A stretch of DNA of 64,000 nt, from assembly GCA_010015805.1 (NCBI GenBank), contig ML978123.1, positions 558,001 through 622,000 on the forward strand. The letters are read 5' to 3'. This stretch comes from Rhizodiscina lignyota. Taxonomy: Eukaryota. Made by a program: the position numbers and the translations under genes. Below, piece by piece: positions 1 through 64,000 of this stretch. Each line of letters opens with the position of its first letter. Within the stretch, counting starts at the first letter, position 1. Below the pieces are notes generated by a model. It made no database searches. It was not told the DNA's origin and saw nothing but the letters and a program-made list of their open reading frames with translations.

Positions 1-89
1 CAGTCCCCGCTCTCACATGTATATATGGTCTAAAATCCTCCTTCTATGTAGTCTTCAACGACCTCGTTCCCTCGTCTGTTATCTCCGCC

Positions 90-345
90 TCGCCCTGCCG
101 CCTGTTATCCACAACCTGGCTGGTCCATGGTGCGTGTTTTCCCCAACCCAACTCTGTTCCGCCCCGGCGCCCTTCCCTTCATCTTCCCACCGACACCGCT
201 TTCACACTCAATATCTGACATATGGTGTATCCAAACGAGGTTCCCGCGCAATATCTTCAATTATGCTTTGGGGAGAAGCGTTCTCCGTGGTGGTTATGGT
301 TCGATTCCGCCGGCGACACTGGTGAACTATCTGGCGTGGGTGTCA
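90..345 (+). pseudogene. Degenerate fragment of an OPT-family oligopeptide transporter (C-terminal part), frameshifted
   Basis: One frame reads VIHNLAGPWCVFSPTQLCSA (cf. OPT VIWGxIGPxRxFSxGQxY). A second frame continues RFPRNIFNY...GGYGSIPPATLVNYLAW (cf. OPT RxPxSxFxYxNxPxxFGGxGxIPPATxxNYxxW). No continuous ORF. Confidence 0.5.
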
Positions 346-3300
346 TCGATTTCCTTCCTCTTCGTAGAAACGACCTGCTGCAGGTTGTGGTGAGTGGTTG
401 ACCATCGCATGAGAAAACGCATCGGAGGAACCAGAGGGCTAATGTCGCTTCTAGGGAAAAATCTGTCAACACAAATGATGGGCAGTTTGAATACCGCTGT
501 TCATTTCCTCCTGGCCCATCTTTCAGCGTGTGCATTTGGTCATAACTTGCCATCTAGCCACCCTACGTATACTAGTATTGCGGTTTCTGTGGTCGTGGCG
601 TATCATGTGTAGTTTGATACACTCATTAGTTACGTACTACAATATGTCGATGCCATGTATTCGTATGAAGGAGATGAGGAGAGGAAGAGGCGTGGAAAGG
701 TTCGATTGGTGATGGTTCCGATTACGGTTGCGCTGTGGTCTGGCTTTTTAATGCTGTTCAGCACATTATTCATCATCAACTGGATGGTAAATACTTATCT
801 TAAAGTACCACATATGTTAGAGAGCTGAAATCTGTTACTTTGTGCGTCCATTCACTTTGCCGGACGGTTCAGAGCTCCTTGAGGCAGTATCAACGTCGGT
901 ATGAAATAACAACGTAACGCTGCTTTTGGCCAAAGAGCTGAGATGTGGTGAAGATCTGTTCGAGAGGTAGCTGGAAGAGCCTGAGCGCGAAGTGTTGATC
1001 TTTGTGGGACTACGCTTGTTGTCAGCTCTGCCGTGCAAACAGAAAGGTTGAGTTTACAATTGCGCCCGTAAAGGTAACCGTTGACGTCGACATTCTAAAT
1101 CATTGATAATATAACGCCTCTGCTAACTGTAGGATTGAGGGCCTACTCAAGATAATGTTGGAGGATCTTGGGCGAGATGCTAGTCGCCTGAGAGTCATTT
1201 TTCTTACCAGATTTGCGGTGCTGCGATGAGCTGCGCCCGTGAACTAATATCAATTCTGGGAACGTTAGCAATAGAACGCTTCTGTTTCCCGTTGAGATCG
1301 AAGGACTTATTCAGCCAGTACCTGGGAAGCTTGTGTACTTGCGGCGGAGCTTGCTCGTTTGCGAAATTGTTAACTACTATTTGCGCCACAACAACGCGGT
1401 TCTATTGCCCTTAGTTCTTGGAGTCGGACGATGTTCGAGGCGTATCATTTAAGCAAGCAGCTAGGCTTTGTGGCGGTCTTCATTTGCCTCACCTGGACAG
1501 TCAGGCATTTGGCTAGCCCACTCTACAGGGTAGTCAGCTTGTGTGAATAAGGAGTGACACAGCCTTGCCGAATTTGCATTTGTGTGCTTTTTTCCTGGGA
1601 AAGCTCGAAGTAAGCTAACATTATTGCCGTGCGATTTGGACGATGTACGCGCTGGGGGAACATCGATGATATTAGAGGATCTATTATAGACATCTAAAGA
1701 AGCTCGAGCAAGGTGTTGAAATCTACGAAAGGATCTATATTACACTGCCTTGCCATGCCCATCAGAGGTTGCTCGCGCTGTAGAGATCTCAACACTATCT
1801 ATTAATATCCAAACTATGCTGTAATCCTTAATGGAGCTTGCTCGCGACGGGCTATAGCCGCGTCTACAATGGCCTTCAATCATGATCAACACAAGAATGG
1901 AAATCGAAACAAAAACAAAGGGGTGTAGGTACATAGTACAGCCACCACCATCACATCTCATTTCTTCAGAGAGGATAGGAGCCATGGTACCAGTTTGATC
2001 TACGAATTTCGCAATTCGATAGTCCCCTCCGCCTTCGGCTGCTCAAGGCAATCCGAATGGCTATAGATGACTACGCTCTTCATGGGCAGGAAGGGCAGCC
2101 AGGATGAAGAAAAACCTAAGAGAAGAGGCAGAACTGGAGCAACATTTATACCCTATGCCAGCGGCTAGCAGAGGGCTTGAGGCCTATTCCTGAATGCAGG
2201 GCTCCGTTAACGGCGTCTAGGCTCCCCCGTGGAATTCTCCGAAGCCATGGCCCGAGCTCAGATGCCAATTTCCCTCTGAGTATAAATACTTCTCATTCTT
2301 CGACCTTCCTCCTCTTTTCTTCTTCAGCTCTCTTTGCCTTTTGGCTTAGATCAAGTGTAGTATCTGTTCTTTTCAGTTTAATCTCTGAAACCTGGCCTAC
2401 GGGCCAGATAAAGATACCCTAATATTTGGAACCGGGGTGGGATCCTCTGTGCATGCACATGTTCCTTCCCACTGTGTCGCCGGTATTGTACTACCTCCGG
2501 CTGACGCGACATCTTCATTCTCACATCTTTTCATTGACATTTCCACCTGGTGTGGGAGTTTGACGAAGAGAGGCGTGCTCTTTCTATGCCTGAAAGTCTG
2601 TGAACGAGAACGGGCGCGTGCTGGCAGCTGCCATGTGGATGTTGGGCCGATTTCAGTGACCTTCATCCAACAACCGTGCTCAAGATCAATGCTGGGCAAA
2701 CAAACAACTCTTCGAAACAAAAGAGGTCGTTGTATCTTCGTCTCGGGACATCCCATGCTGACCCACCTGCGATGTGATGAAGTGATGTTTTCGAGAGCTA
2801 GGCGAGATTGAATGCGACGCTCAGGCTGCGACGACAGCGGCAGCAGCGAGGTAGATATGCTCGATTGGTTCGATGTACTCAATAGAATTAGGCCTTAGGT
2901 AGTCTCTTATATGCCTTGATTAGAGCAATCGTCGCGTGATTTCTGCCGTGCGTGCGTGATTTGATTGATGCTCTGCCGGGCTTTGGAGCCAACGCCCATT
3001 TGCTACTACAGCAGAACAGCGCATGAGAATCAGGCATAGAGATTCGAGGGGATGTTTTCGCATACCCAGATCTCCAGTTAGATATTCGTATATGTGCCCA
3101 CAAAGTGCTTGAGTGGTGGTGCGAGTGACCTATTGCCGCGACTCTAGAGCCTCAGAATTGCGATAAGCACGTCCAGCGAGGGAAGAGCCTCTCGGCTTCA
3201 CGCATCCCATAGATGAGGCACGATGCCATGCCTTGAATCTACCAGAAGCCGTGAAACTGCTGGACGCTAGATTGACATGCCTAACCATCTAGACAGGTCG

Positions 3301-6300
3301 AAGTCATCAGTCGTATACACGGCTTCACCACTATGCCTAGCCTCCACTTCCCTCAGGCAGGCACATAAACAGAACAACTTCGCCATTTCGGAGTCGGCAT
3401 GGCGAAGCTGCACCATCGCTCTTCGAGCTTTCTGTGCTCAACACCATGCCACTTATCGACTGTCTCCATTTGATCCGACGCAACCAGAGGCGCAATAGGG
3501 AGAGTTCGGTGACTTTGGCCACCATTCGCCACGCACACGCAGCGCCGGCTCGATCGCGAGACCTCGACTCCAACAGCTTCGGGCTGTAGAAGCAGTTGGG
3601 AAACTCTACTTGATAGGAACCAAGGCCATGACCGCGGCTCCTTAGAATTGTTCAATTGCGCCTTCACACTACAATGTGCACGGATATTCTGGTATTTCAC
3701 GGTATCCAACTCTCAATCTCAGCAGAAGGCGGCAGGTTTTGATGCTTGCGACCATAGAGTGAACATCTCTCACTGGCGGCAATAGCAATCTTGACGGTGA
3801 GCTCCTGATTCTGATTGGAAAACTTTGACCTCAGCGAGCTTTACTACCACAGTACAGTGTCAAATATCTCCATTTGACCCTTGGCAGCGCAACCAGAGCA
3901 ATTCCGGTGTCGCTGCGTCTTGAAGTGACAGCCCCTCTCCGTCCAGCGCGCTCCTTCGGTCTATGCGAAATTTACCGGCCTCCTTAGCTTCATGCCTGTA
4001 CAAGACATCACTGGTTTTTCTCTCTGGCAGCTTGCTGACCGAGTGACCGAACGGCATGTCGAAATTGCGCCACTCTTCGAACCTTAGTTCATCAACAACG
4101 ACGTGACGAGCACTGATACTTCCAAGTTTGAGCAGGAGGAAGCACCCGGTACACTTTGCCACTCAGATATGGGACCAGATTGATCAGAGAGGCTCGATCA
4201 GGAGAGTGAAAGGCCATCAGAGGTTGATGGCAGACGCTCCTCTGTAGGAGCTATCAATTTGCAGAAGGCTCTCAGAAAGTTGGCCGGCATCGATATCAAG
4301 TGGCATTATCTCAAGATCCGAGAGCACCTTACGGTCTCGATAGGCCACTGGAGAAGCATTGCTCCAAACAATTTAGGAGAGAAGCGAGCATGTTCTATCT
4401 GATTCTCGCGAAGACGGCGAGAACGATACTCTCTCCACGACAGGACAGCTTCCAAAAGGACGCTTCGGTGATGTCGTTCCCAAATCTTTGACCTCAGAGC
4501 AGTTTGTAGCACGTCTCATAGACGCATAGTCTAGTAACTAGTACCAGTTCTCTGGGCCGCTTGCTCTCTCCAGTATATGCATTGCTAGCAGTTCCCTACT
4601 TGCCTCAACCGAGTTTATCAAACTTGTGTAGCTCTCGGCCAATACCATAAAGTACCTCGATCGCTGTCTGGCCCTCGACTTTGGTGCATCGTGACTTTGC
4701 GGCATGCTTAGGCCGAGGATAGGTTGGTATAGGGCTTTCGGTTTGAGAAGAGGAAGAAGGCAATCGGAGTTTGTGGCATTCGATGGTAAGGTAAGCTGCG
4801 AGGTAGCAAAGGCCGATTGGAATTTGGACTGCTTGGGATGGCATTACGCAGTGTTTTCGAGCGGAGCTAGTAGCGTAAAATCCCGGTTGGAAGATAGCAC
4901 AAAGCCGTTCCTTTTGGGCAGCGACCGCTCTCAGCAAACTAGTAGCAAGCAGCACTGCTAGGGGTCTGTCATTTAGTCCTGATTCTGATATCTCCCGGCC
5001 TATGGGGGCGTGGCCGCGCGAGTGATGCTGTATTTGCCCAAGTTTGCCAAGCTTTTCGCCCACAAAGACTACTTTGCTTTCTCCACCAAACAACACAGCA
5101 GCTCGTTCCACTCTGCGAGCTCCAAGACCAAAATTTCGGTTTGTTCTTGAAGCAGTTGAGATCTTCCTTCTGAGGACTCCGGAAAGTATCCACTGCTATC
5201 AAATGCCTTTGTTTCTGCGAGTTGTTGTTGGCCGCACTCGCGCTCGCGGGGAGGACAGCAGCGACGCGCTTCTCTTTTTCCTCCACCATCTTTGCAACAC
5301 AACTCTGGCATTGAGATCGGATATCAAGAGGCCATCTCTGAAGGCCTCTTCTTGAATCAGAGGGCTGGAGAAGTTCAAAATCTTGCGTTGCCACTGCAGC
5401 CGACGATGTTTTGAGCTAGGGCTGTGTGACCTCATAGGCAAGTACACACACCACCAGCACTTGTATTCTCATCACTTCTTCCTATGATGGCGGTAACGAA
5501 TAATGATAGCGCAGTCCCCGCAGACGGCCATGATAGACTTGAGTCTGGCAGTCTGTGAGAACAGCTGGACTCTTTTCTTGCATGAGGCACCGTGCTAACT
5601 TCAAGCTTTACCATGGATCGGTACGGATTGAGGTTTTCGGACGGCATCCCTTGGATACACTTTACTCACGGTGAATATTTCCAAGTAATCCGCTGCGCTG
5701 ACATGAATCCAGGAAAGTTGTCAGACTTAGTGTTTCCGATCATCTAGCCTCATCGGCGGCCAGGGACGCTCCGGTCACCAAGAATCAAGGCCTGCCACAA
5801 GCGCCCTTAGTGCTTCTCAAATTTCTGCCCGTCCAAATCCGCCCGGCTTCGCGCAAAGGATATTTCAAGATGGAGATCGGCTGAGGCTCTCCATTCCAAA
5901 ATATGATCACAGCTGACAGCTTTCCGTAGCTTCGACTTCATCAACCTTCTCCCGTGTGGTATTGACGGCACATATCTGTCTCCTTTCTTTGATCGCTGCT
6001 GGCTCTAGGCGAAGGTCAGAAAGGGCGATGCACATCCGATCCTGTGTGTCCCCGTTGTGTCGCCTAGGCTCTCAGTTGGAATATGGAAAGAGCTAGACGC
6101 AGGGATGGCCCCCAAATTGTGAGAAGGCCATGTTGTCCCTGTGAGTCGACCCGGCAGATATTCTCCATTTATAAGCACTGTGAGCGGTAACAGGTCATTG
6201 ACAGGATCGGCGCTGGGCTATAAGCTGAACATCGCCCGCACCTCCCTTTCATCTCGAGCCCCTTCTCTTCGACGGCCATCCTCGCTCCTTCTCTCTTGGT

Positions 6301-9300
6301 CAACGACACGGCATACGAGAGGAATACGGAAATACTGAATGAAAAGATACTATGAGAGTAAACATATGTCTGCACTAGATCTTGAAAGGACTGATTTGCA
6401 CAACGGGGGTATTGAAGCTGCTTGACAGAACAAGTATCAATGCAGTGAACAGAGCTCCCAAGATGTATGGCCAGTTGTTAACTTGTTATACAACTGGCCG
6501 CCGGCGAGCCACCATTTTTTTTTTGTCTTTGCATCTATAGAATGATGTCAAGACAATGACACTCGCCGGACATACTTTGGTAGGCAACAGCTGACAGATC
6601 AGTCCCACCTCTTCCTTTCAATCGACTCCCGGCTCCTTCTCTTTCGATCGACAGAGTGACCTACGAGAGCACTGGTTGGAGACAAAAAGAAAACACATAG
6701 AAAAGAGAAGGGTCGCACTAGGATACGAGAGTCTGCGAAGCACAACTAGACATGCAGCCGACAAAACTGCCGTCCAAGAGGAACAAGGCGCAAGATACAA
6801 TCAGACTAGGGCCGAAAGGTAAGGCCTGCTGAGATTCCCGTGTCGGACAATGCTTGGTAGACAGCAACTGGTAGGCCAACGTAAGTATTCTCCGGAATCT
6901 CGATCGTCCGGCCCTGACAGCAACAGGAAATCCAACTGTTCACTTCGATATGTCCGACTCAAGATTCTGAGGTACGTGACTTTCGACAAGCAGCCAAGTC
7001 AAACCCTTCTTCCCAAATACGCAGGACCGCACTACCACGATGTCGGCCAATCTCAATAGCTTTCATCATACAGCAAGTGTCCGAGATCAATGCAGAGTCC
7101 AAGACTCATGGAAAGCAAAGATTAGCCCGCGCTCGAAAAGATCGAGATGAGAGTACTGAATTGCTAGTCACATCCCACGCATATCGATACAATCAGCAGT
7201 TCAGATGGAGAACTTGCTGGTTCCTCTATTGTTGCTGATTTCTTTGCTTCCGTCGGTTTCTTTGCTCTCGCTGATCGCTTTGTCCATGCTGATTCCTTTT
7301 ATGTCGCAGGCACATCGGAGTCAATAGACTCGAGAGTCGATCCTTGTCTGCGGCGCACACACGCAGATATCCGAGGTGAATACGACGTTACATCAACTCC
7401 GTGGGCCTTGGAAGTTCGATGAAGACGTCCACGTGGCATACTCGTAAGTTATGGAAACCATCTTTCATCCCGTTATGCGCTGCCTTCCCCGTGCGATCAC
7501 CCTGCATTCCGTAGCCCTCACGGACATTGCTTGCAGCGAGGTTGACGGTCAACTGACCTTCCATGTCTGCCATCGTTGCAACTACGTCTCAACCAAGTCC
7601 AAGATCAAATCCACTGTTCGAACTACGGTCTAGCACGACCAACTTCATTTCCAAGTTGTCGTACTTCCTTCTTGAAGACGAGCTAATTTCTTGTTCCTTT
7701 AGATGATGCCGAGACAAGAAGTGCGTATCCATCTCTTCGAATCCCAACACAATGTACCGCTAACTTCTTCGATTCGGGGATGTGCCGTTCGACCCATCTC
7801 GGTAGTTGTAGGTTCCATTCGGCGTCGACCTTTGGCCTTGTCAACATCTCAGCGTAACGATCCTTTCCGAAACCTCAACGCTCACGCATGCTCGGCGTGG
7901 ATTTCATCAAGTTGAGACATCTCATCTGAGGCTAGCCTGCGAATGTTCTACGCGCGTTCGGGGGTTTGCGCTGCCAGCGCGTCCAATTCCAGTTTCATAC
8001 TTTGAGCGCAGAACGTTGGCGTTGACAGCTTTGCTTCCATACGCATTTTTACGCTAAAGTTCCCAAACGAACGCTCATGGAACCGCTTCCCTGGCACGCC
8101 TTGGACCGGAGAGACTTGCTCCCAGTTAAGTACCGTTGAATGAGCGGATGCTAAGAGCTGACATCTGTCGTGATAGGAGAGACTCAGTATGAGCAGAGCG
8201 ATTGTCCTCGACATGCAAATGCAAGTCTCTCACCGATACCCGTTAAAGGCTACACGGATAACGCTTCGATGGTCGCGACGTCGACTTCGTGTCAGTCGCA
8301 AGCAATAGGTACCGAAGTGCGCTCTCCGTTTTAATGCACAGACAATGTTCGCCCGCGCTGATATCTCCGCTCCAGTTAGGACAGTTCGAGGCGTTCTCGC
8401 TATTGACACCACGTGCAAGATAAGAAGTCGACTCGCACTGCATCGAGAATGCAGTGTTTCGACACTGTCATTGCCTTTCATGATGACCGCGCATGGAGTG
8501 AGTCGCTGACCTTTCTGCTGATGGAAGCGCCATTTGTGCCCCTCAAATGTATTATAGTGAGTCCTCTTTCTGTCTTCAAGCGGCACACACGCTCGATCTC
8601 ACAAGCATCAGATCGTCGTATTCTCCGATTCGACTACCCGCTATCCTGGATTCGACGTGAATGATTCCTCTTCGCGCTGAGAGAGTTCTGCAGCCCAGCC
8701 CCAGTATACGGAAGATCACCTTCACTGGCTCTTGGGTTCCTCCGAGCTGGGAATAGAGCGTCGATGCCCGCATCGACAACTGGGGCCATCGTAGATGCGC
8801 CAACTGCTCTTCAGAACCCAATGTGGAAGCTGGGATATCAAGATAGATCGCTGTCGACTTGGCAAATGCGCTGAGCGGGATTCAGCGTGGCCGCGAACCC
8901 GGACGAGCCGTTTTCATGTAAGTTCAGTTATGTCGAACTTATAACTTCGGGCAAGCGCTAACCCTGGACATCGTTCATTCATGCTGCCCACGTCAAATCG
9001 CACCAAGTTCAGTCCGCTCCAGTAGCGACCTCAGCCGCTTAGCAGTCCGTTGGATTGGTACCCTGACGGCCTCGGAAGGAACAGCCGGGCACCAACACAA
9101 CTTTGCGCGCAGTTAATCGCAATTTTGTAGTACAAAGCCGGCCAGATCAACCCAAGTCAAGGAAGTGATTATTCCTGGGCGAGTCAAAATTAGTAGCCCA
9201 TCCTCCAAAGGAGCGACTTGGAACATACGCAGAATATTAGCCAAATCGAGAGAATCAACATTCCTTCCCGCAGTGTATACAAATGACGACTGACAAATAG

Positions 9301-12300
9301 TGACAAGAATGAGTAGCCTGGGCCATCCTTCAGATCTTCCAACCTCGCATTTCCGTTGCAAAGTAGTAACGGAGAGATGGGAGAAAGACTTTTCCACAAG
9401 CCGTGTCTGAGGGACGGTCGTCATAACGGGATCAGCTCAAGAGATCCACAGACTACATGTTTCCGTAGAGATGTAGTGAGATCATTGGGTGCTTCCGTTG
9501 ATGAGGGATGCCGGTAGCCAATCCATAGCGAAGATCGATTAAATCGAGATACGACGCTCTGCTATTCGACGCCGGGGTCCATTTGCAACATCGTGCAAAA
9601 TGATGTCGCTCACCACTAAGATTGCAAACCCCTCATTCGTTTCGATATCCTTCAGCGGAGAGCGAGGGTACTGCATTACCACCATTCGAGTGCTGCCGAC
9701 CGCATCTGCTGAATCTATCTGGGCGCACTGTGCCAAAGCTCAGATGACTCCTTCTCGTTATGCTGTGTCCCTGCCATTATGCTGCATATCCTGCGCCGAA
9801 TTGTTGGCTGAACATTGGTTTCGTTCGTATGCATCGTTCGTTCGTATAGATTCGATTGGAATGCTCTTTTCCGCTTAAGCTCTTTCAATTGCTTTCGCAT
9901 ACTGCGTGTTCGTTTCTCAATCGCGTCATACAAGTTGTACAGTTTCGCATGGGCAGACCGAACGCCGCCGCAACGAGGAATGTCTTAACGCGAAAGGCTG
10001 GCCAGCGACGCTCCGAAGGATTTGATCATTCATTAACTGTCCTTCCAATCCTGGTGTCCGAGACTGACGCTGCTTAGGAGTGGCAACATCTGACATGATT
10101 CCTGACAAGCGACAATCGCCAGTTGCAAGCCTCAGCAACTGTAGATCCATACAGGTATGTGCAATTCGAGCTTCTCGAACATCGATATTGACTTGGGTAT
10201 AGACGAGCGAACGTTTTGTTGAACAAGTTTCGAGGTTCTCGAAGCCGAGTACTACGCCAGGTGGCTATGGTACTGCTGGTAACTCCATCGACGGCGAGGG
10301 TCAGGCCTATTGGACTTCTCCGATCTTGGGTCTGTGAGGAGACCTCTAGGCTCATAGGGTCGAATGTCCTCTGTGGTGCCTGACTGTTCATCGTGCTTCT
10401 CAGAGCAGTTTACTGCCGGGAGGTGGGCAGCGGCTGGGGTGTGCGATGTCGGGGTCATTCAAAATCCTGAATTGGGTTTTGAACATCTGAATGCAAGCAA
10501 CTAGATGTATTCACATGAGAAGGTCATCTCCGGGATGCCTTCGCAGCTAGACACTGCTCGAGTTCGTAGGTGTTTTCTGAACGCCCCTGGACTGCCGCGG
10601 CAACCATGATATGCCAATCCAGGACGCGACCGCCAGCATCGTACTCGTCATTCCGGTTCGTGGGGCTCGGAGCCGTATGATGCAAGCTAACAGTAAGATC
10701 TGCCGTCATTCTGCTGATGAATAATTCGAGTATGTGATGGATGGTCGTCAAGGTCGCCAGAAGCTCGGATCAAAATCGAGGACTTGGAAGGACCAAGAAC
10801 GCTTGCGACACCACTGATGATCCAGATCAATGGCGCCACTTTCTTCGATAGTGATTTCTAAAGCTCCAGCGTTTCAAAGCCTTCTGGTGCGACGATCGGG
10901 GATGTTGTTGTGAGGTGGCAGTGTGATGTAGAGAAATGGGTGGTGGTCAGAACTTTGTGCGGGTCTTTCCCCCTTGGCAGTCGCGTTCGGCAACCACCTC
11001 TCCCAATCAGGAATTCACCACCGAGGACAGCGAGAAAGACTTGTTCAAGCTGCTATCGATATGCGGTATACGCATTCGATGCGACTTTCGATGCTTTGGA
11101 ACCCTCCCTTGGGGAGGATCTCTTCAGAATGGCCAACAATTGTCGACAAAGGCTGCGCATGACACTTCTAGTAGGCAGCTCCGGACCTACAATCAAAGGG
11201 ACACTTACTAAGACCATCGTGTTGCAGCTTGGTACTACTCACTCGGAAGTTTTGTTTGAGGATATTCACCTTCGAGGTCAAAGCAATGGAAGACACTCTC
11301 CACTTTCTTCGTTCGAAGCGTCTCCCATTCGGCAGCAGCCTCTCGCGTCTCATTCAGGTTCCAATCTCATCGATTAGCGTGAAACGCAATCGACAGCTCG
11401 TTTACTTTCCGAAATACTACCCTACATTTCTGGCCATTCAAAATTACAGCATGATGCTAAGAATGCCGAGTCTATAGGATCTCAGCTACTGAATCCAAAG
11501 GCACGAGGCTGACAACATTTGTAGGAAAGCGACACTCGAGTTCAATGGCTTATAAGAAACTAATTAACGGACGCAAACAGCACATTATGGCAGATTATTT
11601 AGATACCCAACCAAAGACTCCACCGTCTAGTTCCCATACACTTATCGAGCCCTAGAGATTTGCCTTCTTCTTCAAGTCCGCCGACCTTCAAACCGCTTCG
11701 CACGAGTCTCTCGAAGCATTTCCTGAAACCTCCCCTCCAGCACAAGAATTATACTCGGCCATCTTCGAAAATGGCGCATTCTATCGTGTCCGCTCTCCGG
11801 GCAGCTCCTCAACATAGGTAATCCATTACCCGAGCGTACAAATCACGGCCACCACGAACATTTGCTCCTTGATCCATTTAACAAATCTCTGTTCCCGAGC
11901 TTGGATTTAATAGAGGGCTTTAGAGCGAGTTTCATCTTCGAGTTATCATATCCCAGCCGACGAGGCAATACCTTGAGGCAGGACGGCGACATGCACGATC
12001 TCCTCTCGGGGGAAAGAAGGATATGAATATGGACAACAATACCTTGGCAGCAATTGGATGGACTAGTTTCAAACGATATGAGCTGACCCAGTTACAAAAC
12101 GAGCCAGCGAACTCTTCTTTCCTCAGTGGTTGCTGACAATCCACCGACCGATACAACTCGTCACGAAGATGCTCTCAAAGGGCGAAGGACAAGGTACTTC
12201 TTCGACAGCCCTGATGGAGTCGGCATTGATATATTCTATTCATCAATGTACAATGTATAGATGTCTACAACAACAAACAAATTGTCTTGTCTCGATATAC

Positions 12301-12359
12301 ATCTATCACAATCACGGCCGCGCCGAAAAGGCAGCGCAGAGCCCTGAAATATTCTAACT

Positions 12360-14301
12360 CTATGCCTGCCTCACTTCCTGGTCGTGCTCGTGATGTTCAT
12401 GGTGCTCATGATGGCCTGGCATATGTGCATGAGGTGCATGCGCCATATGCACCGCAATATGGTCCGTCATGTACTTCTTGATATCTCCCAAGAACATGCT
12501 ACAGATGATACTCACAGCGCCAAACGCGATCGAGACATAATAGACATAAGGATACGCGTACGCGTACGTCTCCTGGCCTGCGCGCACCAAATTCTGCCAG
12601 ACTTCGTCATTGGGCACGTACGGCAGCTCGCGGATTGTTTGCAGAAGTCCCGCAGACGTGAGCTCGATGATGGTGGTGATTTCCTCGGGGTCCTTGATGC
12701 CGTTCTCGACGCAGGCGCCGGCGAGGATGACCATGGATCCCTTGACGAACCTTTGCGCGAACACGTTGTAGTAGATTGCATAGCCGATGGCACCGCCGAG
12801 CACGCGGATGGAGAGCGTGAGAGCGGCGACGGTGGCGATGAGTTCGTCGGGGCAAATGATTGTTGAGATGATAGACGCCGGAACGACTATGCCGCCAATT
12901 CCAAGGCCGGCGATAGTGATGACGATGTACGAGACCCAGATATTGTCAACCCTCAGAGCGGCCATAGCACCAGCACCTGTACTGATCGTTAGACTCGAAG
13001 AGACTCGACATTGAAGGGAATGTGGCAACTCACCAGCAGTCATAAGGATAGACGAGCCGATCATCAACATGCGAATATGTCCCTTCGTCACACTCAGCAA
13101 CACCAAGACAATGCAAGCGCCGCTGAGGATGGAGAAGCCCAATTCGATATTGCGGATTCCAATTTGCCACGGATCTTGGCCGTAGACGTTGTATGACTGT
13201 GTCGGCCAGAAAAGGAGGACGGAAAAGAAATTAGAGCCAGAGATGAAGGTGATGATGAGAGTCAGCAGGAGAATGCGAGGCTCCTGAAGGATCCGTCCAG
13301 GAAACATTGGCCATTTAGCAAACTTCGTCTCGTAGATAATGAACCCAATGATCATGATGAGGCCAAGTATGAGCGTGACGAGAACGTGAGGGGTGTTCCA
13401 TTTATACTGGTAACCTCCCCATTGGACTGCCATCATGAATAGGAGCAAGCCTCCGATCGAGAGAAAGCCGCCGATATAATCGATTCGGCGCAGCACATCT
13501 CTCCGTGAGAGTTCAGCAGTCATGGTTCTCGGCGGAGGGAAGTAAAAGATCGTGGTGAGTGTCAGGCCCAGGAAAGCCCAAACGCCGCAAACCAGGCCAA
13601 TCCATCTCCAGGAGCCATAATGAGCGATGAGGTTGCCCCAGAGAATCGAAGGGCAGAAGGGCAGGATCGTGAAAATCAGCACCGACACATACATGCCTCG
13701 CTTCTTTGTGGGAGCAAGCTCAGATGTGACGGCGAGAGAGGTCAATTCGTTAATTCCAGCACCGGCTCCGGCGATGACCATGCCGCCAATGAAGACGTTC
13801 ATAGTGTGCGCGGTTGCCGAGACGATGTTTCCAAGAATGAGAAGAATAGCTCCTCCGATGGCCACATACCGACGCCCGAAGAGGTCCGAGAGACTGCCGA
13901 CAAAGGGACAAGTTGCACCCAAGGCAAAGAGATTACCGAGGACATACCACGTCCATCGATCAACTCCTCCCAGGTCACCGTAGACTGTATCCAGATCAGT
14001 ATTGCAAGTCCGCTTTGAGGCATGAGACGTACTGTATGGAGGCACGGCGCCGTAGAGATACAACGGGATTTGTGAGCCTGTCCAGAGAAACGCCATGGCC
14101 ACCAAGGCCATGATTTTACTGAAAGTCATCTGATTTATTTGTTAGCAGCCGGTCAATTTCACAACGGTCAATGCTGACCTTCTCATCGTCAGATTCTTCC
14201 GAGGACGTCTCGACGTCGCTCTTTGCGGTATACTCGACATGACCTGCACCGCCGTTCTTCTCATACTCCGTGATGGTGTCACCGGTCGTGGTGTATGCCA
14301 T
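12360..14301 (-). CDS. MFS transporter, TRI12 (fungal trichothecene efflux pump-like) family, with His-rich C-terminus
   Basis: ATG at 14301 (MAYTTTGD); GT-AG introns at 14130-14178, 13985-14032 and 12977-13033. Motifs MAFLWTGSQIPLYL, PFVGSLSDLFGRR (MFS motif A) and IDYIGGFLSIGG; many hydrophobic helices. Confidence 0.9.
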
Positions 14302-15426
14302 GTTTGCAACTGCCAGGAGAAAACTATGAAGCAATTGCTCGTGGGGTGTGACAAGATAACCACTCAAGCGAATCCCGCGATACCGGCAACGTAGGATATC
14401 TTAAGGAAACGACCCTAATTCCAGAACCTTGCGCTGGAAAATGGCTAAATGGATATGTAACTACCGATTGATTGAAACGAGTGGCGAGCTGTGGAGATCT
14501 GGGTACTCCCATGCATTTGGGATATCGGCCGCGAGCGCGCCCGCCTTCACCCAACTCAACGGATAGTGCATTGTGCTAGAGGCTAGCTTTTGCTTGAGGA
14601 CGCCATTGGATGCAACATTGGATCATGAGGCTCTCCTCATTGGGAGGTTGGATTTGAGAATGCGTCTGCAGTTCGCTGATGACAAGGTGACTTACAGGCC
14701 GTTACCCAAGCATTCCTCTTTCCAGGCCATTGATGCGATAAGGCGCTTTCAGTCGCTCTTCTTTCACCCACATTGGCGAATTGAGTGCCTGCAGCCGCAT
14801 GGGAGCAGCCGGGAATCATTCCACTAAGCGTTAGGACATTAGAACTTTTGGTGGGTCTGGGGAGAAGGTGTCGTGGGGATTGTGTGGGAACCTGCTGCTT
14901 CCGCTCCATTTCCGCGCGCTGAATTGCGGGGAAGAAGGCCGCCACACGACACGGGACGGCAAGTACATCTGGAGGCGATGATCTGCCACCTCAAAAGTTG
15001 GAAACATACCGAGGACCAAGGCGAATTGAAGAAATTGACTGGGACCTTGCAGAACTAATTACGAGCCCAGGCTCTCGGTTGAGGTTTGCTTAAGGTTGTC
15101 GGTCAAGCTTCTCCCAGGATACGAGATGGAGGCGCCGAAGCACCTATGACGAGGTCCGAGATTCGCGTACGACAACGCACTTGATGGGACAGGCTCAAAT
15201 CGCAATCCGAAACTCGACCATTGAGGTTATGCTGGTGTCCTATGTGGGTGGTAGTACAGTCGAAAGCTCAGCTGATAGATGCAACGGCACTCACGACTCC
15301 CGTATCCTCTTTAAAATCAATGCTGAAACGTGTCTGAATCTCAAATGCTTTCCCTTAAACTTATGCAACCATTGTAGTTCCCAATACTGCCATGATGCTC
15401 CGAAATATGCCGTGCACCGCCGCCAA

Positions 15427-16122
15427 TCACTTGGATGCCTTCCCATCAATCCACTGCCATGCATCGTGTTCCACCTTCTGCGCGTATTTGCCCACCTCGG
15501 TAGCGGCACTCTTAACTGCACCCCAGACGCTTTCGTTCTTATCGTTCATCGCAGTCGCTTCCAATCGGGCTCTCTCGACCGCGGTTCCATCGGAGGCGTA
15601 CGGATTCTGAACGTATCCAGGAGGATGCTCAAGCGAGTGTCGTTCGTTGTCCGTCGAATCCCGCACTGGCGAGACCGGACTCGCTCCAAAGTCGATCCTT
15701 GTTGGTGACTGCACTTGACCTGTTCGAGGAGGTGGCGGGGCAGAGGACGTAGATTTGGTTGGCGTGTAGTTCGACGATGGTGGCGGGATATTCAACTGTT
15801 CGGGAGGCGGAACAGCTGAAGTCGTCGTAGTGGTAACTGTTGCTGTTACAGAAGGAGTATAGTTTGGATTCGCTCCTGGCATAGGAGGAGCCGGCCCGCC
15901 ATGAGAAGAGGAGGTAGGCGCTGGTCCCGGAATTGGTCGGGCACCTGGCTGTGGCGGCGGGGGGCCAGTGGACTGTGAAGCTGGCTGTGGAATTGTGCGT
16001 GTAGGTGCAGGAACTACATTTGAGGCTGGAACTGATCCAGACTGCCCTTCTGCTTCTGCTGTCTTTGGAGTAACGCCCTCGGGGTGCAAGGGAGCGTCCT
16101 GGAAAGTACGGATTGGTGGCAT
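15427..16122 (-). CDS. Conserved hypothetical Pro/Thr/Ser-rich fungal protein
   Basis: Intronless ORF from MPPIRTF. Low-complexity PPPPQPGARP core, SLEHPPGYVQNPYA motif and a C-terminal amphipathic segment (VWGAVKSAATEVGK...AWQWID) typical of a Pezizomycotina unknown-function family. Confidence 0.75.
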   Translation of the reverse strand: MPPIRTFQDAPLHPEGVTPKTAEAEGQSGSVPASNVVPAPTRTIPQPASQSTGPPPPQPGARPIPGPAPTSSSHGGPAPPMPGANPNYTPSVTATVTTTTTSAVPPPEQLNIPPPSSNYTPTKSTSSAPPPPRTGQVQSPTRIDFGASPVSPVRDSTDNERHSLEHPPGYVQNPYASDGTAVERARLEATAMNDKNESVWGAVKSAATEVGKYAQKVEHDAWQWIDGKASK

Positions 16123-17121
16123 TGTGAAGGTCGTTATGTTCAATTGAGCTTTGTCGTGATTGCTTGAGGCAGTAAGAGTGAAAGAAAGGTTGAATGAGTC
16201 CTACCTAAGGGTGATACGATGTTCTAGCATTTCGTCGAAGCGCGCGTCTGCCTTGCTTTGAGTGACGTACGTGAGGGTGGCCGAAAGGAAGGACAAACTG
16301 TCCTGAATGACGGCAGGGGTGATGGATCGGGAGGGCCTAAAATGGCTTAGCGAGTCTTGAAAACGTCACCGCCGCGAAGCACAGTTCCACATTTCACATT
16401 CCTGTGCACCGATGAACTATCATCTTCCAGCTAAGATACCGTGGATACCTCGCCTATGCAGGAGCTGGAACAGATCGGTTACAAAACGCCTGCAGCTTGA
16501 GCTACACTGTTTCATCTACGATGGAACTTGCAAAAGCGGCAAGGCGAGGGATCGATACGATGCTCTAGATTCCGATGAGGACGCGTGTAACTTTTCATTC
16601 TCTGGACAGCTATTTTGGCATCGAAAAGGGCAGATATTGGAGCATTGGGAGGTTTTGTACATAGGAGAAAGATGCTATAATTGATTATTGGAGTTCAGTT
16701 CGATATGTTCTCTAGCTCGAAATTGGAGAACTCTGGTTTCTTTTAGATCTACATCTATTTTAATCCGTGGTGTCGTATTGTACGTATTCTTTAGACTTGC
16801 ACGGAAATTGTAGATGGAATAAATGGATAAATGCATGATTATTCGATTAAGCTATGTACTTGTCTCGAATCTCAAGCCCCGAAGGGGAGCGGCTCTTGTG
16901 TGAGATCCTGAAGGCACAGTCTGCCGTTGGCTTGAAAAATTAACACAGTTCATATTCAGAGAGAAGCTCTTGCGATAAAAGTTACTGATTTGTTTACAAG
17001 TGAGCTCAAAACGGAAGTAGTGATGCAAGCCCCGCCAAGCCCCTTTTGAAATTTATATAGCCCCACCTCCACCTCCCTCTCAAGCCCTTTCTCTCTCGCC
17101 TTGAACTCTCTCCCAAACACA

Positions 17122-18058
17122 ATGGCACCGGGAGAATCATCCGGATTGCCAAACCACCTGGCTCCAAGCCACCTAGGCGAAAAGTGGTAGTGCGTAAGCC
17201 GTCCTGAATATTCTTAACCAACCTTCGTACCCGCCAATCCATTCGTGCTAACATCACACACCGCAACACAGCTGGGACCACCAGTACCAGAATGACCTCA
17301 TCAACCACCAAGTGAGCGCCACCTCCACCGTCGAAGAGCCCGACGAAGGCACGGTCTGGTTCTCCGACGCCAACGCCGAGCGCAAGGTCCTGGAGTTTCT
17401 GCGCACGCTCGACGATGCCGGCGAGCTGCACAAGATGCGGGCGCGCACGGGCCGGCGCGGCGAGGAGAACCTAGCGACGAGTTTTCTGGACCTGGGCACG
17501 GGGAATGGGCACATGCTGTTCGAGCTGCGGGAAGGGGAGTGGCAGGGCCGGATGGTCGGCGTCGACTATAGCCGGCTCAGCGTGGAGCTGTGCCAGGCGA
17601 TCCTGCAGCGGCGCCTGGACGAGCGCGAGGCGGCGAAAGAGGAGTTGACGGAGGAGGGGGAGGACCACGAAGACTACCTGACCGACTACGAGGACATCTG
17701 GTTTGAGCAGTACGATATCATGAAGCCGGACGATCGGCCAGAGTGCTTTCCCGCAGACGGATTCAATGTCGTGCTGGATAAGGGAACGTTTGACGCCATC
17801 TCGCTGTCTGATGAGAAGAGCCGCGACGGGAAGAGGATCGCAGAGAGGTATCCCGGGTGTATCGAGCCACTAGTCAAGGACGGCGGACTGTTTATCGTTA
17901 CGAGCTGCAACTGGACTTGCGACGAAGTGCGTTCATGGTTTGAGAACAGGGCAGGGAGCAAGTTGAAGTTTCGCCAGGCCCTCAACTACCCTACCTTCCA
18001 GTTCGGTGGGCAGAGTGGCTCGAAAGTGTGCACAGTTGTCTTCGACAAGACACCTTGA
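17122..18058 (+). CDS. EFM4: Protein-lysine N-methyltransferase EFM4/SEE1 (EEF1AKMT2/METTL10 family)
   Basis: Exon 1 MAPGESS...HLAPSHLGEKW(Y), intron 17190-17271, then WDHQYQNDL. Motifs GTVWF, FLDLGTGNGHML, GVDYS, VVLDKGTFDAISL, FIVTSCNWT and YPTFQFGGQSGSKVCTVVF are characteristic of Efm4. Confidence 0.92.
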
Positions 18059-18424
18059 GCGCTGGAGCACTTCTAGGCGGTTCATCCGTTGCTATTAATT
18101 TCACAGAGGCGGCGAACGGATTGCGAGTTGCGGGTTGTCATGCAGAAAGGCTTCAAGCAATATGGATAGGCTGTAAAATCCAGAAGTAGATACAGTGGAA
18201 GCCAAAAGAGACAGAACGCTCGCGGAAGAACCATCGCGGCATAGGATATAGTCAGAAATCGATACCCGAATTGCTCCATATCCGTCATTATATCCAGCCG
18301 ACATAAGCCAACATTCCCCCAGTTCCCAGTTCCCTTTGAATCTTGAAGCGACGAGACCCAGCCAGACCCTCCTGTGCCGACTTGTCCACAACACCTGAAC
18401 TCCGCCAGCGCCATCAGCACGCAA

Positions 18425-19925
18425 CTACCGCTGGCCTTCGTGGACCACTCTCATTGGCAAACCCATCGTCCTCTTCCACCGCTCTGGTAATGACTCCCAG
18501 ATCGCTCTTACTTCGAGCCTTCCCGCGTCACCCACCCACCACACGTCCTCAACAGCCTTTGCCGCCGCGAAGAAGTGCGCCAGTATGACCATCGCCCTCG
18601 GTCTGCCCTCCTGCACCAGGTCGATGAATCGCTGGGGTAACATCGCCGGAAAGCCCATTAGTCTCCGGCAGATGGTGAGCGGTGGCTCCCTCGCCTCGAT
18701 GGCGCCGTGGATGACGCCGATATGAGCCAACGCCTCCTCGTAGGCGCCACGGATGTCGCGGTCCCATAATTCCTCGACCATTGGGCCTGGATCGTTGAAG
18801 GACGTTTCCACAATGCCGTGTACAGCCGCATCCGGACCGAGAAGGTAGGCGGAGGCGTCGGCAAAGTCACGCGGGTATGGCAAATGGCCGTTTGCTGTCG
18901 GAATACTGGGGTACAGAGGCGTATCGAGATACTGTGGCGCGGCCTTGATAATGACAGTGCTTTTTGAGCGTGTGCAGTCCTTGATCCACGACCAGGCTTC
19001 CCGGAAGGTCTGGCCAGCTCCATGACTGATCATCAAGCGCTGAGGCAACGACGAGAACGGCGTATGGTCCATGCTGTTGCGGTAGCTGCCAGCGGTGATG
19101 GATGTCTCCGGAACGTAGCTAGTACCCAGGTTCCGGAAGGTCAGGACGGAGATTAGGATACAGGTGAGGCAAACGGGATCCGCGTTGGCGGCGTTGAGCA
19201 CGGAGATTGCGGCGTTGTGATGCCGGAGGGAGAGAACGAGGTAGCGTCGCGCGGTCGTGGTGTGTTTCGCCGCATTGTGCGGTTCGAGGATCGATAGATG
19301 GAAAGCCGAGAGGGACAGAATGGCGTAGAGTAGCGGCGGATGCTCCAGCGCAAGCGGGACGACGGAAACAGCCCAGCTGTCGCGGACAATGGCCTGATCG
19401 GCTCCCGGCAGAGTGAGTGTCGTCGCTGTCGTCCAGGTATGGAGAAGTTTTAATTCTTCGAGTCGTCGGCCGCGTGACTCCGCCGGCTCGAGGTGGTTGA
19501 TGTGGAAAGCGTCGTCACGGCCATTGCTTATGGAGGCCGTCGATTGCGTCCTGAACGACATTGGGCCATCCTGGGCGGTGTTTGCGAATACACACGGCAC
19601 TTCATGGCGCTCGCAGCCACCGCAAACGGGGTGTTTCTCATCGCACTGTCGGTTGTCAGATAGGGCTGAAGGCAAAAACGTGCTGAGGACGAAGTGATTT
19701 CCATGCACCCAATTTTGCGACGACGACGACAGAAACGGACGGATGGCAGAACAAATCGCGACAAGATTGTTTTCGAAATGTTGAATATGAATTACAGTCG
19801 CTCATATGATCAGAAAGAGGCGCACGACATACCTTTACTCTGCGCTGCTTGCATCTTAAGCAGCCCGTCTTCGATTTCTTGTGATTCAAGCGCGGCGGCC
19901 TTCTCTTCGTCGGCGGCGCATTCAT
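18425..19925 (-). CDS. Zn(II)2Cys6 transcription factor, Upc2/sterol-uptake-control-like
   Basis: HKKSKTGCLRCKQRRVK, intron 19646-19832, then CDEKHPVCGGCERHEVPC. Downstream ELKLLHTW, LLYAILSLSAFHL and FIDLVQEGRPRAMVILAHF...WWVG motifs of the Upc2-like C-terminal domain. Confidence 0.88.
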
Positions 19926-21916
19926 CGTGGTGGTCGCTGGATGCTCGCTTTCGTGAAGCAGGCCTCGGTGGATAGGGAGTAAGCTGATCCGTGGAGGCTG
20001 CCCGCTATGGGTTCCTGGAGTATGTAACTGATCTCGGTCTCGGTCTCGCAAAGCGGTCGCAGGCAGTACGGGAAGGAGGGGACGTCGCGACCGCGGCGCA
20101 AAAAGCTCAGGAAAACTGGACGGCCGCGCGGTCGCAGACAGGGCGGCGGCGGCGTCAATGGCAGCAGCGCGCTCGAGGGGAGAGCAGGCCGGCTGTGAGA
20201 CGTGTGATATGACGGCGGAAGCAGTGCTGGGAGCGGGCGTGAGGGTGATTGTTCGATGCAGGAAGAGCTGGTGCTAGTGATGAAAAGAAGAGGTGCGCGA
20301 CGGCACACAGCGCGAGCCCGTATTCCCGCGCCTCTCGTCCAACCACACCCCGGCCCGCGCCAAAGCAACCAACCCGCCCCCACGGGCGTGCAGCCGCCAA
20401 AGAGCCCCCCAAATGGCCATATATCCGCATCTATAGCTGCCCATCTCTCCTATCCCCTCCGTCGTGCCAGCGACTGTCGCGTTGTGCTCTGGTGGCGCTG
20501 TACTTGTCGCTGAAAAGTCGCGCAACTCAAATATCAACGACACAGCAGCGACAGCCACCGCGCTGCTTCCATAATCACCTGTCAGCATCCGGTAAGACTT
20601 GCGTGCCCGACATTGGCTGGACTACTCCGCCTTGTCGATTCATGTTCGCGCCCTCTTCACTTGCAAATCGCCCCTCTTGACATTCATCTCCTCTTCAGCT
20701 GCCCGAGAAGTCATGATGCGCATCTCGATTCTCAGCAGTGCGATTGCTGCTTGGGATCTACGTCGTCGCTCTCTTTTCCAGTCCCGCTCTAAAGGCTGAC
20801 TGTAGCGGCCCGTCGCTGAACGATTGGGCCAGGGCGGGACAACAACGTCCTTGGAGGCTTTAGTCGACCACAGTAATTCTCCGGTCCAACGGTCGCCGCA
20901 CTGCTCCAAACGGTCGCTTTCGGCAATTGCTGTCAGGGCTCATCAAAAGTCCGTTGTCCAGTTCCGTAAGATCAGTCCTCTCGCCGACTGCTTCGACTGC
21001 TCTGCTTTCCCCAGATCGCCCTTATCACGGTCCCACAGCCCTAAGGACGCCGTGCTGTGGGGAACGGGGCGACTCCAACGTACGATCGAGTCCGGTGATT
21101 CTTCAGTGGCGTGAGTCTAGAACCGCTAGCTTCTTTGATAGTAGCACTTGGTCTGTTGCATTGTATTATGTCTATCGCTATTTTACCTAATTAGGGATAC
21201 GCTCAGGCAGTGACCCAGCTGTCCTAAGCTGCTGCTATTGTTTTCGATTGATTGATACCTCAAGCCTTGCAGAGGCTGCCGTGCATCGTAGGATTCGTGT
21301 GCCCAGGTTTGAATTGGCATTCAGTTGCCATGGCGGCGAGTCTTTCAGTTTATCGCTGGACCCTGATGTCAGCAGAGGAGACTAGTTTGTTTTCAGGATG
21401 GGACGGACGCCACATGCCACGTCCTTTCTAGAACGGCTATGTGGCAAGAGGCTCAAGAGGCTCAAAATCAAATCTTCCCTGGTTCCTGGCTGGTCTCGGA
21501 TCTACACGAGTCGATCATATCTTGTCAGCGTGGAGACACCTGGTGATGTCTAGCATCGGAATGGATCCGGCAAGAGATACGAGAATGTTTCATCGGATGG
21601 AACTTCTGGAAGGCCCGATCCCCGGAAACTCGCTTTAGTCTCTCCATGGGGCTCCAACTTGCAGGTCAGATCAAAACCTCGACGCATCGTCTTCTTGATT
21701 TTAACATTGTTACTTCTAGCAAGAAAGGGTATTGAATCGACACAGTTGCTTCACAGTTGCAAATAGCAAATAATGCCCGGAATGATCCTGACAGATCATC
21801 GGAATCGGAAATGCATACGCTCCAAATGAGATGAGCCATTAAACAGCCATGGACAGTAAGAAATTCCGAGGCTCACGTAGCAGTCCATTTAGCCGCAAAT
21901 ACTTCTCAAACCCCTT

Positions 21917-23124
21917 CTAGCGAGCTCTCATCAACTCCAAGAGTCCACTTGCCGCCCGACCCTTGACGACACTGCTCGTAAGATTCTCTTCGGATCCCAC
22001 CTCGATAACACGACTCGCCATTGGCGTCACGTGAGCTCTCGCTTTCACAGGACTTGAGACACGCGTCGTCGGTAGCGAGTGTTCCCGAACAGAAAGGTCC
22101 TTGCGTGGACTAGCACTTCCAGATGGAGGAGAAGAAGTGATGTCTGCGACACGCGAATTGATGAATCGTGAGGAGTATGCGGTTGGGCGAAGGATGGGCG
22201 CAGGTAGGAGACCAAGAGACCTCGATTTAGACTGTTCCACGCGCTTGGCGCTCGGGATAGAGACGGGTTTGACGGACAGAGCTGCAGAGTTATTTGGCTC
22301 TGCTGGTGGGATCGTTTCGCCTGTTGGATCCGAGGGCTTGTTGTCGACAACCTTAAGATGCGACAGAGGCACGTCGGTCTGATTTGTGCGTACTTTGTAC
22401 ATCGCTACGCGTAATCGCAGGCGAAGGAGCTCGACCTGCGACTTCAAGTTTGTCTCGACGACTTCGACGTGGTGATCTGCCGGCGGTGAGAGCGAAGGCC
22501 GCTGTGACTTGTCCGATGCATTGGAAGGATCATAATCAATCAGGGAAGAGAATGACCCTTTAACTGCTGTAGCCTCTAGAGAAGGTCTAAGGCCCGATCC
22601 TGTCGGTGATGGCTCTGGCTCTGGTGTATTCTCTTCCGTGGTGGACCCATCCGAAGGAACATGGAGCGACAACGGAGGCTGGAATATGTTGTTAGACCAT
22701 GTCTTTGCAGTAACCAGTGCTTTTACTGGAAGCTGACCTGAACTGTTGTGTCTTGTGTTACCCAAAGAGAGGTACGCTCTCCTGCAGTCCAGGACTCTGT
22801 CCTGCGTCTCTTCTTGAAAGCTACTGCCGTGATAGCAGTATCCAGTGGCCGCTTCTTGCCCTCAGTCCAACGCGTCTTTGCCTCTTCCTCCAGTCTGTGC
22901 TTCTCACTCAAGATATCCGCTGGCGTGACTGGTCCTGCTTTCTTCAGAGGGCTCGTAGCAGTAGGTGTTTTGACGATATCGTCGCGTGCAATAACGGGCG
23001 ATGCACGCGCGTTTGGCGTCAGTTCGCCCAAGACGCGTCGGACGGGTGACTTCATTGGAGACTGAGGAGCCATGCTTGATTGTCTAGGAGAAATGTAAAG
23101 CGCGTGTGGAGGGTTGGACGACAT
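21917..23124 (-). CDS. Whi5/Nrm1-family G1/S (MBF/SBF) transcriptional corepressor-like protein
   Basis: Two exons (intron 22679-22737) join in frame. N-terminal D-box RRVLGELTPN, GTB-like motif LLRLRLRVAMYKVRTNQ, many SP/TP sites, C-terminal LTSSVVKGRAASGLLELM. Confidence 0.75.
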
Positions 23125-23175
23125 GTTAGTATGTTTGGATTGTTGTTTTGATAGAGCTCAGGATTGCCCTAAACA

Positions 23176-23311
23176 ACGCGATTGGATCTGGGATACTCGA
23201 ACAATTGAGTGGCGGAAGCTCACTCGAAAGAACAGACACGGCTGGGAGCGAGACCAGCTACAGATACTCGAGTACAAATGTCGCGTTGAGGAGGAAGAAA
23301 ACAGTCGCGAA
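23176..23311. promoter_or_regulatory. Cluster of MCB/SCB-like CGCG elements upstream of the Whi5/Nrm1-like gene
   Basis: ACGCGA (23176-23181), TCGCGT (23281-23286) and TCGCGAA (23305-23311) lie within 190 bp of the ATG; an ATTGG (CCAAT) is adjacent at 23181. Confidence 0.45.
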
Positions 23312-23562
23312 CGGACGGTATACAAATGTCGATGTGCTAATGCGGGATCGTGAAGTGCACGGTCTCAATAGCATGCTGCAGGGTCCACAATACGGGGAGC
23401 CATAAGTGAAATTGTGGCCTTTCAGTTGTGGTCTCCCGCACTATCGAAATTGTTAACAACAGGCAGGCAAGGCGATTGCTCCCGTCTCTTCCCCACATCA
23501 CCAAGTTGACCTATCCATTGCGTTCTCCGTAGAGTCTCTGTGTTTCCTCAACCAGAAGGCTG

Positions 23563-24609
23563 ATGCTGTCTTCACTGGTGCGAATCATACCAAAGTCAGA
23601 CGAGCAGGAGCCAGATGCTGAAGACATTTTCACATCTGCGCTCGGCCTCGTCTTTACAGATGATGCGCAAAACTTCTTCGGCGATCAAGATACTCTTGTA
23701 GCATATCGGTCAAGGCGGCTTGACAAGGAATTGCTCTTTTGTACCGCAGATCCTCTTGGCGAGGTTGAACGGCGCAAGTTTGCGCATTATGTCTGGAATT
23801 CTAGCATTCTCATGGCAGAGCATATTGGTGGGAAACCAGATTCTCTTACCTGGAGAGCTCCCGACGAAAGTAACAAGAAAGCGTTCGATGAGAATGTTCA
23901 ATGGTGGCTGAATGAGGAGGAGCAGACCACATGGAATGTCACCGGAGAAAGAGTGTTGGAGCTTGGAGCTGGTCTGTGAGGAAATTACTTACTTGTATGG
24001 CTTCGGACTAACACGAAATGTTACTCAGGTGCTGGACTTGCCGGTATAATGGCACTGCTGATGCAGGCTGAAGAGGTATCATAGCTCGTCGTTTCGGGAT
24101 TTCTTAAGCATTACTGACAGCGGTGAAAGGTTGTGTTATCTGATTATCCAGCTCCAACGATTCTTGAGACGTTACGTCAAAACATTGCCGGGAACGTGCC
24201 AAATGGTCTTCAAGCAGAAAAACGAGTCCAAGTCCAAGGCCACACCTGGGGTGAGCTAGATACAGCTTTCGCCACGGCTAAAACACATCACTTCACACGT
24301 GTTTTAGCTGCAGACTGCCTTTGGATGTCGTATGAACACGCAAATCTTGTGAAGTCAATGTCTCACTTCTTGTCCCTCGACACAAAGGCTCGTGTTCATG
24401 TCATCGCCGGCTTTCATACCGGAAGAGCCAAAGTCGCAAGCTTCTTCCAGGATGTGCTATCGGCAACGGACCTGATAATTGAATCAATTTGGGAATGCAA
24501 TACGGACGGTAGAAGAAGAGCGTGGGATGCTTCAAGACCAGAAGACGATAGCGGCGAGAGGAAGAAATGGCTCATTGTTGCGGTTCTCAAACGTGGAGTA
24601 GGTGGTTGA
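23563..24609 (+). CDS. Class I SAM-dependent methyltransferase, Methyltransf_16 (EFM7/NNT1-like) family
   Basis: FAHYVWNSSILMAE; VLELGAG, intron 23972-24028, AGLAGI; intron 24076-24129; VVLSDYP, GHTWG, VLAADCLW, VIAGFHTGR, ERKKWLIVAVL. Confidence 0.88.
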
Positions 24610-25025
24610 CGAAAGAGTGCCGCGGACTCGCGCAGTTCATCCGTGGACTCGAGAGTTACACCGTACTCTTAGGTATTGATGTCATGGAGTCCTTTTCCCT
24701 TACAATTATCGTAGCGCCAGTTCTCTCATTGCGTGCTTCCGTCTTTGTTCACGAACAATGTCATGGTCAATTTGCTTTGTCCCTTTTTGAATCTCCATTG
24801 TGGGTGTTGCACCAACACTTAGTGCGTGAAATTCACCACTTGGTCAGCACTTTTAAATTCTTTTCAGAGATTACACCTTAGAACCTTCAACCACTCCCAA
24901 AACTCGCCATTTTCCGAGTTTGTCGAAGTTGTGACTCGAGATACTCGCTGAGCGCCGGACCGACCTCATCTCCTTGGACCACCCAACACCCTTACAACAC
25001 CCTCTACCCAGCCTCCTCGAACACC

Positions 25026-26642
25026 ATGGCCTTTAGCGATGACCAGTCCCGCCTCTTTGCGGTCAGCAACATGATGGATGGAACTAAAAATGCAAAGTTC
25101 AACGCCAATGGTATGATTAGAGAACCACATCATCTGACCCAGTTCTCCTACCCTTGCAAAGATCTAGTGCCTTTCAGGGGCCGTGTGGTCATCGATCTTC
25201 CCGCGAAAATGGGTATTCGTCTTGAGCCGGGCCCTCGCCCAGCCGAAGCAGATGAGTATGCCTTTTATCTCTTCTCGGCCCTGAACCAGAATGGCTACCG
25301 TAGAGCGAATCTATGGGAAGAAGCGTCGCTGGAGGAAGCGATGATTCGAGTTTCTGCGGGTCAAGGGACCACGCTCTTGGAGATGTGCACTTACAACTAC
25401 CCGAAAAGATTAATCGATCCCGAGACACGAATCGCGATTCGACGCACTACGACTTCCTCAAACAATTCAGGGCCCGAGGTCGCCCATTACCTTTTTCGCC
25501 TTCACGAGTGGAAAGAGTGCACTAGGAACGCCGACCATGCGAACGCGGCCTGGATGGTGCAGCTGGAAAACTTGCGGCTGCGCTCATCCAACCGAGCATT
25601 TTGGCATGTCCAGGCTGCCCTGGAGAGGCAGAATATCCCCGATATCCATCTCCTGTGGTGCAATGTGGAGGTGTATGGCGAAGCTGACAACGCTCACCGG
25701 GTCATTATGAAAAATGACCCCGAACGAGTTGCCTCCGTTCAAGATGCCCTGCACTACGTCTTCCCTGCAGATATAAACAGCGACGAGCCGGAAGATCATC
25801 GCTGTACAATTTGCCACGAGTTCTACCTGACGACACCGAAACGCTTCCTTATGGAGGAGAAACGAGGCCAGGAGCTACCTGTGTGGATGGACTGTGCTTG
25901 CCGCAGCCGCACCGGTAACGAGTGCCTGGCTCGATGGCTCCTGGAAAATGAGAGGCCGACTTGCCCATTCTGTCGAACTAAGATTGACATCCTCTCGCCC
26001 GCGTGGTCGGACTTTACTTTGGGCTGGGCTGCTCGTCTACCCCGCTACCATGCCAGAGAGCTAAGCTGGGCGAATTCGTACGATGTTCCATTTTCTGACG
26101 ACGATGAAGCTTTCACCCTGGTGGGACTGGGCCCACACTACGTGGACTTCATGCTAGGCGAATTCGTGCACAACGAACTGCGTCGCGCCCCAACTCGATC
26201 GGAGATTCTCAACGAAGGCGAGCAGGAACAGGACCGCTTCATCATTACAGACCCAGTGGAGGAATACAACGTTGTTAGAGATCCGGAGGAGAAAAAGCTG
26301 GCGCACCACTCTATCCACAACACCATCATGTTGTGGCATGGGCGTGACGACGTTGCAATTACACGGAAAGAGTTCTACGAGCACCTCCTTGGAGAGGTCG
26401 AGCTCTACTTGCGGGCCAACTTGGGGCAACCGAGCAATGCACCGATCGGTACCTTTACACGTCCTGGCTTTCACAAGTATCTGCAAAGGCTTTGTAGACG
26501 TGTTGCGAACGTTGCCCAGGAGGCTTCCCGGGAAGGGGTGCCTGCACATTGGGCATATGAGCTCTTGATAGCTCAGCAGGAAAGAGACGCATTGGCCGAC
26601 GAGGTCGCCGCTTACGAAGCAATCAGGCGAGCGCATGAATAG
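25026..26642 (+). CDS. Hypothetical protein with a variant RING-type zinc finger
   Basis: 538-codon ORF with a probable in-frame intron at 25111-25161. CTICHE...MDCACRSRTGNECLARWL...TCPFCR is RING-like; the rest is unrecognised. Confidence 0.7.
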   Translation: MAFSDDQSRLFAVSNMMDGTKNAKFNANGMIREPHHLTQFSYPCKDLVPFRGRVVIDLPAKMGIRLEPGPRPAEADEYAFYLFSALNQNGYRRANLWEEASLEEAMIRVSAGQGTTLLEMCTYNYPKRLIDPETRIAIRRTTTSSNNSGPEVAHYLFRLHEWKECTRNADHANAAWMVQLENLRLRSSNRAFWHVQAALERQNIPDIHLLWCNVEVYGEADNAHRVIMKNDPERVASVQDALHYVFPADINSDEPEDHRCTICHEFYLTTPKRFLMEEKRGQELPVWMDCACRSRTGNECLARWLLENERPTCPFCRTKIDILSPAWSDFTLGWAARLPRYHARELSWANSYDVPFSDDDEAFTLVGLGPHYVDFMLGEFVHNELRRAPTRSEILNEGEQEQDRFIITDPVEEYNVVRDPEEKKLAHHSIHNTIMLWHGRDDVAITRKEFYEHLLGEVELYLRANLGQPSNAPIGTFTRPGFHKYLQRLCRRVANVAQEASREGVPAHWAYELLIAQQERDALADEVAAYEAIRRAHE

Positions 26643-27704
26643 GCTCGACAATTACAGAAAAGCCTGCCTTGGCTTTCATGGCATTGAGTAACTGGAATGT
26701 ATTCCCCTCTAGAAGCAGCAAATTGTATGCAGGTCTACATAGAATAGCCTTGTTTTATGCGCTCCAAATGACGTAGGACTACACTTTCAGAGGTGATATC
26801 GCTTACCTTGAAGTGCGGAAGCTGCTTGCTCTTCGGCATTCCAGCCCGCCCAACGGCTAACTATTCTGTGACCCTCGAGAAATGTAGATTATCCTTCAAT
26901 CAAGCAGCGTTTATATCTAGCTAAACACCGTCTTCGTTCTGATAGCATTTGCAAAGTACAATATCGCATTGTTAACGTCCATCCTTGCGTCGCAAGAACC
27001 TGCCATGTACCGTACTGAGAAAGAAAATAGGTGTATTTGACTTGGAGTAACTTAAACTGTGCACACATCGAAATCTCCCATAGTTCTAGGTCGTACACTG
27101 TGTCTATGTAGTCCTGAACACCTGGGACCCCTCTATCGAAAATTACGTTCGCATCGTCAAGTCCCCTTCGCGCCTAATTTGCGGAGAGCCACCTTTCATA
27201 GCGTAACAGGATTTCTCCACCACAGCACCACCACCAAGCTTGTGCTATTGGCGAAAATCACAAACGACCCTTAGCCGAGCCTTAGAGTCCTCATCAGCCT
27301 TATGACTATGTACTGTGGCGCGCAAAATCCATGCAAGGTCGCCACGACTGTCCAATCAAGGAGATCAATGATCCTGGTTAGCACGCTCGTCCCGCATATT
27401 AGTTACATGGGGCGGTCGGTCATAACTGACACTCCACCATATCAATATTCAGTTATGACCGACCGCCTACAGTGTATTATTATAGCTCGTCTTGTCTCTG
27501 GCTAAGGTATCCCCTGCCCATTACCTTCCATATTTCCCGCGCGACGCTCTTTTTCCTCTGCTCTTGGTGTATTTTTCAACCCGGCTATACGTTCTCATAA
27601 GCACTTTCATAATCTTCCGCCGTATCAGATATTCTCATCACTTCTAGATTCGGACATTGTGCTGTTACCTGGTCTGGCCGCGTCTGGGCCTGCCACCCGC
27701 TGCC

Positions 27705-29194
27705 ATGGGTCTCGCGTCAGACAGTCTATATTTTGCTCTGCATCCGGACCAGCTATGGATGATAGTACAATGGTGGGTCTGAATCCGTATCCAGATTTTC
27801 CGCATCCGTTGCATGGTTGGCGAACCTTGCTGACCAGTGTCCATTATTCGTGGTAGGAAACTGCAGCGTCGCCCTATACACGGGAGAAACAAAAAGCACG
27901 AGTCTGCAACGGCAAAGATCTGCTTCGATTTTCTAGATGAGACCGGTCGCAGCTTCAGCTCAGTCGTCCAGGAGCTGCACCCTGAGCTGCTATTGCCCGT
28001 GTGCGTGTTCTATCTTATACTGCGTGGCCTCGATACCATTGAGGATGACACCTCGATCCCTCTCGAGACAAAGGAGCCGCTCCTTCGAACTTTCAAAGAG
28101 AATCTGGAGCAGGACGGATGGACGTTCACTGGCAATCGCCCGGAAGAAAAGGACCGCCAACTATTGGTGCAGTTCGACAACGTCGTTACCGAGTTCAAGA
28201 AACTGAAACCAGTCTACCAAGCAATCATCAAGGACATAACCGACAAAATGGGAAATGGTATGGCCGATTTCGCGCGGAAGGCGGCTTACGGGGATATCAG
28301 CGTGAATACCGTCGACGAGTATGACCTCTATTGCTGGCACGTAGCTGGTATAGTTGGCGAGGGTCTGACCCACCTCTTCGTTGAGGCTGGGCTGGGCGAG
28401 GCAACCTTGATCCACTACTCCCATCTGTACAAATCCATGGGTCTCTTACTGCAGAAGAACAACATCATTCGCGACATTCGGGAAGATTACGATGACGGTC
28501 GCTGTTTCTGGCCCAAAGAGATATGGTCCAAGCACGTCGATAACTTTGAGGACCTGTTCGAACCCGAGAAGCTCGAGCTTGCCCTGAACTGCAGCTCCGA
28601 GATGGTATTGAATGCATTGGGGCATGCAAGCGACTGCTTGTCGTACCTTGTTGGCTTGCGCGAGCAGAGCGTGTTCAACTTTTGTGCTATTCCCCAGTCC
28701 ATGGCCATGGCTACGCTGGAGTTGTGTTTCCGCAATCCGGCCCTCTTCGAACGAAACATCAAAATTACCAAGGGAGATGCGTTCCAACTGATGATTGAGT
28801 CCAGCCAAGGTATTGAGGGTGTGTGCGAGGTCTTTTGTCGTTATGTCTACCGAATTCAACAAAAGAACGACCCCAAGGACCCGAATTTCTTGAGCATTAA
28901 CATTGCATGCGAACAAGTCGGTACTCCCATAGCTGTCAGTTTTGTTAGCAGATGGCTGACTCTGTTTAGGTTGAGAAATTTGCCGAAGCGCTGGCACCAC
29001 AGAGCATCGAACTTGCCAAGGGCAAGACCAAGTGGAAGGCTTTGGTCGCGGATGAGGAGCGATTCCAGCATCAAGCTCGCTTCAATGAAGAGATTTGGTC
29101 CACTACTGGACGAGTGCTTGCTATTTTAGCAGTCATCTTGATACTGGTACTGGGAGCGGCCTGGCTCATGGCAGCCCGCTTTAATCTTGCCTGA
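27705..29194 (+). CDS. ERG9: Squalene synthase (farnesyl-diphosphate farnesyltransferase), divergent ERG9-like
   Basis: [19 protein letters not shown], intron 27773-27856, then [48 protein letters not shown]. Intron 28917-28969 precedes an exon with a C-terminal TM anchor ([18 protein letters not shown]). May be a paralog rather than the housekeeping copy. Confidence 0.93.
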
Positions 29195-32100
29195 CCTCTT
29201 GCGTTATAAAGAGGCACCGACACTTTATCAGGGCACATGCCGCGAGTTTAAACAGACGCTCGGGTCTCAACATGTAACAGGATGCGGAGCAGAACGACCA
29301 AAAGCACAAAGGGTATTGGATGACAATTGAAACGACCACAAAACAACATTCACCGTTACCCACTGCTTCTCACATTCGCATTCCGATAAAACCATATCCG
29401 CAGTGGCAAGCAGTAGTGGGAAGAACAGGTAAAGCTGGGTAGTCGAGCGCTTGCAGGGAAGAATAGCAGAAAGGAATGTAGCAAGCACCTCGTCTAACGA
29501 GATCCACTTTGCTGATTTGGATGCTGCATTTCTAACTCATTACCTAAGGTTGAGCAGAAAGATACTTTACCTTGGATGTCAACAGTCTCATTCGCATCTT
29601 GCCCTCAATTGTTACCGAGGCCCTAAGTTTCATGAGGGGTCTTCAGCGGGCGCTAGACGCATTGTTGCAGGTGTGTACAACAGCACTATTAGTTCCTCAA
29701 AGGGTCCGATGTCTGCATCGCAGATACGGGTACTCCTCATGCTGCACCCCTTCATGAAACTGCCGGAATGGCACTGAGGAATTACGCAGAGCCGCCTTCC
29801 AAGTTCTTGGTATGGAGTACAGTTTGGTAGCGTGTTGTAACATAAACGCCGATCGGACTAGAACTGGTTGCGATCGTCACTTTAAGCATTCGAGAAACGT
29901 TTCCTGGGATTTCCTATGTGGCAATATGCAACTGTCGTCGTGTTTAGCGGTACCTGCGATTGTCGCCAATATATTGCCAATCTGCCAAGGCGCAACACCG
30001 GGGTTCGCAACGGCGTAGAAATGTTGTGTACAAATGTGAAACAGTAACACAACAGCAGCGATGAATACACAAAAAAAATAATCTCCGTTGAATTCTTACC
30101 ATTATCGCGCGACATGAAAAGATTGATACTACAAGCTTCCTTGGCCATTGGGCATGCATAAGAAAATTTTCCTGGGTACGGATATTAATCGTTTAAAGTT
30201 CTCGTGCGCAGAGATCGTCGCGCACGATTGGCCATCGGGATCATCATTCCACAAATGAAGCAAGTCGAAGCTTTAAGAATCTTGGTCAATATCCCGGGCC
30301 TATGGATCCCTGGAAGCACGTTGCATTGACAGTGATGATCTCCACACACTCCCCACTGTCGTTTCACAGCTTGGAAGGAGATTCTTTCTCTCGTCCCTGG
30401 CAATTTTGGGACGTCATTTCCAGACCCCCTGGCGGAAAAGCGCCCAACGGCTTGCGCCACGACAATAGGTTATCTGTGCATACCGTTGGCATCTACACGG
30501 AAGAAATTCCGATGGGAAGATCCCAGATTGGCTGCCACCGTGCCACAACGCCTGCCTGGTCGAGGCTCTGGAAAATTAAAGGAAACGGCCAGTGAGTGAG
30601 GAAGTTTCAAGATGCTGTGAACGTTTGGAAAATTGCACTTTGGAGGGTGGTAGCTTGGTGCCATGTGGAATGTCATTGAATGAATGTCGGTGAATAATTA
30701 AATGCCGTGATTTCCAGGCTTGCGGTATTCGGCGCCGTGAACTGCTGCCTTCTGCGCGTCGCAAGCATGCCAGATCTCGAACGTCGTCATCGGCAGCCAT
30801 GGGTCGCATGAGAAATCTGTGGGGAGGCTGTTGGCGGCGACATGCCCCTCAAACGTTTCGGCGTCGGGGGCAGGTTGCACAACTTGATGGCTGAGCCCCA
30901 TCTTCATTACGACGCTCGTGAAGTGCGAATATGCGCCGGAATATATAATGACCATTCAACGGTGTCAATTACCATGAAGGCTGGTCGTAGACGAATAGCG
31001 AGAGTCGTGATTCATCTCAACAACCACACGATCGTCACGAGGTCTTTCCACGAACGATGATGCTGTTTGACGTGACTCGTCATAGTTCACGCGCCCCAGA
31101 AAAAGTTGAAGTTTGAGACGAAGTCGGGGTGAAAGAGCACCGACTTGCCGACATGCAGGTGGCCGCCAATGAGAGGGCACAGCATCTTCAACCACGTGCG
31201 GCGGCAGCACCGAAGGGGAGGCGCTTCCAGCCGCTCTGGAGGCTGACACTGGGATTCAAGTCAGTTCCCTGCATCTGCTCTCTGTGAATTGACCAAGGTG
31301 GAAGGTCACGGGTGCTGATCATATCCAATTATCCAGACGAGGTACTGTGTACTCAGGTACGGAGGTACTCTGCCGGCGGCAACAAAAAAGCCGGGAAATG
31401 GACGCGTGAGAGGTCAAAAAAGCACTGTGACTGAGCATTACGACGTAGAGTGAGGTCAATGGCTGTGAACAACGTGGTGAATTACGGGCATTGCCCCGAA
31501 AATAGAGAGGCAAGCCTTTGCCTAGTACCTAAAATATGACGCGCGTCTAAGAAAGCTGTTCTGATAGGGGAGCAGCGTGCAAGACAGAGCTATACACGAA
31601 CTATTCTGAGCAATGCCACTGCTCACACGAGCATCAGTCCATCGCCAGTCGGCGAAAATGAGATGGAGCAACGTCCGTTAGGAAGGACATGTCTCTCCGA
31701 CGCAGTGGGCCAAGCCTGGACCTCTCCACTCTCCCCGCGAATTCTGAGGAATGCATGGGCGTGGCGGCGGTTGAAGGCTTCAAGCCGCAATGCACGCCTC
31801 CAGCAAAGAGGGGCGAAACGCTGCTGCCGCTGCATGAAGGAATTGTTTGGTGGGATGATGCTTCACCCGTCACGTCCCGGCTGCCTAGGTAGATTTCGCC
31901 CTGCTCAAGCTGCTCAGCGCGTGTATTACGGGCGGAGAGGGATACGCCTGGTCGTCTCAGAGCGCGTGTAATTTCTTCTGCTCAGCGTCGCAGCCGCCAA
32001 CGTCGTCGGTGCTTGTTGTCGCCGTGATTCTACGTCTCTCATGCCCTGAAGATCAGTGTGGATGATCACACCTGCCTCCAGGAATTAAAGTGCGTGTTCC

Positions 32101-32409
32101 GCGTGCAATGATGGCGCTGCAGGACGCATGGGCAGTGTCAGTGAGACCCTCGCAGACGCAGAGCAAGCCCAAGACCTAGACCACCCCTGCTCCCGTGATC
32201 AGCGGCGCTTCAGTCACTTCCAAGCGCTCACCGAGCGCCGACACCTGCACCAACACCTCCAACCACCACTCCACGCAGACAAAAGGCCCTCACGCCCACG
32301 CCTCTTTCCTTCGTCACCTCTCACGACTTTCACGACATCTATTAACACCACCCAAGCGCACCCAGTCAACGACCTTTCTTTTCTTTCCCCACCCCACTTC
32401 ACTTCAACC

Positions 32410-34605
32410 ATGTCGGCCTTCATCGACTTTCGATCCCGCCGCCAGCGGCGCTTCAGCAACGATTCAGCCTCCTCCACCTCCACCTCCCCCGAAAGACCTC
32501 TGCTAGACGATGACAATGAGTCTTTCATGCTCAACGACAATGAGTCGGTGTCCTCAGTCGCGCCTTCGGTCGTCGACGAGGACATCAGCGACTCCCGGGC
32601 CCGCGACATCGAGGAGCAGAACCGCGTGTCGCCCATCAGTAGACTGCCCGCCGAGATTATGATCGCAGTGTTTTCGCGCCTAGCATCAACCGCAGACCTG
32701 AGGTCGTGCATGCTGGTATCCAGAGAATGGGCCAAGAACAGCGTGCAGCTGCTGTGGCATCGCCCCCAGACCGGGAGATGGGATGCCCTCCACAATGTCG
32801 TGTTGTCCATCCGCAACGCAAACACCTACTTTGACTACTACAACTTGGTGAAACGACTGAACCTCTCGTCTCTGGGCAATCAAGTGAGCGATGGGACGCT
32901 TATGCCCTTCGCCGCGTGCAAGCGCATCGAGCGCTTGACGCTGACAAACTGCCCCAAGCTCACGGACTTGAGTGTCTCGAGAATGATACAAGGCAACCGA
33001 AGCCTTTTGGCGTTGGATGTCACTGGACTTGAGAATATCACCGACGTTACGATGCATGCGGTTGCCGACAACTGCCTCCGGCTACAGGGACTGAATATCA
33101 CAAACTGCCGGAAGGTATCTGATGAATCTCTGGAGCATGTGGCGCGCAGCTGCAGATATGTAAAGAGGGTAAGCCTAGCAGACCGAGTCCGTTTTTGACG
33201 AAATGCTGACATCTACGTGCCACAGCTCAAATTCAATGGCTGTCATCAGTTGACAGACAAGTCCATCGTAGCCTTTGCTCAAAACTGCCGCTCTATCCTC
33301 GAGATTGACCTTGCAGACTGCAGGAACCTCGAGGATGATGCCGTCACAGCGCTCATCAACGAAGGCCACCAGCTCCGCGAGCTCCGCCTGGCGCATTGCA
33401 CGCGTATCACCGACAACGCGTTCCTCAACCTCCCCCAAGATATCACATTCGAGAGCCTCCGCATCCTTGACCTCACGGATTGCGGGGAACTCCAAGACGC
33501 TGGCGTCCAGAAGATTGTCCAGGCCGCCCCCCGTCTGCGCAACCTGGTGTTGGCGAAATGCAGGCAAATTACAGACAGGGCAGTCATGGCAATCACGAAG
33601 CTGGGCAAGAACCTGCATTATGTTCACCTTGGCCATTGCCAGCGCATCACTGATGTTGGCGTGCAGCAGCTAGTCAAGCTTTGCAACCGCATCCGCTATA
33701 TCGATTTGGCATGCTGCTCGAATTTGACGGATGCGTCTGTGCAACAGCTTGCATCCCTGCCAAAGTTGAAGCGTATCGGTCTCGTCAAGTGCGGCAATAT
33801 CACCGACCGCAGCATCTACGCTCTGGCGAAGCCAAAATATCCTTACCAGGGCAGCTCGGCCACGCCGAGTTCTTTGGAGCGAGTGCATCTCAGCTATTGC
33901 ACCCTTCTCAGTTTGAACGGCATTCATGCACTGCTGAATAACTGCCCCAAGCTCACTCACTTGAGTCTTACTGGTGTTCAAGCTTTCCTCCGAGACGATC
34001 TGCTTGTGCACTGCCGCGAGGCGCCTCCGGAATTCAACGACCACCAGCGCGATGTGTTCTGCGTCTTCTCTGGAGACGGCGTCAAGAAGCTCAGGAAACA
34101 GCTCAACGACGATGCCGCGTATCAGCAGTACGACGGTGAGACTGGAATGTACGACGACAGTCTGGATGACTCTGGCGACATGACCATGACCATCGGAAAC
34201 GCGAGCTCGAGCCAGCTCGGCGCAACTGCACAATCGTGGCCTGGCGCCACAGTGCAAGTCCCAACACCGCAGCAGAACCACGGTCAGCACGGTCCACCGC
34301 CACCTCCAGTGCTCTTGCAGATAAACACAAATATCCAGCAACACCAACACGCTACGAATAACGAGGATGAGAACCCGCCAAGCCCGTATAGCGGCGAGCC
34401 AGATCAGCCTCTTGCATTCGACACAGCGATGCCAACGCTGCCGATGTTCCCCACGCAGCATGTCAATCCCCTTTCGGGTTTCTTGCAGGCCAATGCCGAG
34501 CAGTTCCAGCAGTTGAATCTGGCTACGACAGATGCTGACATGCCGGACGTCGATGATATGGAGAAGGTGCCCTCTTCCAGCAACCACAACCGTCACAGCA
34601 CATGA
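32410..34605 (+). CDS. GRR1: SCF E3 ubiquitin ligase F-box/LRR protein Grr1 (GrrA)
   Basis: F-box PISRLPAEIMIAVF...CMLVSREWA; VKRLNL; CKRIERLTLTNC; intron 33169-33225; LRRs including APRLRNLVLAKCRQITD, CNRIRYIDLACC, LPKLKRIGLVKC, SLERVHLSYC; FCVFSG. Confidence 0.96.
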
Positions 34606-35925
34606 ATTTTCTTCTAGCACAAAAGTGTTTCCGGCAATGTGTACGGTTTTTCTTAGAATCTGTTGGCTCTTTTGCATCAAGCGCGGCGTATACCCTTCAT
34701 GACAATCGCTCAAGCATGTTCCTTCTTGGCAATGGAAAGTAAGGCTTAGCGGAGGCACGGTGTCGGATGGCGCAAGGCTTCCCTCGGTTGTGGTGTTCTC
34801 TTTTCTCTTCTCTTCTGTGATTTGGCAACGGCATTGATATCCCACTCTACACATTTTCTCCCTCTCGAAGTTCTTTTAACGCTGTACACGTCCTCAGACG
34901 ACCCGAGTAGTTGCCCTGGGGCAGGCCCGAAGGCTGGTTAGAGCTACATACATGAGCATCAGAATAGCTATGAATCGCAGCGATCAATGAAATGAGAAGA
35001 ACTGAATTCAATATGGAGTGCCTTTAAGCTTCCGACAGTGACCTCGGTGACAAGCGAGATGAGAATCTACTGAAGGCGGCTAGCGCCGTGCCAAGGCATC
35101 CATTAGGTACCTAACATTCAGTACCTCGCACTGAACATCTCTTCCACTTCATCACCAAGTTTTTCTCGGATTTGACGTAACGCAACTCAAAGTTATGTGA
35201 TTTTGAGTTACCTTTCGGGATGTATTCCTTAAGAGTTCATTCAAGTCCTGTCCCGTCCAGCTGAGCAGTGAGAGTTGCCCCATGGAAGCCAGCGCATCCC
35301 CCTTTTCCATCTGTTGCCTTCCTGCAAGCCTCAATGCAAACCACACCAATCAGTGCTCAGAATTACCCCAGGTTCACTCGATGGATACTTCCAACCTTTT
35401 GATTTATATGGCGCATCGAGCTACTGGCTGATTCGCTGTACACCGCGTCTGTTGTAGTGTCATGCATTGTGCTCCTTCAGCCTTGTCTGCTCGTTGCAAC
35501 TTCCGCGCATTTATGACATGGAACAAGATCTTTCATATCCAATCTTCAAAGCCTCAGTTTATTCTATTTTCTTGGGGTTGACGATGACAAAGGACGAAGG
35601 CTCTATAAACCTCAGAAATTGACGGTGGAGAACTTATATTGCGACAGACCCAACCGAGAAATATGCTCGCCCATCTGCTTCCTGCAGCTGGGTCTCTCAA
35701 ATCGATGCCTGTAATGCATGGGGTTCAGGCAGCAACATTGCCCCGCGCTTTCCCCTTCTGCACGCAATGCGCAGTTGCGCAAACCGCGAGCGCGAACGCC
35801 AGTGATGACAAAAACTCGATATCGGACTCCCAACGCTACTTGACTTTCACTTGAGCATCTGGTCTTGACTATCACTTCTACAGATAGTTAATTTATGATA
35901 GCTATGGAGACAACAAAGCCAATTG

Positions 35926-36977
35926 ATGATTTGGGCATCTCTCACCCAGAAACACAATCTTTGCCCCGCGTCTTTTCCAGTTCCTCGTCACTCACATTCC
36001 ATTTCTACTCATGGACAACCTCAATCGTATCATGCGTATCATCCAGTCACTCCAGCTTTGACTGGAAGTTCAGGCTCGAAACTCTCAGGAGCGCAGCTTC
36101 AGCAACAGGGCACCGTGAACCTGGTAGCGGGAACGGCTATTGAACCCCCAAAATCTGCCATATTTTCTGTCTCTCCCTTATTAGCGCCGAAGGAGGAAGT
36201 TCCGAATCTCTTTCTATCAGTGCCAGACTCTTTGACCGCAGACCTCAGCGATGACGACTTCGAATACTCGGCCTCCGAGAGGCTGGGTCTCTCAATTTCC
36301 AGCTCGAGTCGCTCGACCGTGGACTCTGGTGACTGGTCCTTCCGTGGGTCTCCACCGCCCTCGCTCATTAGCAATGTAGACCTCACTCTCTCCTCCCTTT
36401 CATGCCCAGACTAGTAGAAGGAGGTGCTGACGCTGCCTAGGAGCCGAATTCCAGAGACTACACACTTGAATGCATCCTACCTATACCTCGTCGCATATTC
36501 GATTGTAGTCTTTGTTCCAGGCGATTTGATCGGGAAGACAAACTCCGCAGCCACTTTCGAACCCATACGGAGGAGCGTCCCTTCATCTGTACAGTTTGTG
36601 GAAAAGCGTTTGCTGGAGCTGCTCGTAAGCGACACGAACGTCTACATACCAGCGAGAACATATTTGTTGGCAGCGGACAGCTAAATGACGATTCTACCCG
36701 GGGATATGCAACAGAACCTGCTCGAGCTGGTCCCCTTGAGAGACATTTTAAGAGCGAAACCGCGCGTATAAGCATTGACTCCCTACTGAACGACATTGCG
36801 GATCAGTCAACTAAAGAAGACTGCGAGAGCACCAAGATCAATAATCCGCCACATCAGATCTGTGATAATGGAAATGCAGTCGGTGAACATAGCGATAAAT
36901 CTGCTGCAAGTCATATTGATCATTCTCAGCCATCCTCTGATGTCTGCGATGTCTCGGCAGACGTTGGCGAGACCTAA
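35926..36977 (+). CDS. Upstream part of a C2H2 locus: Ser/Pro-rich exon spliced to a degenerate Crz1/CrzA-like zinc-finger exon ending at TAA (possible pseudogene or N-terminal half of a fusion)
   Basis: Phase-0 intron 36376-36440 (GTAGAC...GCTGAC...TAG). The exon from 36441 reads [53 protein letters not shown]. The 5' end is uncertain. Confidence 0.6.
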
Positions 36978-36986
36978 GATCACCGT

Positions 36987-38633
36987 ATGGGAGATGCGCC
37001 GACCGAAAGTATTGTCGGCGAGGTAGGTGTTACAGCCTATCTCAATATCAACTCCACACCCGAACCACCAATCTCCGAGTTTACCCCTCACGCTTCAACT
37101 CCTCGTGCTGAGGAATGTACAACGCCGTCAACTGTACTAGATGAAGATATGGCTGATACTGAAGAAGAGGTTTCAGAGTCAGAAATATCTTTCTCCTCCA
37201 GCGCTGCCTCAACCTCTTTGTGGCCAGAAAGTCCTAATTCCGCTGAACGAGAAGGCATTGCTGCTCCGATTGTGGACGAATCACGGAGGCAGATTGTGGA
37301 TCGCCTTATGCATGAAGTACGTCTTCTCCTCAGCCGGCAGACTGGTATTAGAAGCAGAGCCAGCAGCAATGAGTCTCCTCGTTCTCCGCCACTTCAACAT
37401 AATCATGCAGACCAACCCGCTGGGACTTCATGTAGTGTCTCTAAACGTTCTCGAGATGATGATTCTGGATCAGAAATGCCCGGGGATGGCTCAGGGGACG
37501 GTGGCCCTGCCAAGCGACAAAGACTCAATGTTCCTGCTATATTGGACGAACCTCGCAAATTTGCTTGCCCTTATTTTAAGCGAAATTCACGCTTGCATCA
37601 GCAATACAGATCGTGCGCTGGGCCAGGTTGGAGCACGTGCCATCGTGTCAAGTATGACTGTCATTCTTTAAACAATGCATTACTAACTGGAAACAGAGAA
37701 CATCTCTATCGTAGACACAAGCTTCCAGTGAGATGTCCAAGGTGTTATACTGCTTTCCTGAACGACAAAGAACTCTCCACTCACTATAGACAGCTGGAGA
37801 GCTGCAAAATACAACAAGAACATCCAGTTGAAGGCCTTGACAAAGCCCAAGAGGCACAGCTAAGAAGTAGGAAAAGATTAATCGGGACCGAGGAGCACAA
37901 GTGGAAGGGAATGTATTCGATCCTGTTTCCGGACGATGACGAGGATAGCATTCCGTCTCCATGTAAGTCAATAAAGGCCAGATCCATCCAGACACTAATC
38001 AGACCTTCTTCAGACTATGGGACGGACGGCGACGTGAACGGACAGTCTGACGCGCTTGCGGAGTATGATCGCTATATGGCTCGTGAGCTTCCCCGTCTGG
38101 TCAGAACACAGCTTGAAGCTACTATCATGGGGTTATCTATGCCGCTGGAGAGCCAAATCCAAAGTCAGCTTGTCGACATAGTGCGGAACTGTCAAAAGGA
38201 AGTCTTCAAAGCTTATGCTGCGAATCGCAAACCACAGGCTTGCACGACGGGCACAACCCCAGGGGCTTCATCGACTGAGCCTCCAACTCTGGACATACCT
38301 CCAACCGATACACTCGCAAGTATCAACGCGTTCTTCGCACCTCCGTTCCTTGCAGACAATCTCCTATTTACATTCGAGAATTTACCTCAGAACTCGACCG
38401 AATTCTGCACTGCTCCGGGACCCGTCTCCCTTTCTGATTCCGCCTATGTTTCGCAGAATCCCAGCTTTTTAAATGATCTCGATGCATTTGGGCAGGGTAG
38501 CAGTAATGGGCTTCCACAAGCTGATCCGGCTGCCGACGTCATGGCCAAGTGCCTAGGCTCTGAAGTCCTTGCAAGCGATACACTGCAAGATGATAGCCTT
38601 TGGCCGAACAGCGTAGAGGCTTGGAGCACTTGA
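36987..38633 (+). CDS. Fungal C2H2-type zinc finger domain protein (FACPYFK...CxGPGW family)
   Basis: RKFACPYFKRN...SCAGPGWSTCHRVK, intron 37652-37696, EHLYRRH..RCPRC...H; KWKGMYSILFP...PSP, intron 37963-38013; RELPRLVR. Confidence 0.8.
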   Translation: MGDAPTESIVGEVGVTAYLNINSTPEPPISEFTPHASTPRAEECTTPSTVLDEDMADTEEEVSESEISFSSSAASTSLWPESPNSAEREGIAAPIVDESRRQIVDRLMHEVRLLLSRQTGIRSRASSNESPRSPPLQHNHADQPAGTSCSVSKRSRDDDSGSEMPGDGSGDGGPAKRQRLNVPAILDEPRKFACPYFKRNSRLHQQYRSCAGPGWSTCHRVKYDCHSLNNALLTGNREHLYRRHKLPVRCPRCYTAFLNDKELSTHYRQLESCKIQQEHPVEGLDKAQEAQLRSRKRLIGTEEHKWKGMYSILFPDDDEDSIPSPCKSIKARSIQTLIRPSSDYGTDGDVNGQSDALAEYDRYMARELPRLVRTQLEATIMGLSMPLESQIQSQLVDIVRNCQKEVFKAYAANRKPQACTTGTTPGASSTEPPTLDIPPTDTLASINAFFAPPFLADNLLFTFENLPQNSTEFCTAPGPVSLSDSAYVSQNPSFLNDLDAFGQGSSNGLPQADPAADVMAKCLGSEVLASDTLQDDSLWPNSVEAWST

Positions 38634-39224
38634 GCACTTATCCTTAGCCTAAAGGGCCGTATTGTTTTGTTCCGTTCCTTGGTCTTAGGGGTATGGTTAA
38701 GCGGGCGGAGAGAGATCAATGACCCATGGCAGTATTCAATGTTGATTGGTTGTGTATATACATTAGTACGATTCTCTGCTTTGTACGAGCGTATGTATCA
38801 GTCTCGTAAGTGGTGAGAACCACACTCTGGTGAGGCTCCTCAAGTGCAGTGAACGACAACTGCTCAAAGGCTCAACTATGCTTCAAGAAGCCAGCGTTCG
38901 TACAGCATCTTGCGGACGATCAAGTGGAATTCGCGGTGAAGAGAGCGGGTATGCGAGGCCGTTGCAGATCATTTCTGCTGGGGCATGACGGCCGCTTCAG
39001 CTTGCGCCAAGCTCGGAGCCTCAACTTCAAAGCCAACCCACGTCCCCGATCCTTCGAGAAACCGTTGCCTGAACGCTCATTACACGTATGCGTACCCACA
39101 ATGAATTGAAATTCGCTCAATACTCCCATCCCCCCGATTTCAATGTCGTACGCTCCCCTCTCTCGAGTCCGGAATCCATAGCAAGCGCGGAGCCAGTCTC
39201 ACCTCCAACCCCACAACTACCGCC

Positions 39225-42200
39225 ATGTCGACATCGCAGTACCGCCCTTCCGCCGTCCCGCCGGCATCGCAGCGTCCACAAGCCTTCAATGCTCCGGTAG
39301 TATCCACTTCCAATGCTCCGGCGGGCACGTTTGCGCCTGGCACGAAAGTGCAAGTGGGCAAGCACCGGGTGGTCATTGAGCGGTACCTGTCCGAGGGCGG
39401 CTTCGCGCACGTCTACTCCGCGCACGTCATTCGCCAGGATGGCACCACTCATCCCAAGGACGTCGCTGTGCTCAAGCGCGTCGCTGTGCCGGATAAGGAT
39501 CAGCTAGCGAACATGAGAACTGAGGTCGAGACGATGAAGAAGTTGAAGGGCCATAAGCATATCGTCATGTATATCGATTCGCATGCGAGCCAGCTGAAAG
39601 GAGGAGGATATGAGGTTTTCTTGCTCATGGAATATTGTCAGGGCGGTGGATTGATTGATTTCATGAATACAAGGCTACAACATCGTCTCACGGAGCCGGA
39701 GATTCTGGGCATCTTTGCGGATGTAGCGGAGGGAGTTGCTGCGATGCACTACCTGGTTCCTCCATTGCTGCATAGGGACTTGAAGGTCGAGAACGTGCTC
39801 ATCTCCACTTCTAACAATACGCGCATCTACAAGCTCTGCGATTTTGGCTCTACCGCCCCCCCTCGCCCAGCCGCATCTACCGCAGCGGAAGGCAGGCTGA
39901 TCGAAGACGACGTGCAGCGGCACACGACGATGCAATATCGCTCGCCAGAGATGATTGACGTGTACAGGAAGCAGCCGATCGATGAGAAGAGCGATATCTG
40001 GGCACTGGGTGTGCTTCTTTACAAGTTGTGTTACTATACTACACCGTTTGAAGAGCAGGGCCAGATGGCGATATTGAACGCCACGTTCAAGTATCCTTCA
40101 TATCCTCAGTTCTCAGATCGATTAAAGAGGCTGATTGGGAGCATGTTGAGGGAGAAACCAAGCTTGAGGCCCAATATTTATCAGCTTGTGAAGGAGGTAG
40201 CAGGAATGAGAGGGACAGAGGTGCCTATTAAAGATGTAGGGATTTGCGCCTTTCATTTGCGCCTTGAACTGGTCGTACTAATATACAGGGCAGATTTACG
40301 CCCATCGAACGCAATCCGAGGCGAGACGGTACCAGGAAATGCCGCCACCATCACCGACAGCGACTTCTCCGCCAGCGATTGGGCTCCAGAAAGCATCGCC
40401 AACGCAGGAATTCGAGCCTCTGCCTGAGATTACGCCAATGAGGAGAGGGCGACCAACTGCTCCAGCGCCACAGTCACAGCGAACTTTGGCAGGTCACACG
40501 CCTTCTCCAATGCGCGGTACTTCTTCAGATCCATTTGCTGCACTGGACTCGACGAACCCCGAAGTCCGTGCAGCAGCTGCAGATGAACTTGCCGCAAAAT
40601 TCCCATCGTTAGATGAATTCTCATTACTTCATGATAAGGGCACGAAATTCCAGTTTGGGCAGTCTGCAGCCTCTGCGCCTGCATCTGCATCTGCACCCGT
40701 TGCGGATCCAAAGCACGAATTACTGCAAAAGCGCGTCACGCAAGCATTAGCTGACGATGCATTTGCACAGCCGGCTAAGAAGGCTGACACGGCGCCAGCG
40801 TCCAAAGTACCCTCTGCAGCAGCCACGGGCTCGGCCAAAATTGCGAGCACGTCCAGATTGCAGAACTTGCAGCACGACGAGCGTTCGTCTTCTCTGCCCC
40901 TTCGGCAACAGGCGTCTCAAGAGCCAAAGATTCCAGTCACGAAAATTACCATGGTCTCTACTGGCGTTGGCTCGTCGCCTCCGCCATCACCACCGCCCGC
41001 TGCCACCAAAGTGCCAGAATTCAAAAACAGACCACTCTATCGCTTCCCGTCTGCCTCGGCTTCTTCGCCAGGCACGCGTGAGTCTAGTGCCTCCCGGCCT
41101 GCAGACTTCAAACGCCCTGCTTTGCCTGATCTCCATCGTTCAAAGTCGTCTACAACGACGCTTACTGCGGCAGCACCTCTAGCAATGTCAAAGTCGCCTG
41201 CATCTTCGCGACCCAGTCTTGAGGGCCAGCGGCCGGCCGTAGCTGACCTAACCGGCAGTGAGGCACTCGCTCGCTCTCGATCTGCAAATGCACGATCTGG
41301 TCCACGGCCAGCGAGTGTCTACGTCGAGAGGAACATCGACTTCTTGCGCGATCGCGAGAGTGGACGGCTGTCGGCAGGCATGAAGTCTTCGCCTATCGGA
41401 CAGCGTGTTCGTGACCGTGAAATCAAGGGGTATGACGACTTCAAATCCGCTGCTGTGGCAGTCGACTCGTCGGACGACGAGGGGCCTGAGGATCTGGAGA
41501 GGAAGGACTCGAACATTCATGACAATGTAGAATATTTGCGGCAGATGGAGGACGAAGCAGGCACTGGGCACCACCACCATCCTCTTCACGGTGCTGGCGG
41601 CGCAATGAAGATGTTTGCGAAGAAAGATAGGAGGAGCAGTAGCGGTGGCAGTAAGCATGGTCATGGACACGCAAAGAGGTCGAGCCTGGGCGCCATGGCT
41701 GGAGGTCTGAGCAAGACGAACGAGATCATTAAAGGCAAATTTGGAGATGCCTTTAGGAAGTTCGAGAGTAATAAAGGCAGCGAGCGCGACGATGGATTGC
41801 TTGATAGTCCGCCTGCAAGTCCCAACCCAGATGTGGATGTAGGGAATAGCCGCAGAGGAATTTTCAGCCATGATCGCTCGAGTTCGAGAGACAAGCGCAA
41901 ATCGCTGGATCTGCAGAGGAGAAGTATGGAGAGGAGTCGTGGGAGGAACAGTGGAGAACAGGATCGTTTGGACAGTGCGAAGGAGAGAGAACGCTATGTT
42001 TTGACGCCGATTGCGGGATCGGATGCGCCGAGCTCGGGACCCCGATCAGACATCAACGATGACTTCCTGGAACGTGAGAGGGACACCACATTCGATCGTC
42101 AGTTTGTTGAGGAGCAAGACCTTTCGCCTGAAGTGCGCCGCGAGCTCGAACGGCAGAGACTGGCGCAGGAGGAGAAACGAGTGGAAGCTGCCCGCGAGGA

Positions 42201-42954
42201 GCACAGGCGTAGAGTTGCTGCGGGTGGTGCTGAGGCCGGTGAGAGTAAAGCAAGTACGATCCAGAAGCGTGTGCTGAGCCTCCTGGACGAAGCGGACAGC
42301 AAGGGGAGGGAACCGCCGAGACGAACTGCCGAGGGATATGGAAGGTTCAATGAGGAGGCCAGACAAGTGCTGGAGAAGCCACTCCCAGTCCCGCCAAAAC
42401 CAGCACCGCTTCCTGCTAGGAAGCCAATCAATGCTAGTATAGCAGGGCAGCTGGCTTCTTCTAACCCGGCAACACCGCCAGTGCCCCCATCCGCACCTCC
42501 GCCAGTTGCGAGTACACTTCCACAGCGCGCGGCGACCGTCGCAAATCCACCGCAGCAGCCCTCACTGCCGTCACAGCGTATAATGACTGGAGCTGCCGTG
42601 CCCGCAAGCGCTACACCACGTCCTTCTGCGCCTCCCAAACCCCAGACCCTCCGCACAGGAGGTGGAGCCCCCCGAGCAACAGGTCCGAGTCTCGAGGCGC
42701 TGCTGCAGAAAGACATGGAAGGTGTTGCTGAGCCACCGCTTCAGGAGAAGTCGCAGCAGAGACTGGATCTCGAGGCGCACCAGCGCTGGGTTGGGGGACG
42801 GCCGAATGTGGGGAGGGATGATGGGCAGGAACCTGAGCTGGTCGAGAGGGATCCGGAGTGGGAGGCCAATTTCGCGAGGAAGTATCCCAAGCTGGAGGGC
42901 ATTGAGATGGTGGAGACAGAGGTGCTGCCCGTGGGCAAGGTGAGAGATGTTTGA
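39225..42954 (+). CDS. NAK-family Ser/Thr kinase (Ark1/Prk1/Akl1-like) with long Pro-rich C-terminal region
   Basis: YLSEGGFAHVY, AVLKRV, LLHRDLKVENVL, KLCDFGS, TTMQYRSPEM, DEKSDIWALG. Intron 40236-40293 joins the kinase exon in frame to the C-terminal ORF; DPF motif. Confidence 0.94.
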
Positions 42955-44880
42955 GATGTGCTTGGTGAGGAGGCCATTGATACGATGTTGTGAGATACTA
43001 ATTTCTCCTTCTTTTTCTTCGATCAGAGAGCAAATGACGAGTAGTGGAGGTGGGACTCGCTGCCATTTTCATTTCCTGATTCTGGACTTTGGGGATCTGA
43101 GATGGGTTCTTCCAGATATGACGAACACAGTAGATGATAGAAGAGATTATGATACTATCCCGCTATGTCTATGTGTTTGGGGTATTCTATCATGTCTGTG
43201 TGACGGATGCTTGACAATTTACTGCTCTATCCTCTGGAACCGATTCAGATCGATTGTGAGGACAATTCGTCACGGCTTGCAAAGGATCGGAAGATGTCTT
43301 TCGGCAGCAATGAGACTACCAAGTTCAGCCCCCGCTTGAAGGCTCAGAGTTCGCAATGCACTGTTCATGTGTCCATATTGCGGCATCGACTTTGTGGACA
43401 TGCCGCATCTCTCGTCTCTCTTGTCGTCTGTACGGAGGAAGAATTCCTCATACGTTTGCGGGCTTCTCATGCCGCTTTTCCAAACGTCTTTTGAGCGTAG
43501 ATACTACATGAATCCTAATCACAACTACTTACTCAACGCGTGTTAGCCGTGATAATAACAGTCACTTCATGAGATGACGTCGAAAAAAATGCCACATCGC
43601 TTAGCAACTGCTGACTGGGTTTCGCACATGGCTCCGATCGCGTTTGCCACTCTGGTGCGATATGCTCATATCGATGCTCTTTTATGGAGGCGTTTTCATG
43701 TTGGACTCAGTCGACGGCATTGCAAGAGTATTTGGAAATGGCCAGCCGATGTCTCCGCCAGACAGTTTCAAAATGTGAGATGACTGATACGCTTGGATAC
43801 TGAAGCTGTATCGCACCATGATCTTTGTAATCTGCTACACAAACTGCTTGAGATAGCCCCATGTTGCAAAAGTCGCACGAGTTGTACATAAGGGAGACTG
43901 ATGAGAGAGCGGCGGCGCTGGGTATAAGCCGGGCATTGTTATTGAACCCCTGAAATGGAATTCATCGAACGATGTGTGGATCGACAGCTTCGACCCGTGA
44001 ACCTCGAGGATCATTTTCGCGGTCCGAACCGTTTCACAAGCCGAAACGTTTGCGCCGTCCGTTCGGTATCTACGCCCCAAGTTTCAAAGACAAGCCCTGG
44101 GGCCGAGGACACTGGATACTGATATGGAGAGTTTTCTTATACTATATAAAAAGTACAAGCACAATTGTTTCTCCCCGTCCCACCATGGTCTTTTTCTTTG
44201 TCCTGGAACTTGCTGTACAGGCAGATGGTAGTTTCGGTCGAGTAACGCTTACCTCATCTCTGATTCCGAACGTCTCTTGAGCAAAAGCACCTGAGCCATG
44301 CTGTACGATTACTGATACAAGAAGTCAATAATACCTCCAGCGTCCGCATGACATAAGCCAGGCACTGGGCTTGAGGCGTGGCCTCGGTGATAAAGGTGTC
44401 GCTGGAGCGGCAACTGATTGACTAATCCCTTACGTGTGTAGTAATCAGGGTCGTTTCTGTACTCTCCACGGTCAAATGCTGTCGGAATCGCCTGTTTCCC
44501 CTGACGAGGTAGCGATCCGACTGGCTAGAAGAGCAACTCATATCCTAGATCCCGCACGAGACTTTAGAGAAGGCCCGTTTGGAGATGCGTTTGAGTGAAC
44601 GGTACAATTAAGGTTGAGTTCCTGTAGAGCAGAGGCGGTACTTTTCTATATTTCGCGACTACTTGCCGTGCCGCAGACTCAAACGGCAATAAGTTTATAT
44701 AGTCACAATTGCACAACAACTCCGCTTACCTACCTTCTCCGGCCAATCTGACCCAGTAAGCCACGCCTCTACACCTTTCTCAATTCTAGTTAATTCCTAA
44801 TCGGCTTGCATGAGTAGAATTGATCCTGAGGCGTGAATAGTCATAGGCCAAATTGAGAAGGGTATATTGGGGCGTTGACC

Positions 44881-46623
44881 ATGTCAAAGGCGTACCCGCA
44901 GATCGAATTTCTTTTCTCATACAATCCGTCACGGAGAAAAAGAGGCATGGCAGAGCAAGAGCAGCCGGCGCAGAAGCGCTCGCGCGGTCGCCCGCGCATA
45001 CACATTCCAGATCCGTTGGAAGAGTCGCAGGAGACGGACCCGTCGTCGCGCCGGAAGACGCAGGTGCGGCTCGCGCAGCGGGCGTACCGTTCCCGGCGCG
45101 AGACCCAGCTGAAGGGGATGCAGCAGCGGCTGGAAGATGCCTTGAAGACTGTGCGAGACATGCATGATGCATGGAGCAACTTTGCGGGCTATGCCACCCA
45201 GAAAGGCGTGTTGAACAGAAACCCTGAGATCGGCCGGAAGTTGATTGAAACTTCGCATCTCATGGAGGGATTGGCGGAGAGGAACGCCGCAGCCGAGGAA
45301 GAGATTGCGCTCGCTATTAGGGAGAAAGATGCGTCCGGTGAAAGTACTTTAGATGTCGATGCAGAGCCGGATATCACCGCCCTGGGAGTTGCGAGAGAGA
45401 CGGCATCTCAAGGATCGGCGTCAGCCAGCGATTTTTCAACACATAGCGATCCCACAGCAGGAACTACGGCTACGAATCAGCGACCATTGTCTCTTCCGAC
45501 CTACAGAAGGGGTCAGCGTCACGCCATGGGAAGGCACTCAACCAATCCAGCCATCATAGCGACGCCTCAGCCGCGTCAGGACTTGTCCAGTCCAACGCAC
45601 TACACATACTCAATCCACGAGACCCTCTTCCACAGACGCTTGTACCGCGCAGCGATGGAACGTGTCTTCTATCTTCTCTCCAACGCCAATAGCAGAGAGT
45701 CACGTGCACAGCTGCAAAACATCCTACGGATCCCGCTCATGTTCGCACCGCCCGACGTGCTCAGGATAAGGGCCCGGCAAACGATTCTGAAAAACAAAGA
45801 CGATTCGTTTGAGATTGACAGAGGCCCGCGTGGCGATCCGACCTTTGCGTACGCCCAAGGCGGAGGCTGGATAGAGGAAATTGACGATGGTGTAGGTTTG
45901 GAAGGTCATCGAAGCGAACGGACACCGGGTGGTGCCGGCTTCCGCAGGTATCGTCTCAAGATGGAAGGCCTTGAGAAAAGGATAGCGGATCAGGAGTGGA
46001 TGAAGCCGTGGGATGTCGAGCAGTACCTCCGCACCAAAGGCATCATCATAGACGGAGAAGTGACCACAGCGCACGGAGTCATTGATGCCATCGTCCCCGG
46101 TGACTTTGTTCCGACAGTCTCGAGGCGTCCTGACTATCCTCCCGGACCCAGTGACTCCACTAGTCTAGGGACAAGTGACGAACTGATCCCTACTGAGTAC
46201 GCTGCATTTATGAACAGTAACGAGCTCATGGCAGGCGCTGCTGGGCCTTCCACCGGTGAAGAAGGATCTTTCGACAGTGTTGCGCCTAATACCACGACCG
46301 GCCAGGAAACGTCAGATCTTCTGGCTGCAGCAATGTCGGGAGTGTACTGGCTGGGTGGCCACGACATCGGCGCGTCCGCGTATGACCCATGGAATTGGAA
46401 CATGGGCGGCTATGACTTCAGTCAGGAGGCGAACCTTTACAATCAATTCGGCTTGAATGAGGAACAGAGATCATGGGTCAAGGTCCAAGTCGACATAGAT
46501 GCTCTGCTCGAGAAACTAGTCGGGAAAGGCTTCTGCTTGGGTATTAGTCCCGGCTACAGCAAATCAGACGTTGATCGTGCGCTGCAGCAAGCCATCATTG
46601 CACCGCAGGAGATGCCTGTCTGA
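44881..46623 (+). CDS. bZIP-like transcription factor with AT-hook
   Basis: KRSRGRPR (AT-hook), basic region RRKTQVRLAQRAYRSRRE followed by a coiled coil, conserved YSIHETLFHRRL and WMKPWDVEQYL blocks, C-terminal CLGISPGY. The start may be 44947. Confidence 0.85.
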   Translation: MSKAYPQIEFLFSYNPSRRKRGMAEQEQPAQKRSRGRPRIHIPDPLEESQETDPSSRRKTQVRLAQRAYRSRRETQLKGMQQRLEDALKTVRDMHDAWSNFAGYATQKGVLNRNPEIGRKLIETSHLMEGLAERNAAAEEEIALAIREKDASGESTLDVDAEPDITALGVARETASQGSASASDFSTHSDPTAGTTATNQRPLSLPTYRRGQRHAMGRHSTNPAIIATPQPRQDLSSPTHYTYSIHETLFHRRLYRAAMERVFYLLSNANSRESRAQLQNILRIPLMFAPPDVLRIRARQTILKNKDDSFEIDRGPRGDPTFAYAQGGGWIEEIDDGVGLEGHRSERTPGGAGFRRYRLKMEGLEKRIADQEWMKPWDVEQYLRTKGIIIDGEVTTAHGVIDAIVPGDFVPTVSRRPDYPPGPSDSTSLGTSDELIPTEYAAFMNSNELMAGAAGPSTGEEGSFDSVAPNTTTGQETSDLLAAAMSGVYWLGGHDIGASAYDPWNWNMGGYDFSQEANLYNQFGLNEEQRSWVKVQVDIDALLEKLVGKGFCLGISPGYSKSDVDRALQQAIIAPQEMPV

Positions 46624-49425
46624 AGGGAAGGGTCAGTCAACGCCAACGCATGTAGATTAGAATCCTTTGCTTTGAAAGTTCCAGTTATCCAGGAGAGTAA
46701 TTGCACCGAAGCCTTCCACGGCGTTCCCGCGGATAGATATCAATTTTGATGTCCCTCCAGCTTGCTTGAATTTACGTGATGACTTGCGATGGGGTGGATT
46801 ACGTCGAACCATTAATGATTCTCGGGCACTGGCGTCCTTTCAAATAGCCACGTGGTGTGGAATGAACCTGATTGCGTGCTTTTCTTTTATATCAGAAGCT
46901 CTTGCTAATTGAATTGCCCTAACAAGGGAGCTAGCTTCACGAATGCACACATCGTGATCTGCACTGTAACGCTCCGTTACATAGGCTGTCGATCGTATGA
47001 TGGCATCCGGCAGCACCGTCAGACCAAACAGGAACTACGCCGTGAGAAAGTCGGGCGGCACGAAGAAGCAAGCTCAATGAGGCTCTCGCTAGCTCCCGGC
47101 GGGAGAGCGGAGGCCGAAACGTGGGCAGCCAGGAAATGATGGTGGCCGATGAGCAAAAGGAAATTCACCGAGCATACGATCTAACGAGCACGTTTTCCAG
47201 AGACGATCTCGGAAGAAGGAATGGAAACACATCTCAGCGCCGGGGCTGCCGCAGAGGGCAAGTGACGATCCCCAAGGTTGACTCGACCCAGCGTTGTGGC
47301 CTTGCGTGGGCAGCGCGCCGGACACAGCGGCCGCTAAGAAGGAGGAAGCAGGACCTTTTCGATGTGGGAATGAAACGATGCGTTGAAGACGTTTGAAATC
47401 GAGTCAGAGATTCAATGCTTCTTCCATCGCGCTTCGTGCCGATGCGGGCACGCCGTGACGAGCGTCGCGTGCATCGCGAGAGGAGAGGCAACACGAGCAA
47501 TAATCTCCGGGTGGACGAAGCACGAATTGAACGCGATCTGGGTGGTGAGCAGTGTGTCGTCCAGAGCAGGTGGCATTCGATGGCCGTCATCACTACTGTA
47601 AGCCTCCTCCTTCAGGAGCAGCAGCGCTGGGAGAGTATATGATTGACCGGCAAAATGTGTTTCACAAGCCAGTCGTCGACAGAAAGGAAGGTGGCGCGCA
47701 TTCGCCAATCGGGCCAGATCGCGGATGCGGCAATATCTCCGTGCCTGAGACCCAGAGGAGAGGGCGGTTTCCTGAGGGTCCCGTGAGAGAGGTACCATCC
47801 ACACACGCGAGTGGGGGAGCAGTCCACATCAGGCCGAAGCTGGCCTTTCTTTCATGCCCCCGCGGCCTCGTTTTAAATGAAGCTGAAAGCGTCTCCAGAG
47901 CGCGCCGCGAGCCGGTTTTCGCTCCGTTCTAGACCAGCGCGCTGCAGGCTTAAGGTGAGCATCGGGTGCGTGCCTGAGCGTGGTCCGATGCAGAAAGTGA
48001 GTTTGCCGTCTGCAGTTCGGTATCGGCGCTGCACGCTTAAATAATCAGCATTGTAGCGTGCCAAAGCTGGGGAAGGGCGTTACGTTATTGAATCAGCCTG
48101 CACCTCGCACTTCGCAGCGCCTGCAACGGGCAATCGCTGGGTGCAAGCGACGTGCCTCTGGCATGCAGCGCGCAGCAATCCCACGCGCGCCAAGCTGACA
48201 TCACTCTCCCTTCCCTGTGGCCCTGATGGTGCAGCGCAGGGCATTACGTATTGGATAGCGGCGTGTAGGGCGTCGAGCACGCTCCGTATTCCCCTGCGCT
48301 GCCTCTGCGCCTCCGAGCCAGGCGTGACGCGTTTGGCAGCTCTCTTCCGGCGCGGCGCCTTCTGGAACAATGTGCTGCCTTCGCTCTTATCGCCCGCAGG
48401 CCATTCACGCGCGAGCGATGCGCCTCGTGGAGAGGCAGTGGGGAAGCGCGCTGTCGCCGGCCTGCTGCGTCAAAGTTGATCCCTTCCGCTCGCAGCTGCC
48501 CCGTCCAAGCATCCCGTCAGCGCATCCGGCAGCTCAGAACTCAGCAGCACAAACGTCGCACCTCGCTCCGGCTTATGGCCTCGCCGGCCGACGCTCGACG
48601 CTCCCACTGCCGTTGTGCCCGCGGGAGCTACCCTCCTAGCGCGCGGGATGCGTGGCACACGGCCTCGACGGCTTCACCTCCAGCAGCATTGGGAAAAAGG
48701 AAAAGGAGGTTGGTGTCGTGCCTGGCCTCAAGCTGCGGGCCTGTCATGCGAATTGCTTCAGCCGGTCGTGCTGCATCGCGTCGTCCAAGCAGCGTTCCGC
48801 TTTCGCTCTCCCATTTTGCCGTCTCATCGTCCCATCCCCCATCCCATCCCCATCGCCCAAGCTCCCATTCCCAGTCTGGCAGCCGGGCCTGCTGGCGCTT
48901 GTCCCCTTCCAGTGCGCCGCTTCAGGCTCCGTCAGCCCTGTGTGCAACGTGCAGGGCCGTCGAAAGTCTTGCTGTTTCCGCAACCTAATACTTTCTCCCC
49001 TTCCACCCCCCAGCGCCCTCGCTCACCACCACCGCCCTGATATACATATCTAAAACCTGCCAGCGCCTCCGACCCCCTCCACCATCGCCATTCGCCCTTT
49101 TCGAACCCGCGGCTGCTTCCGTCGATTGTCGCCGCGCCGCTTGCTGCCACACGCCCATCCCTGCAGGCATTGTGTAGCCTTCTTATCATCCACGCTGCGC
49201 GCAATTTTGTCATACATCCCTTCCGCTCACCCTTCGCCGTCTCGTGCCTGAGCCGACGCTGCACAGCTCTCGAAAACTCCCGCCAACAAATGTCGCCCTC
49301 CTCAACGTCAACGACGCAGTTATAACATTACAACGCTGGCTCAGTCCACCTAACACATTCAATGCGCTTCAAGATTGTCGCCATCCAGCCATTCGTTGAC
49401 GGGACGCCCATCTCGTCCTTCCTAG

Positions 49426-51339
49426 ATGTCCAGTAACCACCACCAGCAGGGCCTACCATTCCTCACGAAGCCTCAGCCTCAGCAGCAGCCGCCAAAGGAC
49501 GCTGATCTCCCGCAAGGAGAATGTACCTTTCTCAAGCCCCAAGTCGGCCGCTCGCCGCTCCGCTGCGACTGCGTGGCATTCACGCTCGACAAAGATAGGC
49601 CCGGTGCCATCTGTGGATGCGGCCATGCAGCATGGACGCATGTGCGAGAACACGTCGGCGACGGAGTGTCGAGAGACGAGTTTGCACATCTCGTCCGCGA
49701 GATGCGTGAGATCAAGGGCGCCGTGAGGGACATGCACGAAGAACTCAATCGGCAACGCAGTCAGCGCGAGAAGGAGAACCAGCAGATCGTCGACGAATTC
49801 CGAAAGCTTTTCGACACAATTACAAAAGTCAAAATGCTGGGTGAGAGCAGGATGGTCGCATCCCACGCCGGCCTTGAACAGCGCATTGCCTCAGTATCGT
49901 CTCATGCGACGCACCTTGAGGATCGGATCGAAGCCATAGTCGACAAGACACAAAATTGGGATCGAGTGGTCAGGAAGCTGGAAGTACTCGATGAAGCTTG
50001 CATGTCACTCGAAGACCGTGTCGATAAAGTCGACAACAAGCAATCACATCCACCGGATCTCAGCCCAGTGCAAGAGGTCAACTCTAACGTGGCTTCACCA
50101 ACACCAACAGCTGCCCCTTTAGAACAGACCGAGCAGGTAGAAAAGAGGCCTGCTGCGGACTGGGAAATTCACGTCGTTCTCGTTCCTAAGCGGACTCAAA
50201 GATACGCATTTGCCCACGATAGCGTAGAGTGGCGGCGGTGCTACTCTAGAGGTCTTCATCAGACGATATCTCCCGCATCACGATCAGCTGAAGACTTTAG
50301 TCGTGCCGTGGAATCGGCATTCAAGCCCATCCTGCAGAACAGACCATGGACACCATTGGTCTGTCTATCATCACAGGATAAGGAGTTGAGCCAGCTGCCT
50401 CCTGGTCAGAACCAGCCACACCTTTGGGACTATACCTTCCTCGAGAAGCATTGCTTCGCGCACGACAAACTCGACGGAGACATAGTGTACATTGCGCCGA
50501 CACAAGAGGAGTTGCCGTGGTCATTCATTCGGAGTCTGACCCGCGCTCCTAATGCCGACGAGACCTGCTGGGAGCATAACGTGAGTCTTGATGGTTTTGG
50601 CGTCAACTTTAGTCGGCCGCAAACGGCGAGAAGTCCGTTTCAGTCATCCAACACCCCATTTGCACGCCCATCTCAATCCGCCCCTTTAGGCCAAATTGAT
50701 TCGCGAATGATGGACTTCATCAAGAACGAGAGCAGCCCAGCCTGGGTCCGCAAGTCCTCGCTTGAATCCGACAGCAACTCGATGTACGAAAACTCGCCGC
50801 CACCCTATTCGACCCGGACGAGCACCAGTGGCGGTACATATGCCCCAAGCGGAATGGACAATCGTCTCGTCGACTCGGGGTTGAACATCCTTGCAATAAC
50901 CGCTTTGGGACAGAGCGGTAACGAGAAGCCCGGTGCCATCCATCCTTTCGATCCGCGTAGCTTGACCCAGCGACCCTCTAGCAGCGCTGGCCCTGGAGAG
51001 CGATCGTTGACCGTCCCACCACAGATGCCAATGGGGAACGAGATGGATATTGATGACGAAGGCGGGAACCACGATTCGAGAGGCAAGTCCTCAGAGCCGA
51101 GCTCGCTCCACCGCTCCGGCTCGAACTCGACGTCCAACTCCCGCGAGACGCAAGCGCCTCAGCAACAGCAGTTTTACTTCACGGGGAGGTCGAAGCGCCG
51201 AGTCACGACCGGGAAATACAAGGAGCCGGTAGAATTGAGCATAAGCAGTGTCAAGTTGCCCCGACTTGGATTCCACAAGCATTCAAGCGACGAAAAGGGC
51301 AAGGACAGGGAAGAGGCGGAGAATGGACCGGTGGCGTAA
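49426..51339 (+). CDS. Conserved hypothetical fungal protein with N-terminal Cys/His motif and coiled coil
   Basis: 637-codon intronless ORF: GECTF...RCDCVAF...ICGCGHAAWTH, heptad-rich central region, WRRCYSRGLHQ...RPWTPL...WDYTFLEKHC block. Confidence 0.8.
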   Translation: MSSNHHQQGLPFLTKPQPQQQPPKDADLPQGECTFLKPQVGRSPLRCDCVAFTLDKDRPGAICGCGHAAWTHVREHVGDGVSRDEFAHLVREMREIKGAVRDMHEELNRQRSQREKENQQIVDEFRKLFDTITKVKMLGESRMVASHAGLEQRIASVSSHATHLEDRIEAIVDKTQNWDRVVRKLEVLDEACMSLEDRVDKVDNKQSHPPDLSPVQEVNSNVASPTPTAAPLEQTEQVEKRPAADWEIHVVLVPKRTQRYAFAHDSVEWRRCYSRGLHQTISPASRSAEDFSRAVESAFKPILQNRPWTPLVCLSSQDKELSQLPPGQNQPHLWDYTFLEKHCFAHDKLDGDIVYIAPTQEELPWSFIRSLTRAPNADETCWEHNVSLDGFGVNFSRPQTARSPFQSSNTPFARPSQSAPLGQIDSRMMDFIKNESSPAWVRKSSLESDSNSMYENSPPPYSTRTSTSGGTYAPSGMDNRLVDSGLNILAITALGQSGNEKPGAIHPFDPRSLTQRPSSSAGPGERSLTVPPQMPMGNEMDIDDEGGNHDSRGKSSEPSSLHRSGSNSTSNSRETQAPQQQQFYFTGRSKRRVTTGKYKEPVELSISSVKLPRLGFHKHSSDEKGKDREEAENGPVA

Positions 51340-53270
51340 GACATGTTTGACGACCAACTCCAATCGTCAATATGTCTGTGTTTCTCTGCAATACCACCTG
51401 GCCTTTGCTGCTTGGCATCTTCTGCTCATTACTGCCGCTTCTCCAATGTCGTAATATTATATCCCTCGGTCACCTCTACTCCCCCCCATGTTGTCGATGT
51501 TCAAATTCCAACCACTTGCTGGTCATTTGGATAATCGGTCATATCTTTGTCTAAAAGCATCGTTCTCATTATCATGTAGTGCCCCCTCATGTACGCCTCT
51601 CCTTCATCATGTCCAGCTTGGGACCTGACGACGGATACCACATGCATCTCATTTGTTCGGAAAACGGCTTTTCACATGGCACTTTAAGACTTCATTCTGG
51701 GATACCCTCACACTTTTTACATGCCTTTTGGTTTTTTAATTTACGGGCCTTCGTCACGATTTTTCGACAAATGGCGTTCTGCGGAGCAGTTACGACTGGT
51801 GGTTCTTCCGCAACATGTTCATTGGCAGGATGATGCAGGAACCTTCGCGGAAATTCTTTCTTGTGCCTATGTAGGGAGAGACTCTATAGACGCGGCTATT
51901 TGTGTGGTCCCCCATTTAGATGAGAGATGAGGCAGGTGCTGGCAATGGCACGGAGCTATATCTAATCATATCTCCCTCATTTCTCCAACTGCGTTGCTTT
52001 GACGGAACAGTTTTTGCCTCTTTCTGATCCGGTGTAATATATACTTATCAAAGTGAATGCAAGGTCGTTTCATCTGCAAATCGTACGTGCACATATCGCC
52101 AGTTCTCGGATTTACCCCTTTGGCTCTGTCCTCATCCCTCCTTGGAGACAACCACCCATCCACTTCTCTCGTGTTGCAAGCCCCTTGTCCTCGTCAACTC
52201 GCTATCGTATCCCGCTCCGTGCCTACCGTTCGCTTCCCCAAGTACCCTCACACACACAACCCAGGTCCAAAAAAGCATCGCTCCTGGGGCTACAACTTTT
52301 GTTCTTACACGAATACCAAAAAAAGACCTTAAGGTTACGATATCCTCTCCGAAGCCCGCATGATGTACCTAATCCCGTGACGCGACACCGCAACACGGGG
52401 CTCGCTATGCGCGCCGACCCTTGGCGCTGGGTTTTATCCATCCACGAGGCGTCGACGACGTCGTCCCGCGGGTGTGTGTACCCCCGTACCTCTCTCCTCT
52501 GACCCCGTGGGCCTCGTCTCGTCCCGCCATGCTCGTTCGTGATCTGTATGTACATGCAGGACAGGTAGTGCGAATCCTTCGCTCGACGCCCGTCATGAAT
52601 CCTTCCTGGGTGCGGACAGCGCTCGTCCGAGGAGATTCGGAAAACGTGGTGGGCAGGGAAGCATGTACTAGATTATTGTGTGGCTTGCTGCCTATTGCCT
52701 TGCCTACTTTATTGCTTTTGGGCATATTTGTACCGCATAGCGCCCCAAAAAGCCATTTCGACATCATGCTTCCGAGCGGACGGGACGGCCAGCCACATGG
52801 AGGTGAAGAGATTTTATCAGAATAGCCCGCAGAGCCTGAAGAACATTATCTTGGAGGCCGGAATGGGTTATTAATCGTGAAAAGGTACGGTCTGCATCTT
52901 CTGCGTTTCTTGACTTGCGGTTTGGAAGCAATGTACAGAGTAGGTAACGATTCCAAATCCCTTATGCACGCTTCTCGTACCTTTTTACATAACCATGATC
53001 TCGGAGTACATCAAATATACGAGTCCATCAAACCTCTCGTCCTACCATCGTGGAGGAGTCACGCAAAATCTCAAATTAAAAAAAGCGTAATGGGTATCGC
53101 TCGCTCGCATGCACTTCCAGCAGCGGCATGGACAGCAAAAGAAGCCATCCACTCCCCACATACTCTTTCCAGTCGCATCCAATGCCTCATCCAATCATTG
53201 TCATCAGTATCGTCGCAGTTCCCTCTTATCCTTTCCAGTTCAATTTTGCGTTCTAGTGCTCAGAATATCC

Positions 53271-55192
53271 TCACATCGGCCGGAAGAATCCCCTTCCACC
53301 ACCCTCATCAACAACCCTACTCCTCCCATGATGCAGTGCCTCCATAGAAGCCCTCACACGCGCACTCCTATCATCCACGCTCCTCTCAAATACCTCCTTT
53401 TCCTTCTCATATGACATCTTCACGCCCACGCTCGATTCCCCGCTGCTATTCCCGCTCGTCGAGTACTCCCGTTGTTCGCGATGCTGAACGTCCACCGACA
53501 CGCCGCGCTCGACCGTGATGCCGTTCAGCGGGCCACTTGGCACCTGTGCGCGCGAATCGCTCTTGTTGCGTCGGTGCTCTCTGTCCCTGGTACTCCGGGG
53601 TAGCGCGCCCAGTAAGCTCGGCGTGCGATTCACACCGGCCGGCGGACGACCACTCGCGCCCATACCGCGCACAGTGCCAGCATCAGCGAGATGATCGTTC
53701 GGACTCGCGAAAGCGGGATGCGGTCTACGCAGTGCCTCCGCGGTGGCGGAAATCGCATACTCCTCCTTCGCTGCGGCAGTGGTGGAGCTCCGCATGGTGC
53801 CCAGATACACGCCATTCTCTTCCATATAGGTACTATCGTAGAGACCGCCCTCAACGTCACTCCTACTTGTACCGCTCTTGCTACTCAGCCTGACACTCTC
53901 ATTCTTGCTACCGCTCAGTCGCATCACCCTGCTCACGAATGCACTCCTCTCGCTTCCCACGGAAGAAGGATGTTTGCGCCCACTGCTCTTGCCGTTGCGG
54001 TGCCCGCCAGTGCCATTCAGATCGTCAGTGCCACGGTGTTGGCCATTCTCGTCGACGCCAGAGCCAAAGCCAGAGAAGTTGGTGTAGCGGCGCACGAAGA
54101 CCTTGAGGGCAGGTGCAGATGCGCATACAATGCCGAGGAGCGCCTCGACGCCGGTCCAGATCCAGTTGTCTTGGCCGGCCCAGGTAACGTCGTACGTTTC
54201 TGAAATAGATGGGTTAGCGGTGATATATTTTCTTTTTGTCTTTTATTTAAATAGGATGGGATAATGGTCAAGACATATTCGAGTCTGCCATGCTTACCAT
54301 AAAACGTAAAGTGGATGTAATAGATCCTCAAAATACCCGCAATGCACAAAAAGAACCCAACCCCGAAAATCGCACCCAGCGCAATCTTCTGCCGTCGCGG
54401 CAGCTGCAACTTCCAGAACAGCATCGTCGGCAAGAGGCACGTGATGAGATCTTGCACGACGGAGACCACGCTCGCAGCGTATAGATTGGCCCCTTCGTCT
54501 GTGCAGCGATGTTTATGTGTGGCGGCCCAGGTGGGATCGATCTCCTGCCAGAAGGCGTGGAAAGGCGTGCAGCTCGCAAACAGCGTGACTTCGAAGGTGA
54601 TGCCGTACGCGATGACGAAGACGATTGACGCGCGCACGGCCCAGAGGAAGGATTTCGAGACGGAGCCGGCGGCCATGCGGCGGTAGAAGAAGAGGATGGA
54701 AATGCGGGTTAGGGTGGTGCCGAGGACGTAGAAGCATTCAATTGCGAAGGTAGCCTGTTTGCTATCTCGTCAGGTTGCAGAAAGGTAATTGAGGGTATTT
54801 TGGAGTTTGGATACATGCGTACCTTGCGGTTCTGCTTGAGTACAGGTAATGGGACGTCCCAGACGTGGCGATCGAAGCCATACTTCCTCGAAGCCAATCC
54901 GATTGTGATAGTCATCGCCGTTGCAGGAACCTAGACTGGCTTCAGAACGGCGTTCAGTCGCAAGGCAGGGTATCTTGCTCACCATGGCAGCAACAATGAT
55001 CGCATCATCCGCGCCCGCATTGTGCAGAATCCCCAATCTAGCCCACAGTCTTGCGACGACTGCCAGGAGAGCGATGGCGTAGAGCACGCACATGAGGATT
55101 ACCAGACTCCATCCTCTGGTATGGGGATCCACGTAGTTTGGTGTAGGCCATGATTCAATGACTGCCAGCGGGGGGTGTATGCCGCCCGGCAT
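53271..55192 (-). CDS. PTH11-like integral membrane protein (fungal rhodopsin domain, no CFEM)
   Basis: MPGGIHPPLAVIESWPTPNYVDP; ARLWAR..AGADD; GFDRHVWD; RISILFFYRR; CTPFHAFW; QDLITCLLP; LQLPRRQK; EALLGIVCASAPALK. Introns 54931-54982, 54755-54822 and 54200-54297 keep the frame. Confidence 0.9.
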
Positions 55193-56995
55193 GGTGCGTG
55201 CACGCGAGCCTGTTCTTTCGGTCCAGCCGGAATAGAGTTTCTGGAAGTGGCGAGTCTCACATACGATGATATACGATATATCGGCGGACGAGGTGCAGGG
55301 AAGCTCTGAGATCCGTCGAGAACTTCAAGAAAAGTCGGCGTACAAAGATTTTACTTTCGATCAAGACATCTGATTTATTTTTGGTCTTGGGAGAATTCGG
55401 TAGAGGATCTGGAAATCAGACATCTTGTGAACGCGAGTTGAGAAGATTGTCCAATATTTCGGTGCCGGTAAGAACGGATGAATGCGGGCAGGTTGTAGTG
55501 AGATCGCATACATAAGCTCAGCGTTAAGAGGGAAAAAAAGAAAGTTATTAGACGAGCTGCATGGATGAGAAAAATTCTCTTGAGATGATCGAGATGTGGT
55601 TGAAATGGTAATCTGACAGGTACATAATATGGGCTTGTGAACGATATGGGAAAGGTGTCTACCACCTGAAGACTATGGTTCGAGAGACTGCCCTGGTGGG
55701 CTTCTTCCCTGGAGTCGGAGAGATATTGTGAGCCATTTTCTCTTACACGAACACATGTGAGCTTAGGACTGAATTATCTCCTCAGGACCCACTCCGTCTC
55801 CGTCTCTCGAGGCAGACAGCAGAGGAGAGCACCCTCGTTACAAAGCCGGCTGCGAAAAGTTGCATCGCTAGCAAAAGGGATGGTTTGGAACCCGTTTAGC
55901 GCCAGTTCTCGCATTACGCACTGTATCGGTGCCATTGGCATAACGTGACGATCTATGCCTGAAGTATGTGGTGTTAAGGTACGTTGAAGTTGAGAAATGC
56001 AGTGTGAGGTCGATGAGTGAAAGACATGCATACCCGAAGAGGCGCGCAGGCACGAGCAAGCACAAGCCAGCCCATCGGACCGGATGGAACACGCCGCCAG
56101 GGGTAAGAGCAGATTTGTCAAGATTTGGCTAAAGGCTGAAGGCTTGCTGCTAAGACATTTGAAGAACTGCTAACTGTGATTCGGCACCTGTGCAGCAAGC
56201 CTCAACGTGCCGACAACGCGCATCCATGGCGTCCTTTTCAATCGCGGATCCTCCATCCGTGCGGAGAAGCAAATTGATTCAACAATGCTATTCATGCAAG
56301 CTTGAGAAACAACTGTGGATAGACTCTTGTATGCTTAGAGAAGTGCACTCCTGTTCTGGAGAAGTGCCTCTGCATCCTCAGCCAGTCCTCATCTACACGC
56401 TTAGTTCGCATAAATTTCGTATACTCAGGAACCCCAGATCAACAACTGTTTGAGAAGTGTATACACCTCAGAGAATCCAAATCGCTTCGCGTGCCAGATT
56501 GCATCATGCTCATTTTTGTCCTTAAATGTAAGGCCAACGTGCGGGTTGTCCACAATGGCGGGACAATTCCCAAATAGTCCATGAGTGCGGTCCATGGCCG
56601 TCGAATCTGCTCGGCATCGCCAACCCTCTCTTGTCGACAAACAGTACGAATGAAGGGTGCCGTGGAGCTATAGATCTCGTAAGCATCGTAGGATTAGAAA
56701 GAACGTCACGACTAATGAAGAGAAAGCCAAGCAGATGCGAAGGGTCTGCCTATGCGGGCAGGAGCAGGGCAGTGCGTTGGTGGGCATATGATAATGACAA
56801 TATAAGCATACCCTCTTACGATATCCAATGCGCCGAGCGGCGTAACTTCAAGCTCCAGCTGTCTACTTCTTCAAAGGATCACAACACACATCTCGGCCTC
56901 GCGAACCACTATCGGAGAGACAATACTGTCAATACAGACAAACCTCTGCATTCAAAAGGTCCACATATTACCTTAACACCCCCCGCATAGTAATA

Positions 56996-57568
56996 ATGGC
57001 GCCTACACATATCTCGTCCACAAACCAGTTCAACTCGCTCCTCTCCTCAAACACCTACGTAATCGTCGATTTCTACGCCGACTGGTGCGGGCCATGCAAA
57101 ACGATCGCACCGATCTTCGAGCAGCTCGCCGCGACGCACACCGCAGCGGGCAAACTGGCCTTCTGCAAAGTCGACGTCGACGCGCACCAGGACATCGCGC
57201 GCAAGCACGGCGTCTCCGCCATGCCGACCTTCCTCGTCTTCAAGAACTCCGCCGTCGCGAACACGATACGGGGCGCGAACCCTCCGGCGCTGAAGTCGGC
57301 GGTGGAAGCGGCGGCGAGGGATGCGAAGACCGGGCCTGCGCGGCAGAGTGTGGCGTTTAGTTCCAAGGGCCACGTTTTGGGAGCGGGAGGGAGTGGTGCT
57401 GCGAGTGGGCAGAGTGCTGCGAGGAGAGGGGCTGATGCGTTGTTGACGGGGACTGGATTCGCTGATACGATGGTGAGGTTCGTGGCGCTGTATTTCACGA
57501 GTTTGTTCAGTCTCGATGCGTATGCTTCAGCGCGGGACAGCCCGTTCAGCGTGAGGACGGGCCGGTAG
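56996..57568 (+). CDS. Thioredoxin with ~80-aa C-terminal extension
   Basis: VIVDFYADWCGPCK, KVDVD, VSAMPTF, IRGAN; then a Gly/Ala linker and hydrophobic FVALYFTSLFSLDAY. Confidence 0.92.
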   Translation: MAPTHISSTNQFNSLLSSNTYVIVDFYADWCGPCKTIAPIFEQLAATHTAAGKLAFCKVDVDAHQDIARKHGVSAMPTFLVFKNSAVANTIRGANPPALKSAVEAAARDAKTGPARQSVAFSSKGHVLGAGGSGAASGQSAARRGADALLTGTGFADTMVRFVALYFTSLFSLDAYASARDSPFSVRTGR

Positions 57569-58110
57569 AGGGTCAGGATATTTGCATGCTTTGGCTGGGC
57601 GTTGGCTCCTGGATCTTGGGGCATGGATGGCGTTCAAAGTCCGTGAGGTTATTGGGGCTCCGTCGATAGGTTACGACTACCATTGACGCTAATTCTGTCC
57701 ATCATACCTTAAACATACCGATCAAAAAAGAATTGCACATCAACTTTCAGGTCGTGTGACTCTCCTCTTTCTTGCTCAGATGAGATATCGACATGGTAAA
57801 TGGGCACGATTGCAGTTGCGACTTCAACTGGCTTATAGACAAGGACTATGTCTGTCCCATTCTTACCATGGTAGACACGTCGGGCATGGGTGTAGACTCT
57901 TCTGATCCTAGAGTTTACTTGTGATTGCAATCCCAAGCTGAAATATTCAAACAAGGATCAAGCGGTCTGCTACAAGACTTACATTCCTCATGAAAGACGA
58001 ATATATACATGAAACGTTCGTCATTTTGGTTTCCCGATGGAAAACTCCTCCACTTCCGTCCACAAGAGCCCCTTTAACGCCAAAGGAATCGCACACGGTT
58101 TTCCTTTCCA

Positions 58111-61100
58111 CTAAGTATCAATCACATGATATAGAGGCACGTTATGATCGCCATTTGTATGCCCTCCATTGGGCGTGAGTCCTTCCATTGCACCAGGTCC
58201 GCCTGTGAAGCGCGGAGTACCGACCGCCGGAGTCGGCCATGACCAGAGAGCGTCGAAATCGATTTGATCATCGGGCACAGAAAGATCCTCGCCAGAATGA
58301 TTTGAGACGACACGAGGGCCGCCATCCAGATTCGACAGATCGAGCAGAGAGGAGAAAGAGAAGTCATGCTTGAGAGAGGGTGGCAGCGTAGGTGGCGGAA
58401 CTGGAGCTCCTGTCGATGTTCCAGACGCAGGCGTGGGCGCTGTGAGGTTTGCGATTGATGGTACTGTGCTCGCAGAACTATTTCGGTGGTGTTCATACAT
58501 TTGACTCGGGCTTGCTGTTGTTGGAGGATGCGTGGCTGAAGTAGTGAAGGGTACGCCATTGAAGCCCGAGTTCGGTATCGTCGAGGTATGAAAGCTGGAG
58601 AAGATATCCGAAGATTGAAAAGAGTCCGGAGCCGAGCCTGACATGGATGGGGCTGACACCGGAGCAGCACCGAATGATTGGGAGCTGCTACCATCATTCT
58701 GATAGAATACTCCGTTCTGTTGCTGTGCTTGATTTCGGCGTTGTTTCTGCTCCTTGATCACGTCGTTGAACTTTGTCAGAATTTCGTGCAGTCGGCTCGC
58801 CTGAGGATCTGTCTCTCCGCAATAGCTCATCACGGTAATCGACTGCTCGATGTATTGGTCCATGGCGTTGGAGTAGAGCATAGCATATTCCTTAGAGAGT
58901 AAAATCAGAGCCGCAGCGAAAAGAAAATAAACGACCGTAGGATCCCGACGAGGAAGGTATCCTGCCTCATAGGCTTGTTGCACTAGTGTCACTGTGTGCG
59001 TTGAAGCAATTATACATGCTTCCATAAATTTGCTCATCCTGGCATGGCTGGTTGGTGTTGCGTCTGCGTTGCTGTCGCCCGCGAGCATTCGCTGTACTTT
59101 ATCGTTCAGGATGTAGAGGAAGAATGGCCGGGTCAATAAGACGATAGAGTGGCAATAGAACAAATTGACGTGCAGAATAGCCATTCCCTGAGTCGGCGTC
59201 GCTGCTCCTGCTTGTCGCCAGTGTAGTATAGGGGCGAGAGCTTTTGGCCAAAGCTTACAGATGTCTGCAATTTCTTGCGCAATCTTGGTGCTGATCTTTC
59301 GATGATGATAGACCTGCTTGAGGATGGTACCAATGGCAGAGCAACTGCGAACGGCCGCTTCCAGTCCGAGCGATGAAATCTGATTTGCAGTGCCGGCAAA
59401 GCCTGGTTCATATTTGAAGCCCTCTCCGTTGGCAGTCGGGTCTGGTGGCTTCAAAGTATCGCCACTGCATTCGTCTTCCGAGATCGCAGTTGGTCGACCC
59501 AGCGAGCAGGAAAGGAAGCGGTCCATTACAAATAGTGACTTCCAAAGATTTCGCCTCAATACTCGGTCCTCGGCGCTGAAGATGACCATTGTTTCTTCAC
59601 GATGCAGACCAAGAGCATACCCAGAACGAACGGCCATGCCTGGAATATAAGTCAGCAGCTGAGACGAAGCAGATACTTGAGACAGAGATACAATTGCGTT
59701 TAGTCTGATATAGGAGCATCGCGACAATGATTGAAAGGTAACGTACCAAGAAGCGCAAAAGCCGAATTTCTCTTCGACTTGGTGAGCATGTAAACCGACA
59801 TCAAGAGCAACGCCTGAACGGACCAAAAGTCGGCGTCCTCAAAGCCATTCAAAGGGTCATTAAGGCTCTTGGCATTTTGATAAAATATCTCAGACCGATC
59901 GTACGGTTCACAGCGCAAAGCCTCAATGATGATAGACTCGCTTGTGCCAGGTTTAGGCGTCGCGAGCATTAGGCCAATGGCGAAGACAAGATTCTTCAGA
60001 CAAAGATACTCTGGATGGCAGCCTAGCGGGTTGTCGTAGCACATGTTGAGTTCATTGAAAAACTCTTCGCGCTCGAAGATGTAGACGAACCCCGGTGTAT
60101 TGACGAAGAAGGCATCTGCTAGGATATGTGCAGTCGTCTTATCCGGCAGCAGATGGGTAGGCCGAAATTGTGAGGGAAGTGAAAGGGAACTTTCCACGAT
60201 CTTGTGTCTCCGTGGGTCGGTAGTGAAGTCAGATGGACCAGAGACATTCTCGACCATCATTCGAACCAGCTGCAAGTACGACAAAGTTCCCGAATCGCCG
60301 ATATACAAAAGACGGCCGGTTGGATCCTGCAGCATCCTCGTTTGTGAGTAAACAATGGCTTCCTCATCGCCGCTGTTGGTACTACCACGCGACATGAGAG
60401 GGGCTCCATTTTCGTCAGAGCGGCTGTTGAATTGCTGAAGTGTGTGCGCCTCGATGTGAGTGGTTATTTCACCTGGCTTTTTGTGGCCACTGCTAATGTG
60501 GCCATTGGTATGGCCGTTGGTATGCCCATTTATGAGTTGAGTCCTCGGACTTCTAGGGCCTTGAGGATCGCCTTCCTCCTGATTCATGTCACCATCTGCA
60601 GACGCGTCTCCCATCTCAACATCTTCGTTCTTCCGTTTGGAGGCATTCGAGTCTGGTGGCGACGGTACATGTTCTCGATCTGAATATATGCAGACAAATT
60701 TTCGCTGTTGATGTTAGCCATCGTTACCTGCGGATGGACCAGATGGGTACACACCTTTTCACAGGTATTGCAAGGACACAATCCGTTACACTGTCGCTTA
60801 GTCAGTGAGAATGTCTCGATATGCCTAACGCGTGGAAATGGAAAAAATGATGAACGGCTCGATGTGCGAGTACGAAATTGGCAAAGCCAACAGAAAGAGT
60901 AAAGGGGATGTCCATATTCTTTGACGCAGACACAAAAAGCACCAGGCTACCCAATAAGGCAAATCGAACATCGTTGTGGGTGTTTTGGCATGACACCCTG
61001 ATGGCCCAACCAGTCACCGGATTGGACCGTCACCAAGGTGCTGGAGCCAATGATGGTGGGACGATGCTATTGCATTCCTCTTTCTGCGCCCAGTGATGCA

Positions 61101-61498
61101 CGTTGAATTGCTCCCGCTTGGTCCAAGCAGACTGGCGGTAGTACGCAACGAGGTTCGATTTGCCTTGCGGAGTAGCCTGGCGCACACGTTTAAGGAAGAA
61201 TTTTCCGAGCAGTACATTATGGCGACGACGGCACTCATTCGAGACACCATACATCGACGATGATTTGAGGGGAAAGTATTAACGGTACGGCATTAAGTCA
61301 TGTGGTTTGCCGTGGCTTGTATCAGGTGTTGCGAGATTGCAGGTGGCTTCGTTACCTTTTGTTTTCTAGAAAGGGTAAAAATATGTCAGTGGCACGATCC
61401 ATCTTGCGTGTGGAACAAGCAACGCACCTTCTCTTGCAACTTTCACACGCCTGCGCCGTCCGCTGACGTTGATCAGGCGGAACACGCGGGCGCGTCAT
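58111..61498 (-). CDS. Zn(II)2Cys6 transcription factor with fungal-specific TF (Fungal_trans) domain
   Basis: Exons 61498-61428 (MTRPRVPPDQRQRTAQACESCKR), 61365-61356 (10 nt, completes RKQK), 60790-60755 (CNGLCPCNTCEK), 60704-59747 (RKFVCIY...RMLQDPTGRLLYIGDSG...) and 59639-58111 (AVRSGYALGLH...RRNLWKSLFVMDRFLSCSLGRP). Confidence 0.9.
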
Positions 61499-62120
61499 TA
61501 TGAAAGGCGCAAAGGTATGTAATAATTAGGTAGACAAGGTTTGCTACCCCAGATGTCGCCTCAATATGCGTAAAGCACGACAATCTGGGGATCCACCAGC
61601 CTTCGGCCTGCACTTGCTCGTCGGAAGCCGACCAGGCTGAATCACCATCGGATGCGGGCTCGTGAGGCTCTGGCGTGCTCAATCACCGCAGCGACAGCAA
61701 TGCAATGAACGCTTGCAACCGCATACGACGGCACGAATCGGTCGGACTTTGTGGTCAAAAGAAGAAGAGGGCGATGCGTATGCGAGAGAAGGGCATTGCG
61801 GGCGCCCGCGGACGCCAAGCTTGCCTTAAACTGGAGGCGCTTGTGGGTTTGTGAGGTGGAGGCTAGGAGACGAGGAGGCGTGTAATAAACGGGTAATGTG
61901 ACGGGAAACATGGACGGCGAGCCCGCTTGACCATATAAGGAGCGCGAGCGGCGCCTCGGCCTTAGATGCGCGGCGCCGTTTCAATACCCTGGGGCGTGTA
62001 AATAAGGTTTGCTAACCCTCGTCTACCCCAGCTGCCCATGACTTAAACGTACAGCGGCCGTGGAGGCCAGACGCAACTGAGCTCGCATCGATCCTTCGAT
62101 TGCCGATTGCTGCGTGTATC

Positions 62121-62147
62121 CCGGTTACGGGGCCGGAATTCCCACGG
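62121..62147. promoter_or_regulatory. Cluster of CGG/CCG triplets, candidate Zn2Cys6 binding site in a divergent promoter
   Basis: CCGGTTACGGGGCCGGAATTCCCACGG lies between the divergent TF and CoA-transferase genes. Confidence 0.25.
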
Positions 62148-62429
62148 TATACAATGTGCTACTATTAGACTGCTACCGCGCCTTCCCGTTCCCACCTATC
62201 TTTCTCTAAGCATGGCGAGAGTATTACCGATGCTGTTTGCCGCGGTTCCGCGCTTAAATCGTACGCCGCCCATAAGTAGAAGAAGTCGACCTCCCTAGGC
62301 TTATTCCACCATTTCTCGAAAGCAATATAACGACGACGGAATTAGCGATATTGGCTGTCAAGTGCCTATCTGGATATCCTTTCAGCAACAACGAGTTGTA
62401 TCGGTTGACCAATCGATCCATTGCCGGCC

Positions 62430-64000
62430 ATGACGCTCCCAAATGGTACCAATGGTGTCAGTGGCCACACTGAAGGGGCCTATTCGATGTCCAAGGAATG
62501 CCAGGAGGCCTTGAAGACACTACTGTTACTCAGTAAGGATCAAATACCGAATGAGTGCTTTCCGCTGGTCGAGAAAGTCACCTTTAGCACGGCAAATACT
62601 GGCAGTCCGTACTTCCCCTGTCCTCTTAAAGAAACCGAAGCCATATCCGCATTGAAGGCCGTCGAAGCCGGCGTGGCTGGCAGCATCGCAAACCTGATTT
62701 TTGGAGAGCAGGACCGGCAAATGATTGTCGATCTCGAACGTGCATCATGTTTCCTCTTTTCTGCGTATCTATGTACGGTGAGAGGAATGAACAAGGCCGA
62801 TCCGCGTGTTAAAGCATGCCTGAAAAGTACGGGCTGTGTAAGATAAGCAGAATGCTCTCTAACACGCAGTAGATACCGATCTTTTGCAAGCGCAGTCAAA
62901 TGTATATCGCCGACTGTCAGCGAATTTATATGAGACAAAGAATCCCGGAGAGTATTTCCACATTCATGGATCTCTTGAAGCGACGAAAACGCTCAATATG
63001 ATAGGTCTGGAGGGCTGGAGACCCGATATGACTGACTATCGCGAGTGTGTTGACCTCATCGAGAGCCACGTGAAGCAGTTTACGGCTGAAGAGCTAGAAG
63101 TAAAGAACGCAGAACTACGGCAAGCTGGTGTGACCTGCATGCAGTGGATAGAATTCCAGAAGACCACACATGTCAGTCTTCATGGTTGACGAAATTACGT
63201 TCTACCCTCATTAACTCATGCTAGGGCAAAATCCTCAAGCAAGAACCTCCATGGAGAGTGGAATCTCTTGAGACTGAATCCCCTCCGGCTCCGTTCCCAG
63301 CAACGAGGTCACCGGCGCCGAAGCCACAAATACTTTCTGGCATCAAAGTCTTAGAGCTCTGTCGAATCATAGCAGGACCATCAATAGGCCGCGGCCTTGC
63401 AGAATACGGTGCCGATGTAATGAAGGTCACATCTCCCAATTTGAGTGATGTTCCTTTTTTCCAAGTGGACGGTAATCTGGGAAAGCATACTGCCGATCTT
63501 GATTTGAAGAGTCCCAAAGATCGTGAAATATTCGAAGAGCTTCTCCTGTCTGCCGACGTGATTCTTGATGGTTATCGGCCTGGTTCTCTGGAACGTCTCG
63601 GATATGGACCAAAGCAGATCATCGAAATGACAAAGCACCGCGGTCGAGGAATCGTCTACGTTGCAGAAGATTGCTTTGGCCACGTGGGTGAATGGAGCAG
63701 CCGTCCTGGATGGCAACAAATCGCCGATTGCGTTACAGGTGTTGCTTGGATGCAGGGCATGAGCATGGGACTGACAGAGCCTGTCATCCCGCCGTTCCCA
63801 ATGAGCGATTATGGCACGGGTTGTATGGGCACCATCGCCGCATTGGCCGGATTATATAAGCGGGCAAAGTTTGGAGGCTCATACCATGCAACAACGTCGC
63901 TGTGCCAGTACGACATCTTCCTCATTCGGCTTGGATTGTATCCGGAGGCCTTGGTGAAAAAGTTGCGGGAGACTCACGACCCCGAGTTCTATAACCTCAG
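62430..64000 (+). CDS. CoA-transferase family III (CaiB/BaiF), partial (runs off window)
   Basis: FPCPLKETEAISALKAVE; intron 62827-62872; YRRLSANLYETK; intron 63172-63224; LSGIKVLELCRIIAGPSIGRGLAEYGADVMKV, GNLGKHTADLDLK, ADVILDGYRPGSLERLGYG, RPGWQQIADC, PPFPMSDYGTG. Confidence 0.93.

What the first reader, a model, noticed from the sequence alone, without database searches (positions are those of the whole stretch)
36441..36989. Mutated Crz1/CrzA zinc-finger exon in frame with a downstream C2H2 gene, separated by one TAA
Seen: an ATG-less exon, absent from the ORF track, encodes [99 protein letters not shown]. Known: the calcineurin target Crz1/CrzA reads approximately [60 protein letters not shown].L....[32 protein letters not shown]. 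Fingers 1-2 keep their ligands but have altered recognition helices (RAYN to REDK; RQHD to GAA with a 1-aa deletion). Finger 3 has lost both Cys. The frame runs 178 codons, hits a single TAA (36975-36977) and continues in the same frame into the 548-codon C2H2 ORF at 36987. Inference: a Crz1 DNA-binding domain was duplicated and shuffled onto an unrelated C2H2 protein. The chimera is now split, pseudogenised or read through.
Basis: partly seen in the sequence, partly recalled or inferred. Interest (0 to 1): 0.8.

Follow-up and report, generated by a model that had tools for sequence, protein, structure and literature searches.

The report
Decayed Crz1-type fingers, gene split by stop
This is the worn-down DNA-binding part of a spare copy of the fungal calcium-response regulator Crz1, once joined to a second zinc-binding protein part and now cut off from it by a stop codon, so it looks like ordinary gene decay caught midway.

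Summary
Window 36441-36974 is a 178-codon, Met-less open frame ending at TAA 36975-36977, in the same frame as the ORF starting at ATG 36987. That ORF is NCBI NA57DRAFT_53346 of Rhizodiscina lignyota.

The peptide is a Crz1-type three-finger domain. It is 55/100 identical to a protein named Crz1 and 55/117 to this species' own Crz1 ortholog, NA57DRAFT_74547, which lies on another contig. Finger 1 keeps its ligands. Finger 2 has C-X11-H spacing. Finger 3 has lost all three Cys.

The fusion is not private to this genome. Eight other predicted proteins carry a Crz1-like finger region, whole or reduced, upstream of the same unnamed, widespread C-terminal module. They include Seiridium and Fusarium proteins, and some have intact fingers. 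In one relative I checked the DNA: a single uninterrupted ORF spans both parts. Homology of two relatives runs across the TAA in single alignments. Three relatives have G, K or E at that codon and an internal Met or Ile where the annotated gene starts.

Best reading: a nonsense mutation specific to this lineage is removing an already decayed finger domain from an old fusion gene. Read-through, a hidden intron or an assembly error are unlikely. No RNA data were available. Interest is modest.

The parts
35926..36375 (+). Putative N-terminal coding exon. It is the 170-codon open frame 35902-36414, with its first in-frame ATG at 35926. Both the start and the 3' end are uncertain.
   Evidence: ORF listed and ATG read. 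No Pfam family. No significant similarity to the N-termini of L001 or L002 or to Crz1 P0074.
36376..36440 (+). Candidate 65-nt intron, with donor GTAGAC and a CTGAC branch 13 nt before the AG. The alternative is 36344-36456, with donor GTGGGT.
   Evidence: enumeration. No RNA evidence. L001 and L002 have no interruption at the corresponding place.
36441..36974 (+). Met-less exon encoding the decayed Crz1-type three-finger domain plus the first part of the linker.
36498..36566 (+). Finger 1 (ORF residues 20-42). The C-X2-C-X12-H-X3-H ligands are kept. The recognition helix is changed from RAYNLRSH in Crz1 to REDKLRSH.
   Evidence: Alignment and BLASTP.
36582..36647 (+). Finger 2 (residues 48-69). 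The ligands are kept, but a 1-residue deletion in the helix gives C-X11-H spacing (ARQHDRKR in Crz1, AGAARKR here).
36663..36773 (+). Relic of finger 3 (residues 75-111). The three Cys ligands are replaced by G77, Y89 and S111. His102 and the flanking RHFKSE motif are kept.
36975..36977 (+). TAA stop that interrupts the ancestral reading frame. The aligned residue is G, K or E in three relatives.
   Evidence: Run-assembled contigs at k-mer depth about 149 agree with the window.
36987..38633 (+). Annotated gene NA57DRAFT_53346 (P0017, 531 aa). Its start codon aligns with an internal Met of the relatives L001/P0019 and P0020 and an Ile of P0018.
37652..37696 (+). 45-nt in-frame intron (GTATGA...CTAAC...CAG) between HRVK and EHLYRRH. 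The NCBI model leaves it unspliced.
   Evidence: In one search, 100 relatives have these two motifs contiguous or nearly so (the pattern allowed 0-2 residues between).
37963..38013 (+). 51-nt in-frame intron (GTAAGT...CTAAT...CAG), spliced in the NCBI model.
37542..38246 (+). Conserved C-terminal module (FACPYFKRN...C.GPGW...HRVK-EHLYRRH...C.RC...H...C...EG..QE..LRSRKK...KW..Y.ILFPDD..PSPYY, then a long helix). It matches no Pfam family.

Best explanation
The window holds one member of an unnamed Pezizomycotina gene family. In this family a Crz1-type three-finger DNA-binding domain sits after a short N-terminus. A long acidic, Ser-rich linker follows, and then a strongly conserved zinc-binding module that most family members carry without any Crz1 fingers.

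Shown:
- The finger exon is Crz1-derived.
- The species has a separate canonical Crz1.
- Relatives encode fingers, linker and module in one frame.
- Homology runs across the TAA.
- Relatives have sense codons where the window has TAA.
- The annotated start at 36987 aligns with an internal Met in two relatives and an Ile in a third.
- The finger domain here has lost the zinc ligands of finger 3 and the spacing of finger 2, and it sits on a very long branch.

Inferred:
- The finger domain had already lost its function as a Crz1-like DNA binder while still being translated as the N-terminal part of a long protein.
- A single-base nonsense change (TAA; the relatives' residues K and E have codons one base away from it) then cut it off.
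- What remains useful, if anything, is the downstream module protein. It would be made from the conserved internal Met on a shorter transcript, which would turn this copy into the finger-less form that is the commonest form of the family.
- An mRNA still starting upstream would give a protein of roughly 330 aa with a single intact finger, and would probably be a target of nonsense-mediated decay.

This is domain loss in progress, not a working chimera.
For: 1. Crz1 origin. BLASTP gives 105 bits, E 4e-31, 55/100 identical to P0155, named Crz1. It gives 106 bits, 55/117, to the species' own ortholog P0074. The alignment with four named Crz1/CrzA proteins covers all three fingers and the following RHF.SE..R.CI.PL motif. 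Single fingers of animal multi-finger proteins reach only about 60 bits over 59 aa.

2. A genuine Crz1 lies elsewhere. P0074 (NA57DRAFT_74547, Rhizodiscina lignyota, 749 aa, fingers near the C-terminus at 477-702) is on a 2.59-Mb contig. The window's gene is on a 3.24-Mb contig.

3. Fused relatives.
- In one search, 166 proteins were scanned. 143 carry the module, 31 a Crz1-like finger region, and 8 carry both. One of those 8, P0209, has fingers of another type.
- hmmsearch adds P0302 and P0215 (2 of 27 scanned).
- P0302 (944 aa) has three intact Crz1-like fingers and the full module in one predicted protein.
- L001 shows at DNA level one uninterrupted 746-codon frame covering the N-terminus, the fingers, the linker and the first module exon.

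4. Homology across the stop. P0019 residues 238-669 match window 36513-37673 in one HSP (45% over 438 aa). P0020 residues 37-332 match window 36795-37670 in one HSP (56% over 298 aa). In alignment A1 the TAA column holds G, K and E, and the Met of 36987 aligns to M, M and I.

5. Decay. The terminal branch of the window's fingers is 1.64 changes per column against a median of 0.052. dN is 0.37 to L002, against 0.013 between two canonical Crz1 exons.

6. The stop is real in the reads. Independently built contigs of run X1, at k-mer depth about 149, match 35800-38700 with no differing letter.

7. No rescue by splicing. Of 111 frame-keeping GT-AG pairs spanning the TAA, the 10 distinct donor hexamers include none of GTRNGT type.
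Against: - No RNA evidence of any kind. The only run found is DNA-like. The exon joins upstream, the transcript start of the downstream gene and the expression of either part are therefore all inferred.
- Run X1 may be the very sample the assembly came from, so it does not exclude a mutation peculiar to the sequenced culture.
- The relatives used to infer the ancestral state are only about 45-64% identical. Apart from L001, they are predicted proteins whose DNA I did not see.
- L001 is not syntenic with the window within 10 kb, so it may be a paralog and not the ortholog.
- The finger tree is unresolved: 0 of 43 inner branches are starred, and the 6 fused rows need 6 changes. One origin of the fusion is therefore not shown.
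- dS is saturated in the comparisons with the window, so neutrality of the finger exon cannot be demonstrated.
- The downstream frame is intact over 548 codons. That fits either a very recent stop or continued selection, and the two cannot be told apart here.
Confidence: 0.72

Rival explanations
1. Private, recent chimera. This genome duplicated the DNA-binding domain of its own Crz1 and shuffled it onto an unrelated gene.
For: The domain is Crz1-derived. In the unresolved finger tree, the related fused pair L002/P0019 sits among Dothideomycete Crz1 rows. That allows lineage-specific origins (support 86-90, not starred).
Against: - The same architecture occurs in proteins under 50% identical to each other, from Seiridium, two Fusarium species and several unnamed contigs.
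- The window's fingers are no closer to its own Crz1 (47% over 117 aa) than to an Aspergillus Crz1 (55% over 100 aa).
- The linker and module are homologous to those of the fused relative P0019 over 438 aa.
- 4 of 5 fused rows fall in one 27-row part of the module tree (support 84).
Confidence: 0.07
2. Working read-through or reinitiation gene. The TAA is bypassed, or ribosomes restart at ATG 36987, so that a long chimera or two products are made from one mRNA.
For: The stop and the next ATG are 9 nt apart and in the same frame. The downstream frame is intact for 548 codons.
Against: - Three of three aligned relatives have a sense codon there, so the stop is not a conserved feature.
- TAA followed by G is, as far as I recall, among the efficient terminators. 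The fungal read-through cases I recall use TGA in a special context. Both points are recalled and were not tested.
- Reinitiation after an ORF of roughly 330 codons is not expected in eukaryotes (recalled).
- The finger domain that read-through would preserve is itself decayed.
Confidence: 0.05
3. Artefact. The TAA is an assembly or sequencing error, or an unseen intron removes it, and the gene is an intact fusion.
For: A single base separates TAA from codons of the K and E seen in relatives. The NCBI model of the downstream gene already mishandles one intron.
Against: - Contigs built independently from run X1 at k-mer depth about 149 show no difference over 35800-38700.
- None of the 111 frame-keeping GT-AG pairs has a consensus donor.
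- Any such intron would delete residues that align with coding residues of relatives.
Confidence: 0.05
4. Two long-standing separate genes: a small one-finger protein gene and the module gene, adjacent and in the same frame by chance.
For: NCBI annotates only the downstream part as a gene, starting at 36987. Most module proteins lack Crz1 fingers: 135 of 143. The nearest named relative, P0170 of Talaromyces proteolyticus, has none.
Against: - Only 9 nt lie between the stop and the start.
- About 60 residues upstream of the TAA align with coding sequence of three relatives.
- HSPs cross the stop.
- The fingers lack the ligands a functional small finger protein would need.
Confidence: 0.06

Closest known systems
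Crz1 / CrzA / Prz1-type calcineurin-responsive C2H2 transcription factors
   Same: The three-finger domain has the same order, the same inter-finger linkers and the same unusual long third finger. The residues after it (RHF.SE..R.CI.PL) also correspond. Identity to named Crz1 proteins is 47-55%.
   Different: - Crz1 proteins here are about 700-780 aa with the fingers near the C-terminus. This gene has them after roughly 170 residues.
- The upstream exon shows no similarity to the N-terminal regulatory part of the species' own Crz1. In Crz1 that part holds the calcineurin docking site and the serine-rich region (PMC9604740, passages read).
- Finger 3 ligands are lost, finger 2 spacing is broken and the finger 1 helix is changed.
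- The true ortholog is another gene.
Crz2 of Candida (structural paralog of Crz1)
   Same: It is a second gene with a Crz1-like C2H2 domain beside the true Crz1. In C. auris its deletion did not affect calcineurin-dependent phenotypes (PMC12324677, passages read). That is a precedent for Crz1-domain paralogs uncoupled from calcineurin.
   Different: I did not compare Crz2 sequences. Nothing in the passages I read mentions a C-terminal module of the kind found here, nor decay of the fingers. The family here was seen only in Pezizomycotina proteins.
Unnamed Pezizomycotina 'C2H2-type domain-containing' module family (FACPYFKRN...HRVK-EHLYRRH...C.RC)
   Same: The window's downstream ORF is a clear member. 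P0017 scores 171 bits in the phmmer search with P0029, which found 2277 proteins at E<=0.001.
   Different: Most members have no Crz1 fingers (135 of 143). The window belongs to the minority subgroup that has or had them. The family has no Pfam model. In my four literature searches I found no paper on it, but none of the four searched for the module or the fusion by name or motif.
Duplicated transcription-factor genes turning into pseudogenes in filamentous fungi
   Same: The pattern matches: a premature stop, loss of conserved ligand residues and accelerated change. A review of Aspergillus nidulans transcription factors describes pseudogenisation as a probable outcome after duplication and gives examples (PMC8396895, passages read).
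   Different: Here only the N-terminal domain is cut off. The remaining 548-codon frame is intact and begins at a conserved internal Met, so the result may be a shortened gene and not a dead one.

Membership tests
Crz1/CrzA orthologs | DNA-binding domain of Crz1 sequence type, as opposed to generic C2H2 fingers | tested here: met
   55/100 identical to the named Crz1 P0155, E 4e-31. 55/117 identical to the species' own ortholog P0074. The alignment spans all three fingers.
Crz1/CrzA orthologs | Three zinc fingers with complete ligand sets and normal spacing | tested here: not met
   Finger 3 ligands are C->G, C->Y and C->S. Finger 2 has C-X11-H spacing. Only finger 1 is complete.
Crz1/CrzA orthologs | Being the single ortholog of the genome, with fingers near the C-terminus of a protein of about 700-780 aa | tested here: not met
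   That description fits P0074 (NA57DRAFT_74547, 749 aa, fingers 477-702), which is on another contig. Here the fingers follow an upstream frame of about 150-170 codons.
Crz1/CrzA orthologs | Calcineurin docking motif and serine-rich regulatory region N-terminal of the fingers (features listed in PMC9604740) | tested here: inconclusive
   There is no similarity between window 35000-36440 and residues 1-517 of P0074 at E<1. Short motifs were not searched with a model. By eye, only one loose P-x-L-x-L-S string occurs in the upstream frame.
Crz1/CrzA orthologs | Binding to the calcineurin-dependent response element 5'-GNGGCKCA-3' (PMC9604740) | not testable with these tools
   This needs a binding assay. 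The changed helix of finger 1, the deletion in finger 2 and the loss of finger 3 argue against it.
Fusion family: Crz1-like fingers + linker + FACPYFKRN module (unnamed) | Crz1-like fingers upstream of the module, on the same strand and in the same frame, with a homologous linker | tested here: met
   Same frame. Single HSPs of P0019 and P0020 run from the finger or linker region into the module region.
Fusion family: Crz1-like fingers + linker + FACPYFKRN module (unnamed) | One uninterrupted coding frame from the fingers to the module | tested here: not met
   TAA lies at 36975-36977. L001 is uninterrupted.
Fusion family: Crz1-like fingers + linker + FACPYFKRN module (unnamed) | Module with the invariant Cys, His, Pro and Gly columns | tested here: met
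   The window reads FACPYFKRN...SCAGPGW...HRVK | EHLYRRH...CPRC...H...C across intron 37652-37696.
Programmed stop-codon read-through genes | The stop is conserved in relatives, with conserved coding sequence after it | tested here: not met
   Three of three aligned relatives have a sense residue (G, K, E) at the stop column.
Pseudogene or decaying gene part | Premature stop relative to homologs, loss of residues essential to the fold, and accelerated change | tested here: met
   Stop. Ligand loss. Branch length 1.64 against a median of 0.052. dN 0.37 against 0.013.
Pseudogene or decaying gene part | Lack of expression or of a functional product | not testable with these tools
   No RNA holder was listed.

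The most novel reading that the evidence does not exclude
Pezizomycotina carry an undescribed regulator family in which a Crz1-type DNA-binding domain has been joined to a second, fungus-specific tandem zinc module. The family lacks Crz1's calcineurin-regulated N-terminus. Intact members (P0302, P0175, and L002 for its finger domain) would compete for or share Crz1 target sites without calcium control.

The Crz1 fingers are dispensable and are being lost again and again, each time by a different route. Ligand loss affects fingers 1 and 2 in L001. Finger 2 is lost in Seiridium. Only finger 3 is left in Fusarium. In R. lignyota there is loss of finger 3 plus a nonsense codon just before a conserved internal Met. 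The R. lignyota locus would then be a caught-in-the-act example of how a multidomain regulator sheds a domain and becomes the short form.
Probability: 0.3. Interest if true: 0.5.

Novelty: new variant of a known kind. Interest (0 to 1): 0.35.

Why it matters
Crz1 is the main output of calcineurin signalling in fungi, so extra genes with its DNA-binding domain bear on how its target set can be shared or rewired. This locus shows three things:
- Such a paralog family exists in filamentous ascomycetes, in an architecture not covered by Pfam.
- Its Crz1 fingers are under weak constraint and decay independently in several lineages.
- In R. lignyota the annotated gene NA57DRAFT_53346 is the 3' remainder of a longer ancestral gene.

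Practically, it flags two annotation problems: a start at an internal Met just after a premature stop, and an unspliced 45-nt intron. Biologically it is an ordinary process (paralog decay and domain loss), so the interest is moderate.

Tried and rejected
- **Whole-genome search.** Not possible, because no genome is held for this window. The species' own Crz1 was found through the protein collection instead.
- **First protein search with the finger ORF, longer proteins only.** 15 of the 16 hits were multi-finger proteins (most named ones from animals, two unnamed, plus WT1) matched over part of the query. Only P0015 was informative.
- **ESM Atlas look-up.** Only generic C2H2 clusters came back, and the recognition value of 1873 is below the 2300 mark, so it was no help.
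- **RNA evidence.** No RNA holder was listed. The one run laid (X1, contigs) is DNA-like and shows no joints.
- **N-terminal exon.** Smith-Waterman of the N-termini of P0019 and L002 against all three frames of 35890-36440 was not better than shuffles. The best case was 4 of 200 shuffles reaching the score; the others were 44-193 of 200. I therefore make no claim of a frameshift or of homology there.
- **Tree of the finger domain (49 rows, 103 columns).** Unresolved, with 0 starred branches. It cannot say whether the fusion arose once.
- **P0015-type proteins.** These have N-terminal Crz1-like fingers and long tails. They have no detectable module (25 of 27 proteins without a hit), so I did not count them as fused.
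- **Fold of the module.** The model is confident (pLDDT 85.9). Foldseek against PDB gave no match at E<=0.001; the top weak rows (best E 0.39) are nearly all tandem C2H2 fingers on DNA. The wide VIA search matched only the long C-terminal helix 157-216 at Z<=6.2, which is uninformative. 'Tandem C2H2-like' therefore rests mainly on the sequence pattern.
- **Synteny of L001 with the window.** None within the 10-kb flanks.
- **dN/dS.** dS is saturated in all comparisons with the window, so only dN values are used.
- **Earlier notes of this scan.** None exist for this genome.
- **Literature.** Four searches and passages from four papers turned up no description of a Crz1-finger fusion with this module. 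None of the four searched for the module or the fusion by name or motif, and subscription-only papers and supplements were not searched.
Full report
**What is in the sequence.**
It gives 36978..38633 (+) as the next 551 codons of the same frame.
- The only interruption is TAA at 36975-36977. The first ATG after it is at 36987.
- The 178-codon frame has no Met.
- A 170-codon frame, 35902..36414, lies upstream in another phase, with its first ATG at 35926.
- Two GT-AG pairs join that frame in phase to the finger frame. One is 36376-36440, with a weak donor GTAGAC and a CTGAC 13 nt before the AG. The other is 36344-36456, with donor GTGGGT. Which one is used, if either, cannot be said without RNA.

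**Identity of the locus.**
- The downstream ORF is 97% identical over its whole length to NCBI protein NA57DRAFT_53346 of Rhizodiscina lignyota (P0017, 531 aa). The difference is one spliced 51-nt intron (37963-38013).
- A second in-frame intron of 45 nt (37652-37696, GTATGA...CTAAC...CAG) is left unspliced in that model. It splits the motifs HRVK and EHLYRRH, which are contiguous or nearly so (0-2 residues between) in 100 relatives.

**The finger exon is Crz1-derived.**
- Pfam sees only generic C2H2 models (zf-H2C2_2, E 3e-10).
- A length-restricted protein search was crowded by multi-finger proteins. 15 of 16 hits were of that kind, each matched over about a third to a half of the query.
- The exception, P0015, aligned over 102 residues, including the region after finger 2 (52% identity).
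- A search seeded with one of them returned 970 proteins at E<=1e-10. Among the 120 listed are proteins named CRZ1, crzA, Crz1 and BcCRZ1 (P0094, P0101, P0106, P0145, P0146, P0155). The list also holds P0074, NA57DRAFT_74547 of Rhizodiscina lignyota: 749 aa, with the domain at 477-702, on a different contig from the window's gene.
- The window's exon is 55/100 identical to P0155 and 55/117 to P0074, both at E 4e-31.
That is about 105 bits over 100-117 aa, against about 60 bits over 59 aa for animal fingers.

**State of the three fingers (numbering of the 178-aa ORF).**
- Finger 1 (20-42) keeps C-X2-C-X12-H-X3-H, but its helix reads REDKLRSH where Crz1 has RAYNLRSH.
- Finger 2 (48-69) keeps its four ligands but has lost one residue of the helix, so the spacing is C-X11-H.
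- Finger 3 (75-111) has G, Y and S in place of its three Cys and keeps only the His.
- In a tree of 49 finger domains the window's terminal branch is 1.64 changes per column, against a median of 0.052.
- dN between the window and the intact relative L002 is 0.37. Between two canonical Crz1 exons it is 0.013. dS is saturated, so no ratio is claimed.

**The two parts were one gene.**
- P0019 (721 aa) carries a Crz1-like region at 160-267 and the homolog of the downstream ORF at 441-669.
- Its DNA, L001, shows one uninterrupted 746-codon frame (9926-12166). The frame runs from before the start codon, through the fingers and linker, to the intron after HRVK. The later module exons follow.
- With a sensitive tblastn, P0019 residues 238-669 align to window 36513-37673 in a single HSP. 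P0020 residues 37-332 align to window 36795-37670 in a single HSP. Both cross the TAA.
- In a four-way alignment, about 60 residues upstream of the stop align with coding sequence of L001, P0020 and P0018. The stop column holds G, K and E. The Met encoded at 36987 aligns with Met, Met and Ile inside those proteins.
- The annotated start of NA57DRAFT_53346 therefore corresponds to an internal position of the ancestral protein.

**The fusion is a family trait, not a private event.**
- A full HMMER search with the Seiridium cupressi protein P0029 found 2277 proteins at E<=0.001. P0029 is 813 aa, with a degenerate Crz1-like region at 47-188 and the module at about 520-720.
- Of 166 proteins scanned locally, 143 carry the module, 31 a Crz1-like finger region and 8 both. 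The 166 were the 150 listed hits plus earlier ones.
- The eight are P0019, P0029, P0159, P0175, P0188, P0177 (Fusarium lateritium), P0179 (F. austroafricanum) and P0209 (Thozetella). The fingers of P0209 are of another type.
- A profile search added P0302 and P0215 (2 of 27 scanned).
- P0302 (944 aa) has three intact Crz1-like fingers, the Crz1-like motif after them, and the complete module.
- The fingers are intact in P0175, P0159, P0188/P0302 and L002.
- They are damaged in different ways elsewhere. Fingers 1 and 2 lack Cys in P0019. The last His of finger 1 is gone and finger 2 is absent in P0029. Only finger 3 is left in the two Fusarium proteins.
- L001 and L002 differ by dS 0.07 but dN 0.15 in this region, so the damage in L001 is recent.
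- In a tree of the module (69 rows), the window's protein is sister to P0170 of Talaromyces proteolyticus (support 99). P0170 has no Crz1 fingers. Four of five fused rows lie in one 27-row part of the tree, at support 84.
- Whether the fusion arose once is not settled. The finger tree has no well-supported branch.

**The stop itself.**
- Contigs built independently from the only public run that holds the stretch (X1, k-mer depth about 149) agree with 35800-38700 without a single differing letter. The run may be the assembly's own sample.
- No intron can plausibly remove the stop. Among 111 frame-keeping GT-AG pairs that span it, the ten distinct donors (GTCCCC, GTATAA, GTCAAC, GTGATA, GTCGGT, GTGAAC, GTCATA, GTCTGC, GTCTCG, GTTGGC) include none of the usual GTRNGT type. 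Any such intron would also delete residues aligned with coding residues in relatives.
- The stop is not conserved. Its type and context (TAA, then G) are not what I recall of leaky stops (recalled, not tested).

**The partner module.**
- It has no Pfam family.
- An alignment of 61 members shows invariant C, P, C, P, G, R, K, C, H, C and other columns.
- An AlphaFold2 model of a short member is confident (pLDDT 85.9).
- Foldseek gives nothing at E<=0.001. Its weak top rows (best E 0.39) are nearly all tandem C2H2 fingers on DNA. The wide structural search matched only the terminal long helix.
- I read it as two atypical C2H2/C2HC-like zinc knuckles, followed by a helical region and a long helix. 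That is compatible with nucleic-acid binding and self-association, but this is inference.

**How it most likely works.**
- Intact family members would be transcription-factor-like proteins that combine Crz1's DNA-recognition helices with the second zinc module. Those helices are unchanged in P0175 and nearly so in L002.
- They would lack Crz1's long N-terminal regulatory part. The window's upstream region shows no similarity to that part of P0074. The Crz1 features are from PMC9604740 (passages).
- Candida Crz2 is a precedent for a Crz1-domain paralog outside calcineurin control (PMC12324677, passages).
- In R. lignyota the finger domain can hardly bind a Crz1 site, and the stop severs it from the module. 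The likely present state is one of two. Either it is a shortened gene expressed from the internal Met, which is the commonest form of the family. Or it is a gene on its way to being a pseudogene.

**Verdict.** The phenomenon is paralog decay and domain loss in an uncharacterised but widespread family. It is a useful correction to the annotation and a tidy evolutionary snapshot, but not a surprising mechanism.

Noticed in passing
window 37652-37696: The NCBI model NA57DRAFT_53346 (P0017) keeps a 45-nt in-frame intron (GTATGA...CTAAC...CAG) as 15 extra residues between HRVK and EHLYRRH. In 100 relatives the two motifs are contiguous or nearly so (0-2 residues between). This is probably a mis-annotated intron.
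   Followed up: partly
window 36039-36069: In the contigs of run X1, the stretch is broken at a 31-mer with about twice the depth of its flanks (290 against about 150). That suggests the 31-mer occurs a second time in the genome. It is unique within the window, even allowing up to 3 mismatches.
   Followed up: partly
L001 16210-16639 (minus strand): The metagenome contig that carries the fused relative has a second, diverged copy of the C-terminal module gene about 4 kb downstream on the opposite strand (40-48% identity to the window's module). This points to local duplication of the family.
   Followed up: no
L001 10487-10804 versus L002 950-1264: These two closely related finger regions differ by dN 0.154 but dS 0.073 (ratio about 2). 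L001 has lost Cys ligands of fingers 1 and 2 while L002 is intact. This may be very recent relaxed or diversifying change, or a mutation bias.
   Followed up: partly
proteins P0015, P0211 (Xylariales sp.), P0273, P0295, P0268, P0217: This is a further class of predicted proteins of 880-1390 aa. Five of the six have an intact Crz1-like finger domain near the N-terminus; in P0217 it starts near residue 280. All have long tails without the module found here. They may be other Crz1-domain paralogs or fusions in ascomycetes.
   Followed up: partly
window 33199-34605 and 39105-42954: The flanking genes are a leucine-rich-repeat protein and a Ser/Thr protein kinase followed by a long Pro/Ser-rich region. 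This is read from the ORF translations only. Neither is present near the relative L001, so the family member is not in conserved synteny.
   Followed up: partly
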